Part shown: positions 1 through 64,000 of the stretch, piece after piece | How positions within the stretch are numbered: the first letter of the stretch is position 1 | How the letters are laid out: every line of letters starts with the position of its first letter | Origin: Octopus sinensis | Lineage: Eukaryota | Direction: 5' to 3' | NCBI RefSeq assembly: GCF_006345805.1 | Contig: NC_043005.1 | Location: forward strand, 50,468,001 to 50,532,000 | DNA length: 64,000 bases | The notes under the pieces: model-generated | The model's input: the letters and a program-made list of their open reading frames with translations, nothing else | What the model was told of the DNA's origin: nothing | Database searches by the model: none | Program-made: the position numbers and the translations under genes

Positions 1-262
1 TGTCCATAATTCAAAACTAACGCAGCGAAAATTTTGAAAAGTTCTCCCAGTTCTGAAAAATCGATAAATTCGACGACATGGTTCGAGAATCAGAAGCCCA
101 ACCACAGACCGTCTAGGGTACGCAACTCCACCACCTTTTTAACTCTCAAAAAAATTTACCATCATTTTTTTTCCATTTTTTTGCTATTTTTTGGCTATAA
201 CCTCTCTAAATGCTTTATCGTTATTTCCTTACAAATCTGAGCAACGCCGGGCGATACTGCTA

Positions 263-263
<1 letters not shown>
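1..263 (+). mobile_element. Helitron-like 3' terminus
   Basis: Ends GAGCAACGCCGGGCGATACTGCTAG|T, i.e. a GC-rich subterminal motif then CTAG before T, entering (TA)n. The 5' part lies outside the window. Confidence 0.55.
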
Positions 264-304
<41 letters not shown>

Positions 305-426
305 ATATATATATATTATATATATATATATAACGGTAACCTTTATGAAAATAGACAAAAGACGAAGGCAGGTTTACGGAATAACAAAACGAAGAGGCAG
401 TGGAATACAAACAAACAATTGTATAA

Positions 427-461
<35 letters not shown>

Positions 462-1076
462 ATCCATTTATCAGTCCATGCATACATACATGCATAGACA
501 CATAGACACATGGATGTGCATATACACACACCTGCGTAAGTGTGTATATGTGTTTTCTTCTGGTTTTTTTTTTGTTTTGTTTTGTTTTTTTTTTAATTTA
601 AGTTCTTCCTCTGAGGAAAAATCTGGTTGCAAACAAAAACACAAAGCTCCCATCCTTGGAAATATAGATAACAAAAACAAAATATCACATTTTGAATTCG
701 AGAAAAATCTCACATAATCTTACTGTTCACGCACACACACACACATGATGTTTGAGATTAGAGATTTACGTGTGAAAATATTTGACACTTCCTACACAAA
801 ATACACACGTTCATTCTTAACTTTGCATTTTGACATGATTTCATTGTCATGATCCTCTTCACCATCACCATCATCATCATCATCATCAACAACAACAGCG
901 GCATGAACAGCCATTGCCACTGAGAACCGTAGTAACAATGGCGGCAGCCAAAGAAGCAGCCTCTTTCTGAACATCATTATGAAGATCATTTCCATTATTT
1001 GAGCAGGAGAAAGTAAAATGAGGTTATCGCAGAAGGTAATGTCTATGAATTGTTAGCTACAAAGATGAAACAGATG

Positions 1077-1113
<37 letters not shown>

Positions 1114-1686
1114 TACACACACGCACACACGTATGTATGTATGTATGTATGTATGTATGTATGTATGTATGTGCCCATCAATCTCGCTAATGACAAATTC
1201 ACACGAGCATATACACAGAAGTCATATATATGTGCTTGTGTGTGAGTGTGTGTGTGTTTGTGCGTGCCAGTGTGTACATGCAAATATATATATATATAAT
1301 ATATATATACATATATATATATACATAGATAGAACGTAGGCACACACAGAGAAAATGTTGATCTATCTATCTATCTATCTATCTGCCTATCTTTCTTTTT
1401 TCTTTCTCTCTCTCTTAAAAGACACACTCTCGCACATAACTAAGAAACAGAGTATCTTAACTCACACATACATACATACATACACACACACATCTATATA
1501 TATATAGATATATATGTTTATGTATATATATTTGTATATATATATATTTGTATATATATTTGTATATACTTTGATACTTTGATAGGTTTCGGCCATTATT
1601 GGCCCAGGCCATGTCTTTGTATATATATACATATATATTTGTGTATTTATATATATATTTGTATATACATATATATATATATATAT

Positions 1687-1739
<53 letters not shown>

Positions 1740-1776
1740 TATATGCATATGTATGCACATACTTACATACATACAT

Positions 1777-1817
<41 letters not shown>

Positions 1818-2117
1818 CAGTAGATAAATAGACATATTGTTAGGCCAAGTCGGTGACACATTCAATTCCATTTGTCATTTTAATTGAAAGATTTCTTCAT
1901 GAAATTTCCCTTGAAGCAATGGGAAAACGAAAAATATACATTAAAAATATTTAAATAAACGGAAAAAAGACAGCACAATAAAACGTAAATAAAAAATTTA
2001 TCAAAAATGTATACATACATACAAACATACATATATATATGTGTGCATATATATATATATATATATATGTAATTGCATCCATCTATACATATATATACAC
2101 ATACACACATCCATCCG

Positions 2118-2148
<31 letters not shown>

Positions 2149-2205
2149 TGTGTGTGTGTGTGGTGTGTGTGTGTGTGTGTGTTACTGCGTATGTGTGTGT
2201 GTATG

Positions 2206-2245
<40 letters not shown>

Positions 2246-3673
2246 TACACATATATATATATGTATATTTCTATACATATATATATACACATGTATGTAT
2301 CCAAATATATATTCATATATACAATATACATACATACATTCATACATACATACATATGCGCTTCCGTACATCTGTAACGAGAATTGAAATAGACGTCGTT
2401 TTCGGTTAAAGCGATCGAAATGGCGTTAAAATTGAATTTCTGAATCCCCAGTTTTCTTGTGACAAGAACCTTCTTGATTCAGGAAAGGATTTTTAATGAA
2501 GGAATTCTTGATTGATGTCGTTTGATTAGTTTCAAATCTTAAAACTTTTTCTTTTACTTTTTTTTATTTTCAATTTTTGTCTATATATTTTTTTGTAACA
2601 TATTTTGCTACTTTTCTCTCTTTTTGTATTTTTTTATTGTTATTTGAATTGATGAGTTCGTCTGGAAAATTGGACAAATTTGATCAAAATTACAAATATT
2701 CCTATTGGTGAAAATTGTGACCCTTCTTCACATCGTTATTCATGTTGTCGTCGTTGTCGTCGTTATCATCATCAATCACCACAATGATATTTTCCTCTTC
2801 TTTCCCTTCCTGCTTCTTCTACTCTTCCTTCTCCTTTTTCTTCTCGCTTCCTCTCCTCTTCCTTCTTTTCATCATCATCACCATCATCATCACCATCATC
2901 ATCATCATCGTCATCATCATCATCTATATCGTTATCTCCAGTATCAATAATATCATCACTATTATATATCACATTGCAACTGGCACACAACCAACACCAA
3001 TTGTGGCATTTCTTCCCGGCTCTTTACCTTCTGAGTTCAAATTGTGCCGAGTATGGCTTTGCTTTCTGTTCTCGCGTTGATAAATGGAGCCGATGAAGTT
3101 GACATGCCTCCTCCCCAACACTGCTGGACATTATTGCTGTTGCCGTTGTTGTCTCCTTCTTCCTCTTCTTCCAATAAAAAAACACGCCAGTTATTCACAA
3201 AGAATAATCTCTAATTCGAGCCTAATCTAAGCTACTAAGAATGCGTGTGGCAACTTGAGGATCCACCCACCAGATGCCATAAACTGGCGGTTGCACGGGT
3301 GCGAAAGCTACGTTGTTATCCTCATTCCGTAAACAGTGGCTTTTAACGGGTAGAGAGCTGAACCATCCTGGGGTACAGAGGATTCGCAATCTAGACTAGG
3401 GTCTGAAAGTTTACCACACCAAGGTGGGTTACACCATGGTTCCTCTGCTTTGTGGCAAAGTATGAAGAAAGAGTGAGAGAAATTTGTGGTGAAAGAGTAC
3501 AGCGGGGTTCACCACCCGCACCCCGTCGGAGCAGCGTGGGGCTTAGGTGTTTTTGCTCAATAAACACTCACAATGCCCGGTCTGGGAACCGAAACCGCGT
3601 TCTTACGACCGCGAGTCCGCTGCCCTAACCACTGGGCCATTGTGCCTTCACTGCCGCTGTTGTTATTATTATT

Positions 3674-3895
3674 AAGGCGGCGACCTGTCAGAATCGTTAG
3701 CACGCCGGAAGAAAATGCTAAGCGACATTTCGTTTGTCATTACGTTCTGAGTTCAAATTCCACCACGGACCACTTTGCCTTTCATCATTTCGGAGTCGAT
3801 TGAAATAAATACCAATTATGCACTGGGGTCGATGTGATCGACGAGCTCCCTTCACCCTAAATTTCAGACCCTGTGTCTATAGTAGGAAAGATTAT
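3674..3895 (+). mobile_element. SINE family A copy (further copies ~42539-42720 +, 61690-61885 -, 61930-62070 -, 17595-17700 -, 3030-3120 +)
   Basis: Same AGGCGGCGA.CTG.CAGAATCGTTAGCACGCCGG head and CTTTGCCTTTCATC..TCGG.GTCGAT core. Confidence 0.8.
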
Positions 3896-4585
3896 TATTG
3901 ATACTGTTATTTTCGATGCATATGGCAGCGTATATTCCGTAGGCGAGAAAAAAAAAAGCCGTGGTAACGCCGTCTTTAACTTGCCATGAGAGGTACATCC
4001 TATTTGATGTAACAGTGTGATCATTCTACCTGCGTGAAATAGAAACCACAAGGAGATGTACTAGACCAACGGCTTGAAGGTTATTGCGGGCAAGCAGAAT
4101 ATATGTACAATTAGACAACGTTATTCATATTATTTACATTGGACGGATATGTGTCCTCATCTTGTTACCACAACTTTTCGGCTGATATACTGCCATCAAC
4201 CGAAACGTTGTACCAACAACAAACAAGATGAGGACCCATATTCGTCCAATGTAAATAATGTAAATAAAGTACAGAATTCCTCATCTCTAGATAGAACAGA
4301 GTTAGACAATGATTGGACGTTAACTATAAAGAGAATTGCTATTGTGAGGCAACCGCCTCGTCGACCTTGATCGTTGCATCCTTGTACAACGCTTGCTACC
4401 TGGCGTGGAAACCCAAAGAGGCAGTCTGGGGTGGGGGTGGGAGAAGTTCGACGCCAACTGCCTTGTTCACCGTCCAAGGCTTTTGTTCAGATAAGTGGGA
4501 ACTCAAGAGCAGGCCTTGGATTCCACTTACGAATGTGGTAGAGATGATTACTGAACAAGAACGGTGAAAGGTCGACCTACGACGG

Positions 4586-4586
<1 letters not shown>

Positions 4587-4632
<46 letters not shown>

Positions 4633-5180
4633 AGAAGGAGAAGAAGAAGAAGAAGAAGAAAAACAAGAAGGAAAACAAAAAGAAACGAGAAGAAGAAGAA
4701 GAAGAAGAAGAAGAAGAAGAAGAAGAAAAACAAGAAGGAAAACAAAAAGAAACGAGAAGAAGAAGAAGAAGAAGAAGATGACAACAAGAAGAAAACAAGA
4801 GAAACAGAAGAAGAAGGAAGAAGAAGAAGCGCGGGAAGAAGAAAAAAGAAGGAAAACAAGAAGAGGAAACGAGAAGAAGACTAAGAAAAAGGAGAAAAAC
4901 AAGAAGAAAACAAAAAGAAACGAGAAGAAGAAGAAGAATAATAAGAAGAAGAAGAAATAAAACCAAGAAGGAAAACAAAAAGAAACGAGAAGAAGAAAAT
5001 AATAAGAAGGAAAACAAGAAGTAAAACACAAAATAACGAGAATAAGAAGAGAAGAAGAAGAAGTAAAAACAAGAATAAAACAAAAGAAACGAGAAGAGAC
5101 GAAGAATAAGAAAAACAGAAGAAAACAAAAAGAACGAGAAGAAGAAGAAGAAGAAGAAGAAGAAGAAGAAGAAGAAGAAA
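4587..5180. repeat. (CAG)n followed by a degenerate (AAG)n/A-rich minisatellite
   Basis: Seen directly. The recurring higher-order unit AAAACAAGAAGGAAAACAAAAAGAAACGAG is separated by (AAG)n. Confidence 0.95.
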
Positions 5181-5547
5181 CTACAGTCACATGAATCAAT
5201 AAGGAAATCTCATCATCGTCAGATCGCGTCCTATCATTATAGAAAAATGACTCTATGTCCTATGTGCAAGAAAGCTGGGAACATGGTGCCCTCGGTTCCT
5301 TACACGTCGAAATAAAATAAAGACAAGACGGTTATGCTTGCACTGCTCTCGGCCATGAAATGTTTGATTAGGCCTCTGCTTTGGGCTGATCAGCAACAAC
5401 AAACATATTCACTCCGAGGTCATCCACCATCACAAGAAATAAAGCCAAATTACTTTCAAGTAACGCAGGTAGGTATTTCCGAAAGCAAAAATGAAAGTGT
5501 AGGGCACACTGGAGAATATAGACCTAGATAACCAAACGTCAGAAGAA

Positions 5548-6018
<471 letters not shown>

Positions 6019-6507
6019 CTTGATTCTACTAAGTCACATGTCCGCGTGTAATTTCAAGGATGATACAAATAACTGGTGTCTACAGGTAACCGAACTCGCA
6101 TATCAGGTGAATTATTACAAGATTTCAGCATATTTTTCTCAGCAGCAAGTTATTATGGCTATTTTATACATATATAGATTATACAATAAAACAATAATAA
6201 AACTTAGCTTTCCTCCTTTTTTTTGCGTACAGTTTGTTTTGTGTACACATAATTTGCCGATGTTCACTCAGTCCGAGATATTTTCTTTTATTGATATGTA
6301 TCGGCATAATAATCGATTCATTTCTCCCCAATGAGGTTTTCAATACTCTTTGATATTCTTCAATTACCCGAGTTTCCTTATTTTTATACGACATGAAAAA
6401 GACTTTCAAACACACACACACACACACACACAAGCGATTTTAACGCATGTATAAACACCACTTACCTACCTACACATATGCGTACATTCATGATGTATGT
6501 ATGAATG

Positions 6508-6538
<31 letters not shown>

Positions 6539-6598
6539 CTATATTTTTTTTTAAATTTATTTTATCTAGTTTCAGCTCACGAGCTGTGGCCATGTATA

Positions 6599-6676
<78 letters not shown>

Positions 6677-7180
6677 ACATATGTAATGTATTATAATGTT
6701 GTGTATATATTTAAATACACACACACCACACACACATATATATCTTTTAGCTTTTACTTGTTTCAGTCATTAGACTGCGGTCATGCTGGGGCACTGCCTT
6801 GAATTTTTAGTTGAATGGATCGATCCCAGTACTTATTGTTTTTTAAGGCTAGTACTTATTCTATCGGGTTCTTTTGACGAACCGCTAGATAACGGGGATG
6901 CAAACACAGCAACACCGGTTGTCAAGCAGTGGTTCATCTCTGTAGGGCGAATGGGATGAGATATAAGAATATCGTCAAGATATTGGCCCGACACAGTGCG
7001 CATCCTTTCCTGATAACGACATAAATCTGTTAGTGATCGGTATGCAGATGTTTTAAGTGGTAGCACTTCTATTTGCAAGATTTTTGCAAATAATATACAG
7101 TAAATATAAATTATACAATCATATATATACACGTGTGTATCTGTTTAAATTATATATATATATGTAAATTACACACACAT

Positions 7181-7312
<132 letters not shown>

Positions 7313-7574
7313 TATTAATATAAGTGGAGGCGCAATGGCCCAGTGGTTAGGCAGCGAACTCGCGGTCGTAGGATTGCGGTTTCGATTCCCAGACCGGGCG
7401 AAAAACACCTAAAAGCTCCACGAGGCTCCGGCAGGTGGTGGTGATCCCTGCTGTACTCTTTCACCACACTTTCTCTCACTCTTTCTTCTGTTGGCCCGCT
7501 AAAACAATGCGAACGCATTGTGACCAGAGATGTGTAGCAACATCTGATGGTCTGGTCGGTCACGTGATCACATG

Positions 7575-7606
<32 letters not shown>

Positions 7607-8259
7607 ATAAAATACAAAATGGGACAAGAACGCAAAACATCTGGACAACTAGGTGATACAATAAGGAACAACAAATCATCCAGATAGACGATACAAAAAA
7701 CAAGGACGGGTCATTCGAAGCCTTTTATCTTCAGTCAAGAACCGGGTCATCCTCGCAATTTCGGCTGATTAATCTTGAGATTGCTCCAATCTGGCCTGTC
7801 CCAAGGAAAAACTAAGCTAAGAGCATTAGATTCCTTGGAAATAAGCATCAAATGTATACGAAAACAAGGACGGAAAAAGAGACGATGTTACACGAATATA
7901 AATACAAATGTATGTATGTATACATAATTCGTGGTATAATTCAACAAAGAGAACATTCCATCTGGCGAGAGTCAAATATTTATGTTAAATGACCACAATA
8001 CATAAATTCGGACGCAGCTAATAGTTTCACATGTCTGAAAATCTAAGCACCCTCTTCAGGCGCAGACCGCTCTTCGTGCTGAACTAAGAACTTTAAATAT
8101 GGCGTAGGATGTGAAAATACTTGAAAAAAAACGTGAGATAATGGTAGCATATAGAAAATTCTAACTTCTACCAGAAAACGAAACCAGGAGGCCTGATGTA
8201 AATGTAGATAATGTACGAAACGTATATTAAATGTAAATTGTGGCTGTGTAGTATGAAGC

Positions 8260-8300
8260 TTACTTCCCAACCACAAAGTTCCGGGTTCCGTCATATATAC

Positions 8301-8337
<37 letters not shown>

Positions 8338-8518
8338 TTCCCCACCATCGCTTCACAACCGATGTTAGTGTGTTTACGTCCCCCTAACTTAGCGGTAAGG
8401 CAAAGAGACGGATAAAATAAGTACTAGGCTTACTGAGAATAAGTCATGGGGCCGATTTGTTCGACTGCGGGCGGTGCTCCAGCATGGTCGCAGTCAAATG
8501 ACTGAATCAAGTAAAAGA
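8260..8518 (+). mobile_element. tRNA-headed SINE family B with internal (TA)/(TG) microsatellite (other copies ~6745-6930 -, 35230-35630 +, 36700-36850 +, 57475-57700 -, 58020-58135 +, 58990-59040 +, 59620-59830 +)
   Basis: Head TGGCTGTGT.GTA.GAAGCTT.CTTCCCAACCAC..GTTCCGGGTTC. Tail AAGTACTAGGCTTAC..GGTGCTCCAGCATGG.CGCAGTC.AATGACTGAA.CAAGTAAAAGA, shared among copies. Confidence 0.8.
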
Positions 8519-8531
8519 ATACATACATACA

Positions 8532-8562
<31 letters not shown>

Positions 8563-8566
<4 letters not shown>

Positions 8567-8928
8567 CCCACCCTCGCCTGCACTTCCCGCCTCCTCATCC
8601 GTGCCACCTTCCGTTCCACCCGCTCCCTCCTTCACTCTCTTGACCACTAACTTCCCCAGGCTTACCTCCTCCTCTGCCCTCCACTCTTCACCCAACCCAT
8701 TCTCTGCTTAAAAAAGTAAAAATGTGACCGCGTGTGTACCGTTGGCGATTTCTTTCCTCCGTCTTCCCTTCTCTGGATCATTCCTATATTTCTGATGAAG
8801 AGCTCCGCTCGAAACGTTAAATACTCCATCTTCCCTTCTTTCCTGAGCGTCCAATAATACTATATTTGTCACACGTCCTCGCGTTGTTGTGTTTTCTCTT
8901 TGTGTTTTTCATGCTTGGATTAAACTTT
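8563..8928 (+). mobile_element. PLE/retrozyme-like fragment with hammerhead, embedded in (TA)n (family 2, copy 1)
   Basis: Flanked by (TA)n on both sides. 8722-8928 is homologous to the reverse complement of 49805-50012. Contains a hammerhead core. Confidence 0.7.
8787..8823 (+). ncRNA. Minimal type I hammerhead ribozyme, family 2
   Basis: TATTT-CTGATGA-A-GAGC-tcc-GCTC-GAAA-CG-TT-AAATA. Stem I UAUUU/AAAUA, stem II GAGC/GCUC, palindromic ACGU stem III of the kind described for PLE minimal hammerheads. Confidence 0.8.
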
Positions 8929-8931
8929 ATA

Positions 8932-8988
<57 letters not shown>

Positions 8989-9049
8989 ATATATATATAT
9001 ATGTATATAATATATATATATATATACACACACACATACATATATATAT

Positions 9050-9094
<45 letters not shown>

Positions 9095-9114
9095 ATAATA
9101 TATATATATTTTTT

Positions 9115-9335
9115 TTTTTAAAGGCTGGTATCACTAGCTATTTCGTTTGACGTATAGAAGAGTAACGTAAATCCATGGTGTGTATATGCACCTGTTCAAT
9201 AGCCAAATGATACTTAATATATCTGTAGTTAAATAAATATTTAGATATCTTTTGTGTTTGTCTTGTGTGTGTATATCTGATCAAACCATTACAGGACTGA
9301 CTATTTTATTTTCTACGTTATTTTAGTATTATAAA

Positions 9336-9382
<47 letters not shown>

Positions 9383-9827
9383 CATACATAAAATTTTCTT
9401 TTTCATTTTACATATACATATATATTTATAAATATATATATATATATAGCACCAGGTGGTGCTATTAAGTTAGACATGGCCTGGGCCAATAATGGCCGAA
9501 ACCTATCAAAGTATCAAAGTATCAACGTATATATTATATATATATATATATAATATATATATATACAAAGAGATAGACAATGAAACAATGAGAGAGACAA
9601 ACTAAGATTGAGAAGTAATAAACATATATAGTTAACATAATGGGATTTTTTTAAAATCGAATACATTAATTGTAATTAATATTATTATAACTCTTCTGGC
9701 TTTTTTGGGAAATATTGGCATACATAGAAAATATTTTATCTTTTTATATATATACATACATTCATATATATATATATATTATAAATATATATGTATATGT
9801 AAAATGAAAAAGAAAATTTTATGTATG

Positions 9828-9868
<41 letters not shown>

Positions 9869-10035
9869 ATATATATATATACATATATATACGTTGATAC
9901 TTTGATACTTTGATAGTTTCGGCCATTATTGGCCCAGGCCATGTCTAACTTAATAGCACCACCTGGTGCTATATATTTAATGTAAAATAAAAATAAATTT
10001 ATGATGCCAATATATATATATATAATATATATATG

Positions 10036-10073
<38 letters not shown>

Positions 10074-10295
10074 TTTATAATACTAACATAGTAGTAGATA
10101 TAAATAGTCAGTCCTGTAATGGTTTGATCAGATACACACACACAAAGACAAACACAAAAGATATCTAAATATTATTTAAACTACAGATATATTAAGTATC
10201 ATTTGGCTATTGAAACAGGTGCATATACACACCATGGATTTAGGTTACTCTTCTATACGTCAAACGAAATATCTAGTGATACCAACCTTTAAAAA
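9115..10295. repeat. Long inverted repeat (~410-bp arms: 9115-9530 and 9890-10295)
   Basis: The arms are reverse complements with scattered indels, e.g. CATGGTGTGTATATGCACCTG / CAGGTGCATATACACACCATG. Confidence 0.9.
9448..9527 (+). mobile_element. Extreme 3' tip of a related CR1-group LINE (also at 1565-1616 minus and 9891-9970 minus)
   Basis: GGTGGTGCTATTAAGTTAGACATGGCCTGGGCCAATAATGGCCGAAAC followed by an (ATCAAAGT)n octamer tail, sitting in (TA)n. Confidence 0.7.
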
Positions 10296-10590
10296 TTTTA
10301 AAGTAGTGAGTTTTTATTTTAAATAATGAAACCTAATATTTTAGTATATAGAGATGGAGTCTTCGAAATTATCCAATGATACTTGTATGACGGCGAAATT
10401 CGAAGCTGTGTGTGTGGGTGTTGGTGTGTGTGCGTGTGTTGGTGTGTGTGTGTGCGTATGTGTGCGTGTGTGCGTACGTGTGTGTGTATGTGTGTGTGTG
10501 TGCATGTCTATATATAAATATAAATAAATAAATAAATATTTTATATGCATATATAGATGTATATATATTATGCATATATAATAATGAATG

Positions 10591-10629
<39 letters not shown>

Positions 10630-10694
10630 TAATAATAATAATAATAATAAATAAGGTTAAAATCATAAATGAGTTTTACCAAGTGGTAAGCAAG

Positions 10695-10745
<51 letters not shown>

Positions 10746-10755
10746 TAGATAGGTT

Positions 10756-11010
<255 letters not shown>

Positions 11011-11158
11011 TACACACTTCCATACATAAATGTATATATCATGACGGGAAATATATGTGTCTGCATAGATGAAGGCATACTAGTGTCCAAAAATATATAC
11101 AAAGCATATATACACATCTGTTCTTTCACTCAGCTACTCAGAATGAATAATTCACACA

Positions 11159-11203
<45 letters not shown>

Positions 11204-11580
11204 TCTCTCTCACACACACACACACACTCACATGTATATATACACTTACAGCTATAAACACAAGTATATACTCGCACACACAAACACACACACATGTACA
11301 CAGACATAGACACACACACACACACTCACACACACATATACAGTGACACAGTGTGTGTGTGTGCCGGTCTGTGTATATGTATGCATAGCTGGATAGATAT
11401 ACATATATTCATGCAAATTCGGGCATTAATTCACTCACACTTCTATAGAAACGTCCATCCTCTTTCCTCTCTCACACATACTTTACTCATATCCAAAATG
11501 CTGTCATCTGCTATTTCATATTTAATTCTACCGTCTTTGTCCACAGTTCTCTCCGTCTCTCCTCCTCTTCCTTCTCTCTC

Positions 11581-11611
<31 letters not shown>

Positions 11612-12399
11612 CTCACACTCACACACACTTTCTCTCTCACCTTCTTTCTCTTTGCTATTCTCACCTACTACACGCACTTGTTTGTATCGGCATCAGCCTG
11701 ATTGATTTGTTCGGCTGGCAGCCAACAAGCTGTTAAATGTTCGATCAAGCAACCTTTTCGTTAGCTGTACAAATAGTTCTCCTCCATTCAGTATCCATTT
11801 TTGGTCAGTTAAGTCGTTGTTTCACACGTTGTGTGTCTTTTCTTAACGGTGAGTTAGCAGTGTATGTGATACTGGAAATGTGAAAGTGAAAGTAGCTTGT
11901 GAACAAAATCATTGAACGCCGCAAGTGAGACAAGGCAGTTAAACTCTGGCCAATGAAGTTGAAAAGGAAGAAGAAAGTACTAATAGGTAGACATACATAT
12001 ACACACGCATGCTCATACACACATACACACAAACATACACACACACTTATAGGTAAGTATCTATCTCTCTAGCTATCTATCTGGCTAGATGGATGGATGG
12101 ATGGATGAATGGAGGGATAGTGGAAGGGCAGAGGGACAGACAGACAGATAGATAAACATATTGCTTTGCAATTGATCCATATATCTCAGGCTACGTAGAC
12201 AGATACGTTACATACATGCATATTTGCATGCTATTCTTTATAGCTTTACATCTGCTTCGAGACTCACTATTCAAAAAAAAAAAAAAAGAAAAAACTAATT
12301 CACATTCTTTCAAAAGTTTATAAATTCCTGTGTCAGCAATATATGCGTTTGTGTGTGTGTATGTATATGTACTAACATACATCGAACCCTCCATACATC

Positions 12400-13178
12400 C
12401 ATACATACATACATACATACATGCATGCATGCATACATACATACATACATACATACATACATACATACATACGTAATACATACATACATACATACATACA
12501 TGCATACATACATACATGCATACATACATACAAACATACATACATACATACATACATACATACATACATACATACATACATACATACATACGTAATACAT
12601 ACATACATACATACATACATGCATCTACATACATGCATATACATACATACATACATACATACATAATACATACATACATACATACATACATACATACATA
12701 CATAGACACATACATACATACATACATACATACATACATACATACACACATACATACATACATACATACATACATACATACAAACATACATACATACATG
12801 CATACATACATAATGCATACATATATACATACATACATACGTACGTACGTACGTACATACATACATACATACATACATACATACATACGTAATACATACA
12901 TACATACATACATACATGCATACATACATACATGCATACATACATACATACATACATACATACATACATACATACATCGTACATACATACATACGTAATA
13001 CATACATACATACTACATACGTAATACATACATACATACATACATGCATACATACATACATACATACACGTAATACATACATACATACATACATACATAC
13101 ATACATACATACATACATACATACATACATACAACACATACATACATACATACGTACATACATACATACATACATACA

Positions 13179-13208
<30 letters not shown>
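12400..13208. repeat. (TACA)n microsatellite, ~800 bp, imperfect
   Basis: Seen directly. Source of the MYVC/HTYI ORFs. Confidence 0.97.
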
Positions 13209-13209
<1 letters not shown>

Positions 13210-13420
13210 GTGTGTATGTTTCTGTGTGAGCATTTTATATAAAAAGAAAATAAAGGGGTAAAGTTGGAAACATAGGAAGTGACGTGTCGCACAAGTTTCT
13301 GTAGTGTATAAAAAAGAAGGAAGTGACGTAGAGGTTTTTAGTAATCACTGAAGCAGAGAGGAGCACTATTGAGACACACGTGCTTTGGTTGGTTGGTTTC
13401 ACTGAAGCGAAAGAAAGTGG

Positions 13421-13472
<52 letters not shown>

Positions 13473-13634
13473 TAAATAGATAGATAGATAGATAGATAGA
13501 GAGATAGATACAGACAGACATATATATGTGTGTGGTGTGTGTGTGTGTGTGTGCTTGTGTGTGCGCGCACTAAATTTCATGATTTTTAATGTGTCCATTT
13601 TTTAATTACACCTTGATGCGTGATGTACAGTCAA

Positions 13635-14462
13635 CGGTAAGCTGGCAGAAACGTTAGCACGCCGGGCGAAATGCGTGAGCCGTATTTCGTCTGTCGTTAC
13701 GTTCTGAGTTCAAATTCCGCCGAGGTCGACTTTGCCTTTCATCCTTTTGAGGTCGATAAATTAAGTACCAGTTATGCACTGGGGTAAATGCAATCGATTT
13801 AATCCCTTTGTCTGTCCTTGTTTGTTCTCTCTGTGTTTAGCTCCTTGTAGGTAGTAAAGAAATGGGTATTTCGCCAATCGCTACGTTCTGAGTTCAAATT
13901 CCGCTGATGTCGACTTCACCTTTCATCCTTTTGGGGTCGATAAAATGAGTACCAGTGAAATACTGGGGTCGATGTGATCCACCAATTCCGCACGCAAATT
14001 TCAGGTCTTGTGCGTAGAACGCACTGGGGTCGATGTAATCGACTTAATACCTATGTCTGTCTTTGTTGTCCCCTCTACACTACCGTCAAAATTAATTAGC
14101 ACCCTGATTTGCTCTTCACTCAAGGTATGTGCTGTCACTAGTGGCCATATCTCGACTATTGCTTTGTTGCGTTCACTGTTGCGCAGAACGATGACGTAAC
14201 TTTGTTTGCAGAGCAGTTTGAGAGTCTACAGCCTTATGATGTTGACATAGCAGTGCAACAACAACTTGGAGTGCGGATCAGACAAATCTTCCTTGTTTAA
14301 TAGATATAAGTCGCCTCCAAGACCGAATCACACCATACTAAGTTTTCTCATCGCGTAAAACGTTTTGAACAGCTCATAGGTTAATTGATTTACCTATTTA
14401 TGTAGAAATTTAGAAGTGCTAATTAATTTCTGACGCCCCTTGTGGGTAATAAAGAAATAGGT
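13635..14462 (+). mobile_element. SINE family A composite (templated duplication and MITE insertion)
   Basis: Head at 13635. 13751-14021 matches 22130-22400. The body resumes at 14021 and the tail lies at 14436-14460. Confidence 0.8.
14078..14435. mobile_element. Tc1-like MITE/deletion derivative inserted in a SINE
   Basis: TA then CACTACCGTCAAAATTAATTAGCAC ... GTGCTAATTAATTTCTGACG (inverted). The SINE tail CCCCTTGTGGGTAATAAAGAAAT resumes immediately afterwards. Confidence 0.7.
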
Positions 14463-15729
14463 ATTGGAGATCATAATGATTAAATTCGTGGCTGAGAAAA
14501 TGTTAACTGACACGGAGGAGTGGATGCCACTTTATATTGGAGAAGACTTACTTGTATCATGTTGATTCGCGCCGGTATCAAAATGCCGACGTTTTGACTA
14601 CTGCACAACGCTCTATGACCGCTCTAAAGGCTGTAGTGCGTGATGTGGGCATATGCAATGGTGACCACGAAGCTGTGGCCAGCAGGAGGAACACAGCAGG
14701 CCTTCTGACAGCCTTCGTACACCTGAATGTGTACCCAATCTTTGAGCAGATTATTAGGTTCAGCTCAGACGGCTATGTAAAGCTGTCGAAAACTATGATT
14801 AATGCATTCTTGGAGAGGGTTACTGCTGGATAGCCATGATTGTGAGGGAAGGATACAGCTCTTTGCCACACCTCTGAAAAGGGTCAGAAGTGGTGGTCGC
14901 GAAATTTATGACTTCGCCAGCTACAATTTCTGGTCTTCTAATTCCTTGCAGATTACTATGTACGGGGCTCGGTTGGGAAAGACATCAACTACTCTGCCTC
15001 CAAGACACAAAGAAAGAGCTAATGGCCAAGATCAAGGAAGATGTTCGGAACTTTTCCTGAAGTAGAGTGATGAATGCACGTACCAGGTTCCGGAACCCTC
15101 TTCAGGCTGTGGTGGGAGCTGAGGACTACATTGAGTAAACTGCTATCTCCTAGCCATAATATAATTGATATATGCTGATATACTTTGTTAAAATACATTT
15201 ACGTTTCGATGGGCTATTGTTTTGTTTTTTTTTGTTTTTGTGCAATCTGTCAAATTTATCCCGAACAACCTGTATATCACATCGCTATGGTCTGCATGTA
15301 ATTCTGTCAGCTTCATTCATATTGAAGAGAAGGTCCCGCTCTTATATATACATGTATGCATATACGTATCACTGTCACTGTATCGACCAGACTATCGTAT
15401 GTTGTCATGCACTGCTGTCACGATGAACTTAGTCCTATTTTCGTAACTTTCGAATGATAGATCCTCATTGGTTAGGTGGCAGGCAAATATTCCCCCTAAA
15501 TAAGACGTCGGCTAGTCGCAGGGTCACTCATTTACAGCGGAGTGGACTGGAACAGCATGAAATGAATGAATCATTTTACTCAAGAACACAATGGTATGTA
15601 TACACACACACACACATGTCTATATATATGCGTGTATTATATATATAATATATATATATATATAATTATATATATATGTTGTATATATCCGTATATGTAT
15701 ATGTGTATAAGTATACACACACATATATG

Positions 15730-15768
<39 letters not shown>

Positions 15769-16059
15769 TATATATATATATATTATATATATATATCCAT
15801 ATACATATTATATATATATATATGTGGTGTGTGTGTGTGTGCACATATATATATATATATAATATATATATATATATAATATATGCACACAATGCATACA
15901 CACATACACATACGTGTGTGTATGTGTATGTGAGAGAGAGAGACAGACAGAGAGAGACAGAGAGAGTGAGAAGAGACAAGAAACATATGGACAGAAAGAG
16001 ATGATAGATAACTATACAGACTGATGGATTGATTGATTGATTGACTGATTGATTGATTG

Positions 16060-16096
<37 letters not shown>

Positions 16097-16249
16097 GATT
16101 GATACAGGTTGGTAGTAGTGTCAATATAGTGATATATCTAGAAACACACATGCACACATACGCAGACACAGAAGACAACACTTGTTATTAATCTTACACC
16201 AACTGAATTTAGTAAAACACGCGTCTTGTCACATGCAGCAATGAACCAG

Positions 16250-16925
16250 AAGGAGTGACGGTGACTTCTCGGTGTTTAAAACGATACTTGTGAATGTGAC
16301 ACTATTAATTAGTTATGAGGCAATTTGGTCGCACAGGAAGTGACCGTCTCTTCATATTTCTATAAAAGCATAAAACATAGGAAATGACGTAATCTCTTAG
16401 ATAATTATCGTGGAACATCGAAAAAAAACCGGAAGTAGGTATCGTTTATTTATTCATTTATTTTGTTAGATTTTGCAGGAATCGTTCAGATACGAAGAAT
16501 CACATTTCGTTAGTTTTCTATGAAAGAGCAGAATTCAAGGAGTAGAGTTATCTCTTTAGATTAAATGATGCAACAAAAGTAAAAAGAAAAAACAAAAAAA
16601 GAAAGAAAAAAGAAAGAAAGAAAAGAAAAAAAAGGGTAAAGAAAAAAAATTACGGCGGAGCACGATTCTTTAATGTCGCAGGAAGCATGCAGACCGCACG
16701 CGTAGGAAAAGATGTACCTCTCTCTTCTGAATTTTTGTTTGTTCATAAAACTGTATAAAATGCAGAAGGTGACGTAATCTTGTGGATACATCAAAGAAAT
16801 AATGTGGTGGGATGAGTGGAACTGTCAGGAAGTGGCGTGACACTTGAATTTTGGAAAGAGAATGATGGGAAAGGAAGCGTGAACTCATTCGTTTTCTAAG
16901 AATTAATAAAACACCGGAAGTGAAG
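16250..16925 (+). promoter_or_regulatory. Candidate enhancer: cluster of ETS and ETS/CRE-half-site motifs
   Basis: CAGGAAGTGAC 16334, TAGGAAATGACGT 16378, CCGGAAGT 16429 and 16914, GGTGACGTAA 16768, CAGGAAGTGGCGT 16826, all on one strand in non-repeat sequence. Confidence 0.4.
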
Positions 16926-17011
16926 CATTACTTTGTTTTCCAATGAAGAAAACAACGCCATCACTGTACTTACAACCTCCAGCTATACCACCAAATATTA
17001 TTATTTTCGTT

Positions 17012-17312
<301 letters not shown>

Positions 17313-17542
17313 ATTTTTATAGTTGCTTTCAAAGAAAGGCCATCTACGTGATAGTCAATTATTTACACTTGCAACAGATAACTTTATGTACGTGGAGCTG
17401 TTTACTCCACGATCTTCTGTTCTCTCTTTTCTATGTTTCCCTATGCTTGTCCAGATGTATAAATATATACAACATTCACAAGAAACACAATCGGTATACT
17501 TCCGCTTGTTTTGTTAATCTTTTTCGCACACTTTATTCAGGT

Positions 17543-17573
<31 letters not shown>

Positions 17574-17879
17574 TTGGTTTCACATTTCGGTAAAAAGCCA
17601 GTAATTTCGGAGAAGTGGGTAAGTCGATTACATCGACCCCGATGCTCGACTGGTACTTGTTTCATTGAGCTGAAAGGATGGAGAGTACATTGAAATTGTC
17701 GTTCTGAGTGGTATAGCCAACGTTTCAAGCAGGGTAAAATGAACATGAGGTAAATAGAAGGCAGCAGCTTCCTTGGATTTTGTTTAATTTGATATGCTGA
17801 GACCCCCTTCGATCATGACTTACAATGGGATTGCACCTAGAAAGTTACCTAGAAAGTTACACGGTTGTTTATGGATGGT

Positions 17880-18127
17880 CAGCAGTCGCCCATGCATACC
17901 GGCCGCCCCTCTCCACGCCACCAGTGTTATCCAAGGGAAAGGTGAAGGGGACCGATGCAGCTTGGCACCTGTGGCATCGCAACTCATTTCTACAGCTGAG
18001 TGAACTGGAGCAACGTGAAATATAGTGTCTTGCTCAAGAACACAACACGCGGCCCGGTCCGGGATTCGAACTCACAACCTCGCGATCGTAAGATCAACGC
18101 TCTAACCACTGAGCCATGCGCCTTCAC
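17880..18127 (-). mobile_element. tRNA-headed SINE family C with CORE-like domain (relatives at 3460-3650 -, 7325-7570 +, 40820-41055 -)
   Basis: Minus strand GGCGCATGGCTCAGTGGTTAGAGCG...GAGTTCGAATCCCGG (A and B boxes), then TGTGTTCTTGAGCAAGACACT...CACTCAGCTGTAGAAATGAG. Confidence 0.78.
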
Positions 18128-18384
18128 AATTAGATATATATATATATATAATTTATTAACTACATTCACTTAATGTATATGCTTTGTGTATTTTCCGATG
18201 ACTGTAATTGTGTGGTGGAGTATATATACTGTCAAAGCTCTGGGTGTAAAACACCTCAGAAAAATGGACAGGCGAGATAACTCACCCTCAATCCCATTTG
18301 GGAGTGATGGACACCGGATGTTTCGCCATTTTTGTGGCTTGACAACATCACGTTCCTGCTAAGACTTCCTTTCTATAGCCTATC

Positions 18385-19892
18385 TCTGAGTCAGATGCCT
18401 CACCTTGTAATATCAATGTTTTAAGCGACTTGTTTTTAGTTAATTTTCCCCTAAATTTATCTGAAATAAAATTTCTTTCTTTCTTTCTTTGAACCAGTTA
18501 CATTGAAGGAACCAAGTTTAGCGCGTTAATATTTTGGCCCCTTAATCTTTTCACCAGTACACCGTTGTCTTGCTTCAGAGCTTCGAATAACTGGAAGGAC
18601 CATATGGATAATGTAATATTAGATATACTACGGCGGGAGAAAAAAAATGACAAGATGTTCACGACTGAAATATCTTCATTTGTAGGTCTTTTCAACCAAA
18701 TTCTGAGCTACGATTATTTTACGAGAAAAGCAACAACAAAAACGATAACAACAGCAAATGACAAGTTGTAACGTTCAAACAAATGAAATGTTCCGATATC
18801 CATAGATGTCGATGTTATTGAACGTATTTTTGATCAGAAGGTCTTTTGGAGAGAAGTGACATTTTACAAAAAAAACCTAAAATAAATATCCATATTCCTC
18901 TGTGGGTATTTCTGATTATTTCACTCTAAATATGATTCTGTACCTGGTTTTGTCTGATTTATCGTTTAGTTATGTTTCAATATTATTGGCTTCGGTATGT
19001 CTGTAGTGTTGCTTAGAAGTGTCTGAAGTAATAAATCAAGAGAGAACGAGAGGAAAGAAGACGGAGAATATATGTGCGTATGAGAAGGAGAGAGAGAAGA
19101 AGAAAGAGAGAGAGTGTGTATGTATGTGGAGAGAGGGGAATAGGGGTGAGAGACAGTAGTATCATTCCATTTGATGAATAATATCAGCGTTGGCAACGGA
19201 ACAAAAGATGATTTCTTTTTATATATCCCTTTGAAGCTGAAAGGGAACTATATGCACTGCCCACACGTATGTATATAAATGTAATACTTCCCATGCCCTA
19301 CATTAACACACACACACATATAACAAATAAATGTATTGATACATAAATAGATCTCTTTTTATACGTGTGTGTATTGATGTAGTGCTATATATAACTCCCG
19401 TATGTAAAAATACATATCTATATATATTTGGCGGAGAGATACATCTGCTTGCAATTACGTATTCGTATTGATGCCAGACATCTGTGTCTGTACATACAGC
19501 CACACAAATACACAAATCATTCAAATATATATGGCATGTGTATGGGTCAGTTTTTCACGGGTTACAGGTTAAATAAACCGGCTTCGAAAACTGCTTTCTA
19601 AGGTGACCTGAAGAAGAAGACTGACACAGAGCCACATTTCATTCTTACAAGCGTCTTAATGTTGTAGCTATGAACATATTCACATAGTACAATAAAAATA
19701 AATCTATATTCCCAAGGGATATTAGTCTGTAATAACCTACATGATTCATTTTTCTTGTTAAAATTAGATAGAGGCATATGTGTCATTTGTTTCGCGTCAA
19801 ATTTAATTTATTTCAGATAAATTTAGGAGAAAATTAACTAAAAACAAGTCGCTTAAAGTATTGATATTACAAGGTGAGTCATCTGACTATAG
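18385..19892. repeat. ~90-bp inverted repeats (18385-18472 and 19803-19892) bracketing 1.3 kb
   Basis: AGTCAGATG.CTCACCTTGTAATATCAAT..TTTAAGCGACTTGTTTTTAGTTAATTTTC.CCTAAATTTATCTGAAATAAA and its reverse complement. Confidence 0.85.
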
Positions 19893-20024
19893 AATCATTT
19901 TTGTGTTTAGGAAAAACCTGTATGCGCAGTGATAACGAGATTTTCGCGAGCAGCCTAGTTAATTATTTTCTTCATAATTTGATATTTTTACATTCAAATA
20001 TGGTTAGTGCATCAAAAACAAAAC

Positions 20025-21550
20025 AAATAATGAAAAGTGGGAAAAAGAAGGTTAACTTTCTACAGATTGGTTTCCAATGGGGAGAGACAGGAGAGGTTGA
20101 TTGTATTGAATATAGAATAGCAAAGGAACCAATGAAGACTAACGAACTGAAAATCGATCAAAATTCTAGATGTCCTACTTCGATTGGTAAATCCAAAGAT
20201 TATTTTGTGAAAATTCTTAAAGATCAGTCAATTTGTTGATTTCTTTAAGAATGTTAATACCACAGATTAAAATATAATTGCAGCGTGGTAGACACATATT
20301 GGCCATTGAAAACAAACAAAAAGACCATTAACTTAATGTTTGGTGATAAAATTTTCATCCACTAACTGACGCGGTCATTGATGTGGTCACTGCCGCGGTC
20401 ACTGATGCGGTCACTGACGCATTTCCACTGCATCTGGTTTATGGTGAGGTTGTTGGTTGACATATATAAGTTCCAAGGTTCTCCACATATTTGATTTCTG
20501 AAGTTATTGTCGAATAAGTGCTTCTCAGATTATTGCCGAGAAGCTTCTGATGCCTGAAAGACTTGTGTGTATAGAATTTCTTTGAAAGAAATCTGTGTCT
20601 TTTCTGAGACAAATTTCACTTTCTAGGGAAACTGTTAAATGAAGGTAATTAAGAAAAAAAAGTCTGAACATCTATATGAGCAACCAAACGAGATTGTACA
20701 AAGACTTTAATTTTCATGGTAAATTGACGAAACTGTTATTCATAACCATAATCCTTTCAAAACTTAAGTTTGATTTATAACATCCGCAATTGCTGAGAGA
20801 AGAAGCTAAATCCTCCTGAACTGATTGAAGTGAAACAGTACCTAGAGGATCAACAGTGAAATAGTTTGATTTAGATTATTTCAGATGATGCTGGTGCAAT
20901 GGTTGGTAAAGAAAAAGGTTTTATAAAAAGTTTGAAAAAATTGTGCCACATATATTATGTGTACTGCTTTATTAACATACAATACTTAATGGTAACACAG
21001 CTTAGTGGTAACATGATAAATGCTGTTTTTGGTGATAGCTCGGCAATTAATTTTATCTACACTAATGATTTTAATGATAGAATTTATACACAATTTTTAT
21101 TTTTATGATAAGGAATGTAAAACTTGGGTTCGGCACATGGAAGTATGATAACTATCGAAGAAGAATAGCCTGTACAGTGTAGTTACCCTGTGGGAGATAC
21201 TAATCAATTTTTGACAGTTCATATCACCGAATAGACAGAAAAATTAATAGATGAGGAAATATAAAGCAAAGATTTTGTTTGCTTAAGGGATATATTCAAG
21301 TCAATCAACAAATTAAATCTGATATTCTAAGGACAAAAGTTTGACATGAAAAAGTGTAAAAAAAATTTTAAATCTCACAAAAAATTGCTTTATTGGAAGA
21401 ATCGATGAATCGCTTGGAAAGAAATAACAAAAACATGTCTGTTTTCAAGAACTTGACATAGCAGTCCAATAGAAGATTATATCTAAGATTACGGAGAACA
21501 AATGAAGAGCCCATATTGGAATTTCGAAAACAGATTGCGATATAAAAATA
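20025..21550 (+). pseudogene. Highly decayed hAT (Charlie/Buster, ZBED5-like) transposase
   Basis: FLQIGF...EPMKTNELK...GKSKDYF (BED-finger-like), SDDAGAMVGKEKGF...YCFINIQYL (TDGA..M.G...HC..H...L-like), AINFI..NDRIY, and HMEV**LSK (HTEVRWLSK-like), in the expected order with stops and frameshifts. Confidence 0.72.
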
Positions 21551-22010
21551 GCAGCATAATACTCTAAATTATGATGCTACGAACCAATGAACACACAGAC
21601 CCCATCACCACCACCACCACCACCACCACCATAATTTTTGGTGAAATTGCTGTAAATGAAAGAAAATTAAGAATTGAAAAATTTATGCTAATTACTGACA
21701 CAAAACCATAAATTTGAAAACTGGATCAATCAACACCATAATTTCATTTTCAACGACTGATTTGTAAAGCAGGTATTTTTTTAATCTTTATTTTTCTGAT
21801 TTCAGCGACAGAGTCAGACAAAAGAGAAACAGACCAAATGTTAACGAGCGCGACTGTGCAACTGAAATTGAATCAGGCTCTTGAGAGCAAGACACCAAAA
21901 ATGACCCCAAAATAACAAGATTTTTAATATAGTTTAGCGAAATACCTAATGTGGGAGAGAGTTATAGTCGATTGTTTAAGCGTACGATATGAATGTGGTT
22001 AATATTATCA

Positions 22011-22460
22011 AGGGCGGCGAGCTGGCAGAAACGTTAGCACGCCGGGCGAAATGCGTAGCGGTATTTCGTCTGCCGTTACGTTCTGAGTTCAAATTCTGCC
22101 GAGGTCGACTTTGCCTTTCATCCTTTTGGGGTCGATAAATTAAGTACCAGTTATGCACTGGGGTAAATGCAATCGATTTAATCCCTTTGTCTGTCCTTGT
22201 TTGTTCTCTCTGTGTTTAGCTCCTTGTAGGTAGTAAAGAAATGGGTATTTCGCCAATCGCTACGTTCTGAGTTCAAATTCCGCTGATGTCGACTTCACCT
22301 TTCATCCTTTTGGGGTCGATAAAATGAGTACCAGTGAAATACTGGGGTCGATGTGATCCACCAATTCTGCACGCAAATTTCAGGTCTTGTGCGTAGAACG
22401 AATTATTATTATCGTTATTAAGGCGGCGAACTAGCAGAATCGTTACCATGTCGGACAAAA
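22011..22460 (+). mobile_element. SINE family A tandem/dimeric cluster
   Basis: A full copy at 22011-22242, a second headless copy to ~22400, and a head fragment at 22420-22460. Confidence 0.85.
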
Positions 22461-22933
22461 TTTTGGACTAAAACAAAATGGAGACGAACACCAATTTTTC
22501 TATGTGATCGGCTTGAAGAATTGTCGTGATATTTTCTTTACATGAAACCGACGCTAACCTTAATACATAAATAAAGTATATGTATGTATGTATGTATGTA
22601 TGTATGAATAAGAAATCTTGCATAGCTACTAAAGTAATCTAGAGATATAGGAAAGATATCACTCTAGCTTGATCAGTGCCAATAAACTTGGAATAATTGA
22701 ATAAGTATGTGCTTCAGATGGAATAGAGTGTTCAGAATCTGGCAACCATAAAGAACATAAAACTCGGCTTATATCATAAACACAACATATGCACAGATAC
22801 ATACTTACTTAAATACATACATGTGCATATGTGTGTGTGTGTGTATGTGTTTAGTGTGCATGTGTTTGGTGTGAATGTGTGTGTGTGCGCGCATATATGT
22901 GTGCATTTATATATATATATATATATATAATAT

Positions 22934-22967
<34 letters not shown>

Positions 22968-23008
22968 ATATATATATATATATTATATATATATATATAT
23001 ATACGATA

Positions 23009-23070
23009 CCCGAGGACAGTCTGTTTCTGGATTTGTGGGTAAAACGCCACTTTTCCTTCATCAGCTCAGA
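23009..23070 (-). ncRNA. Minimal type I hammerhead ribozyme (first of 3 minus-strand copies; TCATCAG at 23058, 23619, 24179)
   Basis: Reverse complement of the motif at 24375-24436 (CCCGAG GACAGTCTGTTTC...TCATCAG CTCAGA). Confidence 0.78.
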
Positions 23071-24374
23071 GATTTCTTCTTATTTAGATTTGAAAATACT
23101 AAGAATCAAACATACCCGTCCGATATCTGTAACATCGGACAAACCATGCCAGACACCCAGTACTAGCGAATCCAAAAATACGAATGAGATCTATTATTCT
23201 CCCTGTCCACCCACGTGAGTCATAGAGCATTACATTTCTACAGAGGTAAAAACTGTAGTTCAAATTCTTGGAGAGAAAAGTATTATATTGTCATCAAAAA
23301 AGGGGGTAGAATTAATTAATTGTTAATAAATTCGACCAAGCAGTATTCGGTATGTAAAGACCATTTACGGTGTATTTGAAGTATTAATTTATAAAAATAT
23401 GGTAAAGTAAAAAATTCACTTTACCACACACCGAACTTTTCAGAAATAGCAGCCAAAAATATGGCTATTTCTTCAACTGCAAATAAAAGTCTCCAGACAA
23501 TGCATACTCAGAAAATAACTCACATAGGTATAAGGGAAAAACAATGAAAGATCACATCCATATACGATACCCGAGGACAGTCTGTTTCTGGATTTGTGGG
23601 TAAAACGCCACTTTTCCTTCATCAGCTCAGAGATTTCTTCTTATTTAGATTTGAAAATACTAAGAATCAAACATACCCGTCCGATATCTGTAACATCGGA
23701 CAAACCATGCCAGACACCCAGTACTAGCGAATCCAAAAATACGAATGAGATCTATTATTCTCCCTGTCCACCCACGTGAGTCATAGAGCATTACATTTCT
23801 ACAGAGGTAAAAACTGTAGTTCAAATTCTTGGAGAGAAAAGTATTATATTGTCATCAAAAAAGGGGGTAGAATTAATTAATTGTTAATAAATTCGACCAA
23901 GCAGTATTCGGTATGTAAAGACCATTTACGGTGTATTTGAAGTATTAATTTATAAAAATATGGTAAAGTAAAAAATTCACTTTACCACACACCGAACTTT
24001 TCAGAAATAGCAGCCAAAAATATGGCTATTTCTTCAACTGCAAATAAAAGTCTCCAGACAATGCATACTCAGAAAATAACTCACATAGGTATAAGGGAAA
24101 AACAATGAAAGATCACATCCATATACGATACCCGAGGACAGTCTGTTTCTGGATTGTGGGTAAAACGCCACTTTTCCTTCATCAGCTCAGAGATTTCTTC
24201 TTATTTAGATTTGAAAATACTAAGAATCAAACATACCCGTCCGATATCTGTAACATCGGACAAACCATGCCAGACACCCAGTACTAGCGAGTCTGGCATG
24301 GTTTGTCCGATGTTACAGATATCGGACGGGTATGTTTGATTCTTAGTATTTTCAAATCTAAATAAGAAGAAATC

Positions 24375-24436
24375 TCTGAGCTGATGAAGGAAAAGTGGCG
24401 TTTTACCCACAAATCCAGAAACAGACTGTCCTCGGG
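24375..24436 (+). ncRNA. Minimal type I hammerhead ribozyme (first of 8 plus-strand copies; CUGAUGA at 24381, 24940, 25501, 26063, 26622, 27183, 27742, 28300)
   Basis: TCTGAG-CTGATGA-A-GGA-aaa-GTGG..CCAC-aaa-TCC-A-GAAA-CAG-A-CTG-TC-CTCGGG. Stem I UCUGAG/CUCGGG (2 G-U pairs), stem II GGA/UCC plus GUGG/CCAC, stem III ACAG/CUGU with a 1-nt loop, GUC cleavage triplet ending at 24430. The base of stem II is non-canonical (A opposite A). Confidence 0.78.
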
Positions 24437-27400
24437 TATCGTATATGGATGTGATCTTCATTGTTTTTCCCTTATACCTATGTGAGTTATTTTCTGAGTA
24501 TGCATTGTCTGGAGACTTTTATTTGCAGTTGAAGAAATAGCCATATTTTTGGCTGCTATTCTGAAAAGTTCGGTGTGTGGTAAAGTGAATTTTTTACTTT
24601 ACCATATTTTTATAAATTAATACTTCAAATACACCGTAAATGGTCTTTACATACCGAATACTGCTTGGTCGAATTTATTAACAATTAATTAATTCTACCC
24701 CCTTTTTTGATGACAATATAATACTTTTCTCTCCAAGAATTTGAACTACAGTTTTTACCTCTGTAGAAATGTAATGCTCTATGACTCACGTGGGTGGACA
24801 GGGAGAATAATAGATCTCATTCGTATTTTTGGATTCGCTAGTACTGGGTGTCTGGCATGGTTTGTCCGATGTTACAGATATCGGACGGGTATGTTTGATT
24901 CTTAGTATTTTCAAATCTAAATAAGAAGAAATCTCTGAGCTGATGAAGGAAAAGTGGCGTTTTACCCACAAATCCAGAAACAGACTGTCCTCGGGTATCG
25001 TATATGGATGTGATCTTTCATTGTTTTTCCCTTATACCTATGTGAGTTATTTTCTGAGTATGCATTGTCTGGAGACTTTTATTTGCAGTTGAAGAAATAG
25101 CCATATTTTTGGCTGCTATTTCTGAAAAGTTCGGTGTGTGGTAAAGTGAATTTTTTTACTTTACCATATTTTTATAATTAATACTTCAAATACACCGTAA
25201 ATGGTCTTTACATACCGAATACTGCTTGGTCGAATTTATTAACAATTAATTAATTCTACCCCCTTTTTTGATGACAATATAATACTTTTCTCTCCAAGAA
25301 TTTGAACTACAGTTTTTACCTCTGTAGAAATGTAATGCTCTATGACTCACGTGGGTGGACAGGGAGAATAATAGATCTCATTCGTATTTTTGGATTCGCT
25401 AGTACTGGGTGTCTGGCATGGTTTGTCCGATGTTACAGATATCGGACGGGTATGTTTGATTCTTAGTATTTTCAAATCTAAATAAGAAGAAATCTCTGAG
25501 CTGATGAAGGAAAAGTGGCGTTTTACCCACAAATCCAGAAACAGACTGTCCTCGGGTATCGTATATGGATGTGATCTTTCATTGTTTTTCCCTTATACCT
25601 ATGTGAGTTATTTTCTGAGTATGCATTGTCTGGAGACTTTTATTTGCAGTTGAAGAAATAGCCATATTTTTGGCTGCTATTTCTGAAAAGTTCGGTGTGT
25701 GGTAAAGTGAATTTTTTTACTTTACCATATTTTTATAAATTAATACTTCAAATACACCGTAAATGGTCTTTACATACCGAATACTGCTTGGTCGAATTTA
25801 TTAACAATTAATTAATTCTACCCCCTTTTTTGATGACAATATAATACTTTTCTCTCCAAGAATTTGAACTACAGTTTTTACCTCTGTAGAAATGTAATGC
25901 TCTATGACTCACGTGGGTGGACAGGGAGAATAATAGATCTCATTCGTATTTTTGGATTCGCTAGTACTGGGTGTCTGGCATGGTTTGTCCGATGTTACAG
26001 ATATCGGACGGGTATGTTTGATTCTTAGTATTTTCAAATCTAAATAAGAAGAAATCTCTGAGCTGATGAAGGAAAAGTGCGTTTTACCCACAAATCCAGA
26101 AACAGACTGTCCTCGGGTATCGTATATGGATGTGATCTTTCATTGTTTTTCCCTTATACCTATGTGAGTTATTTTCTGAGTATGCATTGTCTGGAGACTT
26201 TTATTTGCAGTTGAAGAAATAGCCATATTTTTGGCTGCTATTTCTGAAAAGTTCGGTGTGTGGTAAAGTGAATTTTTTACTTTACCATATTTTTATAAAT
26301 TAATACTTCAAATACACCGTAAATGGTCTTTACATACCGAATACTGCTTGGTCGAATTATTAACAATTAATTAATTCTACCCCCTTTTTTGATGACAATA
26401 TAATACTTTTCTCTCCAAGAATTTGAACTACAGTTTTTACCTCTGTAGAAATGTAATGCTCTATGACTCACGTGGGTGGACAGGGAGAATAATAGATCTC
26501 ATTCGTATTTTTGGATTCGCTAGTACTGGGTGTCTGGCATGGTTTGTCCGATGTTACAGATATCGGACGGGTATGTTTGATTCTTAGTATTTTCAAATCT
26601 AAATAAGAAGAAATCTCTGAGCTGATGAAGGAAAAGTGGCGTTTTACCCACAAATCCAGAAACAGACTGTCCTCGGGTATCGTATATGGATGTGATCTTT
26701 CATTGTTTTTCCCTTATACCTATGTGAGTTATTTTCTGAGTATGCATTGTCTGGAGACTTTTATTTGCAGTTGAAGAAATAGCCATATTTTTGGCTGCTA
26801 TTTCTGAAAAGTTCGGTGTGTGGTAAAGTGAATTTTTTTACTTTACCATATTTTTATAAATTAATACTTCAAATACACCGTAAATGGTCTTTACATACCG
26901 AATACTGCTTGGTCGAATTTATTAACAATTAATTAATTCTACCCCCTTTTTTGATGACAATATAATACTTTTCTCTCCAAGAATTGAACTACAGTTTTTA
27001 CCTCTGTAGAAATGTAATGCTCTATGACTCACGTGGGTGGACAGGGAGAATAATAGATCTCATTCGTATTTTTGGATTCGCTAGTACTGGGTGTCTGGCA
27101 TGGTTTGTCCGATGTTACAGATATCGGACGGGTATGTTTGATTCTTAGTATTTTCAAATCTAAATAAGAAGAAATCTCTGAGCTGATGAAGGAAAAGTGG
27201 CGTTTTACCCACAAATCCAGAAACAGACTGTCCTCGGGTATCGTATATGGATGTGATCTTCATTGTTTTTCCCTTATACCTATGGAGTTATTTTCTGAGT
27301 ATGCATTGTCTGGAGACTTTTATTTGCAGTTGAAGAAATAGCCATATTTTTGGCTGCTATTTCTGAAAAGTTCGGTGTGTGGTAAAGTGAATTTTTTACT

Positions 27401-28656
27401 TTACCATATTTTTATAAATTAATACTTCAAATACACCGTAAATGGTCTTTACATACCGAATACTGCTTGGTCGAATTTATTAACAATTAATTAATTCTAC
27501 CCCCTTTTTTGATGACAATATAATACTTTTCTCTCCAAGAATTTGAACTACAGTTTTTACCTCTGTAGAAATGTAATGCTCTATGACTCACGTGGGTGGA
27601 CAGGGAGAATAATAGATCTCATTCGTATTTTTGGATTCGCTAGTACTGGGTGTCTGGCATGGTTTGTCCGATGTTACAGATATCGGACGGGTATGTTTGA
27701 TTCTTAGTATTTTCAAATCTAAATAAGAAGAAATCTCTGAGCTGATGAAGGAAAAGTGGCGTTTTACCCACAAATCCAGAAACAGACTGTCCTCGGGTAT
27801 CGTATATGGATGTGATCTTTCATTGTTTTTCCCTTATACCTATGTGAGTTATTTTCTGAGTATGCATTGTCTGGAGACTTTTATTTGCAGTTGAAGAAAT
27901 AGCCATATTTTTGGCTGCTATTTCTGAAAAGTTCGGTGTGTGGTAAAGTGAATTTTTTACTTTACCATATTTTTATAAATTAATACTTCAAAACACCGTA
28001 AATGGTCTTTACATACCGAATACTGCTTGGTCGAATTTATTAACAATTAATTAATTCTACCCCCTTTTTTGATGACAATATAATACTTTTCTCTCCAAGA
28101 ATTTGAACTACAGTTTTTACCTCTGTAGAAATGTAATGCTCTATGACTCACGTGGGTGGACAGGAGAATAATAGATCTCATTCGTATTTTTGGATTCGCT
28201 AGTACTGGGTGTCTGGCATGGTTTGTCCGATGTTACAGATATCGGACGGGTATGTTTGATTCTTAGTATTTTCAAATCTAAATAGAAGAAATCTCTGAGC
28301 TGATGAAGGAAAAGTGGCGTTTTACCCACAAATCCAGAAACAGACTGTCCTCGGGTATCGTATATGGATGTGATCTTTCATTGTTTTTCCTTATACCTAT
28401 GTGAGTTATTTTCTGAGTATGCATTGTCTGGAGACTTTTATTTGCAGTTGAAGAAATAGCCATATTTTTGGCTGCTATTTCTGAAAAGTTCGGTGTGTGG
28501 TAAAGTGAATTTTTTACTTACCATATTTTTATAAATTAATACTATATATATATATATATATATAAATTCATCTACCAAGACGGACAGAAACCTAGGAATG
28601 CATTCATCTATACGCCTATACAACGTACGTATTTCTATACATACATATGTATCAAC

Positions 28657-28721
<65 letters not shown>

Positions 28722-29215
28722 CAGAAAGGAAGAGAGAGAAGGGGACAGAGAGTGTGAGAGAGACCTCACTCTCTCTCTCTCTCTTTGTGTCTTATGAATA
28801 TTCGTGCGTGTTCGTGTATGTAAATGGACACAGATACGTACAAATATACATATAGATAACCGCACACGCATGGAAAGTATAGATAGCCGTTATATTTAAG
28901 AAGACCGTAGTATACCCGCCATCTTCTTTTCCCCCGTCTGTATATTCATCAATATTTTGTGTGCTGTCTGAAAAGTTTGCTCTCTGAACTGGAATGTCTC
29001 CCGGATTCTCTACTCGCTAAGACACCAGTCAACAATACAAGACGTTGTCTGACATACTCACTTACCTTTAACTCTCTCTCTCTCCATTTCTTTCTCTTTC
29101 CCCGTTCTTCTCCGTACTTAGTTCTTTTGTTCATATACTATATCATCCACGTACACATACATTCACGCAACCACAAATATGTATGTATGTACGTATGTAT
29201 GTATCTATGTGTGCA

Positions 29216-29260
29216 TATCCATCCATCCATCCATCCATCCATCCATCCATCCATCCATCA

Positions 29261-29344
<84 letters not shown>

Positions 29345-29345
29345 C

Positions 29346-29402
<57 letters not shown>

Positions 29403-29417
29403 TTATCAATCTCTTTC

Positions 29418-29482
<65 letters not shown>

Positions 29483-29514
29483 ATATCTATCTATCTATCT
29501 ATCTAACTATCTAT
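29216..29514. repeat. (TCCA)n/(TCTA)n microsatellite
   Basis: Seen directly. Confidence 0.95.
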
Positions 29515-29846
29515 GTGTCTCTGTCTTTCTGACTGCCTATCTGCCTGTCTCTCTATATATGCGTGTAGACATGCGTGTTTGTGGGGCAGCGGGTACATCT
29601 GTGTGCGTGTGTGTGTGTTTGTGTGTGTAACTAGACGCCAAAGAGATTGATGTTGGTCTGCATCGGCAAGTTCTGTGTTATTTAGTAAAATCAATAAAGA
29701 AGATTATAGTGAACTTACCGCGAGAAGTGGACAATACAACGTTTCGGACTGTAATCCTACTTCAAATTTTCCCCGAAGAAGATCACTGTCCGAAACACTG
29801 TATTTTCCACTCCTCACAGCAAGTTCACTGTAATCTTTTTCGATTT

Positions 29847-29893
<47 letters not shown>

Positions 29894-29928
29894 TATATAT
29901 GTATATACACACACATATATGTGTATGC

Positions 29929-29981
<53 letters not shown>

Positions 29982-31324
29982 TATAGATATATGTATGTGT
30001 GTAGGTGTATATATATATATATATATATTGAATTTTGATTGAACTTTGTCCTATCACTTAATAATCCTGACACTTTCGCAGCAAACGACTCTAGTCAAAC
30101 AAGAAACTGTGTGTGTCAGAGATCGACGTATGCATGCTGAGGTAAAACCACGTGCGTTTAAACTGTGGAATTTGTTGCATTGTATATGATGATTTTCTTT
30201 TCGGACTTCTTTCTTTTTATGCTATGATTAAAATAATGCCAGGAGCAAATATATCCCTCTCCGGTCTCTGCGTTTATGCGAGGCAAAGTTAGCTATCGCA
30301 GGGAAATTTTTACAACTACCAACAGAATGTGCTATGGATGCCTATCATTTGTTACGCAATGATTGGCTATCAGGTATCGTTTTACAATGAAATGTCATCC
30401 TTCAAAATCATCAAATTCATCAAATTCATCAATTGCTCAAACGATTTCACTAACCTACTTTGGAAATTACTCTCACTTTCATACGCAACTTTTTGTATTA
30501 CAAAAAAAATTCTTAGGCCATTTCTTCACCCGACTGTATCAGCGCACCCCAAACATTTCGAATGGCGAATTCAAAAACAGCAAATACTTCAAGATATACC
30601 TCTTTGAGAAACATCCATTGCTGCAGACCAGTGCTACCGCAAACGACAAACATATAACTTACATATACCCACACTTGCATATAAAACGCGTCATATACAC
30701 AGATGTACGTTATCTTTCAGTCACCACAACCATCAGCATCATAACATCATGCCACACATATGAAACACATCGACACTACTCAAACATACACATTCTTACT
30801 AGCACAAAAAGTTAATCACTACACCATACACACTACCTTACAAACAGATTTGACACATCATTGTTACCGTCGAACTTACTGTTGTAATTAACATCATCAC
30901 TACCACCAATACCACCAACACTTAATCTTTACTTACACTACGCCAGTACCCTCATCATATTCGCAGCTACCGCATTCACCGTCACTGTCAACACCAACAT
31001 ATCACTGTATATACACATACCATCAACAACACCACAACCACCAAAGTAAAAAAACAAAATCAATACCACTTACAACTATTGATGAGTCATTGTTAAGACA
31101 ATGAAATGAAAAAGATAGAAATCTATCATCAATGCATAATTAAATAGATAATTAAATAAATAAGTAAATAAATATATAATTAAAGACTCATGCCGCTACC
31201 CACAAAGTCATAATGACATATGATCACAAAGCGAAATGCTTCGAAATTCGGTTGGTGGTCATGTGATTTTACGGATATCAAAGTGAGTGGAGATATATAG
31301 GCAAGGTATATTATAATAATAATG

Positions 31325-31361
<37 letters not shown>

Positions 31362-31529
31362 TGATGATGATGATGATGATGATCATGATAATAATAATAA
31401 TAATAATAAAATGATTACTTTATTAACCACAGGGGTTTACATTAAGAAGACATTATGGACAGTAGAAACCACTATCATCAAACAAACAAAACAGACCAAG
31501 CAAACTTCAAATAAATAAATAAATAAGAG

Positions 31530-32150
31530 AATGGGTAGAAACAAATTGTGGAGCGGTGGAGCCAGAAGCCTCTGCATAGATAGTATATACTTCGAAGTTG
31601 AAAAGCTGATGTAGATCGAGCAACAGTGGCTGAGAAGCTCAGGACTGAAAGCAGAAAGTGAGGGTTTCATATTAGCGGCACAAGATCAAAGCCTGCTTAC
31701 CAAAAAATTACCAGACTAACGTTCTTCGGTTTTGACCCTGAATGCAGATTCTGCGACACATATGACGAAACAATAGACCATCTTATCTCGGGATGTCCTG
31801 TGCTGACATCAAATGATACAGTAGGACAGTATTTACATTGGGAAATATGTAAACAATACAACAGCAACAATCTTGCTTACTGGCATGAACATCATACTGA
31901 GCGAGTCGTTGAAGGTAAAACTCTCACCATCCTCTGGGATTTTCAAGTCCACATCAACAGAAAGATCTAGGCTAATCGACCAGACATAGTCATTAAAGAA
32001 CGGGGAGAAAATACTTGTAGACTAATAGATTTAAGTGTTCCCACTGATATCTGCAAAGGAATTTGACAATATTTTATCCTTCACTCGCCCTAGGACGCTA
32101 CCTGTGTCTCGGCAAGTGATCGTAACAACATGCACATTAAAAGTAACTAA
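31530..32150 (+). mobile_element. R4/Dong-like RLE non-LTR retrotransposon fragment (degenerate)
   Basis: Reads QWLRSSGLKAESEGFILAAQDQSL, CRFCDTYDETIDHLISGCP (CCHC knuckle) and ILWDFQV...NRPDIVIK...LIDLSVP (PD..D restriction-like endonuclease). Ends in (TAA)n. Confidence 0.85.
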
Positions 32151-32221
32151 TAATAATAATAATAATAATAATAATAGTAATAATAATACGGTTTAAAAAA
32201 AAAAAAAAAATTTTTTTTTTT

Positions 32222-32372
32222 TTAGACATTCATTAGTACAACATCCCCAACCCCCAAATATATGGCACACTAGGCATAACAACAACATGAACTTCCAACC
32301 CTGTTGTCTCTTGAGGTCTCTGGGTGAGACTTGGAGCCAACTTGTACAAATATAAAGCAAAAGTCAAACATA

Positions 32373-32375
<3 letters not shown>
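32222..32375 (+). mobile_element. 3' UTR fragment of the same Dong-like family
   Basis: TTGTCTCTTGAGGTCTCTGGGTGAGACTTGGAGCCAAC..TGTACAAATA is near-identical to 33862-33910 and is followed by (TAA)n. Confidence 0.75.
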
Positions 32376-32418
<43 letters not shown>

Positions 32419-32419
32419 T

Positions 32420-33929
32420 ACAAGAAAAAAACCCTCAATAGCAACTACCTAAAGAGAGTTAATAATGCCGATGCTGACAAAGCCCTTACCCTTCAATGGT
32501 TAGCGTCTTCTGGCTTAAAGTCAGAGACAGAAGGGTTTGTCAAGGCAGTTCAAGATCAATGCCTACCTACAAGAAACTACCAGTCCAACATCTCGAAGAA
32601 CAACAGTAGCCCAACATGTGTGTGTAAATAACAAGCTGAAACTATTGATTATATTGTCTCTTTCTGCAGCCATTTTGCGCCCACAAAGTCTCTCAACAGG
32701 CATGATAGAACGGAACAGTATATTCACTGAGTAATTTGCAAGGACCTGTTACCTGCCCCATGATAAAAACTGGTGGGAACACAAACCACCTTCAGTCCTT
32801 GAAATAGATCATATCTTATTCCTCTGGAACTTTACTGTTCTAACTGACAGGAATATAGATGCAAATAAGCCAGATATGATATTGAAGGATTTCAGACAAG
32901 AATCATGCTTCCTCATCGATTTGATTGCCCCAGTCGACATAAATGCATCTGTCTAGACGTACCAAAAACTGAGCAAATATAAAGAACTTGAAGTAGAAAT
33001 TGACAAAATGTGGAACCTCAAGACTAAAACAATACCTCTTGTAATAGGTACCCTAGGAATAATAGCAAAAGGGGTCGATTGCTACCTCTATCACATGCCA
33101 GGAAATCCAAAAACGGAAGAAATTTAAAAAATAGTGCTCATTGGAACTGATCATATCCTACGTAAAGTACTGTCTATGTAATCTCAAAATTATTTTAATT
33201 TGTAAATAGTGTTAAAATACTTTTAAATGTACGTAATAGCAAACACCTACTGTTATCTTAACATCACACTATCATCTTATCATCGAATTTCTTTTAAAAC
33301 AAACTTCTAATTTTCTTATGTTTTGACACATTGTCTAGAGCATGGATGGACAATTTTAGGCCTGCGGGCCGCATACGGCTCTCGACAAGTTTCTATGTTA
33401 CTAACTTGTAGCACAACCTTAGAGAAGCGACATCTCAAATACTACCTAATACTGAAAATATAAAGAATGTGAATGTGCAAAAATCACATTGATACAGATA
33501 ATGAAATTTGTTCTTTAATAAAATATCAATGAATTTTCTTTTTTGGTTTGACGTCAGTATTTTAAACTATAATTTATTTACACTGGAAATAATCATTATT
33601 GTCATAAGCAAATAACGAAAGAGATACCGGCTTAATGTAAACTCTCATACTAAGACAAATAATATTAAGAAGTGCAAAAAATTCAGTATAAAACGGGCAA
33701 GTAATATTTCATGTGTTTTATCATGCGGGTCTCTCCCTCTTGGAAATGGTACGATGCGGCCCCCAGTTGAAGAAAGGTTACCCATCCCTGATCTAGAACA
33801 ATACTCTGTGCAAATCGAAAAATATGGTACCCGAGTGATAATACCAAATTGAACTTTTAACTTGTCTCTTGAGGTCTTTGGGTGAGACTTGGAGTCAACA
33901 TGTACAAATACAAAACGAAAGCCAAACAA

Positions 33930-33930
<1 letters not shown>
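32420..33930 (+). mobile_element. R4/Dong-like RLE non-LTR retrotransposon, 5'-truncated, flanked by (TAA)n, interrupted by a hAT MITE
   Basis: [48 protein letters not shown]...LIDLIAP...KLSKYKELEVEI...PLVIGTLG...HILRKVLSM*. The 3' UTR motif GAGGTCTTTGGGTGAGACTTGGAG is shared with 32312-32335. Confidence 0.88.
33341..33790. mobile_element. hAT (Charlie-type) MITE, 450 bp
   Basis: Ends CATGGATGGACAA / TTACCCATCCCTG, subterminal GCGGGCCGCA/TGCGGCCC motifs, and 8-bp target duplication GTCTAGAG (33333-33340) / ATCTAGAA (33791-33798) fitting the Charlie NTCTAGAN preference. Confidence 0.82.
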
Positions 33931-33999
<69 letters not shown>

Positions 34000-34004
<5 letters not shown>

Positions 34005-34218
34005 GGTACATCATACGTATTGAGAAGAGCATTGTCGATGTGAGAACTATTACTACCCATGTATTTTAATTTAACTAAAAAAAAAATTTTTTTTAAATGA
34101 ACGAACTATTGAGTTTAGTTTAATGGCCTACCAATGTATACTATGAGTTTCTTTGCCCTAGGAGTCGGGAAGACACTCGGCAAGAAATGGAAACAAATTT
34201 GAAAGAAGAAAAAAAATG

Positions 34219-34220
<2 letters not shown>
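34000..34220 (+). mobile_element. 3' end of another Dong/R4-like family between (TAA)n tracts
   Basis: TGTSYVLRRALSM* parallels IGTDHILRKVLSM* of the upstream copy. GCCCTAGGA...CTCGGCAAG is shared with 32086-32116. Confidence 0.65.
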
Positions 34221-34257
<37 letters not shown>

Positions 34258-34277
34258 TAATAATAATAATAATAATT

Positions 34278-35172
34278 AATTCGTGTATTGGCCACAAGGG
34301 GTTACATAAAATTGCATTAAAATATACAACATAAAAGACAAAAACAGGACGATACAATGGGTTTTACAATGTGTAAACAATAGAATAATAATTAAAATTA
34401 AACAATTTAAAACTCCCAATAGGGAAGGCGCATTAAGGACCTCGGGAAAAAAACCCCAAAAAGTCACGGGTGCCTGAACAACAGGGCAAGAGTCCTTCTC
34501 ATTTTGTTTACAGGTAAACACTCAGAATTGGTCACTTCACACTGGTCATTCTTCTAACATTCACCCACTTTTCAACAAACTTGCTAGAAGACAACAATTC
34601 CCTCTCCACCTTCGACTTCCTTTTCAAGTGAAACTTGAAAAAGTTGATGAGGGCTTGGCCAAAGAGGAAAGTGCCTGTCTTTATCAGTTTCAAAAGGGTC
34701 CACCATACTACCTCTTTCGCTACAGCCACTAGACAAATAGAAATTGCCTTCCCCTCCCGGCCAAAAAAGGGCGGCGGTGGAATCCTCACAATGGATTCAG
34801 CTGATAGCCGGATTCGTCCTACACACGACAGCAGGTATTCGACATAAACCCACAGACCAGCAATACTCGGGCACTGGACATGGGCGTGCAGAACGGTTTC
34901 GTCGTTCTGGGTGCACCTCGGGCAGGCCCGGCTGACGGCACTTCCGTGCCTGTAAAGTTTATCTCGAAAAGGCAGCGCCCCTCGGTAACACTACCAGGCA
35001 AGGGATTTCTGGAAGTTGTCCATAGGCCCATGCCCGAAAGTTCTCTGTAACAGACCGGTTAGTTGATCTTCATCGACGCCCACAGTTTTCCCGAGAACAT
35101 CGTCGCACTTTCCCTCCACGAGCCCTCCATAGAACGCCACAGTAAAACTACCACCGACCGCATTGCCCGCCT
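34278..35172 (-). mobile_element. Tx1/L1-like LINE 3' fragment
   Basis: Minus strand RDKLYRHGSAVSRACPRCTQNDETVLHAHVQC (CCHC knuckle), then ...AVAKEVVWW...FKFHLKRKSKVERELLSSSKFVEKW. The 3' UTR ends CCCCTTGTGGCCAATACACGAA plus (ATT)n. Confidence 0.78.
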
Positions 35173-35173
35173 A

Positions 35174-35221
<48 letters not shown>

Positions 35222-36277
35222 AATACATAAATTGGTAAAGGTGTCGCTGTGCGGGAAGAAGTTTGCTTTCCAACCATATCGCTCCCGGGTTCTGTCCCAC
35301 TGCATGGCATTTATCCAAATGTCTTGTACTAAAACCGACCATATGTATGCGTGTGTATTTAAATACAGCATATGTATGTATATAAAAACGCTTGAATATA
35401 TATATATCTATATATATCTATGAGTGTGTGTCTTTGTGTCTGTGCTTGTCCTCCATCACTGCTTGACAACCGATGTTAGTTTATCTACGCCCCCATAACT
35501 TAGCGGTTCAACAAAATAGCCCGTTGGCTTTAAAAGACAGTACCAGGCTTTAAAAAACAAAGTAGTAGGGTCAATTCGCTCGACTAAAAAAAACTCTTTA
35601 AGGTGGTCCCCCAGCATAGCCGCAGTCTAAGGACAGATATATATAAATGATTAAATATTTATCTGTCCGAGCTTGTTAACACTATAAATAGGAGTAAGCT
35701 AACGACATCGAATTTTTTTTTATGAGCAGGATATGGGTGCTTTTAATGAGGAAAGTCTAAAAAGGCAAGTAACGACTCATATTGATCCTTTCCTCTGTCT
35801 AGAGAGACATAAACCTGTCATGTAACCAATTTTGTTTATTTTTCATTGCGAGACTAAATTGGATTTTTAGTGAAACGGTAGGTATGCCTCACACTTCATA
35901 ACATTTATACACACACTCATGCACACACACACACACAACACACACAAACATACACATACACCTAAGCGTGTGTGCATGTATGTATGTATACGTATGTATG
36001 TATATATGAATGTGTATATATATATATATGTATATACATAGTATATATGAACATGCAAACCGATTTAACCCCTTTCATCATCTCTTGGTGTACCTCTTTT
36101 AGACATAATTACATACATACGTGTTTGTGTGTGTGTGTGTATGTATGTATATATATATACGTATATATATATATATATGTTTGTGTATGGATGTGCGTGG
36201 TTGCGTGTGTATGGGCGAGTGTGTGTGTATGGGCGAGCGTGTGTATGTGCAAGTGTGCCCGTGTGTAACCGTGCGTT

Positions 36278-36308
<31 letters not shown>

Positions 36309-37701
36309 CATAAAACAAGAAAACAGAAGTGAATAAAAATATAATTCGAGATATTTATATACATTATAATCTATCTGTAGATGGTCATCTTGTGATGACC
36401 CTTTTTCTTGCTGATAGTGTTTTTGCTGTTATTGTCGTTGTTTTTTAGCAATCTATTTGCATTTGCTATGACGTTGAATTTAATCGGATGTCACCAATCT
36501 ACGGTTCATAGGTCAAATCCAGCTCGCAACTCCATTTCTGTTGGTTCGCCTACATTATGTTCTCTCCCTGTTCTTTTTCAGTTAAAATGTGTTGTTGCTA
36601 TTCATAATTGTTGTTGGTTAACCCCCAAGTCGACCCTGAACTAGTAAATCTGTGGTCAAAGGTATTCAAACCTTGACTATACCGTCTTGTTTTCGTGACC
36701 GTTAAGAAACTTGCTTCCCAATCCTTGGCCTCAGATTCAGTGCCACTCTGCGACATCTTGGGTAAACGCCTTCTACATGTACTGTACATTTAGTTGATCC
36801 AAGGCCTTGTGGGTAGATGTGGAAGAAGGAAACTGAAAGAAACCCGTCGTGCATACGTATAACCACTCAAAAGATGTCATCCAAGTGTAGCGCCTCTTGA
36901 TTTATTGTCTTCTTTACGAGAATCTCCGCGAATTCAACGAGACTTAGTGTTTTTTATCCAAAATGGAGACGAACATCATTCCTCCATGTGATCAGCTTGA
37001 AAAATTGTTGAGATATTAAGATATTTTCCTATTTTTCTTAACGTGAAGCCAATAGTAGCCTTAATACACGAATAAAGAACACATATTTGCATCGTTCGAC
37101 ATTTATATATGTCTAACGACGTCTACTGATTGAATCAAATAAAAATATACTTTACCATAGAATTGTGTTCTAATATTGTCCTGGTAGTAGCGGGAGTTAT
37201 TGGGGGGGGGGAGATTTACATGTTTTTTCTAGCAGAGTGAATACCACAGAGTCTATTCAATTTGACTAGCTATATTCTATGACCCTGTTGTGAAGCCCTC
37301 GTTCAAACTGAGGCATGATAAAAATTTTCCAACCCGTCTGATTTTAACCCCTTAACTGCGAAATTAGAATACATGGTTATTTCAGTATCGATGTTTAATA
37401 GCTACCAAAAAATAGAATTGGTATTTTCTATAAGTCACGTTGCCCCAATAAACTTGAAAAAATATCCTGAAAAAAGAAAAATCGATAAAATCTGATCCAG
37501 CAGACACTATAAACAACGGCATTCCGAGCATGACCCTCTCACCTTAAAAAAGTCGTTTTTTTTTTCTGTCAGTCCGATGATCTTGCAGAAGCTTAATTAT
37601 TATTGCTCTGTGTGTAAGTAGTAGTAGCAGTAGTAGTAGTAGTAGTAGCAGCAGCAGCAGTAGTAGTAGTAGTGGTGGTAGTGGTGGTAGTGGTGGTGGT
37701 G

Positions 37702-37742
<41 letters not shown>

Positions 37743-38464
37743 TCCTGCTGTTGTTCTTACTGTTCCTGCTACAACTGATGTTGTTATTGGCGTTCTTGTT
37801 CATGATGTCATTGATGATGTTAACGCTAACGACATCGAGGTCGTTACATACACAACTTCAATATTTCGTCTTGTTTAATGTTGATTATATTGCTGTAGTT
37901 GTTGTTGTTATTCATGTTGAACTTTTTGATGCTATTACTGATGTTATTGGTGTTGTTACCCTTTCATTGTCGATACATTGCCGTTTTTGTTGTCGGCGTT
38001 GTTATACTTAATTATCGTATTTTGTAATGTATTTAGGACAGGACTTCATATTGGTTTGGTGTTGGGTTTTTCCAGAAATTTATTTTTACTCTTTCTTAAT
38101 ATAAAATTCACGTTGTTGTTGTTGTTGCTGTTGCTGCTGTTGATGCTGTTATACTATTGCCAGTGTTCTTGTAATTGTTGTTGTTTTTGTTGTTGTAGTT
38201 ATTGTATTTTTTTTCCACTTTGTTCTGCTTTGTTCTTTTATAAATTGTATTTAAATTGTAGTTTAATGTCCGCCCATTGACGTAAAACGATTTTCATTGT
38301 TTCCTTCTAGAATTTCAAATATAATCGAAAAACGTTTTCTACCAAGTGAATTGCATCTGACATACATAGGGTTACACACACACACACACATACACACACG
38401 CACACATATACACACTCACACACACACACACACTCTCACACACACACACGTATATATATATATG

Positions 38465-38496
<32 letters not shown>

Positions 38497-38682
38497 ATAT
38501 AATATATATATATATATTATATATATATACATACATTATAAATATACATACATATATATACCTACAGAAACCTACACATACAGATGTGCATATACATTTA
38601 TATATGTGTGTGTGTGTGTGCGTGCGTGTGTTGTTTCTATGCGAATACCCACATACCCACACACATATATATGTATGTGTAC

Positions 38683-38713
<31 letters not shown>

Positions 38714-38753
38714 CACATAGATATATATGTAAATATATAAAATGTATGCGTGT

Positions 38754-38787
<34 letters not shown>

Positions 38788-39799
38788 AATGCACAGACTC
38801 ACAGATGTATATGCATATTATATGTATGTATTTTTATGTCCACGTATGTGTATGTAGATCTGTGCATATATACGTACACATACGTTTCCTATGCAGAGCA
38901 AAACTGCGGTATGACCTTTTTGTTTCATCGTACAACCAAGCGAAATCGTATGGTTATTGATAAGAGATATACCGTACTTCACTAAGTACACACCCACAAG
39001 AACTGCACTATTAATCAATTTGTTAATTATTTAATTTATCTTCGTAGCTAATGCAGGCACATATCACGCAATTTTCACAGACTGGTGTTGTTCTCTCAGA
39101 ATTTGTATACGTTCTTCATTGAAAATAGCTATATTGTTGCTTGTTCCTTCTCGAGTCATTCCTGGCTCATAAGGGCCGGTTTCCTGGTCTCATTGCCGTG
39201 TAGGTTCCCCACCTAGACAGGGCGCCGGTCCATCACAGGACAACAGCCATGAGTTAATAATTTATAGCTGAGTATTCTGACCGCTGTAAGGGTCCAAGGC
39301 AAAATGAATGCCGCTTTTTTTTTTCTGGTAGAAGCACACAAAAGAAAAAAAAAGAGATAAAAAACGTGTGGTGTAACCACCTTGCTTAGGTTTTAGAGAA
39401 AAGCTAAGTCCTACATTTATTGAAAAGGTATACCTTACGTTTTGTATATATACATGTTATGTATACAAGTATAAATAAACAGATACATAATATATATATG
39501 TATATATATATATACATATTTATATATATATATATATATATATCTATATATATAGATAGATAGATATACACACAATTATATTATTATGTACACAAATATA
39601 TATATATATATATATATAGATATACACACGAATATATAGATATATATATATATATATATATATATGTGCACAAATATATATATATATATATATATTATAG
39701 ATATTATATACAACACACAAATATATATGCGTGTGTGTATATATGTGAATATACACGTAAAAATATATATGCATACGCATATATACATGTATATGTATG

Positions 39800-39845
<46 letters not shown>

Positions 39846-40097
39846 ATATATATATATATATATATTATATACACACGAAACGTATATATATGTATGCATG
39901 TATGTATGTATGAATGGCTGGTTGGATGACTGTACACATACAGTCACACCCTTTAGAAATGCTTGACAAAGAATGTCCGGGAGCAAAACAGACTGTACAT
40001 TTGTCGCATTAAATTTAAGAGTATTTATTCGGCTTCTATAGCGCGGAGATTTTTGTTGCTTTTTCTTTCGCTATGCTGGTTAATGAACGAATAGATT

Positions 40098-40145
<48 letters not shown>

Positions 40146-40579
40146 TTTTTTCTTTCTTATTTTCTTTCTTTCTTTGTTTTTTCTTCCTTCCTTCCTTTCT
40201 TTCTTTCGTTCGTTCTTTCTTTCTTTCGTTCTTTCTTTGTTTCTTTGTTTCTTTTTTTCTTTCTTTCTCTCTCTCTCTCTCTCTCTCTCTCCAGCTGTCC
40301 GGTTTTGCTGTCCGTTTCTATTTAACGATGTGTGCGTATGTGAGTGTGTGTGTGTGTGAGCGTATGTGTGTGTGTGTGTTTTTGCGTGTGTGTATGAGTG
40401 TGTACTACGTATCAAGATTCGAGTGAATATGTGAAGAATTCTGAGTGTGTCCGCATACACATTTGTATGTTTAGGTGTACACACACACATATATATGCAC
40501 ACACATATACACACACTCAGAGACATACACGCACACGCACACACACGCATACGCACACACGCACACAAACACATATATG

Positions 40580-40651
<72 letters not shown>

Positions 40652-41135
40652 ATATATACATAAATTTATCTGTCTTAAATTGTTGAATCTTTTCACTCTC
40701 CCTCACTCTTTCACACCTTCTCCATCTACGTTTCTCATTCCTTTCCAAATTTTGTGTTGTGACTAAATATCATTTTCATCTACGTATTCGCTTGTCATTT
40801 ATTTAAAATTTTTTAAAATGCGCCCTTTTTAAAGCTTAACCAGTCTCATGGGCCCGGTTTCCCGGTTTCTTTGGCGTATGTGTTCTCCAGATGGACGGGA
40901 CGCCGGTCCATCGCAGCGTTACTCATTTTCGCCAGCTGAGTGGACTGGAGCAACGTGAAATGAAGTGAAATGAAGCGTCGCCCGATCCAGGAATCGAAAC
41001 CACAATCTTACGATCATCGTGCTGACACCCTAACCACTAAGCCACGCGCCTCCACTGTCACTTATTTGGTAATCGTTAAAGTTTACGGCAGATTATCAAT
41101 ATGCATGTCCTCTTTACTTCTCTGGTGAAAATCCC

Positions 41136-41195
<60 letters not shown>

Positions 41196-43258
41196 AATAT
41201 ATATTATTGTATACTTGTAAGTGTAAGTATATCTGTCTGTTGAAAAGTTCACTTCTGAAATACGTTGAGGTTCAATCTCACAGCGCAGCAACATAGTCGT
41301 GTCTTTTATCACAGCTTGAGTGAAATGAGTGAATTTGATTGACGGAAAACAACTGTAAGGAAGCCGACCGTATTTGTGCGCGTACGTATGTGCATATATG
41401 TATCTGCGTGTACGTGTGTATTTTGCGTGTGTGTGTGCGTGCGCATGTGTGTATGTGTGTGTTCGTACACGCGTGTCTTTGTGTTTGTCTAACACCGTTT
41501 GGAAACTATTGTCAGCTTCTTTACGATGTGCTAACTTAGCAGTTCGGCATGAAGTAAACGATAGAACAAGTGCTCGATTTAAAATAGCTACTGAAGTCGA
41601 TTTAATCCACCATGGCTGCAATCCAGTGACTGAAACCAGTAAAAGAGGATTTATTTACGATTAGTTATGAGGATGGATTAATGCCCATTCTACTCGTAGT
41701 CTTGATAAAACTGGTGAGATTGAAACACTTTATGCTTAATTTTAATGTCTCTGAGTCGACGTTTGCAAGGTAAGAAAAACCACAGGTAGGAACGTAATCG
41801 CGGCGGGCTAACTTTTCCTAGGACTTGAAAGTAACATATTAATTATTCATGAGCGTGGAGACGGTTATGGAGATGGGGGATATCTCTAACATGAACAGGG
41901 GCCGATGTGTTTGTGGTAGGCCTATTTGGCGATGGAATGGGACTACAGGTACAATATGGATTTTCCGGACACTCATGGTCAGCAGTGCATATGGAAATAT
42001 ACAGTTGCAAGATCAAACTACAGGTGCTCTCTCCACTGGGCAACCGGTAATCACTCGAGCCAGGATTATGTGGAAGTCACGGGAAGCAGTATGGTGAATA
42101 TGAATTATTTCGGCAGATGAACTTATTGAGTCAATGGCGAATATCATAAATACTGAGCGGTTGAACAACAGGCTTCAAGCTGTCAAAGGCCAGAATCGAC
42201 CAGTTCAATTACTGCTGTTTGTTACCTGTATTCGTGTATAATTTATTTAACACAAATATAATTTATTGGTCCGGACAAGTCATTCAAGTCATTCAGTCAG
42301 GTGATGATGATGATGATGATGATAATGATGGTGATAATGATGATGATGATGATGATGATGGTGATGATGATAACGATGATAGTCCGGATACTCCAATAAT
42401 CCACCCTACTTTACGAGTAGGAACCTCAAAAATTCCTACGGTCTCCAGTCTAAGTAATCTAACTAACTGGTATTTTGCCCAGACTAGCGCCTTGCAAAGT
42501 AGAGTACTAACAATTGTTAAATGTTTTATGTTAATCTTAAGGCAGTGAGTTGGTAGAATCATTAGCACGCCGGGCAAAATGTTTAGCGGCATTTCGTCCG
42601 TCTTTACGCTTCTGAGTTTAAGTACCGCCGGAGTCGACTTTGCCTTCCTTCCTTTCGGGATCGATAAAATATGCACCAGTTAAGCACAGAGGTCGATGTA
42701 GTTGACTTAGTCCTTCCTCGAATTTCGTCACATGGCAAAAATAAACTCCATTAATAAATTCTAAGATACCTGAAAAGTGTATCACCGCCATAACACTCCC
42801 AGAAAATAACAGCCAGAAATGATGAATGGACGCATCTATCAGAAAAGAAAACTGGAAAACAAAATTGTTGGTATCTCAGTATATTCATTTCAATAATGCA
42901 ATGTCGCTGCACCTCTATGCAATGCTTGCATTATGTCATCATTTCGTTGCAGAAATGTAAACAAATACTTCTTTAAATTTCTGTAAAGCTGATGAAATTA
43001 TGCAAGCGTTCCATAGGGGTGCGGCGATATTGCATTATTGAAACGAACGAAAGAAAATTAATATACAGGTATATCAATAATGATTATTCTTTCTGATGTA
43101 GTTTTAACTGTTTTGTATATATTGTGAAGTAAGTCACAACTGTTACTGCCGAGTGCATTTAGTAAGCATCCACCATGTACATTTGGAGTGTTATCTTGCG
43201 CTCTAAAATTATTGCCTATTTCTCGTGAATGCGAGAACACTTTATATATATGTATATG

Positions 43259-43290
<32 letters not shown>

Positions 43291-43294
43291 ATGT

Positions 43295-43339
<45 letters not shown>

Positions 43340-43489
43340 TATGCATACTTTTTTTTTTCATTTTCATTTTCATCTAGTTTCAGCTCATGAGCTGTGGCCA
43401 TGCTGGGGCACTGCCATATATTTATATAATATATATACACATGTATCTATACATTCCGCGTTGTAAATATATACATTTATATATATATT

Positions 43490-43816
43490 TACAAGATAAG
43501 GGCAGAAGAAAAATTCTAATGCCAAATATGCCGAAACAAAAAATTGACGATAACCATTATAATTTATGCGTCTCGAAACAAACCGATAGAAATCTCTAAA
43601 AAATTCGTTATTTTCGGGGTTAATTCATAAGAAATGGGGAAAATTTCTTAGGGAAATTTTTTATGAATTAACCCCGAAATTGGACCAATACGGTAATAAC
43701 GAATTTTTTAGAGATTTTTATCGGTTTGTTTCGAGACGCATAAATTATAATGGTTATCGTCAATTTTTTGTTTCGGCATATTTTGCATTAGAATTTTTCT
43801 TCTGCCCTTATCTTGT
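43490..43816. repeat. Fold-back (hairpin) insertion, ~150-bp arms, within TA-rich sequence
   Basis: ACAAGATAAGGGCAGAAGAAAAATTCTAATGC...CGGGGTTAATTCATAA vs TTATGAATTAACCCCG...GCATTAGAATTTTTCTTCTGCCCTTATCTTGT. Confidence 0.9.
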
Positions 43817-44033
43817 TAATTATGTATAAATTTTACCTTTAAAGGCATTTTTTGATATGCTGGCCATTGATAAAATTTTTTTCCGGAAAAAATTTTATCC
43901 TTTATATATATATATATATATACCTGCTTATAAATACACACACACACACATACACACGTACGTATACGTATGTATTTGTATATGTATTATACATATGTAC
44001 CTATTATGTAGATATAGATGTATGAATATATTA

Positions 44034-44081
<48 letters not shown>

Positions 44082-44590
44082 GAACCTAATTATATGCAGC
44101 GGATACACTCTACAAATAGGAACTAATAAAATAATAACCATCTGCATACTGGTAATAATAGTATAATAGTAGAAACGGTACATTACAAGCCGATCTACTC
44201 GGAAGCAGGGACTAAGTTTTTCTCAGATTGAGCTGCGTTGAAGAATCTTGCTTCATAAATTAATGTCTGCTGCAACTCAGCAGGATTAGACTTCATAAAA
44301 GCTTTATCTTCCGGCTCGTAATGTCCATATAGATGATAATATGAATGATGATGAGCGTGGTTAGAGTAATGACGATGACAGAGACGGGCAAATGTAAGAT
44401 GGATGAATATATATATATCGCTATTGATTTTATTCGTGTTGAGATGACCAAGTAATCTTTGCACTACCGTCAAAAATGTTCCACTTAACTATATCTCACC
44501 ATACATATTCACATTAGAAAGTGTTTAATTATGCATATATAAATATATATATATATATATATACATGTGCGTGTACCTGATTTTGTATAC

Positions 44591-44622
<32 letters not shown>

Positions 44623-44639
44623 ATATACATATATATTAT

Positions 44640-44865
44640 TTTTCTTTATTGCCCACAAGGGGCTAAACATAGAGAAGACAAACAAGGAAAGACAAAGGGA
44701 TTAAGTCGATTACAACGACCCAATGCGTAACTGGTACTTATTTATCCACCCCGAAAAGGATGAAAGGCAAAGTCGACCTCGGCGGAATTGAACTCAGAAC
44801 GTAACGGCAAAACGAAATACGGTAAGCAATACGCCCGCGTCTAAAATTTCTGCCAACTCACCGCC

Positions 44866-44867
<2 letters not shown>
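44640..44867 (-). mobile_element. SINE family A copy
   Basis: Reverse-complement homologue of 45458-45690, lying between (TA)n tracts. Confidence 0.82.
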
Positions 44868-44939
<72 letters not shown>

Positions 44940-44981
44940 ATATATCTATATATATATATATATTATATATATAGATATATA

Positions 44982-45031
<50 letters not shown>

Positions 45032-45457
45032 CAGTGTGTGTGTGCGTGTGTTGCTATATGCATGTAGGCATGAATGTCAGGTACTAGGGCAAATCGACTT
45101 CCGCCTTCCTATGAAACTGTTGGCTTTGTGCCAAAATAGGTAGCCATGAGTATCACGGTATCAGCGAGGCCATCGGATATTATCATACATCGCTGTTCAC
45201 AATACGCTTCACATTGTTTTTAGTTTTCGAATGTTACCAGCACGCTAGCTAGGCGAGCGGACCAATATTCCCCCTACTCCACATGTACAGGTGCACTATG
45301 TCGATCTGATGGAGAGAGTGAGCTTATGTCCACAAACATTTCATCACTATAAACAAATCATCTGTGTGGCTGTTCGGCAAGAAATTGCTGAACCCATATA
45401 CGTCGTCGACCGACGGGAGTCCATTATATATACATATATGTATATATACATATATTG

Positions 45458-45690
45458 AAGGCGGTGAGCTGGCAGAATCGTTAGCACGCCGGACGAAATG
45501 CGTAGCCATATTTCGTCTGGCATTACGTTCTGTGTTCAAATTCCGCTGAGGTCGACTTTGCCTTTCATCCTTTCGGGATCGATAAATTAAGTACCAGTTA
45601 CGCACTGGGGTCAATGTAATCGACTTAATCCGTTTGTCTGTCCTTGTTTGTCCTCTCTGTGTTTAGCCCCTTGTGGGTAGTAAAGAAATA
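45458..45690 (+). mobile_element. tRNA-headed SINE family A, full-length copy
   Basis: A box TGGCAGAATCGTTAG, B box GTTCAAATTCC, central GACTTTGCCTTTCATCCTTTCGGG.TCGATAAATTAAGTACCAG (resembles the Meta/MESC domain from recall), tail CCCCTTGTGGGTAGTAAAGAAATA. Confidence 0.85.
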
Positions 45691-45715
45691 TATATATACA
45701 TATATGTAAGTATAT

Positions 45716-46251
45716 GAAGGCCAGTTGCAATTACCGTAGCAGGAAATTATTCTCTCTCCAAAGCACTTCCGTAGCAGCTGCATTGTTTTTTCTTGCGGTA
45801 TGAGCAGTTGTCCCATCTTGCTGGAACTATGTGTGAGGTCTACGTTGAATGGCCTTTACGTTCCCTAGACTTGATTAGTGCAGATTTTTTCTTGTGGGGG
45901 TACTTAAAAGACAAGGTTTACGCCAATAAACCGGAGACCCTGGTGCAACTGAAGGAGAACATCCATAGAGAAATCAGAGAAGTGGGGTCGGAAACTCTTG
46001 ATAGTGTTATGGTGCAATTTTTGGAAAGAGCACGGGCGTGCCAAACCGAAAATGGTTGCCATTTAAGCGATGTCATTTTTCATATGTCATATAGTGATGT
46101 TACAAAATTTGACTTATGCATATTCATTTCCATTATGTCCATATGCATATTCATTTACATTATATTGTATGAGAATTCCATTCATTTATTTGTAAAGTTG
46201 AGAAAGTTATTCAAAATTGAAACCCATCAGTGACTTTTGGGACACCCTGTA
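45716..46251 (+). mobile_element. 3' part of another DD41D-type Tc1/mariner element with an inverted internal segment
   Basis: WPLRSLDLISADFFLWGYLKDKVYANKPETL...ARACQTENGCHL on +, right TIR ...CTTTTGGGACACCCTG-TA. FQQDGTTAHTARK/TMQLLRKCFGERIISCYGNCNWP lies on the minus strand at 45716-45830. Confidence 0.85.
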
Positions 46252-46957
46252 TAAATATGTATATGCATATAAACACACACATAAATTTATGTAGTGTGTG
46301 GTGTGTGCGAAGCACTTCGCAATATATGTGCGTAGTATATCTTTGTATTTCAAAATAATATTCTTTAAAAGGATAAGTAATAATTCGAAATTGGATCTCA
46401 AGTCCAACTGACACCAATTGTAATTCGACACTTCAGCAAAGCGTTATCCATAAAAAGCACTGAAGTATCAAAGTCATTTAAACGAACTTTTGATCACTGT
46501 CATTCGCATCCAATTCGAATGAAATGTAGTAAGCTTTGACATGTGCTATCAACAATAATTGCCTTGAAATGCTAAAATATTGACAATCTCTCTCTCTCTG
46601 CTTACGTGTGTGTATATACACACATCTATATATATATATATATACACACATACACATATACGCATATATATATGTAGGTATTTATGCGTATATATTATAG
46701 AGCTATATATAATATAATATATATCTATGTGTCATATATACGCATATATACACACCTATGCATACATACGCACACACACTCGCAAAGACACACACACGCA
46801 TACACACACATGCAACATACATACAAGCATGTGTGTAGTTACACACACACACACATATATATTTATAGACACATACATATAAATTAACGTTTTATGTATA
46901 TATATATATATACATGTGCGTATGTCCGCGAGTGCGCTGTTAAAAATGGCTTATGTG

Positions 46958-46995
<38 letters not shown>

Positions 46996-47132
46996 CACAT
47001 ATATGTACATATATATATTTATTTATATAGATACATATATATACATATATACATATACATACATATATATACACATATGTAGGTAATACATATATATATA
47101 TATAGTGGTGTATACATATATGTATATATATA

Positions 47133-47181
<49 letters not shown>

Positions 47182-47339
47182 CTAATATATATATGTATGT
47201 ATGTTGTATTTATGGTAATAATGGCACAATAAGCTTACTGAAATATACACCATTGGCAAAAAAAGTACAATAAAGTTTTTAAGTATGTATGTATGTTAAT
47301 ATGACACTGTGTATATAGCCACCATCCATATATATATAT

Positions 47340-49205
47340 ATAAAACTTAGATAAAACTTAGATCTGTTTCGACCAAAGATTGGTCCAGGCCACGTCTAAC
47401 TTAATAGGATTATATAACCTCATAGGATTATATAAATCCTGTTATAGTCAATTTTTTTTTATGGTCCATTCAAGTAGTGAGATTTTGTTGAGTGAGTTGT
47501 ATCCAATTATGGGTGGCTTATCTGGTATTCCTTGTAGGAATCTATCCACACTCCGTTTAAAGTTGATGGGATCCTTTTCCTCTTTGATCTCTTTCGGAAC
47601 AATGTTAAATAGAGCAGGGCCTGTTGAGGAAAAGAAATTATGTTGCAGTGTACATGTATGCTGTGATCTTGAATTGGGCAGGGGACGTATGGCCCATGGT
47701 CCCAGTCTTGGATGAACCTTGAAGCTAATGTTCAGGTCGTTTAGGCAAAGTTGGCGGTATATTCTCCACATCGTACAAATGATTTACCGCTCACGGCGAT
47801 GCTGTAGAGAGTAGAGTTTCAAGGCTTTAAGGTGGTCCCAATAATCGAGAGCAGTCATGCCTTCAATTAGTTTAGTGAGTGCCCTCTGGGGTGATTCAAT
47901 CCTCGAGATGTTTTGTCTTGTATGGGGAGACCACAGTGGGCAGCAGTATTCGAGGTGTGGCCGTACAAAGGAGGAGAAAAGTGGTATGATGACACCTTGT
48001 TCTCTGGACCGGAAAGTTCTTAAGATCCAGGAACTCATCCTACGAGCTATATCGACCTTCTTGTTGATGTGTGTACCCCAACTGAGATCGTCATCAACAA
48101 TTACACCCAGGTCTCTGATATTGTTAGAGGCTGTGAGCGGTTCCCCTGAAGGAAGAGAATATGGTTGTTTTAGTGAGGAATTTCTTCCAAAATGCATCAG
48201 CTCAAATTTTCCCTCGTTCAGTTGCATTTTGTTTGTCTGCCCATTGACTCACAGCATATAGATCAGACTGGAGTTGAGTTCGGTCTGCTTCTTCATTGAT
48301 GATTTGCTGGAGCTTAGTGTCATCAGCAAATATTTTCACTTTGCAGTAATGTACGACACTGGAAAGGTCGTTTATGTAAATTATAAAGAGTAGCGGGCCC
48401 AGGACAGTCCCCTGGGGGACACCGCTGGTGACTTTTGCTGGGCTTGAGTGGGCTCTATCAACTACAACATGTTGCGTTCTATTCGCCAGGAAATACTTAA
48501 TCCAGTGTAGAAGTTTTCCACGGATTCCAACATTTGCCAATTTTGAGAGTAGGATATTATGGTCAACCTGTCGAACGCTTTACTGAAGTCAAGATACATG
48601 ACATCAGAGTTCGAACCTGTTGCCAAGGCTTTGAGTATATCTTCAATGTGGTGTAAGAGCTGTGTTAGACAGTCCCTACCACAGCGAAAGCCATGCTGAT
48701 TTGTATTTAGGAGTTTGTGGGTCTCCAGCGAGTCAGCTATCCTTGATCTTAACACTCTTTCAAACACTTTAATGATGTGGGAGGTGAGTGAGATTGGGCG
48801 ATAGTTGGCTGCGAGGGATCTGCTTCCCTGTTTGAAAACCGGGATGACAGACTGGGATAGAAGCTGTTTTGGTATATAACCTGAGTCTAACGAATTTCTC
48901 CAGAGGTTGGTCAGAGGGACTGCAAGTTGGTGTTTACATTCCTTCAGGAGACTAGCGGGGAATCTATCAGGGCCTACAGCAGAATAGTATTTGACCTCAT
49001 TTATTGGTGTTATGAATGTCAGAAGGTTATGTCTGAGATTTTATGTTGGGAATCAACTTCGTTCGCTTCTCTTACGTCAATATCAGTGGGAACACTAAAG
49101 ACAGAGCAGTATTGTTTCTGCAGTATTTCTGCCATTTCTTAAGCATCGTGTTGGGGAATGCCGTTATTATCAATCAATGGCCCAATGGGTAAGACAGTGG
49201 TTCTA
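47340..49205 (-). mobile_element. 5'-truncated CR1-group LINE (frameshifted RT) with intact 3' end
   Basis: Minus-strand pieces: NYRPISLTS, NQHGFR, YLDFSKAFD, SGVPQGTVLGPLLFIIYINDL, FADDTK, VRPHLEYCCPLWSP, LYSLQHRRER. The 3' end has a stem-loop (GACCA..TGGTC) and a duplicated ATCTAAGTTTT tail running into (TA)n. Confidence 0.93.
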
Positions 49206-49700
49206 TGCTTATTTCCATAAGAATAGAATACTTTTGTGTTCTGTTTGATATATAGATAGACAGACAGATATATATATATAGATATATAGATATAATATAT
49301 ATATTATATATATATATAGATAGATAGATAGATAGATAGATAGAGATAGATAGTAGATAGAAGATAGATAGATAGATAGATGCAGATATATACACGCGGA
49401 CATAAGTGGATAGATGTGTACGTGCAGATATGTGTGAGTATGAATGATTGTGGGTTCATGTTCATATACAAAGTTCAATGTTCCACTCACACCACAAACC
49501 CACACTCACACATGGACACACACATACACACATACATACATGCTTATTAATTTCATTACTTGCGTATCCTTATAGGTCTTTCGATTTGTAATTAATAAGT
49601 ACGGAGACCTCACTGTTACAGAAATGAGATTGCATAAAATAATGCACATGCAACGATGTGCATGCATAATTCACAAGGTGTAGAAAGACTAATATCACTC

Positions 49701-49790
<90 letters not shown>

Positions 49791-49804
49791 TATAATATAT
49801 ATAT

Positions 49805-50012
49805 AAAGAATCCAAAACATGAAAACACAAGAGAAAACACAACAACGCGAGGACGTGGAACAACAAATATATTATTGGACGCCCAGGAAGGAAAGGAAGA
49901 AGGAGGGTTTTACGTTTCGAGCGGAGCTCTTCGTCAGAAACATAGGAAAAGGAAAGATCCAGAGAAGGGAAGACGGGGGGGAAAAAATCACCAACGGTAC
50001 ACATGCGGTCAC
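49805..50012 (-). mobile_element. PLE/retrozyme-like fragment with hammerhead (family 2, copy 2)
   Basis: Reverse-complement homologue of 8722-8928. Its 3' end runs into (TA)n. Confidence 0.7.
49907..49941 (-). ncRNA. Minimal type I hammerhead ribozyme, family 2
   Basis: Minus strand reads GTTT-CTGACGA-A-GAGC-tcc-GCTC-GAAA-CG-TA-AAAC. Stem I GUUU/AAAC, GUA triplet. Confidence 0.8.
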
Positions 50013-50443
50013 ATTATATGTATATATGTATACACACACATATACAAATATATATAAATTTAAATATGGAGAATTTGTAGCATTTTCTCTAGCTCTTGAT
50101 AATGTCATCGTTACTAAATATCAAGGTGTTTTGCAAGATATTAAGGTAAATAAAACGTCATTTTAGATTATCAACATGATTCAAATTTCTATTCTCGTTT
50201 TTCTTTTTTTTTTCATTCTCAAACTGGTTGGTGGTATCTGCAATGAAACATTCTATGTCATCTCATTTTTGATGCAATCTCTTCAAGTCCGATGTCATGT
50301 CATCTCAAGTTTTCTTTGGTCTACCTTGGCCTATTCTTGCACCATTCATATGTAGGGTGACCACATTTTTTAATACACAACCAGAACAGAAAACGATCTC
50401 AGTTTACACACTCAAAAACATGCAAATTTGCATAGAAAAATGC

Positions 50444-50477
<34 letters not shown>

Positions 50478-50479
50478 CA

Positions 50480-50531
<52 letters not shown>

Positions 50532-50676
50532 AAATGGAAACATGAATTTCTTGTTACAGATTATTCAAAAGTTTAACCGATACCTGGGTAGCAAAAATCC
50601 CAGCAAAAAAAAACACGGTTGGAGATAAGACCATATGGTGTTGCACCGTGCGTTGGTGCGGATAATTGAAGTTTAA

Positions 50677-51885
50677 TATAATTAGTGAATGGAAGAAATG
50701 GAGTTGAACGAAGATTGTACAGAATTCCTTTTATTACATTCTACCATGTTTCAAGGCCACAATTTTCCAAATACCATATTGCAGCTTTCTCTTCAGGAAA
50801 AACCAGGAATTACGTTGTCAGAACAAAACAAAACAGAGGCGCAGCAAAGCAATTCGAACGAGGACGCTCCTTAAGACCCATGGATAAACTGTTTATCAAT
50901 GTACGTTGAAATCGGGGGGTTGGTGGGGGCCGACAAAAGGTCCGTTGGATACTTACAGGTCAGGCCGCGGTCAAATCTAGTAGGTGAGGAATTAATGAGA
51001 ACAAGAGGTGTGGAGATGTTCTGTGTGACCAAAACTAATGTTCTGAATATTTAAAGAATACAGGGTGTATTTTTTAGGGGCGAGACAAAACCTACCTAAA
51101 AGCATGTATGTGTATACTAGCTATGGTGCGCCCCCGTATGTTGGCGAGGGGCGCTAGATAATGAGCACTGCTGAAAAAAGCCTGTCAGGCGGCTGAAGAA
51201 ATTCTGTGTTCGTGTGTTCGTCTGTGGCCTGCTTGTCTAAAAATTAACATCGTCAAAGAATCATAAGGGTATATAATTCCAGCGTTTGCTTCTAAAAAAA
51301 AAAAAAAACCGACCAATCGCCTAAGGGGAGTAATTTCCCCTTGCAAGAGTTATTCAGAGATTTTTTTAAAAAGTTTTTTCAAAAATTATTTCCAAAAATT
51401 ATTTTCATTTTAATAGGGTAACAAGGTGTTAATTGTCTTAGGTATCATTTATATGTAAGATAAGTACTTATACACCCTGTATTCTTTAAATATTCAGAAC
51501 ATTAGTTTTGGTCACACAGAACATCTCCACACCCCTTGTTCTCATTAATTCCTCAGCTACTAGATTTGACCGCGGCCTGACTTGTAAGTATTCCAACGGA
51601 TCTTTTGTCGGCCCCCACCAACGTACATTGATTTCAACGTACATTGATAAACAGTTTATCCATGGGCTCTTAAGGAGCGTCCTCGTTCGAATTGCTTTGC
51701 TGCGCCTCTGTTTTGTTTTGTTCTGACAACGTAATTTCTGGTTTTTCCTGAAGAGAAAGCTGCAATATGGTATCCTTATTTAATCAGAATTTGGAAAATT
51801 GTGGACTTTGAAACATGTGTAGAATGTAATAAAAGGAATTCTGTACAATCTTCGTTCAACTCCATTTCTTCCATTCACTAATTAT
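50677..51885. repeat. Long inverted repeat (~400-bp arms: 50677-51069 and 51471-51885)
   Basis: ATTAGTGAATGGAAGAAATGGAGTTGAACG...AATACAGGGTGTA vs TACACCCTGTATT...CGTTCAACTCCATTTCTTCCATTCACTAAT. Confidence 0.9.
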
Positions 51886-52185
51886 GTATATTATATATAT
51901 ATATATATATATATAGATATATATATATAATATATTATATATATATTAAATTAATAAATAAATTAATTAATTAATAAATAAATATATATAAATATAAAAA
52001 ATTATACATACATACATATATATATATATATTTGTATATATATATTTAAAATTCATAAGTTTAAATTATTTAAAATTTTTAAAATTTTTAACTTTTATAT
52101 TTTTTTATTAATTTTATGTATTGGCTTATGTTTTTCACTGTTTGATTTGCCTAATAGTGGTTTTATCTCTAATTTAATATAAATT

Positions 52186-52235
<50 letters not shown>

Positions 52236-52593
52236 TGTGTATGTATAAGTGCGCATTGGTGAAAACGTAATTTTAACGCGTCTATGTGAAGGTACTTGAT
52301 ACAAAGTAATGCAAATTTAATTTGCTTTTTAAATGAAGTTGATTTTTACAGAAAGCATGTCTGCTCCATTATCAATGATATAATCAACATATTCTGTAAT
52401 TTTTAGAATGAAACAGAAGAGATTAATATATTTATATATGTGTATGTGTGGGGGCGTATTTACTTACATATATATATACACGTACATATACATGAGAGTA
52501 TGTGTGTGTGTAGTTATGTATGAATGAATCTCACTCACTCTCACTCTCTCCCTATCTATTTATCTATCTATCTCTCTATACATGAATGAGTCC

Positions 52594-52628
<35 letters not shown>

Positions 52629-52827
52629 CTCTCTATCTGTCTATATATATATACACACCTATGTATATATACATTCACATAGACATGCACATATATACCT
52701 TCCCATACTTACGCGTACATACATACCTTCATATACTTGTATATATATTCATATATGTGAGTGTGCTTATGTATGCATATGTATGCTTGTATGTGTGTGT
52801 ATATGTATGCATGTATGTATAATTGTA

Positions 52828-52903
<76 letters not shown>

Positions 52904-54046
52904 GTATATGCATACATATGCATATATATATAAGTACATATATATCTACGTATATACACAATTATATATACGCACACAAACATATACACACACACACGCA
53001 CGCAAACTCGGGCATATCAACACACACACACACACACACACCACACACACACACACACACATATATATATAATACATCTATACATATATATCTTGAAATA
53101 TACATACGCTGACTTTGTGCATGTGATTAAATTGGTTAACGTATCTTTAAGTGAATTAAATAAATAACAAAACCTATGTTAATATTAATTGGACTATTCA
53201 TGTTTCTTTATATAACGTTTATAGATGAATCTCCTTTAGCTGATACGCAACGATTACTGGCGAAAATATTGCACACGGCAGAAAACGTGTTTCTTTTTCA
53301 CTCTGCATTTATTGAAGTGTTTCCGATAACCTATAATTTATCATTTTATGTACCCAACGAAATTAAAGAATTAAAATTCTAAGTAATTGGAATAAATACA
53401 TTTTAAAAAATTGTAATTACATAATTAAGTTTTCGTGCAAATATATGCTACGAACAATGCAAAATGGTAGCGCGCATAATCTGTTATAATGTGGCATTTT
53501 ATTGAACGTACTAGAAGGAAAAACGACTTCCGGGCGGTTTTCTGCATTCTAATGCAATATAAGTGTGAGATTAACGAATATACGCATGTATGTAAATACA
53601 TACACACGCGCATATACATAACGTACATAATATGCGTATGTGTGTGTGTAAGTAAATAAGGGCACGTATTGTGTGGTTATGAAGTACAGTTCAGTTTCGT
53701 CTTCCGTCTCGCTGCACAGCATCTTGGTCGGGTGCCTTCAGTTGTCGAACTCCTGGTCGATCAATGACATATTTGTAAATTTGGTAGAAGGAAACCGTAT
53801 GGGGGCTAGTCTCGTACACATGCAAGCACACAGATATTACACACACTCTCACATACGCACACACAAATATATGCTTGTATTATGTGTGTATATATTTATA
53901 TATTTATATATATGTATTTATGTATATATGCATATTATTATTATTGTTAATATATATATATATATATGTATTATTAATATATATATGTGTATTATTAATA
54001 TATATATGTGTGTGTGTGTGTGTTGTGTGTGTGTGTGTGTGTGTGT

Positions 54047-54315
54047 GATATGATCAATAAGTATCCGTACTGTTGCCGTAATAACGAAGCTAAATCACGT
54101 AGAATAAAGCCGCTTGGTACAAAATGACTTGGAACTTTGGTATATATGTGCACTAAGTTTTAACGTTTTAATTCAATTGTACTGTACACAGTGTGCTTGG
54201 AATTATCGTGTGTAGCATGTTTTAGTCGTATTGATCATGACAAATTTGAGCTGAGAACCTGCATCAAAATTTTGAAAAAAACCTTGGCGATAGCTGTTCA
54301 GAGGCATACGCAATA
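54047..54315 (+). mobile_element. mariner 5' remnant
   Basis: TIR-like GATCAATAAGTATCCG, then a frameshifted N-terminus ..ELRTCIK..LGDSCSEAYA resembling the mariner EQR..IKF..KLG.S..E motif. Confidence 0.55.
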
Positions 54316-54343
54316 ATAATGATAATAATAATAATAATAATAA

Positions 54344-54390
<47 letters not shown>

Positions 54391-54400
54391 TATGATGATG

Positions 54401-54431
<31 letters not shown>

Positions 54432-54469
54432 GATTATTATTATTATTATTATTAGATTATTATAACAGC

Positions 54470-54785
54470 AGTAATACTCCCGGTTGTAATTGTAGGGTAA
54501 AATCCCATTGCCCGTCATTAGGTTGCTGTTTAGTCCAAAACGTAGTTTACAAATGTACAATTTTAACTGAGACTGGTAGTTTTATCTATAAAGGGTGTTC
54601 GATAAATATAAAAAAAGCGTATCAATAACCATATATCATCGTTTAGACTTAGGCATAAAGCTAATAGCACTTCTTTATGGAAAAAATAGCATTTTTTTCG
54701 ATGGCCCCATATCTGAAGAATACATGCCAGTGTGTTTTTCCGCCTCGACATCCGAAACTCGGAGTTTTATCATGGCTACCAAATA
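54470..54785 (+). pseudogene. Penelope-like element GIY-YIG endonuclease fragment
   Basis: Translation PGCNCRVKSHCPSLGCCLVQNVVYKCTILTETGSFIYKGCSINIKK, then after a frameshift RINNHISSFRLRHKANST. This fits a Cys-rich linker (CNC..CP..G.C) followed by VVY...Y.G and R..NH..SF, as in PLE endonucleases. Confidence 0.75.
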
Positions 54786-54804
54786 ATTGTCATATATTAT
54801 ATTT

Positions 54805-54886
<82 letters not shown>

Positions 54887-55150
54887 GAGAATGTCTCTTT
54901 ATATACATATGTATATATCTGTGTATAAGGATGTGTATTTATATATGTACAAGTATTCCTTTCTCTCTCTCTCTTTATCTATCTATATGTATCTGTCTAT
55001 CTATCTACCTATTTATCTATTTATCTATCAATCAATATATTTGTCCATCCATCCATCCATCCGTCCATCCATCCGTCCATCCATCCACATCCATCCATCC
55101 ATCCATCCATCCATCCATCCATCATCCATCCATCCTCCATAAATACATAC

Positions 55151-55227
<77 letters not shown>

Positions 55228-55796
55228 GCGTATTTACGTACATATATGTTTTGTTTATAAATAAGTATGTGATTATGAAGGGAGAGCATTGTAGTTGGCT
55301 TGAACCGTTGTGATACCGAAGTATAATGACAAACAATATAGAAAAGGCGGGAGAGAGCTTCTAACAATGCAAAAATGAGAGTTGAATAACCTTTATACAT
55401 TTCTAGCACAAAGGCCTATCACCACGGGGATACGGTTAATGTGAATTTATGCAGATCCTACCATTTAGTTGCCAAAGGAACAATCTATAATGTCTGAAAC
55501 GTATAAACGTTATTCCACTTACCTCTCTGTATTGATAGAAGCTCTCCTTTCTTTTCTGACTTGTTACTGAATACATATCGTAAATACATGCAAACAAATA
55601 TATCCTGTTGTTGAAGTTGAAACTCCAATGTAAGAGCCTTGGATCTAGGTTAGAAAACGGTTCTTTCTCTATTGGCAAGAAGTCTTGAAATAAACTGAAT
55701 AATGACGTACATACATTCATACATACACTCAAACGTACATTCATATATATACAATCATATAATATATAAATGTGCATGCATATATACATGTATACT

Positions 55797-57462
55797 CCTT
55801 TACTCTTTACTTGTTTCAGTCACCCTTATTCGAACGAATCTACCACAGGGCTTATTCTTTGTAAGGCTAGTACTTATTCTATCGAACTTTTTTGTCGAAC
55901 CGCTAAGTTGCGGGGACGTAAACACACCAACATCGGTTGTCAAGCGATAGTGCTGGTACAAACACATGAACACAAATACACACACACACACACACAACAC
56001 ACATATATATATATATATATATATAATTACGACGGGCTTCTTTCAGTTTCCGTCTACTAAATTCGCTCACAAGGCTTTGGTCGGCCCGAGGCTATTGTAG
56101 AGGGTGGGGCAGAGAGGATGGACGTTTTAGAAATGGCTATTACTCAGCCCCAGCGGGAGGGACATACGTCCGACAGGTACTATTTTTTCTCTTTTCGGGT
56201 GAAGTCATGGCGCTGTGGACGATAGAGCATCGCGTGCTTGCCTACGACAGTTACGTGAAGAGTAACGAGTCTGTCACAGCAGTTCAGCACTTTCGGCACC
56301 ACTTCAACATTCACCGAAATCAGGCTGTTTGGGTGAATGCCCTTCGTACCCGAGGCACATTAATGAATAGGAGACATGTAATGGCGCCATGAACGATGTA
56401 GAACTCAGAGAATGTGGAACGCGTCAGACAAGTTCTGATACGGAGTCCGAATCGTTCTGCTCGGAGGCATTCCACTGAACTAGGCATCGGTAATCGATCG
56501 GTAAGGCGTATTTTGCATGAATACCTGCATTTACATCCGTAGAAATTGGCTGTTGGGCAACAGTTGAAACCACGAAGCCTATGCACAGTGGCTTAACTTC
56601 GCACGTCAGATGGAAACAATTTCTGAGGAAAATGACAGCCTTATTTTCTTAATGAGTGGTGAGGCTCGTTTTCATCTCAGTTGCATAGTGTATCAACAGA
56701 ACTATCATTATTAGGTGCTTGAAAATCCGAGAGAACTGCACGAAAGACCACTGCACAGCCCAAAAGTGACGGTCTGATGTACTGCTGGAAAAGATGCCGT
56801 CATTGGTCCTTACTTTTTTCAATATGGTAATAGAAATACTGTAACTGTTAACTCGGAGAGTTACATGAAGATGATAAACAACTTCTTTGTGCCTGAATTA
56901 CGACGAAAACGTATGCCTATTCGACGTGTGTGGTCTCAGCAGGATAGGGCGAGGGCCCACACAGCCAGAGCATCAATGGACGTCATTCGCCCTCACTTCG
57001 GTGCCCACCTCATTTCCAGGTTTGCTGACATTCCTTGGACCACTCAGTCTCCTGATTTTTCCATGTGTGATTATTTCCTGTAAGGAAACCTCAAGGAACG
57101 TGTGTAAGCGTATAAGCCCCGTACACCTGACGATTTGAATGAAGCTATTTGCGTGGAAGTCGAACAATTCGACAGAGCAATGCTGGAGAGAGTGGAGGCC
57201 AACTTCCAAGAACGCCTTCAGAAATGCATCAAGGAAAACGGACACCATATGAGGGATGTTGTTTTCCACACTTGATTTTGACAAATGTTTTAATTCTATA
57301 CGAACACATTGATGTCAGTAAAATTTGTTTGCAACTAAAACTAATGATTTCTTGAATTTTTCAAAAACGTCCGTCCTCTCTGCCCCTACAAGAAACTTGC
57401 CCAAGGTGCCATGCAATGGGACCGAACCCGGAACCATGTGGTTGGGAAGCAAGCTTCTTATT
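55797..57462 (-). mobile_element. SINE family B copy split by the DD41D transposon
   Basis: 3' half at 55797-56099 ends ...GGCCCGAGGCTATTGTA. 5' half at 57390-57462 begins AGAAACTTGCCCAAGGTGCC. These are contiguous in the uninterrupted copy at 58095-58130. Confidence 0.8.
56100..57386 (+). mobile_element. Near full-length DD41D (rosa/Visitor-type) Tc1/mariner transposon, decayed, inserted in a SINE
   Basis: TIRs GAGGGTGGGGCAGAGAGGATGGACGTTTT / AAAACGTCCGTCCTCTCTGCCCC, preceded by TA. Disrupted transposase 56207-57274 (ENVERVR..SP.RSARR, MSGEARFHL, LHSPKVTV, IGPYFF, QQD-41 aa-D in SPDFSMCDYFL). Confidence 0.9.
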
Positions 57463-57858
57463 ACATATTCTTTTATTCTTTTACTTGTTTTAGTCATTTC
57501 ACTGCGGCCATACTTGAGCACCGCCTTAAAGGGTTTTATATTCGAAGAAATCGACCCCAGGACTTATTCTTTGTAAGCCTAGTATTTATTCTATCGATTC
57601 TTTTGCCGAACTGCTAAGTTACCGGAACATAACCATACCGACATCGGTTGTTAAGCGAGGGTCGGGGAGAAACGCAGATACAAAGACACACACACATAAA
57701 TACATACATACATATATAAAATTAACAGAACGAGATAAAAAAATCCAACACATATATATTTACATACATACATACCGAAATACATATATACATGCATACA
57801 GACGCACACACATATATATACATACATACATGTATATAGCTATATATTTTACATATAT

Positions 57859-57930
<72 letters not shown>

Positions 57931-57942
57931 GTATATACTTGT

Positions 57943-58014
<72 letters not shown>

Positions 58015-59084
58015 GCTCAGGATTGACTGTGTGGTAAGTAGCTTGCTTACCAACGACATGATTCTGGGTTCAGTCCTACTGTGTGGCACCTGCACCTTGG
58101 GCAAGTGTCTTCCACTATAGCCTCGGGTCAAGCAAAACCAATAACAGCGCGTAATCTGGGCAAACCAATACACCTCTTATAACTAGAAGCCATCTTGAAT
58201 TTGCCTCATTTCTAATTAATTGCTCCCTAAATGCCTGACTTGTACTTAGTCTCGAGAAGACGACGAAACTTTTAAGCTGCATCTCCCCTATCCTTTTTTA
58301 TCTGGAGACTCCGTGACCACTGGAACTTCCCCAGCATCGAATGGAATATCAATAACGGGATCTCTCCGTACTCACCGGGAGCTTATAAATATTCTCCGCG
58401 AAACTGCAGCATTCATCAATAGAAACACACACACACACGCTTATACATATGAAGTCGGTACATGAGTATGGCATTAGTCCAATTACTGAGATATACAAGA
58501 CAATGATATAACCAATATGGTGTAGGCAAATTTACGAAAAAAGAAAAGCAACAACAGAAAAACATACAAGCATACTAATAACGAACGTAGACATACTCAG
58601 TTCTCATCAGTTGTCAACCAAATATTACAGTTTCGATGCCTTCCGACAATATTGTTCAATTAGGCGGTGTCAACAACAAAAGCTGCTGCTCTTTAAACGA
58701 ATATAAATGATAGACGAACAAGGAGAGTAAAAAAGAAATGAGAAAAGTACAGTAACAATAAATGAAGTATGTAAAACGAACGGTAAATATAGATGAATTA
58801 TGAGGAAGAGAGGAAAATACATATAAAGAAAGAGACAAATAGGCGAGACGGTAACAGAAAAAAAAAATTTAAACGACAAAGAACGATATTCATATACAAA
58901 GAAGGTATTTTGCCTGAGCGACAAGAATAAGACGAAGAATGCTAATAGAAAAGTTGATGGTTCTTTCGGACTTGGAAAAGAATACAGGCTTGGCTGTGTG
59001 GTAAGAAGTTTGCTACTCAACCACATGTTTCCAGGTTCAAGCCCGCCATAAATATGTATTTATATAATATAAATATATATTTCA

Positions 59085-59250
59085 GATAAGCCACCCATAA
59101 TTGGATACAACTCACCCAACAAAAACTCACTACTTGAATGGACCATAAGCAAAACTTGACTTAAACAGGATTCAGATAATCCTATCAGGTGGTGCTATTA
59201 AGTTAGACATGGCCTGGACCAATCATTGGTCAAACACATCTAAGTTTATT
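59085..59250 (+). mobile_element. 3' fragment of the same CR1-group LINE family
   Basis: GATAAGCCACCCATAATTGGATACAACTCAC...TAAGTTAGACATGGCCTGGACCAATC matches the reverse complement of 47360-47522. Confidence 0.85.
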
Positions 59251-59255
59251 ATATA

Positions 59256-59304
<49 letters not shown>

Positions 59305-59314
59305 TAATATATAT

Positions 59315-59422
<108 letters not shown>

Positions 59423-59527
59423 ATTATATTATTTGTCTCTATTTAATATAATATAATATCTTACTATAAAATTGGATTCAATCCTAAATATGATTTTCCC
59501 TGTAAGTTTGGATTTATCCCTAATATT

Positions 59528-59567
<40 letters not shown>

Positions 59568-60722
59568 ATGTGTGTGTATGTATGTGTGTGTATGTATGTG
59601 TGTGCATGTGTGTGTGTGGTGTGTGTGTCTGTCTATGTGCACCACCATCGCTTGACAACCGGTGTTAGTGTGTTAACATCCCCGTAACTTAATAGTTCTG
59701 CAAAAGAGCTGTTAAATAGATACCAGGCTTCTAATATGTAAGTACTCTGGTCTATTCGTTCAACTAAGATTATTCAAGGCGGTGCCCCAGCATGACCGCA
59801 GTCTAAGGACTGAAACAAGTAGAAGTGAAAAGATAAACCTGCAGCTGGAACTTAAATACATAAAAATCTCAGACAAATCATGAAGTAGAGGAAAAGAGAC
59901 TGACCAATATAACTTCCAGATCAGGGAGAATGGGGAACAAGATAAACATGAAGACGGCTTTGTGGTGCATTGTAGAAGCGGGAAGGAAGAAAAAAATACG
60001 AGCAAGAAAAATAGAGAAAGTGAGTGGGAAAGATGGGAATGGCCATTGCAGAGATGAAACAAAGAATGGAGTGAAAAGGAGAACAATTGATAAAGTGTTA
60101 GAGATAAGGAAGGGCAGATGTACAACGAGAAACTTAAGATGGAAAAGAAGAATTACAAGTTTTTCTTCCAGATGCGAACACCTCTGCAGCATATCTAGAA
60201 ACTGTTTAAATGATTATATCAAAAGAATGCTACAGAATACGCTTCTGTTAATTTCTATAGACGGCTATTAAACGAGGGCGCTAAATAATTTCGTTGTCTC
60301 TTAAACCATCAACAGCTAGGAGATTATCCTATTTAACACAAACGAGGATTATATTCAATGTTGATTATGATACGAATAAAACTAAGAATATGAAGAGATA
60401 CAAGTTAAGCGCATCAAAGATGGGAAATAGTATATCTGAGCATAGAATAAACGGTAATTCGTTACCTTCGCCTGCAAGATGCAAGAGGTATGTGGTTCAA
60501 GTCTTCTCAAAGCCTTAATTTTGTTTTGGTAAATAATAATTTGTTTATTTTCGAACGAAATAACGATAATATATACATGTGTGTGTGTGTGTGAAGAATC
60601 AAAATGAAACATGAAAGTGAATAACTGAAAGAAACACACGACAGTTAAACATGGAAATCCTCTCATCAGCTATTGAGACCACGCTACAACCTTAGTTTCG
60701 GCGCGATATATATATATATATG

Positions 60723-60765
<43 letters not shown>

Positions 60766-60824
60766 ACATGCACGCGCGTGCGTACGCGTGCACATACATA
60801 TGTATATATATATATATATGTATG

Positions 60825-60863
<39 letters not shown>

Positions 60864-61493
60864 TCTCAAGAAACCGAATGCAATGCAACTTAGAAGTAAA
60901 ATAGCGAAAAAAAAAATTACGCCAGTTTACACTTTTAACTTGTGTTTCAGTCTTTTGAGTTCAAAGCCTCTTCAGCAAATGATAACGGAGAACAATGAGA
61001 AGCTAGTGTTATTTTTGCATACATACACACACACATATACAATACACACACATGTTTACACACGCGTCGAATTGAAGCACACTTTTAATTAAAGAATTCT
61101 TTTACCAGAATATCAGCTAGTATTGTAATATATCAGCGTATTGCTGCTGCTGCTGCTGCTGTTGCTGCTATCGTGCTGCTGCAGTTATTCCAGTGTTGCT
61201 ATGTTTGTTTTTTCCCCCCTTATCTTTATTTCTTGCTCTTTCTGTTTGCCAATTCTTCTGCGTCACACCATCATTTACTTTTGTCGTCTTCGATTTCATT
61301 ATCACCTGATATCAGTGAAACAAAGCTAAGACTGCTAATAGCTTTACTTACCTAGAAGAAAGAAGAGAAATAATGTAGGTGAGAAGTCTACTAAAAGAGA
61401 AAATAGTAATGAATACAATAATATAATACAATACATTAACAATAAACATAATTGACAACAACAAAAGAGAGTATAAAATATTACGACAAAGAC

Positions 61494-61549
<56 letters not shown>

Positions 61550-61602
61550 TAATAATAATAAGAATAATAATAATAATAATAATAATATTAATAATAATAA
61601 TG

Positions 61603-61647
<45 letters not shown>

Positions 61648-62767
61648 TAATAATAATAAAAATAATAATAATAATAATTTCCACTCAAGGCCTGAACTTT
61701 TGAAGGGAGGGGACAAGTCGATTACATCGAGCCCAGTATTTGACTGGTACTTTATTTTATTGACTCAGAAAGGATGAAAAAACAGAGTGAACTTCGGCCG
61801 GAATTGAATCCGCGACATAAAGAGCCGGAATAAATTCCACCGTACGCTTAGTCCGACGTGCTAACGCTTCTGTTAGCTCACTGCCATAATAACATCAATT
61901 AGTGGTTATAACTAACTGGTTGAAATTTTAGCACAAGGCCAGCAGTATTTCAGAGGAAAGTTTTTATTCGTTTACATCGACCCAACACTTGACAGATACT
62001 TTATTTTATCGTCCTCGGAGGGATGAGAGTCAAAGATGACCTCAGTCGACTTTGAACTCAGGACGTAAAGCAACCATAACTAAAACATTTATAGAGACAT
62101 TTTGTCCCCCAATTTTGTTAATTAAATGTCAAGAAATTAATAATGACAATGATGATGATGATGATGATATTCATTAATATATGAATTACGGGGAAAAAAT
62201 TGGTCGGTTAGCCACAGTATAAGAATGCTATTAAAAAAACCGATTGGGGATTTACATCTGGTAATAAAGAGTGAGATAATAACAAAAACCAACAATAAAT
62301 AATGCTGAACATCGGAATACTGTAAAAATGTCAGTATCAGAAGTAACACAAATATGTACACCACACCAACACACACACACACACACACACACAATATAAC
62401 ACATACTAACATATACACATATACATGCATGCAAATAAAAATGTGTGAATATATATATATATATATACACATACATATCTGTGTGTGTGTGTGTGTATGC
62501 GTTTGTATGCGTTTGTGTGGTGGTTGGGTATCGTAATAAATATCTGCACATAAATATGATATATTATGAATTAAATGGGGAATAAAAAATTCTGTAGATT
62601 TTGTATTTATATGTAGGTCTCTATTGTATTTTATCCACACCCTCCACATCATATGCACTTAAGTACAAACGCAGATGTGCATACACATATACATGTATAT
62701 GTGTATATGAAGACGTGTGTCCGTGTGTTTTTAAGTTTACCTTCACAAATATAATATATATATATAT

Positions 62768-63246
62768 AAATTTTAACAGAAGGAGATAAAAATCCAAGGC
62801 TGTGAAAGATTTCAGAACATTTATAAATAGAAGGTCTTACAGCTGTTTCCGGGGATATTTTATATATCCTTCATCGGAGACGGTGTGAGAACATGGTTAA
62901 GCAATAGTTATTCTAGATAAGATATGAAATAGAGAGTGAAGTGGAGGAATGAAAATAAACGTGAGATATGCAGGGATATCCAGGGATATTGTATCTGCAG
63001 TTCCATTATTTAGGCAGAATGGTACACATATAAGATTCCTGTACCCTGTGAGTAAGGTCTATTAGTATTTAAAATTGGTCATTCCAAGCATAGAGTTTGT
63101 AAACGGTGTTATTGAATCGAGGGGGTTTTTGGGGCTTGGAATGACCAATTTTAAATACTATTGAACTTACTCACAAGGTACAGGAATCTTATATGCGTAC
63201 CATTCTACCTAAATAATGGAACTGCAGATAAAATATCTCTGCATAT
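62768..63246 (-). mobile_element. PLE-like insertion with mutated hammerhead and fold-back (family 3)
   Basis: Begins at (TA)n. Hammerhead-like motif at 62834-62881 on the minus strand. Inverted repeat ~62967-63099 vs 63134-63246. Confidence 0.65.
62834..62881 (-). ncRNA. Degenerate minimal hammerhead ribozyme (core CCGAUGA, probably inactive)
   Basis: Minus strand: GTCT-CCGATGA-A-GGATAT-ataaa-ATATCC-ccg-GAAA-CAGCTG-TA-AGAC. Stem I GUCU/AGAC, palindromic ACAGCUGU stem III, U4 replaced by C. Confidence 0.6.
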
Positions 63247-63669
63247 TTTGAAATCAGCTCACAAGATAACATTTCCGGGTCTCCAGGCATTAGCCGATTC
63301 CAGATGGGGAACCACTAGTTTAGTTTATATCTAACATGTTTCTACCCACAAGAGAATTGATTACCAGTAATATACATGGGCAGAGATAATTTTTGATTAA
63401 ACATTAGCGCGTTAGTCTAGTACTTCCCTTGTTTTTGCTAGCAGATTTATAATGTTACACATTTAAATCTTCACAGAAAACGAAAGCAAAATATAAAAGA
63501 AAACTAACACAAAATATTCCATTGAATTTCCGTAATGAGCAAGAGACGTAACAAATATATAATTATACTATGATGTTATATATAGTTATATTTATGATAT
63601 TATGATACAAATATACGAGAAAAATGGCGTTGATAATTATCCATAATGTTATACATACACACAAACACA

Positions 63670-63711
<42 letters not shown>

Positions 63712-63748
63712 GGCGTGTGCACAGATATTTTGTATTCTGATATACACT

Positions 63749-63788
<40 letters not shown>

Positions 63789-64000
63789 CGTGTGTGTGTA
63801 TGTGTGTGTGTAGGAAAAATATACATCTATGTACCATTAGAAAAACGTTAAACGAAGTGTTATATATTAATGTTGTAATGTAAAAATATAGTAATGGTTT
63901 TAAATATAAGAAATATACGTGCCTGCTTATATATATATATATGCATATGTAAATACATACATGCATACATACATACATACATGCATACATACATACACAC

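Follow-up and report, generated by a model that had tools for sequence, protein, structure and literature searches.

Structure of the array

The window (64,000 nt of Octopus sinensis contig NC_043005.1, positions 50,468,001 to 50,532,000) holds an array of a 561-bp unit in two head-to-head arms, which join at 24290|24291 and are bounded by (TA)n runs. It has 11 hammerhead-like cores: three lie at 23015-24185 on the minus strand, the other eight at 24381-28349 on the plus strand. The features are:

22908..23003: (TA)n run, left target flank
23003..24290, minus strand: left (inverted) arm, ~2.3 units, with its 5' end at unit position 407
23009..23070, minus strand: hammerhead motif in the inverted arm, predicted cut 23015 (others 23576 and 24137)
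24276..24296: head-to-head junction, forming an inverted repeat of ~1.27 kb with a spacer of ~15 nt
24291..28543, plus strand: right arm, ~7.6 units, first base at unit position 422
24934..24995, plus strand: type I hammerhead motif of one unit, predicted GUC cut after 24989
24990..25550, plus strand: one complete 561-nt unit, counted from the first base past the predicted cut
25174..25195, plus strand: first preferred 3' end of the family (unit positions 185-206), a putative start of reverse transcription
25268..25289, plus strand: second preferred 3' end (unit positions 279-300), with 30 of 115 outer ends
25414..25431, plus strand: 18 bp duplicated by a Tx1-like LINE at other loci (unit positions 425-442)
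28544..28563: (TA)n run, right target flank

Much of the original prediction was borne out here, namely 11 cores in near-identical 561-bp copies (full units are 99.1-100% identical and differ by small indels only), (TA)n at both ends, and the position of a predicted cut after C24430 in GUC|CUCGGG. The other plus-strand cuts are predicted after 25550, 26111, 26671, 27232, 27791, and 28349. A uniform core spacing of ~560 bp had also been described; because the array is inverted, the spacing of the 11 cores is not uniform, and a single transcript cannot carry all of them in sense. The outer 3' end of the left arm lies ~12 nt past the cut site and runs into (TA)n, while that of the right arm lies at unit position ~196, the family's most frequent end, and is likewise followed by (TA)n. 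The LINE target site is empty in this window; it falls within the 5' arm of a hairpin preceding the ribozyme. The unit is non-coding, as had been proposed, with a longest ATG ORF of 49 aa when either strand of the circularised unit is read and a GC content of 0.35. No LTR structure was found in the loci mapped.

The predicted hammerhead ribozyme

The motif comprises, in order, a 6-bp stem I, CUGAUGA, an extra A, stem II, an extra A, GAAA, a palindromic stem III, and GUC. It had been described as a minimal type I hammerhead. The motif and stems I-III stand, but the core is non-canonical, with one extra A after A9, a second before G12, and an A-A opposition at the base of stem II. An extra A after A9 has been described for the ribozymes of Penelope-like elements (PLEs) (PMC4209133). 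Stem III (ACAGACUGU) is self-complementary and cannot be closed as a hairpin, so that a dimer would be needed. A natural stretch with two cores is predicted to fold as a double hammerhead at -186.6 kcal/mol, against a free minimum of -187.2 (a gap of 0.6), and the monomer fold of -168 kcal/mol has z = -8.35 relative to 100 shuffles. The suggested Rfam check was negative, with no hammerhead family at E<=1 in a scan of 20000-32000. The matches returned were to hairpin-type microRNA models, all below cut-offs, and were rejected; they stem from the inversion junction and microsatellites. The ribozyme is predicted from motif and modelled fold. In published Xenopus work, eight of nine predicted retrozyme dimers failed to cleave in vitro.

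A young, dispersed family with characteristic ends

A 21-nt core pattern has 254 exact copies genome-wide, compared with none for the reversed pattern (100 of the 254 places were listed), more than chance would give. The unit itself has at least 199 matches spread over many contigs, a count that comes from scoring 39 of 1438 first-look candidates and leaves out identities below 85-90%; the 150 matches listed are 94-100% identical. The family is dispersed, young, and multi-locus, with signs of retrotransposition, in support of the earlier description of a recent, non-coding hammerhead repeat of the retrozyme type.

Insertion ends were analysed at 73 LINE-free loci, LINE-bearing loci being left out. 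Head-to-head inversion is present in 42 of them. The outer 3' ends cluster at two sites, ~195 and ~290 nt past the ribozyme cut: 90 of 115 fall in two 22-nt intervals (set after the data were seen) that would hold 7.8% if ends were uniform, and the first interval takes 60. TA-rich DNA follows 99 of the 115. The 5' ends (n=122) are scattered along the unit; a pile-up at the cut site was sought and not found, position 1 holding only 2 of the 122, so cut linear templates leave no trace in the DNA. Fixed 3' ends, inverted arms, and a microsatellite target match the insertion signature of PLEs. These elements have inverted 5' copies and a (TA)n bias (PMC8557442), and in vitro both strands of AT-rich targets are cut and extended and reverse transcription starts at two internal sites (PMC11167929). 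The one PLE studied in vitro did not require ribozyme cleavage. Mobilisation by PLEs, as previously proposed, is much more strongly supported by the anatomy of these 73 loci.

Unit divergence is 0.36% within arrays, 0.29% between opposite arms, and 1.9% between arrays, and each array carries one haplotype. In two arrays (L034 and L053) some variants are confined to part of the units, which is not expected from a single rolling circle. These analyses omit three duplicates (L076, L097, and L098) and L137, a segmental duplicate of L136. Predicted pairs are broken by 22 of 85 variants common to at least two loci, compared with 95 of 184 single-unit variants (Fisher p = 7e-5), a test that uses one predicted fold and related, non-independent copies and in which single-unit variants include sequencing errors. 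None of the 85 multi-locus variants touches the 13 core positions. The sparing of modelled pairs counts for constraint at the RNA level.

Two relatives in the same genome share this anatomy. In a 583-nt family (20 loci fetched) ends lie mainly at 196-202 or 292-306, and its alignment scores 108 against a shuffled maximum of 4; in a 479-nt family (18 loci) they lie mainly at ~166 or ~250, with a score of 28 against -8 when shuffled. The three diverged families keep the core while stems I-III differ, and stem III is palindromic in each. A hammerhead repeat beside a PLE in locus L169 was considered as the pLTR of that PLE and rejected; it is a third retrozyme family.

Could the repeat instead be a satellite that spread through DNA-level duplication or with the help of a DNA transposon, the hammerhead being a relic or chance motif? 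Unequal crossing-over can also homogenise arrays, and the non-canonical core and lack of an Rfam hammerhead match would suit such an origin. However, fixed 3' and free 5' ends are strand-polar, as reverse transcription predicts, three families retain the core despite their different stems, and multi-locus variants tend to spare predicted pairs. We consider this explanation highly improbable.

Penelope-like elements as candidate partners

The same genome contains a young PLE family (that of locus L167) with intact 775-aa ORFs. Its copies end in (TA)n, its hammerhead combines a palindromic stem III with an extra base flanking stem II on each side, and two sites account for 30 of 32 measured 3' ends. 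An intact PLE protein of 781 aa is encoded at locus L169. A profile of the unit's conserved tail found no match in the pLTRs of the PLE copies examined, which have shorter tails (about 65-75 or 140-170 nt), and no significant 3' sequence common to the unit and an autonomous partner was found among the PLE loci fetched. PLE ORFs near a few loci are set off by (TA)n and have their own, different pLTRs. Those at L055 and L067 were rejected as partners, because each inserted separately on the far side of (TA)n and has different ends, and those at L233 and L240, known from protein hits only, were not accepted.

An autonomous PLE could still be the source if the unit were only its pLTR or 3' end and the arrays were 5'-truncated insertions. 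The ends, inversions, and target are all PLE-like, and the survey scored 39 of 1438 candidates and listed 100 of 254 core places. Against this, up to eight full units follow one another without coding DNA, a LINE is the sole recurring 5' neighbour in 76 loci, and nearby PLE ORFs lie across (TA)n with different pLTRs. In the loci examined the unit never adjoins a PLE ORF directly, and we regard this alternative as unlikely.

A LINE that targets the unit

Inspection of the 76 loci identified this LINE as the unit's one recurring 5' neighbour. An upstream sequence common to four loci was considered as a PLE body and rejected, since it is the LINE, with a duplication on both sides. It occupies one exact unit site with an 18-bp duplication, and 20 of 39 viewed LINE 3' ends lie there, above the figure of >20% of flanks used as a criterion for target specificity (PMC4494074). 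ORF2 has AP endonuclease, reverse transcriptase (RT), and C-terminal zinc finger domains (PF03372, PF00078, and PF13966), while ORF1 is a 589-aa frame with a CCHC knuckle by eye and no Pfam match; both are intact in locus L069. The LINE is assigned as Tx1-like from domain layout and behaviour, not phylogeny; a homologue search returned no informative names. Since it lies in sense in the retrozyme, cleavage by the flanking ribozymes would be expected 442 nt upstream and 137 nt downstream of it. To look for co-mobilisation of the LINE, two head-to-head arms of it at C9:102.29-102.30 Mb were compared; their divergence is 6.6 per 1000 and they have no private change in common, as in other pairs of copies. 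Contigs from four sequencing runs of uncertain, presumably RNA, type were compared with L134:407-6480, and three of the four had the 561-to-1 joint and the LINE-free form; tandem DNA also yields both, so the contigs say nothing about expression or circles.

The high share of LINE 3' ends within the unit (20 of 39) and the intact ORFs of L069 might suggest that the LINE itself donates the enzyme that moves the repeat, in a SINE-like partnership. LINE insertions, however, have target-site duplications of 17-18 bp at a defined non-TA site whereas the repeat ends in (TA)n, and the two have no common 3' tail. The anatomy is shared by the sister families, in which the LINE occurs at 0 of 38 loci. 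In addition, both arms often span the same RNA region, which is not the pattern of L1 twin priming. A LINE donor therefore appears very unlikely.

Relation to known elements

Like metazoan non-LTR retrozymes, the octopus repeat consists of tandem non-coding units with one type I hammerhead each, has a GC content below 45% and no LTR, is dispersed as dimers to multimers, and occurs together with PLEs (PMC7229834; bioRxiv 10.64898/2026.07.22.740005). It had been called unusually large, a view that did not hold: consensus lengths of 51-972 bp are given in one study (Li, Clavereau and Pollet 2026, bioRxiv 10.64898/2026.07.22.740005) and sizes of 150 to >1000 nt in another (Cervera and de la Pena 2020, PMC7229834), and the genome contains the 583- and 479-nt relatives. 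The repeat is of ordinary size for a class already known. What differs from the published metazoan retrozymes is that insertion ends are resolved, with two fixed 3' ends, head-to-head arms, and (TA)n as the target. The main text of PMC7229834 does not use the word 'inverted', and head-to-head or fixed-end anatomy was not found in the available text of bioRxiv 10.64898/2026.07.22.740005. Published retrozymes yield circular RNA, whereas the octopus family is known here from DNA alone, and 21 of 57 Xenopus families match PLEs, whereas no pLTR homologue of the octopus unit was found among the PLE copies examined.

The EN+ PLEs (Neptune clade; Poseidon PAc of Anolis, PMC11167929; Craig et al. 2021, PMC8557442) resemble the repeat in having a palindromic stem III, an additional base following A9, an inverted 5' copy, a microsatellite as target, and two internal 3' ends beyond the ribozyme. 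Unlike them, the octopus unit has no ORF, the whole element being the repeat, and its two 3' ends are separated by ~95 nt, against 30-40 nt in the PLEs. The LINE resembles Tx1-clade elements in having two ORFs with AP endonuclease, RT, and zinc finger, one site in a multicopy repeat, a 17-18-bp duplication, and head-to-tail stacking around the duplication (PMC4494074). Target-specific members include Tx1L in Tx1D, Keno in U2, and Tx1-Mar in Mariner-N4 (Kojima 2015, PMC4494074); unlike these, its target is a hammerhead retrozyme, in which it lies in sense. A hammerhead retrozyme as a LINE target was not found in the literature searched.

Proposed mechanism and significance

The array is very probably a single recent insertion of a non-coding non-LTR retrozyme, likely moved into (TA)n in trans by the RT/GIY-YIG enzyme of a Neptune-like PLE. 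Several results weigh against this reading: the lack of a sequence match to an autonomous partner among the PLE copies examined, the lack of an Rfam hammerhead match, the non-canonical core, the failure of most Xenopus dimers to cleave, the PLE activity seen in vitro without ribozyme cleavage, the rarity of 5' ends at position 1, and the variants confined to part of an array. Read-through transcripts would self-cleave as double hammerheads. The PLE protein may recognise folded RNA downstream of the ribozyme and make a double-strand break in a (TA)n run, with cDNA synthesis initiated at an internal position of the RNA near +195 or +290. If both broken ends served as primers, two arms would result, subsequently joined 5' to 5'. 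The template would be an uncut multimer or a ligated circle, the two being about equally probable, because the arms run through the cut site. For the Tx1-like LINE, the repeat may serve as an insertion site that is both safe and transcribed.

A broader scheme, which is possible though doubtful, is a three-tier chain of parasites. A circular hammerhead RNA would borrow the enzyme of an active PLE, and a Tx1-like LINE would have retargeted its endonuclease to the retrozyme. Flanking ribozymes would free the LINE transcript from read-through RNA, a task for which R2 has a ribozyme of its own, and the PLE enzyme would sometimes carry the LINE to new (TA)n sites inside retrozyme RNA.

The way in which animal retrozymes move is still a hypothesis, PLEs having been proposed because the two have motifs in common and occur together. 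In the present genome the PLE insertion signature is resolved to the single nucleotide in three young families. It points to an RNA region (unit ~60-292) and two start sites that the PLE protein should use, beside intact candidate PLEs, so that the in vitro assay already established for PLEs can test trans-mobilisation directly. The retrozyme-targeting LINE adds a ribozyme repeat to the RNA genes, microsatellites, and DNA and LTR transposons that are targets of Tx1-type elements, and is a very recent case of endonuclease retargeting.

A head-to-head array of hammerhead repeats

The window carries about 9.9 copies of a 561-bp unit (longest ORF 49 aa; GC 35%) bounded by (TA)n on both sides, and its full units are 99.1–100% identical, with small indels as the sole differences. 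The original prediction of near-identical hammerhead units with no long ORF and (TA)n at the ends holds, but it overlooked a head-to-head inversion: three motifs lie on the minus strand and eight on the plus strand, in two arms whose 5′ ends, unit positions 407 and 422 (position 1 follows the predicted cut), are joined to each other.

22908–23003: (TA)n run, left
23003–24290, minus strand: left arm of the array, three hammerhead motifs
24291–28543, plus strand: right arm of the array, eight hammerhead motifs
28544–28563: (TA)n run, right

The inversion makes 23003–25580 a near-perfect inverted repeat of about 1.27 kb; a transcript spanning it would yield long double-stranded RNA on which editing or silencing might act. 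Immediately left of the array (22010–22420), a SINE-like repeat starting AAGGCGGCGAGCTGGCAGAA is present three times side by side, as copies or fragments. Minimal PLE-type hammerhead motifs at 8792–8819 (plus), 29772–29800 (plus) and 49937–49903 (minus) belong to short 3′ pieces of other elements, not related to the 561-nt unit.

Insertion ends and the probable link to Penelope-like elements

With the unit as query, the 39 first-look candidates that were scored, of 1438, yielded at least 199 matches in the genome, with 94–100% identity among the 150 matches listed; a 21-nt core pattern occurred 254 times and its reversed control 0 times. The mapped loci were the window, 38 chosen by score and 38 drawn from the 100 core places listed first, and ends were counted in the 73 that lack the LINE described below. 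Head-to-head arrangement was found in 42 of these. Their 5′ ends (n = 122) are scattered along the unit; the outer 3′ ends fall at unit 185–206 (60/115) or 279–300 (30/115), where both windows together would be expected to hold 7.8%. The windows were set after viewing the first locus set; the same ends recur in the second set and in two sister families. TA-rich DNA directly follows 99 of the 115.

Among the traits described for Penelope-like elements (PLEs) are inverted 5′ copies and a (TA)n bias, which in Neptune are tied to a CX2-5CxxC linker (PMC8557442). In vitro, the purified PLE protein of Anolis cleaves AT-rich DNA on both strands and extends both; its cDNA begins at two internal positions, downstream of the element's ribozyme, which the reaction does not require (PMC11167929). 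The octopus genome carries intact RT plus GIY-YIG ORFs of 775–781 aa with a linker of this type. PLEs of note (L-numbers denote loci):

L167, L303–L332: very young PLE family; intact 775-aa RT plus GIY-YIG ORF; CCGAAGA hammerhead variant; two 3′ ends in (TA)n
L169:1174–4874, L172, L165, L166, L213: Neptune-like PLEs; upstream 479-aa open frame overlapping a 781-aa RT-EN frame

Possession of two ORFs is unusual among PLEs. In L165, L166, L190 and L213 a U3-A8 hammerhead variant stands ahead of a short tail. The hammerhead of the young family has an extra base on either side of stem II, and 30 of its 32 measured 3′ ends lie about 136–143 or beyond 158 nt after the cut, adjoining (TA)n, with 15 reaching the 160-nt limit of measure and continuing 8–9 nt. 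The unit's tail is common to none of the PLE copies examined. It is very likely that the unit family is a retrozyme-type passenger of PLEs, whose protein would prime on the repeat RNA with both ends of a broken (TA)n run.

The hammerhead and sister families

The unit motif runs stem I (6 bp), CUGAUGA, extra A, stem II, extra A, GAAA, CAGACUG, UC, cut. In PLE hammerheads, which are reported to function as dimers, stem III is palindromic and a base is present between positions 9 and 10.1 (PMC4209133; PMC6765202). The unit's stem III does not fold alone and self-pairs at −6.9 kcal/mol; for a natural two-core stretch, the double-hammerhead fold lies 0.6 kcal/mol above the free minimum. The second extra A is non-canonical, and the Rfam scan proposed as a check on the original prediction reported no hammerhead at E ≤ 1. 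Activity of the ribozyme is therefore a prediction, rated as probable.

L177:3708–4633 (G000:C16:39.19 Mb) and L193–L212: 583-nt sister repeat; copies 96–100% identical; same ends, inversions and (TA)n target
L263, L255–L272: 479-nt third family; older, about 91% identity; 4969 first-look candidates
L173:7463–7907, L174:6632–6870, L176:1321–1465: short diverged relatives of the unit tail region, in (TA)n; inverted arms in two of three

The 583-nt sister aligns to the unit over its whole length (score 108; shuffled maximum 4), and its copies end mainly at 196–202 or 292–306, in (TA)n. It has the canonical G-C at the stem II base and a perfect palindrome in stem III; because its core is canonical, it is the better candidate for a cleavage test. 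The 479-nt sister is more distant (score 28 against the 561-nt unit; shuffled maximum −8), its alignment to the 583-nt unit is not significant, and its copies end mainly near 166 or 250. A decayed inverted relic of this family (70–74% identity) lies in the window at 43496–43901. The short tail relatives are probably further families.

Sequence variation and the template

Across 89 loci, units of one array diverge by 0.36% and units of opposite arms by 0.29%; from one array to another the figure is 1.9%. Twenty-five substitutions are private to one locus and fixed in all covering units there; for nine, the covering units number at least three. This pattern fits a bottleneck through a single monomer such as a circle; against this, seven private variants are confined to part of the units in their array, and unsampled source arrays may exist. 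The linear unit folds far more stably than shuffles (z = −8.35), as does the circular unit (z = −7.0; 25 shuffles). Predicted pairs are broken by 22/85 variants common to at least two loci and by 95/184 single-unit variants (p = 7e-5, a test using one predicted fold and related copies, with sequencing errors possible); at 13 core positions the counts are 0/85 and 3/184. Since arms continue across the cut site and only 2/122 5′ ends stop there, the template would have been uncut or re-ligated RNA. A circular template is about as likely as not.

A site-specific LINE

The same 5′ neighbour, a LINE, occurs at unit position 425 in 4/38 first-set loci and 0/38 second-set loci. This Tx1-like element (5497 nt) has a 589-aa frame and a 1131-aa frame with AP endonuclease, RT and zf-RVT. 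Among 39 3′ flanks viewed, of the 40 best matches to the LINE 3′ end, 16 continue into the unit from 425 or 426, four into a 17–18-nt duplication and another LINE copy, and 19 into other sequence; 14 of the 16 best matches are in the unit. All 14 examined copies with a 5′ end in the unit start at the same base after position 442, as do two more, and all lie in the hammerhead sense. The LINE is very probably site-specific for the unit. Its copies occupy several unit haplotypes and their 3′ junctions differ slightly, suggesting that they inserted independently. In three to six of the 5′ flanks, unit 420–436 carries shared changes that are absent from the 3′ copy of the duplication; we infer that a short piece of upstream target sequence is carried along on the LINE RNA. 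Beside sister-family loci the LINE was found in 0/38. Older relatives lie in other repeats:

L147, L151, L155, L156, L159 and L160–L162: slightly older LINE relatives; they stack in two further multicopy targets, of which one is the head of an abundant SINE-like repeat

This stacking suggests that the lineage switched targets recently. In the LINE's first ORF a 90-bp repeat is expanded: one element has some 40 copies of it, another more than 10 (L141:1–3808 and L282).

At L142, a LINE cut at 3828 joins an inverted unit arm directly through a 3-nt overlap and lacks a duplication. L144/L145 has two head-to-head arms, each made of LINE plus unit, with no unit DNA in the middle; their outer ends are at unit 203 and 266, the latter followed by a short piece resembling the second end. 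These structures fit the copying of a composite LINE-unit RNA, and later deletion would fit them also; the divergence between the two L144/L145 arms is no lower than that between other copies. Hitchhiking of the LINE inside unit RNA is a possibility held with slightly more doubt than belief.

Comparison with known systems

Non-LTR retrozymes are known from corals, mussels and salamanders, with circles of 150 to >1000 nt and PLEs as proposed partners (PMC7229834), and a 2026 preprint describes units of 51–972 bp with homology to pLTRs, one of nine tested dimers being cleaved (10.64898/2026.07.22.740005). Given these ranges, 561 nt is ordinary, and the earlier description of the unit as unusually large falls away. 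Reported targets of Tx1 LINEs include RNA genes, microsatellites and other transposons (PMC4494074). The paper on the giant squid genome gives a count of 235 hammerhead matches but no description of them (PMC6962438), and the Octopus vulgaris repeat annotation reports active L1-Tx1 and Penelope families, its main text lacking the words ribozyme and retrozyme (PMC13282606). The literature search found no retrozyme from a cephalopod and no LINE with a retrozyme as its target; either may be present in Repbase, Dfam, subscription journals or supplements, which lie outside that search. The unit is a real feature and is best read as a new family of a known class, the non-LTR retrozymes, distinguished not by its size but by an unusually clear PLE insertion signature and by the site-specific LINE.

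What the first reader, a model, noticed from the sequence alone, without database searches (positions are those of the whole stretch)
24241..24330. Array is a giant fold-back with a 15-nt loop, both arms pointing outward into (TA)n
Seen: ...CCATGCCAGAC-acccagtactagcga-GTCTGGCATGG. The arms begin 15 nt apart in the same phase of the unit, giving a ~1.27-kb near-perfect palindrome. In ribozyme sense both arms end at TA-like microhomology with the flanking (TA)n (..CGTATAT| at the left, ..TAATAC|TATA at the right). Known: PLE insertions often carry inverted terminal segments. Inference: cDNA primed at a nick in (TA)n snapped back on itself. A simple snap-back predicts that the loop-bearing left arm is at least as long as the right, but it is shorter (2.3 vs 7.6 units). 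So either a multimeric/circular template was re-used or the assembly has miscounted units.
Basis: partly seen in the sequence, partly recalled or inferred. Interest (0 to 1): 0.75.

Follow-up and report, generated by a model that had tools for sequence, protein, structure and literature searches.

The report
Fold-back hammerhead retrozyme array in (TA)n
A very young insertion of a self-cutting-RNA repeat sits head-to-head as a 1.3-kb DNA palindrome inside an AT microsatellite, a layout already known from Penelope-like retrotransposons, though its unequal arms may show which new DNA strand folded back.

Summary
The structure is in the sequence. A 561-nt unit carrying a type I hammerhead motif forms 2.28 copies on the minus strand and 7.6 on the plus strand. 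They meet 5'-to-5' across a native 15-nt loop, with (TA)n outside both ends. The arms show no substitutions, only 17 one-base indels.

Corrections: only the left end has real TA microhomology (5 nt); the right has 1 nt. The junction has none, but it centres on a native 6-bp palindrome.

Head-to-head inversion with a shorter inverted copy, a junction palindrome and (TA)n targeting is published Penelope-like element (PLE) anatomy, and tandem hammerhead units are non-LTR retrozymes. The arm-length paradox is soft. Best model: the left cDNA snapped back, and its new sense strand annealed to a second, longer cDNA primed from the other nick. Later unit loss or a miscount explains it nearly as well.

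The flanks are not mirror images, which argues against a fold-back read. The junction was not seen in four public runs, whose contigs cannot show absence.

Side result: one presumed RNA run shows clustered A>G and T>C changes in this family, like hyper-editing of long double-stranded RNA.

The parts
22908..23003 (.). Left (TA)n target tract, interrupted; its last 5 nt are shared with the element
22999..24275 (-). Left arm, 2.28 units in ribozyme sense on the minus strand (23716-24275, 23155-23715, 22999-23154); outer end at unit phase 156, 16 nt past the predicted cleavage site
22999..23003 (-). 5-nt TA microhomology (phases 152-156), one of only two such runs in the unit
24276..24290 (-). 15-nt loop, native phases 547-561, continuous with the left arm; blunt junction between 24290 and 24291
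24280..24285 (.). Native 6-bp palindrome centred on the fold-back axis
24291..28543 (+). Right arm, 7.6 units (starts 24291, 24850, 25411, 25973, 26532, 27093, 27652, 28211); outer end at phase 336 with 1 nt shared with (TA)n
24375..24436 (+). Type I hammerhead motif of the first right-arm unit (core at 24381, predicted cut after 24430): 6-bp stem I, 3-bp G-C-closed stem II, palindromic 4-bp stem III with a 1-nt loop. Same motif in 8 right-arm and 3 left-arm copies (cores at 24185, 23625, 23064 on minus)
   Evidence: activity not tested; no Rfam hammerhead hit
28543..28564 (.). Right (TA)11 tract, followed by unique flank that is not a mirror of the left flank

Best explanation
A real, very recent insertion of a non-autonomous hammerhead retroelement (non-LTR retrozyme), mobilised by a PLE protein into a (TA)n tract. 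Shown in the sequence: unit, hammerhead motif, head-to-head layout, loop on the short arm, 5-nt microhomology on the left only, identical arms. Inferred steps: (1) both strands of (TA)n are nicked. (2) The left 3' end pairs with the unit's TA run at phases 152-156 and primes about 2.3 units of cDNA on a circular or multimeric RNA. (3) The right 3' end primes a longer cDNA from phase 336 without homology. (4) The two cDNAs have the same polarity and cannot pair, so the left one folds back at the 6-bp palindrome and starts copying itself. (5) This new sense strand anneals to the right cDNA in any unit register; fill-in and ligation finish the insertion. The long arm's length is then set by the right cDNA, not by the left arm, so no miscount is needed.
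For: Loop orientation, 15-nt offset (5.5% by chance) and palindrome at the axis (3.6%) point to snap-back by the left strand. The left end uses one of only two TA runs of 5 nt; the other run (phases 428-432) is where 3 contigs of run X1 run into (TA)n. A purified PLE protein nicks and extends both strands, is predicted to be a dimer, and starts reverse transcription at RNA sites not homologous to the target (PMC11167929). In L1 the second primer anneals by microhomology (PMC11702581). Head-to-head junctions with palindromes and a shorter inverted copy are common in PLEs (PMC3846280; PMC8557442). Both arms carry the same allele at phase 74, which is the minority in X1 (depth 6.5k against 19.5k) and nearly absent in X3 (8.7 against 33k), as expected from one template. 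Flanks do not mirror each other.
Against: One locus. No spanning read or contig confirms the junction: no strand-change joint was listed in any of the 4 runs laid, and no run held more than 12 of 16 sampled words of the junction-bearing query. Self-pairing of the loop is weak: 4 pairs, matched or beaten by 110 of 561 windows, and the 3' base would be mismatched. No autonomous PLE partner was found (no genome held). Nothing shows that phase 336 is a reverse-transcription start. Steps 3 and 5 are inference only, and one later change in unit number would fit equally well.
Confidence: 0.4

Rival explanations
1. Simple snap-back of the left cDNA only, with unit numbers changed afterwards. The left arm lost whole units by one direct-repeat deletion, the right arm gained units by slippage or unequal exchange, the polymerase re-aligned repeatedly on its own cDNA, or the assembly miscounted.
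For: Needs only one primer. Loop orientation and left microhomology fit. TA-run ends recur in the family. Whole-unit gain or loss keeps both end phases (established behaviour of tandem arrays).
Against: Needs a net change of at least 6 units with 0 substitutions in 5546 sites (95% bound 5.4e-4 per site). Each unit has its own error pattern, so units were not simply pasted.
Confidence: 0.22
2. Assembly or library artefact: a fold-back read joins two oppositely oriented arrays from different loci.
For: Fold-back reads occur in about 0.6% of nanopore genomic reads (PMC12870357). The array carries uncorrected one-base indels; the five in the last two units are restored in other runs. The junction was not listed in 4 runs. 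No host gene spans the site to tie the flanks together (148 of 351 candidate frames scanned, only retrotransposon hits).
Against: A fold-back read mirrors the flank, and 5 kb of left and right flank share no alignment. The loop is native sequence, not adapter. A second locus would need to match at all 561 positions, including a minority allele. The layout matches known PLE biology. Contigs cannot show absence, and only 0-1% of X1 and X3 contigs ran on into unlike sequence, so locus-specific junctions were mostly invisible.
Confidence: 0.15
3. The long right cDNA folded back first, copied 2.28 units of itself and annealed to the left (TA)n by microhomology; the 15-nt loop was flipped later by recombination or template switching between the perfect arms.
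For: Gives the usual PLE pattern of long body plus short inverted copy. Non-homologous start on the right and a microhomology join on the left fit. Spacer inversion between perfect inverted repeats is documented in yeast (PMC8604942).
Against: Needs an extra event at a locus with no substitutions. The yeast inversions were of 2-5 bp spacers.
Confidence: 0.13
4. No snap-back: two cDNAs ran to nearly the same 5' end of a linear multimeric RNA and were joined end to end, or the junction was copied from a donor that was already palindromic.
For: Explains the blunt junction, the unequal arms and the near-equal phases in one step. A-box-like and B-box-like words (recalled consensus) lie at phases 4 and 44.
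Against: The box pair appears in 61 of 1000 shuffles, no tRNA gene was called, and T runs follow at once. The ribozyme cut is at phase 140, not near 547-561. A recurrent or inherited junction should be multi-copy, and none was listed. L1-type twin priming puts the breakpoints 1-10 bp apart; here they are 155 nt apart.
Confidence: 0.1

Closest known systems
Metazoan non-LTR retrozymes (Cervera and de la Pena 2020, PMC7229834; Li, Clavereau and Pollet 2026, 10.64898/2026.07.22.740005)
   Same: Tandem non-coding unit, GC 34.8%, type I hammerhead motif in every unit, high-copy family.
   Different: Unit of 561 nt is above the usual 150-450 bp, though within the 51-972 bp range in Li 2026. The array is head-to-head with both arms multimeric; 'inverted' occurs 0 times in the 2020 text and once in the 2026 text. 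Circular RNA and cleavage not shown here.
Head-to-head inverted pLTR insertions of Penelope-like elements (Arkhipova 2013, PMC3846280; Craig 2021, PMC8557442)
   Same: Shorter inverted copy at the 5' end, palindrome at the junction, (TA)n target, self-priming proposed. The hammerhead has the PLE marks listed in PMC4209133: an extra base between positions 9 and 10.1, a G10.1-C11.1 pair, a palindromic helix III.
   Different: No RT or GIY-YIG ORF, and no autonomous partner identified. Junction is a 15-nt loop round a 6-bp palindrome, not an 18-38 bp pLTR palindrome. One extra A lies before the GAAA box. Arms are kilobase multimers.
L1 5' inversion by twin priming (PMC11702581)
   Same: Both ends primed from the target, both arms pointing outward, microhomology at the second priming site.
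   Different: L1 breakpoints are adjacent on the RNA and give no palindrome. Here the arms overlap fully, and the short arm's outer end is 155 nt from the long arm's inner end.

Membership tests
Non-LTR retrozyme | Tandem repeat of a few hundred bp with at least two consecutive units | tested here: met
   561-nt unit, 2.28 + 7.6 copies
Non-LTR retrozyme | Type I hammerhead motif in each unit | tested here: met
   Own descriptor, written after seeing the motif: 11 of 11 copies, 0 of 2000 shuffles. Rfam gave no hammerhead hit; one non-canonical extra A before GAAA
Non-LTR retrozyme | Non-coding, low GC | tested here: met
   GC 34.8%; longest stop-free frame 81 aa; the one frame searched had no protein relative
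Non-LTR retrozyme | Dispersed multi-copy family | tested here: met
   20 of 24 listed runs hold half the words or more, 7 organism labels; 466 and 372 variant contigs in X1 and X3. Depth is no copy number
Non-LTR retrozyme | Expressed as linear and circular RNA | tested here: inconclusive
   Run X2 (RNA is a guess) has a contig across the unit-unit border and edited-looking contigs; contigs cannot tell circle from tandem
Non-LTR retrozyme | Self-cleavage, as monomer or dimer | not testable with these tools
   Stem III self-duplex -7.1 kcal/mol, but free co-folding of two copies did not give the canonical dimer
Non-LTR retrozyme | Target-site duplication | tested here: inconclusive
   Both ends lie in (TA)n, which hides any duplication
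PLE-mobilised insertion | Shorter inverted copy head-to-head at the 5' end | tested here: met
PLE-mobilised insertion | Palindrome at the inverted junction | tested here: inconclusive
   6-bp palindrome on the axis, 3.6% by chance, post hoc; loop pairing unremarkable
PLE-mobilised insertion | Microsatellite or AT-rich target | tested here: met
   (TA)n at both ends; further (TA)n ends in X1
PLE-mobilised insertion | Homology to the pLTR of an autonomous PLE | tested here: inconclusive
   No genome; no partner in the window; peptide search blank and weak
Autonomous PLE | RT plus GIY-YIG ORF | tested here: not met
L1-type twin-priming inversion | Internal breakpoints within about 10 bp on the RNA | tested here: not met
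   155 nt apart against 1-10 bp
Long-read fold-back artefact | Mirror image continues into the flank, or adapter lies at the turn | tested here: not met
   No flank alignment; loop is native
Long-read fold-back artefact | Junction absent from independent reads of the same individual | not testable with these tools
   Only contigs of coded runs were available

The most novel reading that the evidence does not exclude
Multimeric retrozyme insertions uncouple the two arm lengths and so record the order of events in PLE integration: two-ended priming, snap-back of the microhomology-primed cDNA, and annealing to the other cDNA. This would explain the unexplained head-to-head pLTR junctions without an antisense RNA template. 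The resulting kilobase palindromes would also be a source of the long double-stranded RNA that is hyper-edited in this family, including at the ribozyme's GAAA core.
Probability: 0.25. Interest if true: 0.72.

Novelty: new variant of a known kind. Interest (0 to 1): 0.42.

Why it matters
How PLEs make their tandem and inverted ends is stated to be unresolved (PMC8557442; PMC3846280). Loop orientation, end phase and arm length in a high-copy, young, multimeric family give countable predictions that separate the models, so the question becomes testable in one long-read genome. If real, such insertions also create near-perfect kilobase palindromes, which are fragile in DNA (established knowledge) and strong editing substrates in RNA. 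The single locus, unconfirmed by reads, does not settle any of this.

Tried and rejected
No whole genome is held, so the family survey and the empty-site check could not be run. Rfam: nothing at gathering level in the window; at E-value level only hairpin-driven miRNA and other chance hits, rejected. Sequencing runs: no RNA holder listed on record. The fold-back was not listed in X1 (about 76% read), X3 (whole), X5 (about 70%) or X2; contigs show presence, not absence, and the tool skipped 28533-28655 as repeat, so I could not tell whether any run carries this insertion. The X1 joint 28443 to 28402 looked like a second fold-back but reads as a direct back-jump through short repeats (by eye). 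Metagenome scan for a 23-nt core pattern: 0 matches. The 55-aa frame over the ribozyme found no longer protein (weak). Pfam on 148 of 351 candidate frames: 4 frames hit, RVT_1 or zf-RVT only. The LINE RT search gave no organism names. Pol III promoter idea: 61 of 1000 shuffles, no tRNA call, rejected as support. The sigma-70 scan is irrelevant here. Earlier findings of the scan: none returned. PMC9977147 passages added nothing.

Full report
OBSERVATION. The fold-back is in the assembled sequence as described. The loop is 24276-24290, 15 nt. The left arm 22999-24275 matches the start of the right arm at 99.6%, with no mismatches and 5 one-base gaps. The unit is 561 nt. The left arm holds 2.28 units and the right arm, 24291-28543, holds 7.6. 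All 11 whole or partial units agree at every base except 17 one-base indels. The five indels in the last two units are restored in contigs of other runs, so they are probably consensus errors. Zero substitutions in 5546 sites bound divergence below 5.4e-4 per site: the insertion is very young. The flanks beyond the (TA)n tracts share no alignment over 5 kb each.

CORRECTIONS. Microhomology with (TA)n is 5 nt at the left end and 1 nt at the right. Only 2 of 561 positions in the unit offer 5 nt, while 65% offer 1 nt or more. The second such run, phases 428-432, is where 3 contigs of run X1 run into (TA)n, so this kind of end recurs in the family. The inversion junction is blunt. Its axis lies within half a base of one of ten palindromes of 6 bp or more in the unit, which 3.6% of axes would do; this was noticed after the fact, and the loop's total self-pairing is ordinary, 110 of 561 windows doing as well.

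THE UNIT. It has no long frame (81 aa at most), GC of 34.8%, and folds far better than shuffles (z = -6.9). Each copy carries a type I hammerhead motif with a 6-bp stem I, a G-C-closed stem II and a palindromic stem III with a 1-nt loop, of the kind that needs a dimer. My descriptor, written after seeing the motif, finds it in 11 of 11 copies and 0 of 2000 shuffles. Rfam does not recognise it, there is an extra A before the GAAA box, and free co-folding did not give the canonical dimer. Cleavage is untested. The family is held by 20 of 24 listed runs at half the sampled words or more, under 7 organism labels, and is diverse in X1 and X3. The host looks like an octopus, from a recalled resemblance of the SINE at 22010-22200 and the microsatellite load; no call confirmed this (one search gave no names).

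IS THE JUNCTION REAL? It is not independently confirmed. No run held more than 12 of 16 words of a junction-bearing query. No strand-change joint was listed in 4 runs laid on one unit plus the right flank. The test was weak: contigs drop rare variants, the flank was skipped as repeat, and only 0-1% of X1 and X3 contigs ran on into unlike sequence. Fold-back reads are about 0.6% of nanopore genomic reads (PMC12870357, passages). Against an artefact: the flanks are not mirrored, the loop is native, and both arms carry the phase-74 allele that is a minority in X1 and nearly absent in X3. I put the artefact at 0.15.

MECHANISM. Both arms point outward, as if each was primed from the target and copied inward. 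The loop belongs to the left arm, so a plain snap-back implies the left strand folded. My best reading (0.40, inferred) adds a second cDNA primed at the other nick: the folded left cDNA makes a sense strand that anneals to it, so the right arm's length is independent. It rests on a purified PLE protein that nicks and extends both strands and starts without target homology (PMC11167929, parts 1-2 of 4), and on microhomology at the second priming site in L1 (PMC11702581, passages). Rivals: left snap-back with a later change in unit number, repeated re-alignment or miscount (0.22); right snap-back with a later loop flip (0.13; spacer inversion in PMC8604942, passages); end-to-end joining at a shared RNA 5' end or an inherited junction (0.10). 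Snap-back by the left strand, with either ending, totals about 0.6. One locus cannot separate these.

COMPARISON. As a repeat it meets the sequence criteria of non-LTR retrozymes (PMC7229834, passages; 10.64898/2026.07.22.740005, parts 1-3 of 5); circular RNA and cleavage are untested. As an insertion it works like a PLE: an inverted 5'-truncated copy often adjoins the 5' end and (TA)n is a preferred target (PMC8557442, passages); head-to-head junctions with palindromes are the commonest, with self-priming proposed (PMC3846280, passages and section 6). The ribozyme has the PLE marks, and opposite-strand ribozyme pairs 100-700 bp apart were already noted (PMC4209133, parts 1-2 of 4). Descent from a named PLE is not shown. 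Searches listed no title or abstract describing a head-to-head array with two multimeric retrozyme arms or the annealing model. The library lacks most subscription papers; I did not read the older PLE reviews cited there, Repbase entries or any supplements, which may hold such cases.

SIDE RESULT. In run X2 (RNA is a guess; another individual; contigs only), 3 of the 5 loose ends shown differ from the unit by one kind of change only, by eye: 9 of 30 letters A>G, covering the GAAA core; 2 of 8 A>G; 4 of 18 T>C. A fourth resembles an A>G-altered variant subfamily and the fifth did not align. Site 28059 is A>G in 5 X2 contigs and in none of X1 or X3. None of the 12 X1 and X3 loose ends shown has such a cluster; 62 more were not shown. 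This looks like hyper-editing of both strands, which needs long double-stranded RNA, as inverted copies would give. Octopus and lizard Penelope repeats are known to be heavily hyper-edited (PMC5625713, passages). It does not show that this locus is the source.

VERDICT. Observation confirmed, interpretation partly supported. A new variant of a known kind: a retrozyme array with the standard PLE head-to-head inversion, here with multimeric arms. Interest 0.42, mostly because a family-wide survey could test PLE integration models.

Noticed in passing
run X2 laid on window 27990-28655: Clustered A>G and T>C differences in contigs of a presumed RNA run, including the hammerhead GAAA core; looks like hyper-editing of both strands of this family. 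Needs matched DNA.
   Followed up: partly
window 8721-8925 (+) and 49809-50015 (-): Two 85%-identical copies of a second, unrelated element of about 200 nt with a minimal PLE-type hammerhead motif (cores at 8792 and 49937). They share a 5' boundary and both 3' ends run into (TA)n.
   Followed up: partly
window 50678-51070 and 51470-51885: Older inverted pair, 92% identical over 416 nt with a 400-nt spacer; the right arm ends in (TA)n. A weak hammerhead-like match lies at 51748. Identity unknown.
   Followed up: partly
window 9115-9565 and 9852-10295: Inverted duplication of about 450 nt (89%, most differences in TA runs) just after the (TA)n that follows the minimal-hammerhead element.
   Followed up: no
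window 22010-22200, copies at 13640, 45460, 44682, 3676, 42541 and others: Abundant SINE-like family, 70-97% alike; recalled as resembling octopus tRNA-derived SINEs, not tested.
   Followed up: no
window 47787-49040 (-), 34535-34990 (-), 31662-31967 (+): Broken LINE reverse-transcriptase pieces (RVT_1, zf-RVT).
   Followed up: partly
unit phase 193 (window 24482 and equivalents): One consensus-like 5' splice word in ribozyme sense; my strict acceptor pattern found no match. PLE pLTRs can hold introns.
   Followed up: no
run X1, window 28341-28458: One contig at depth 45 skips 116 nt starting inside the hammerhead: an internally deleted family member.
   Followed up: no
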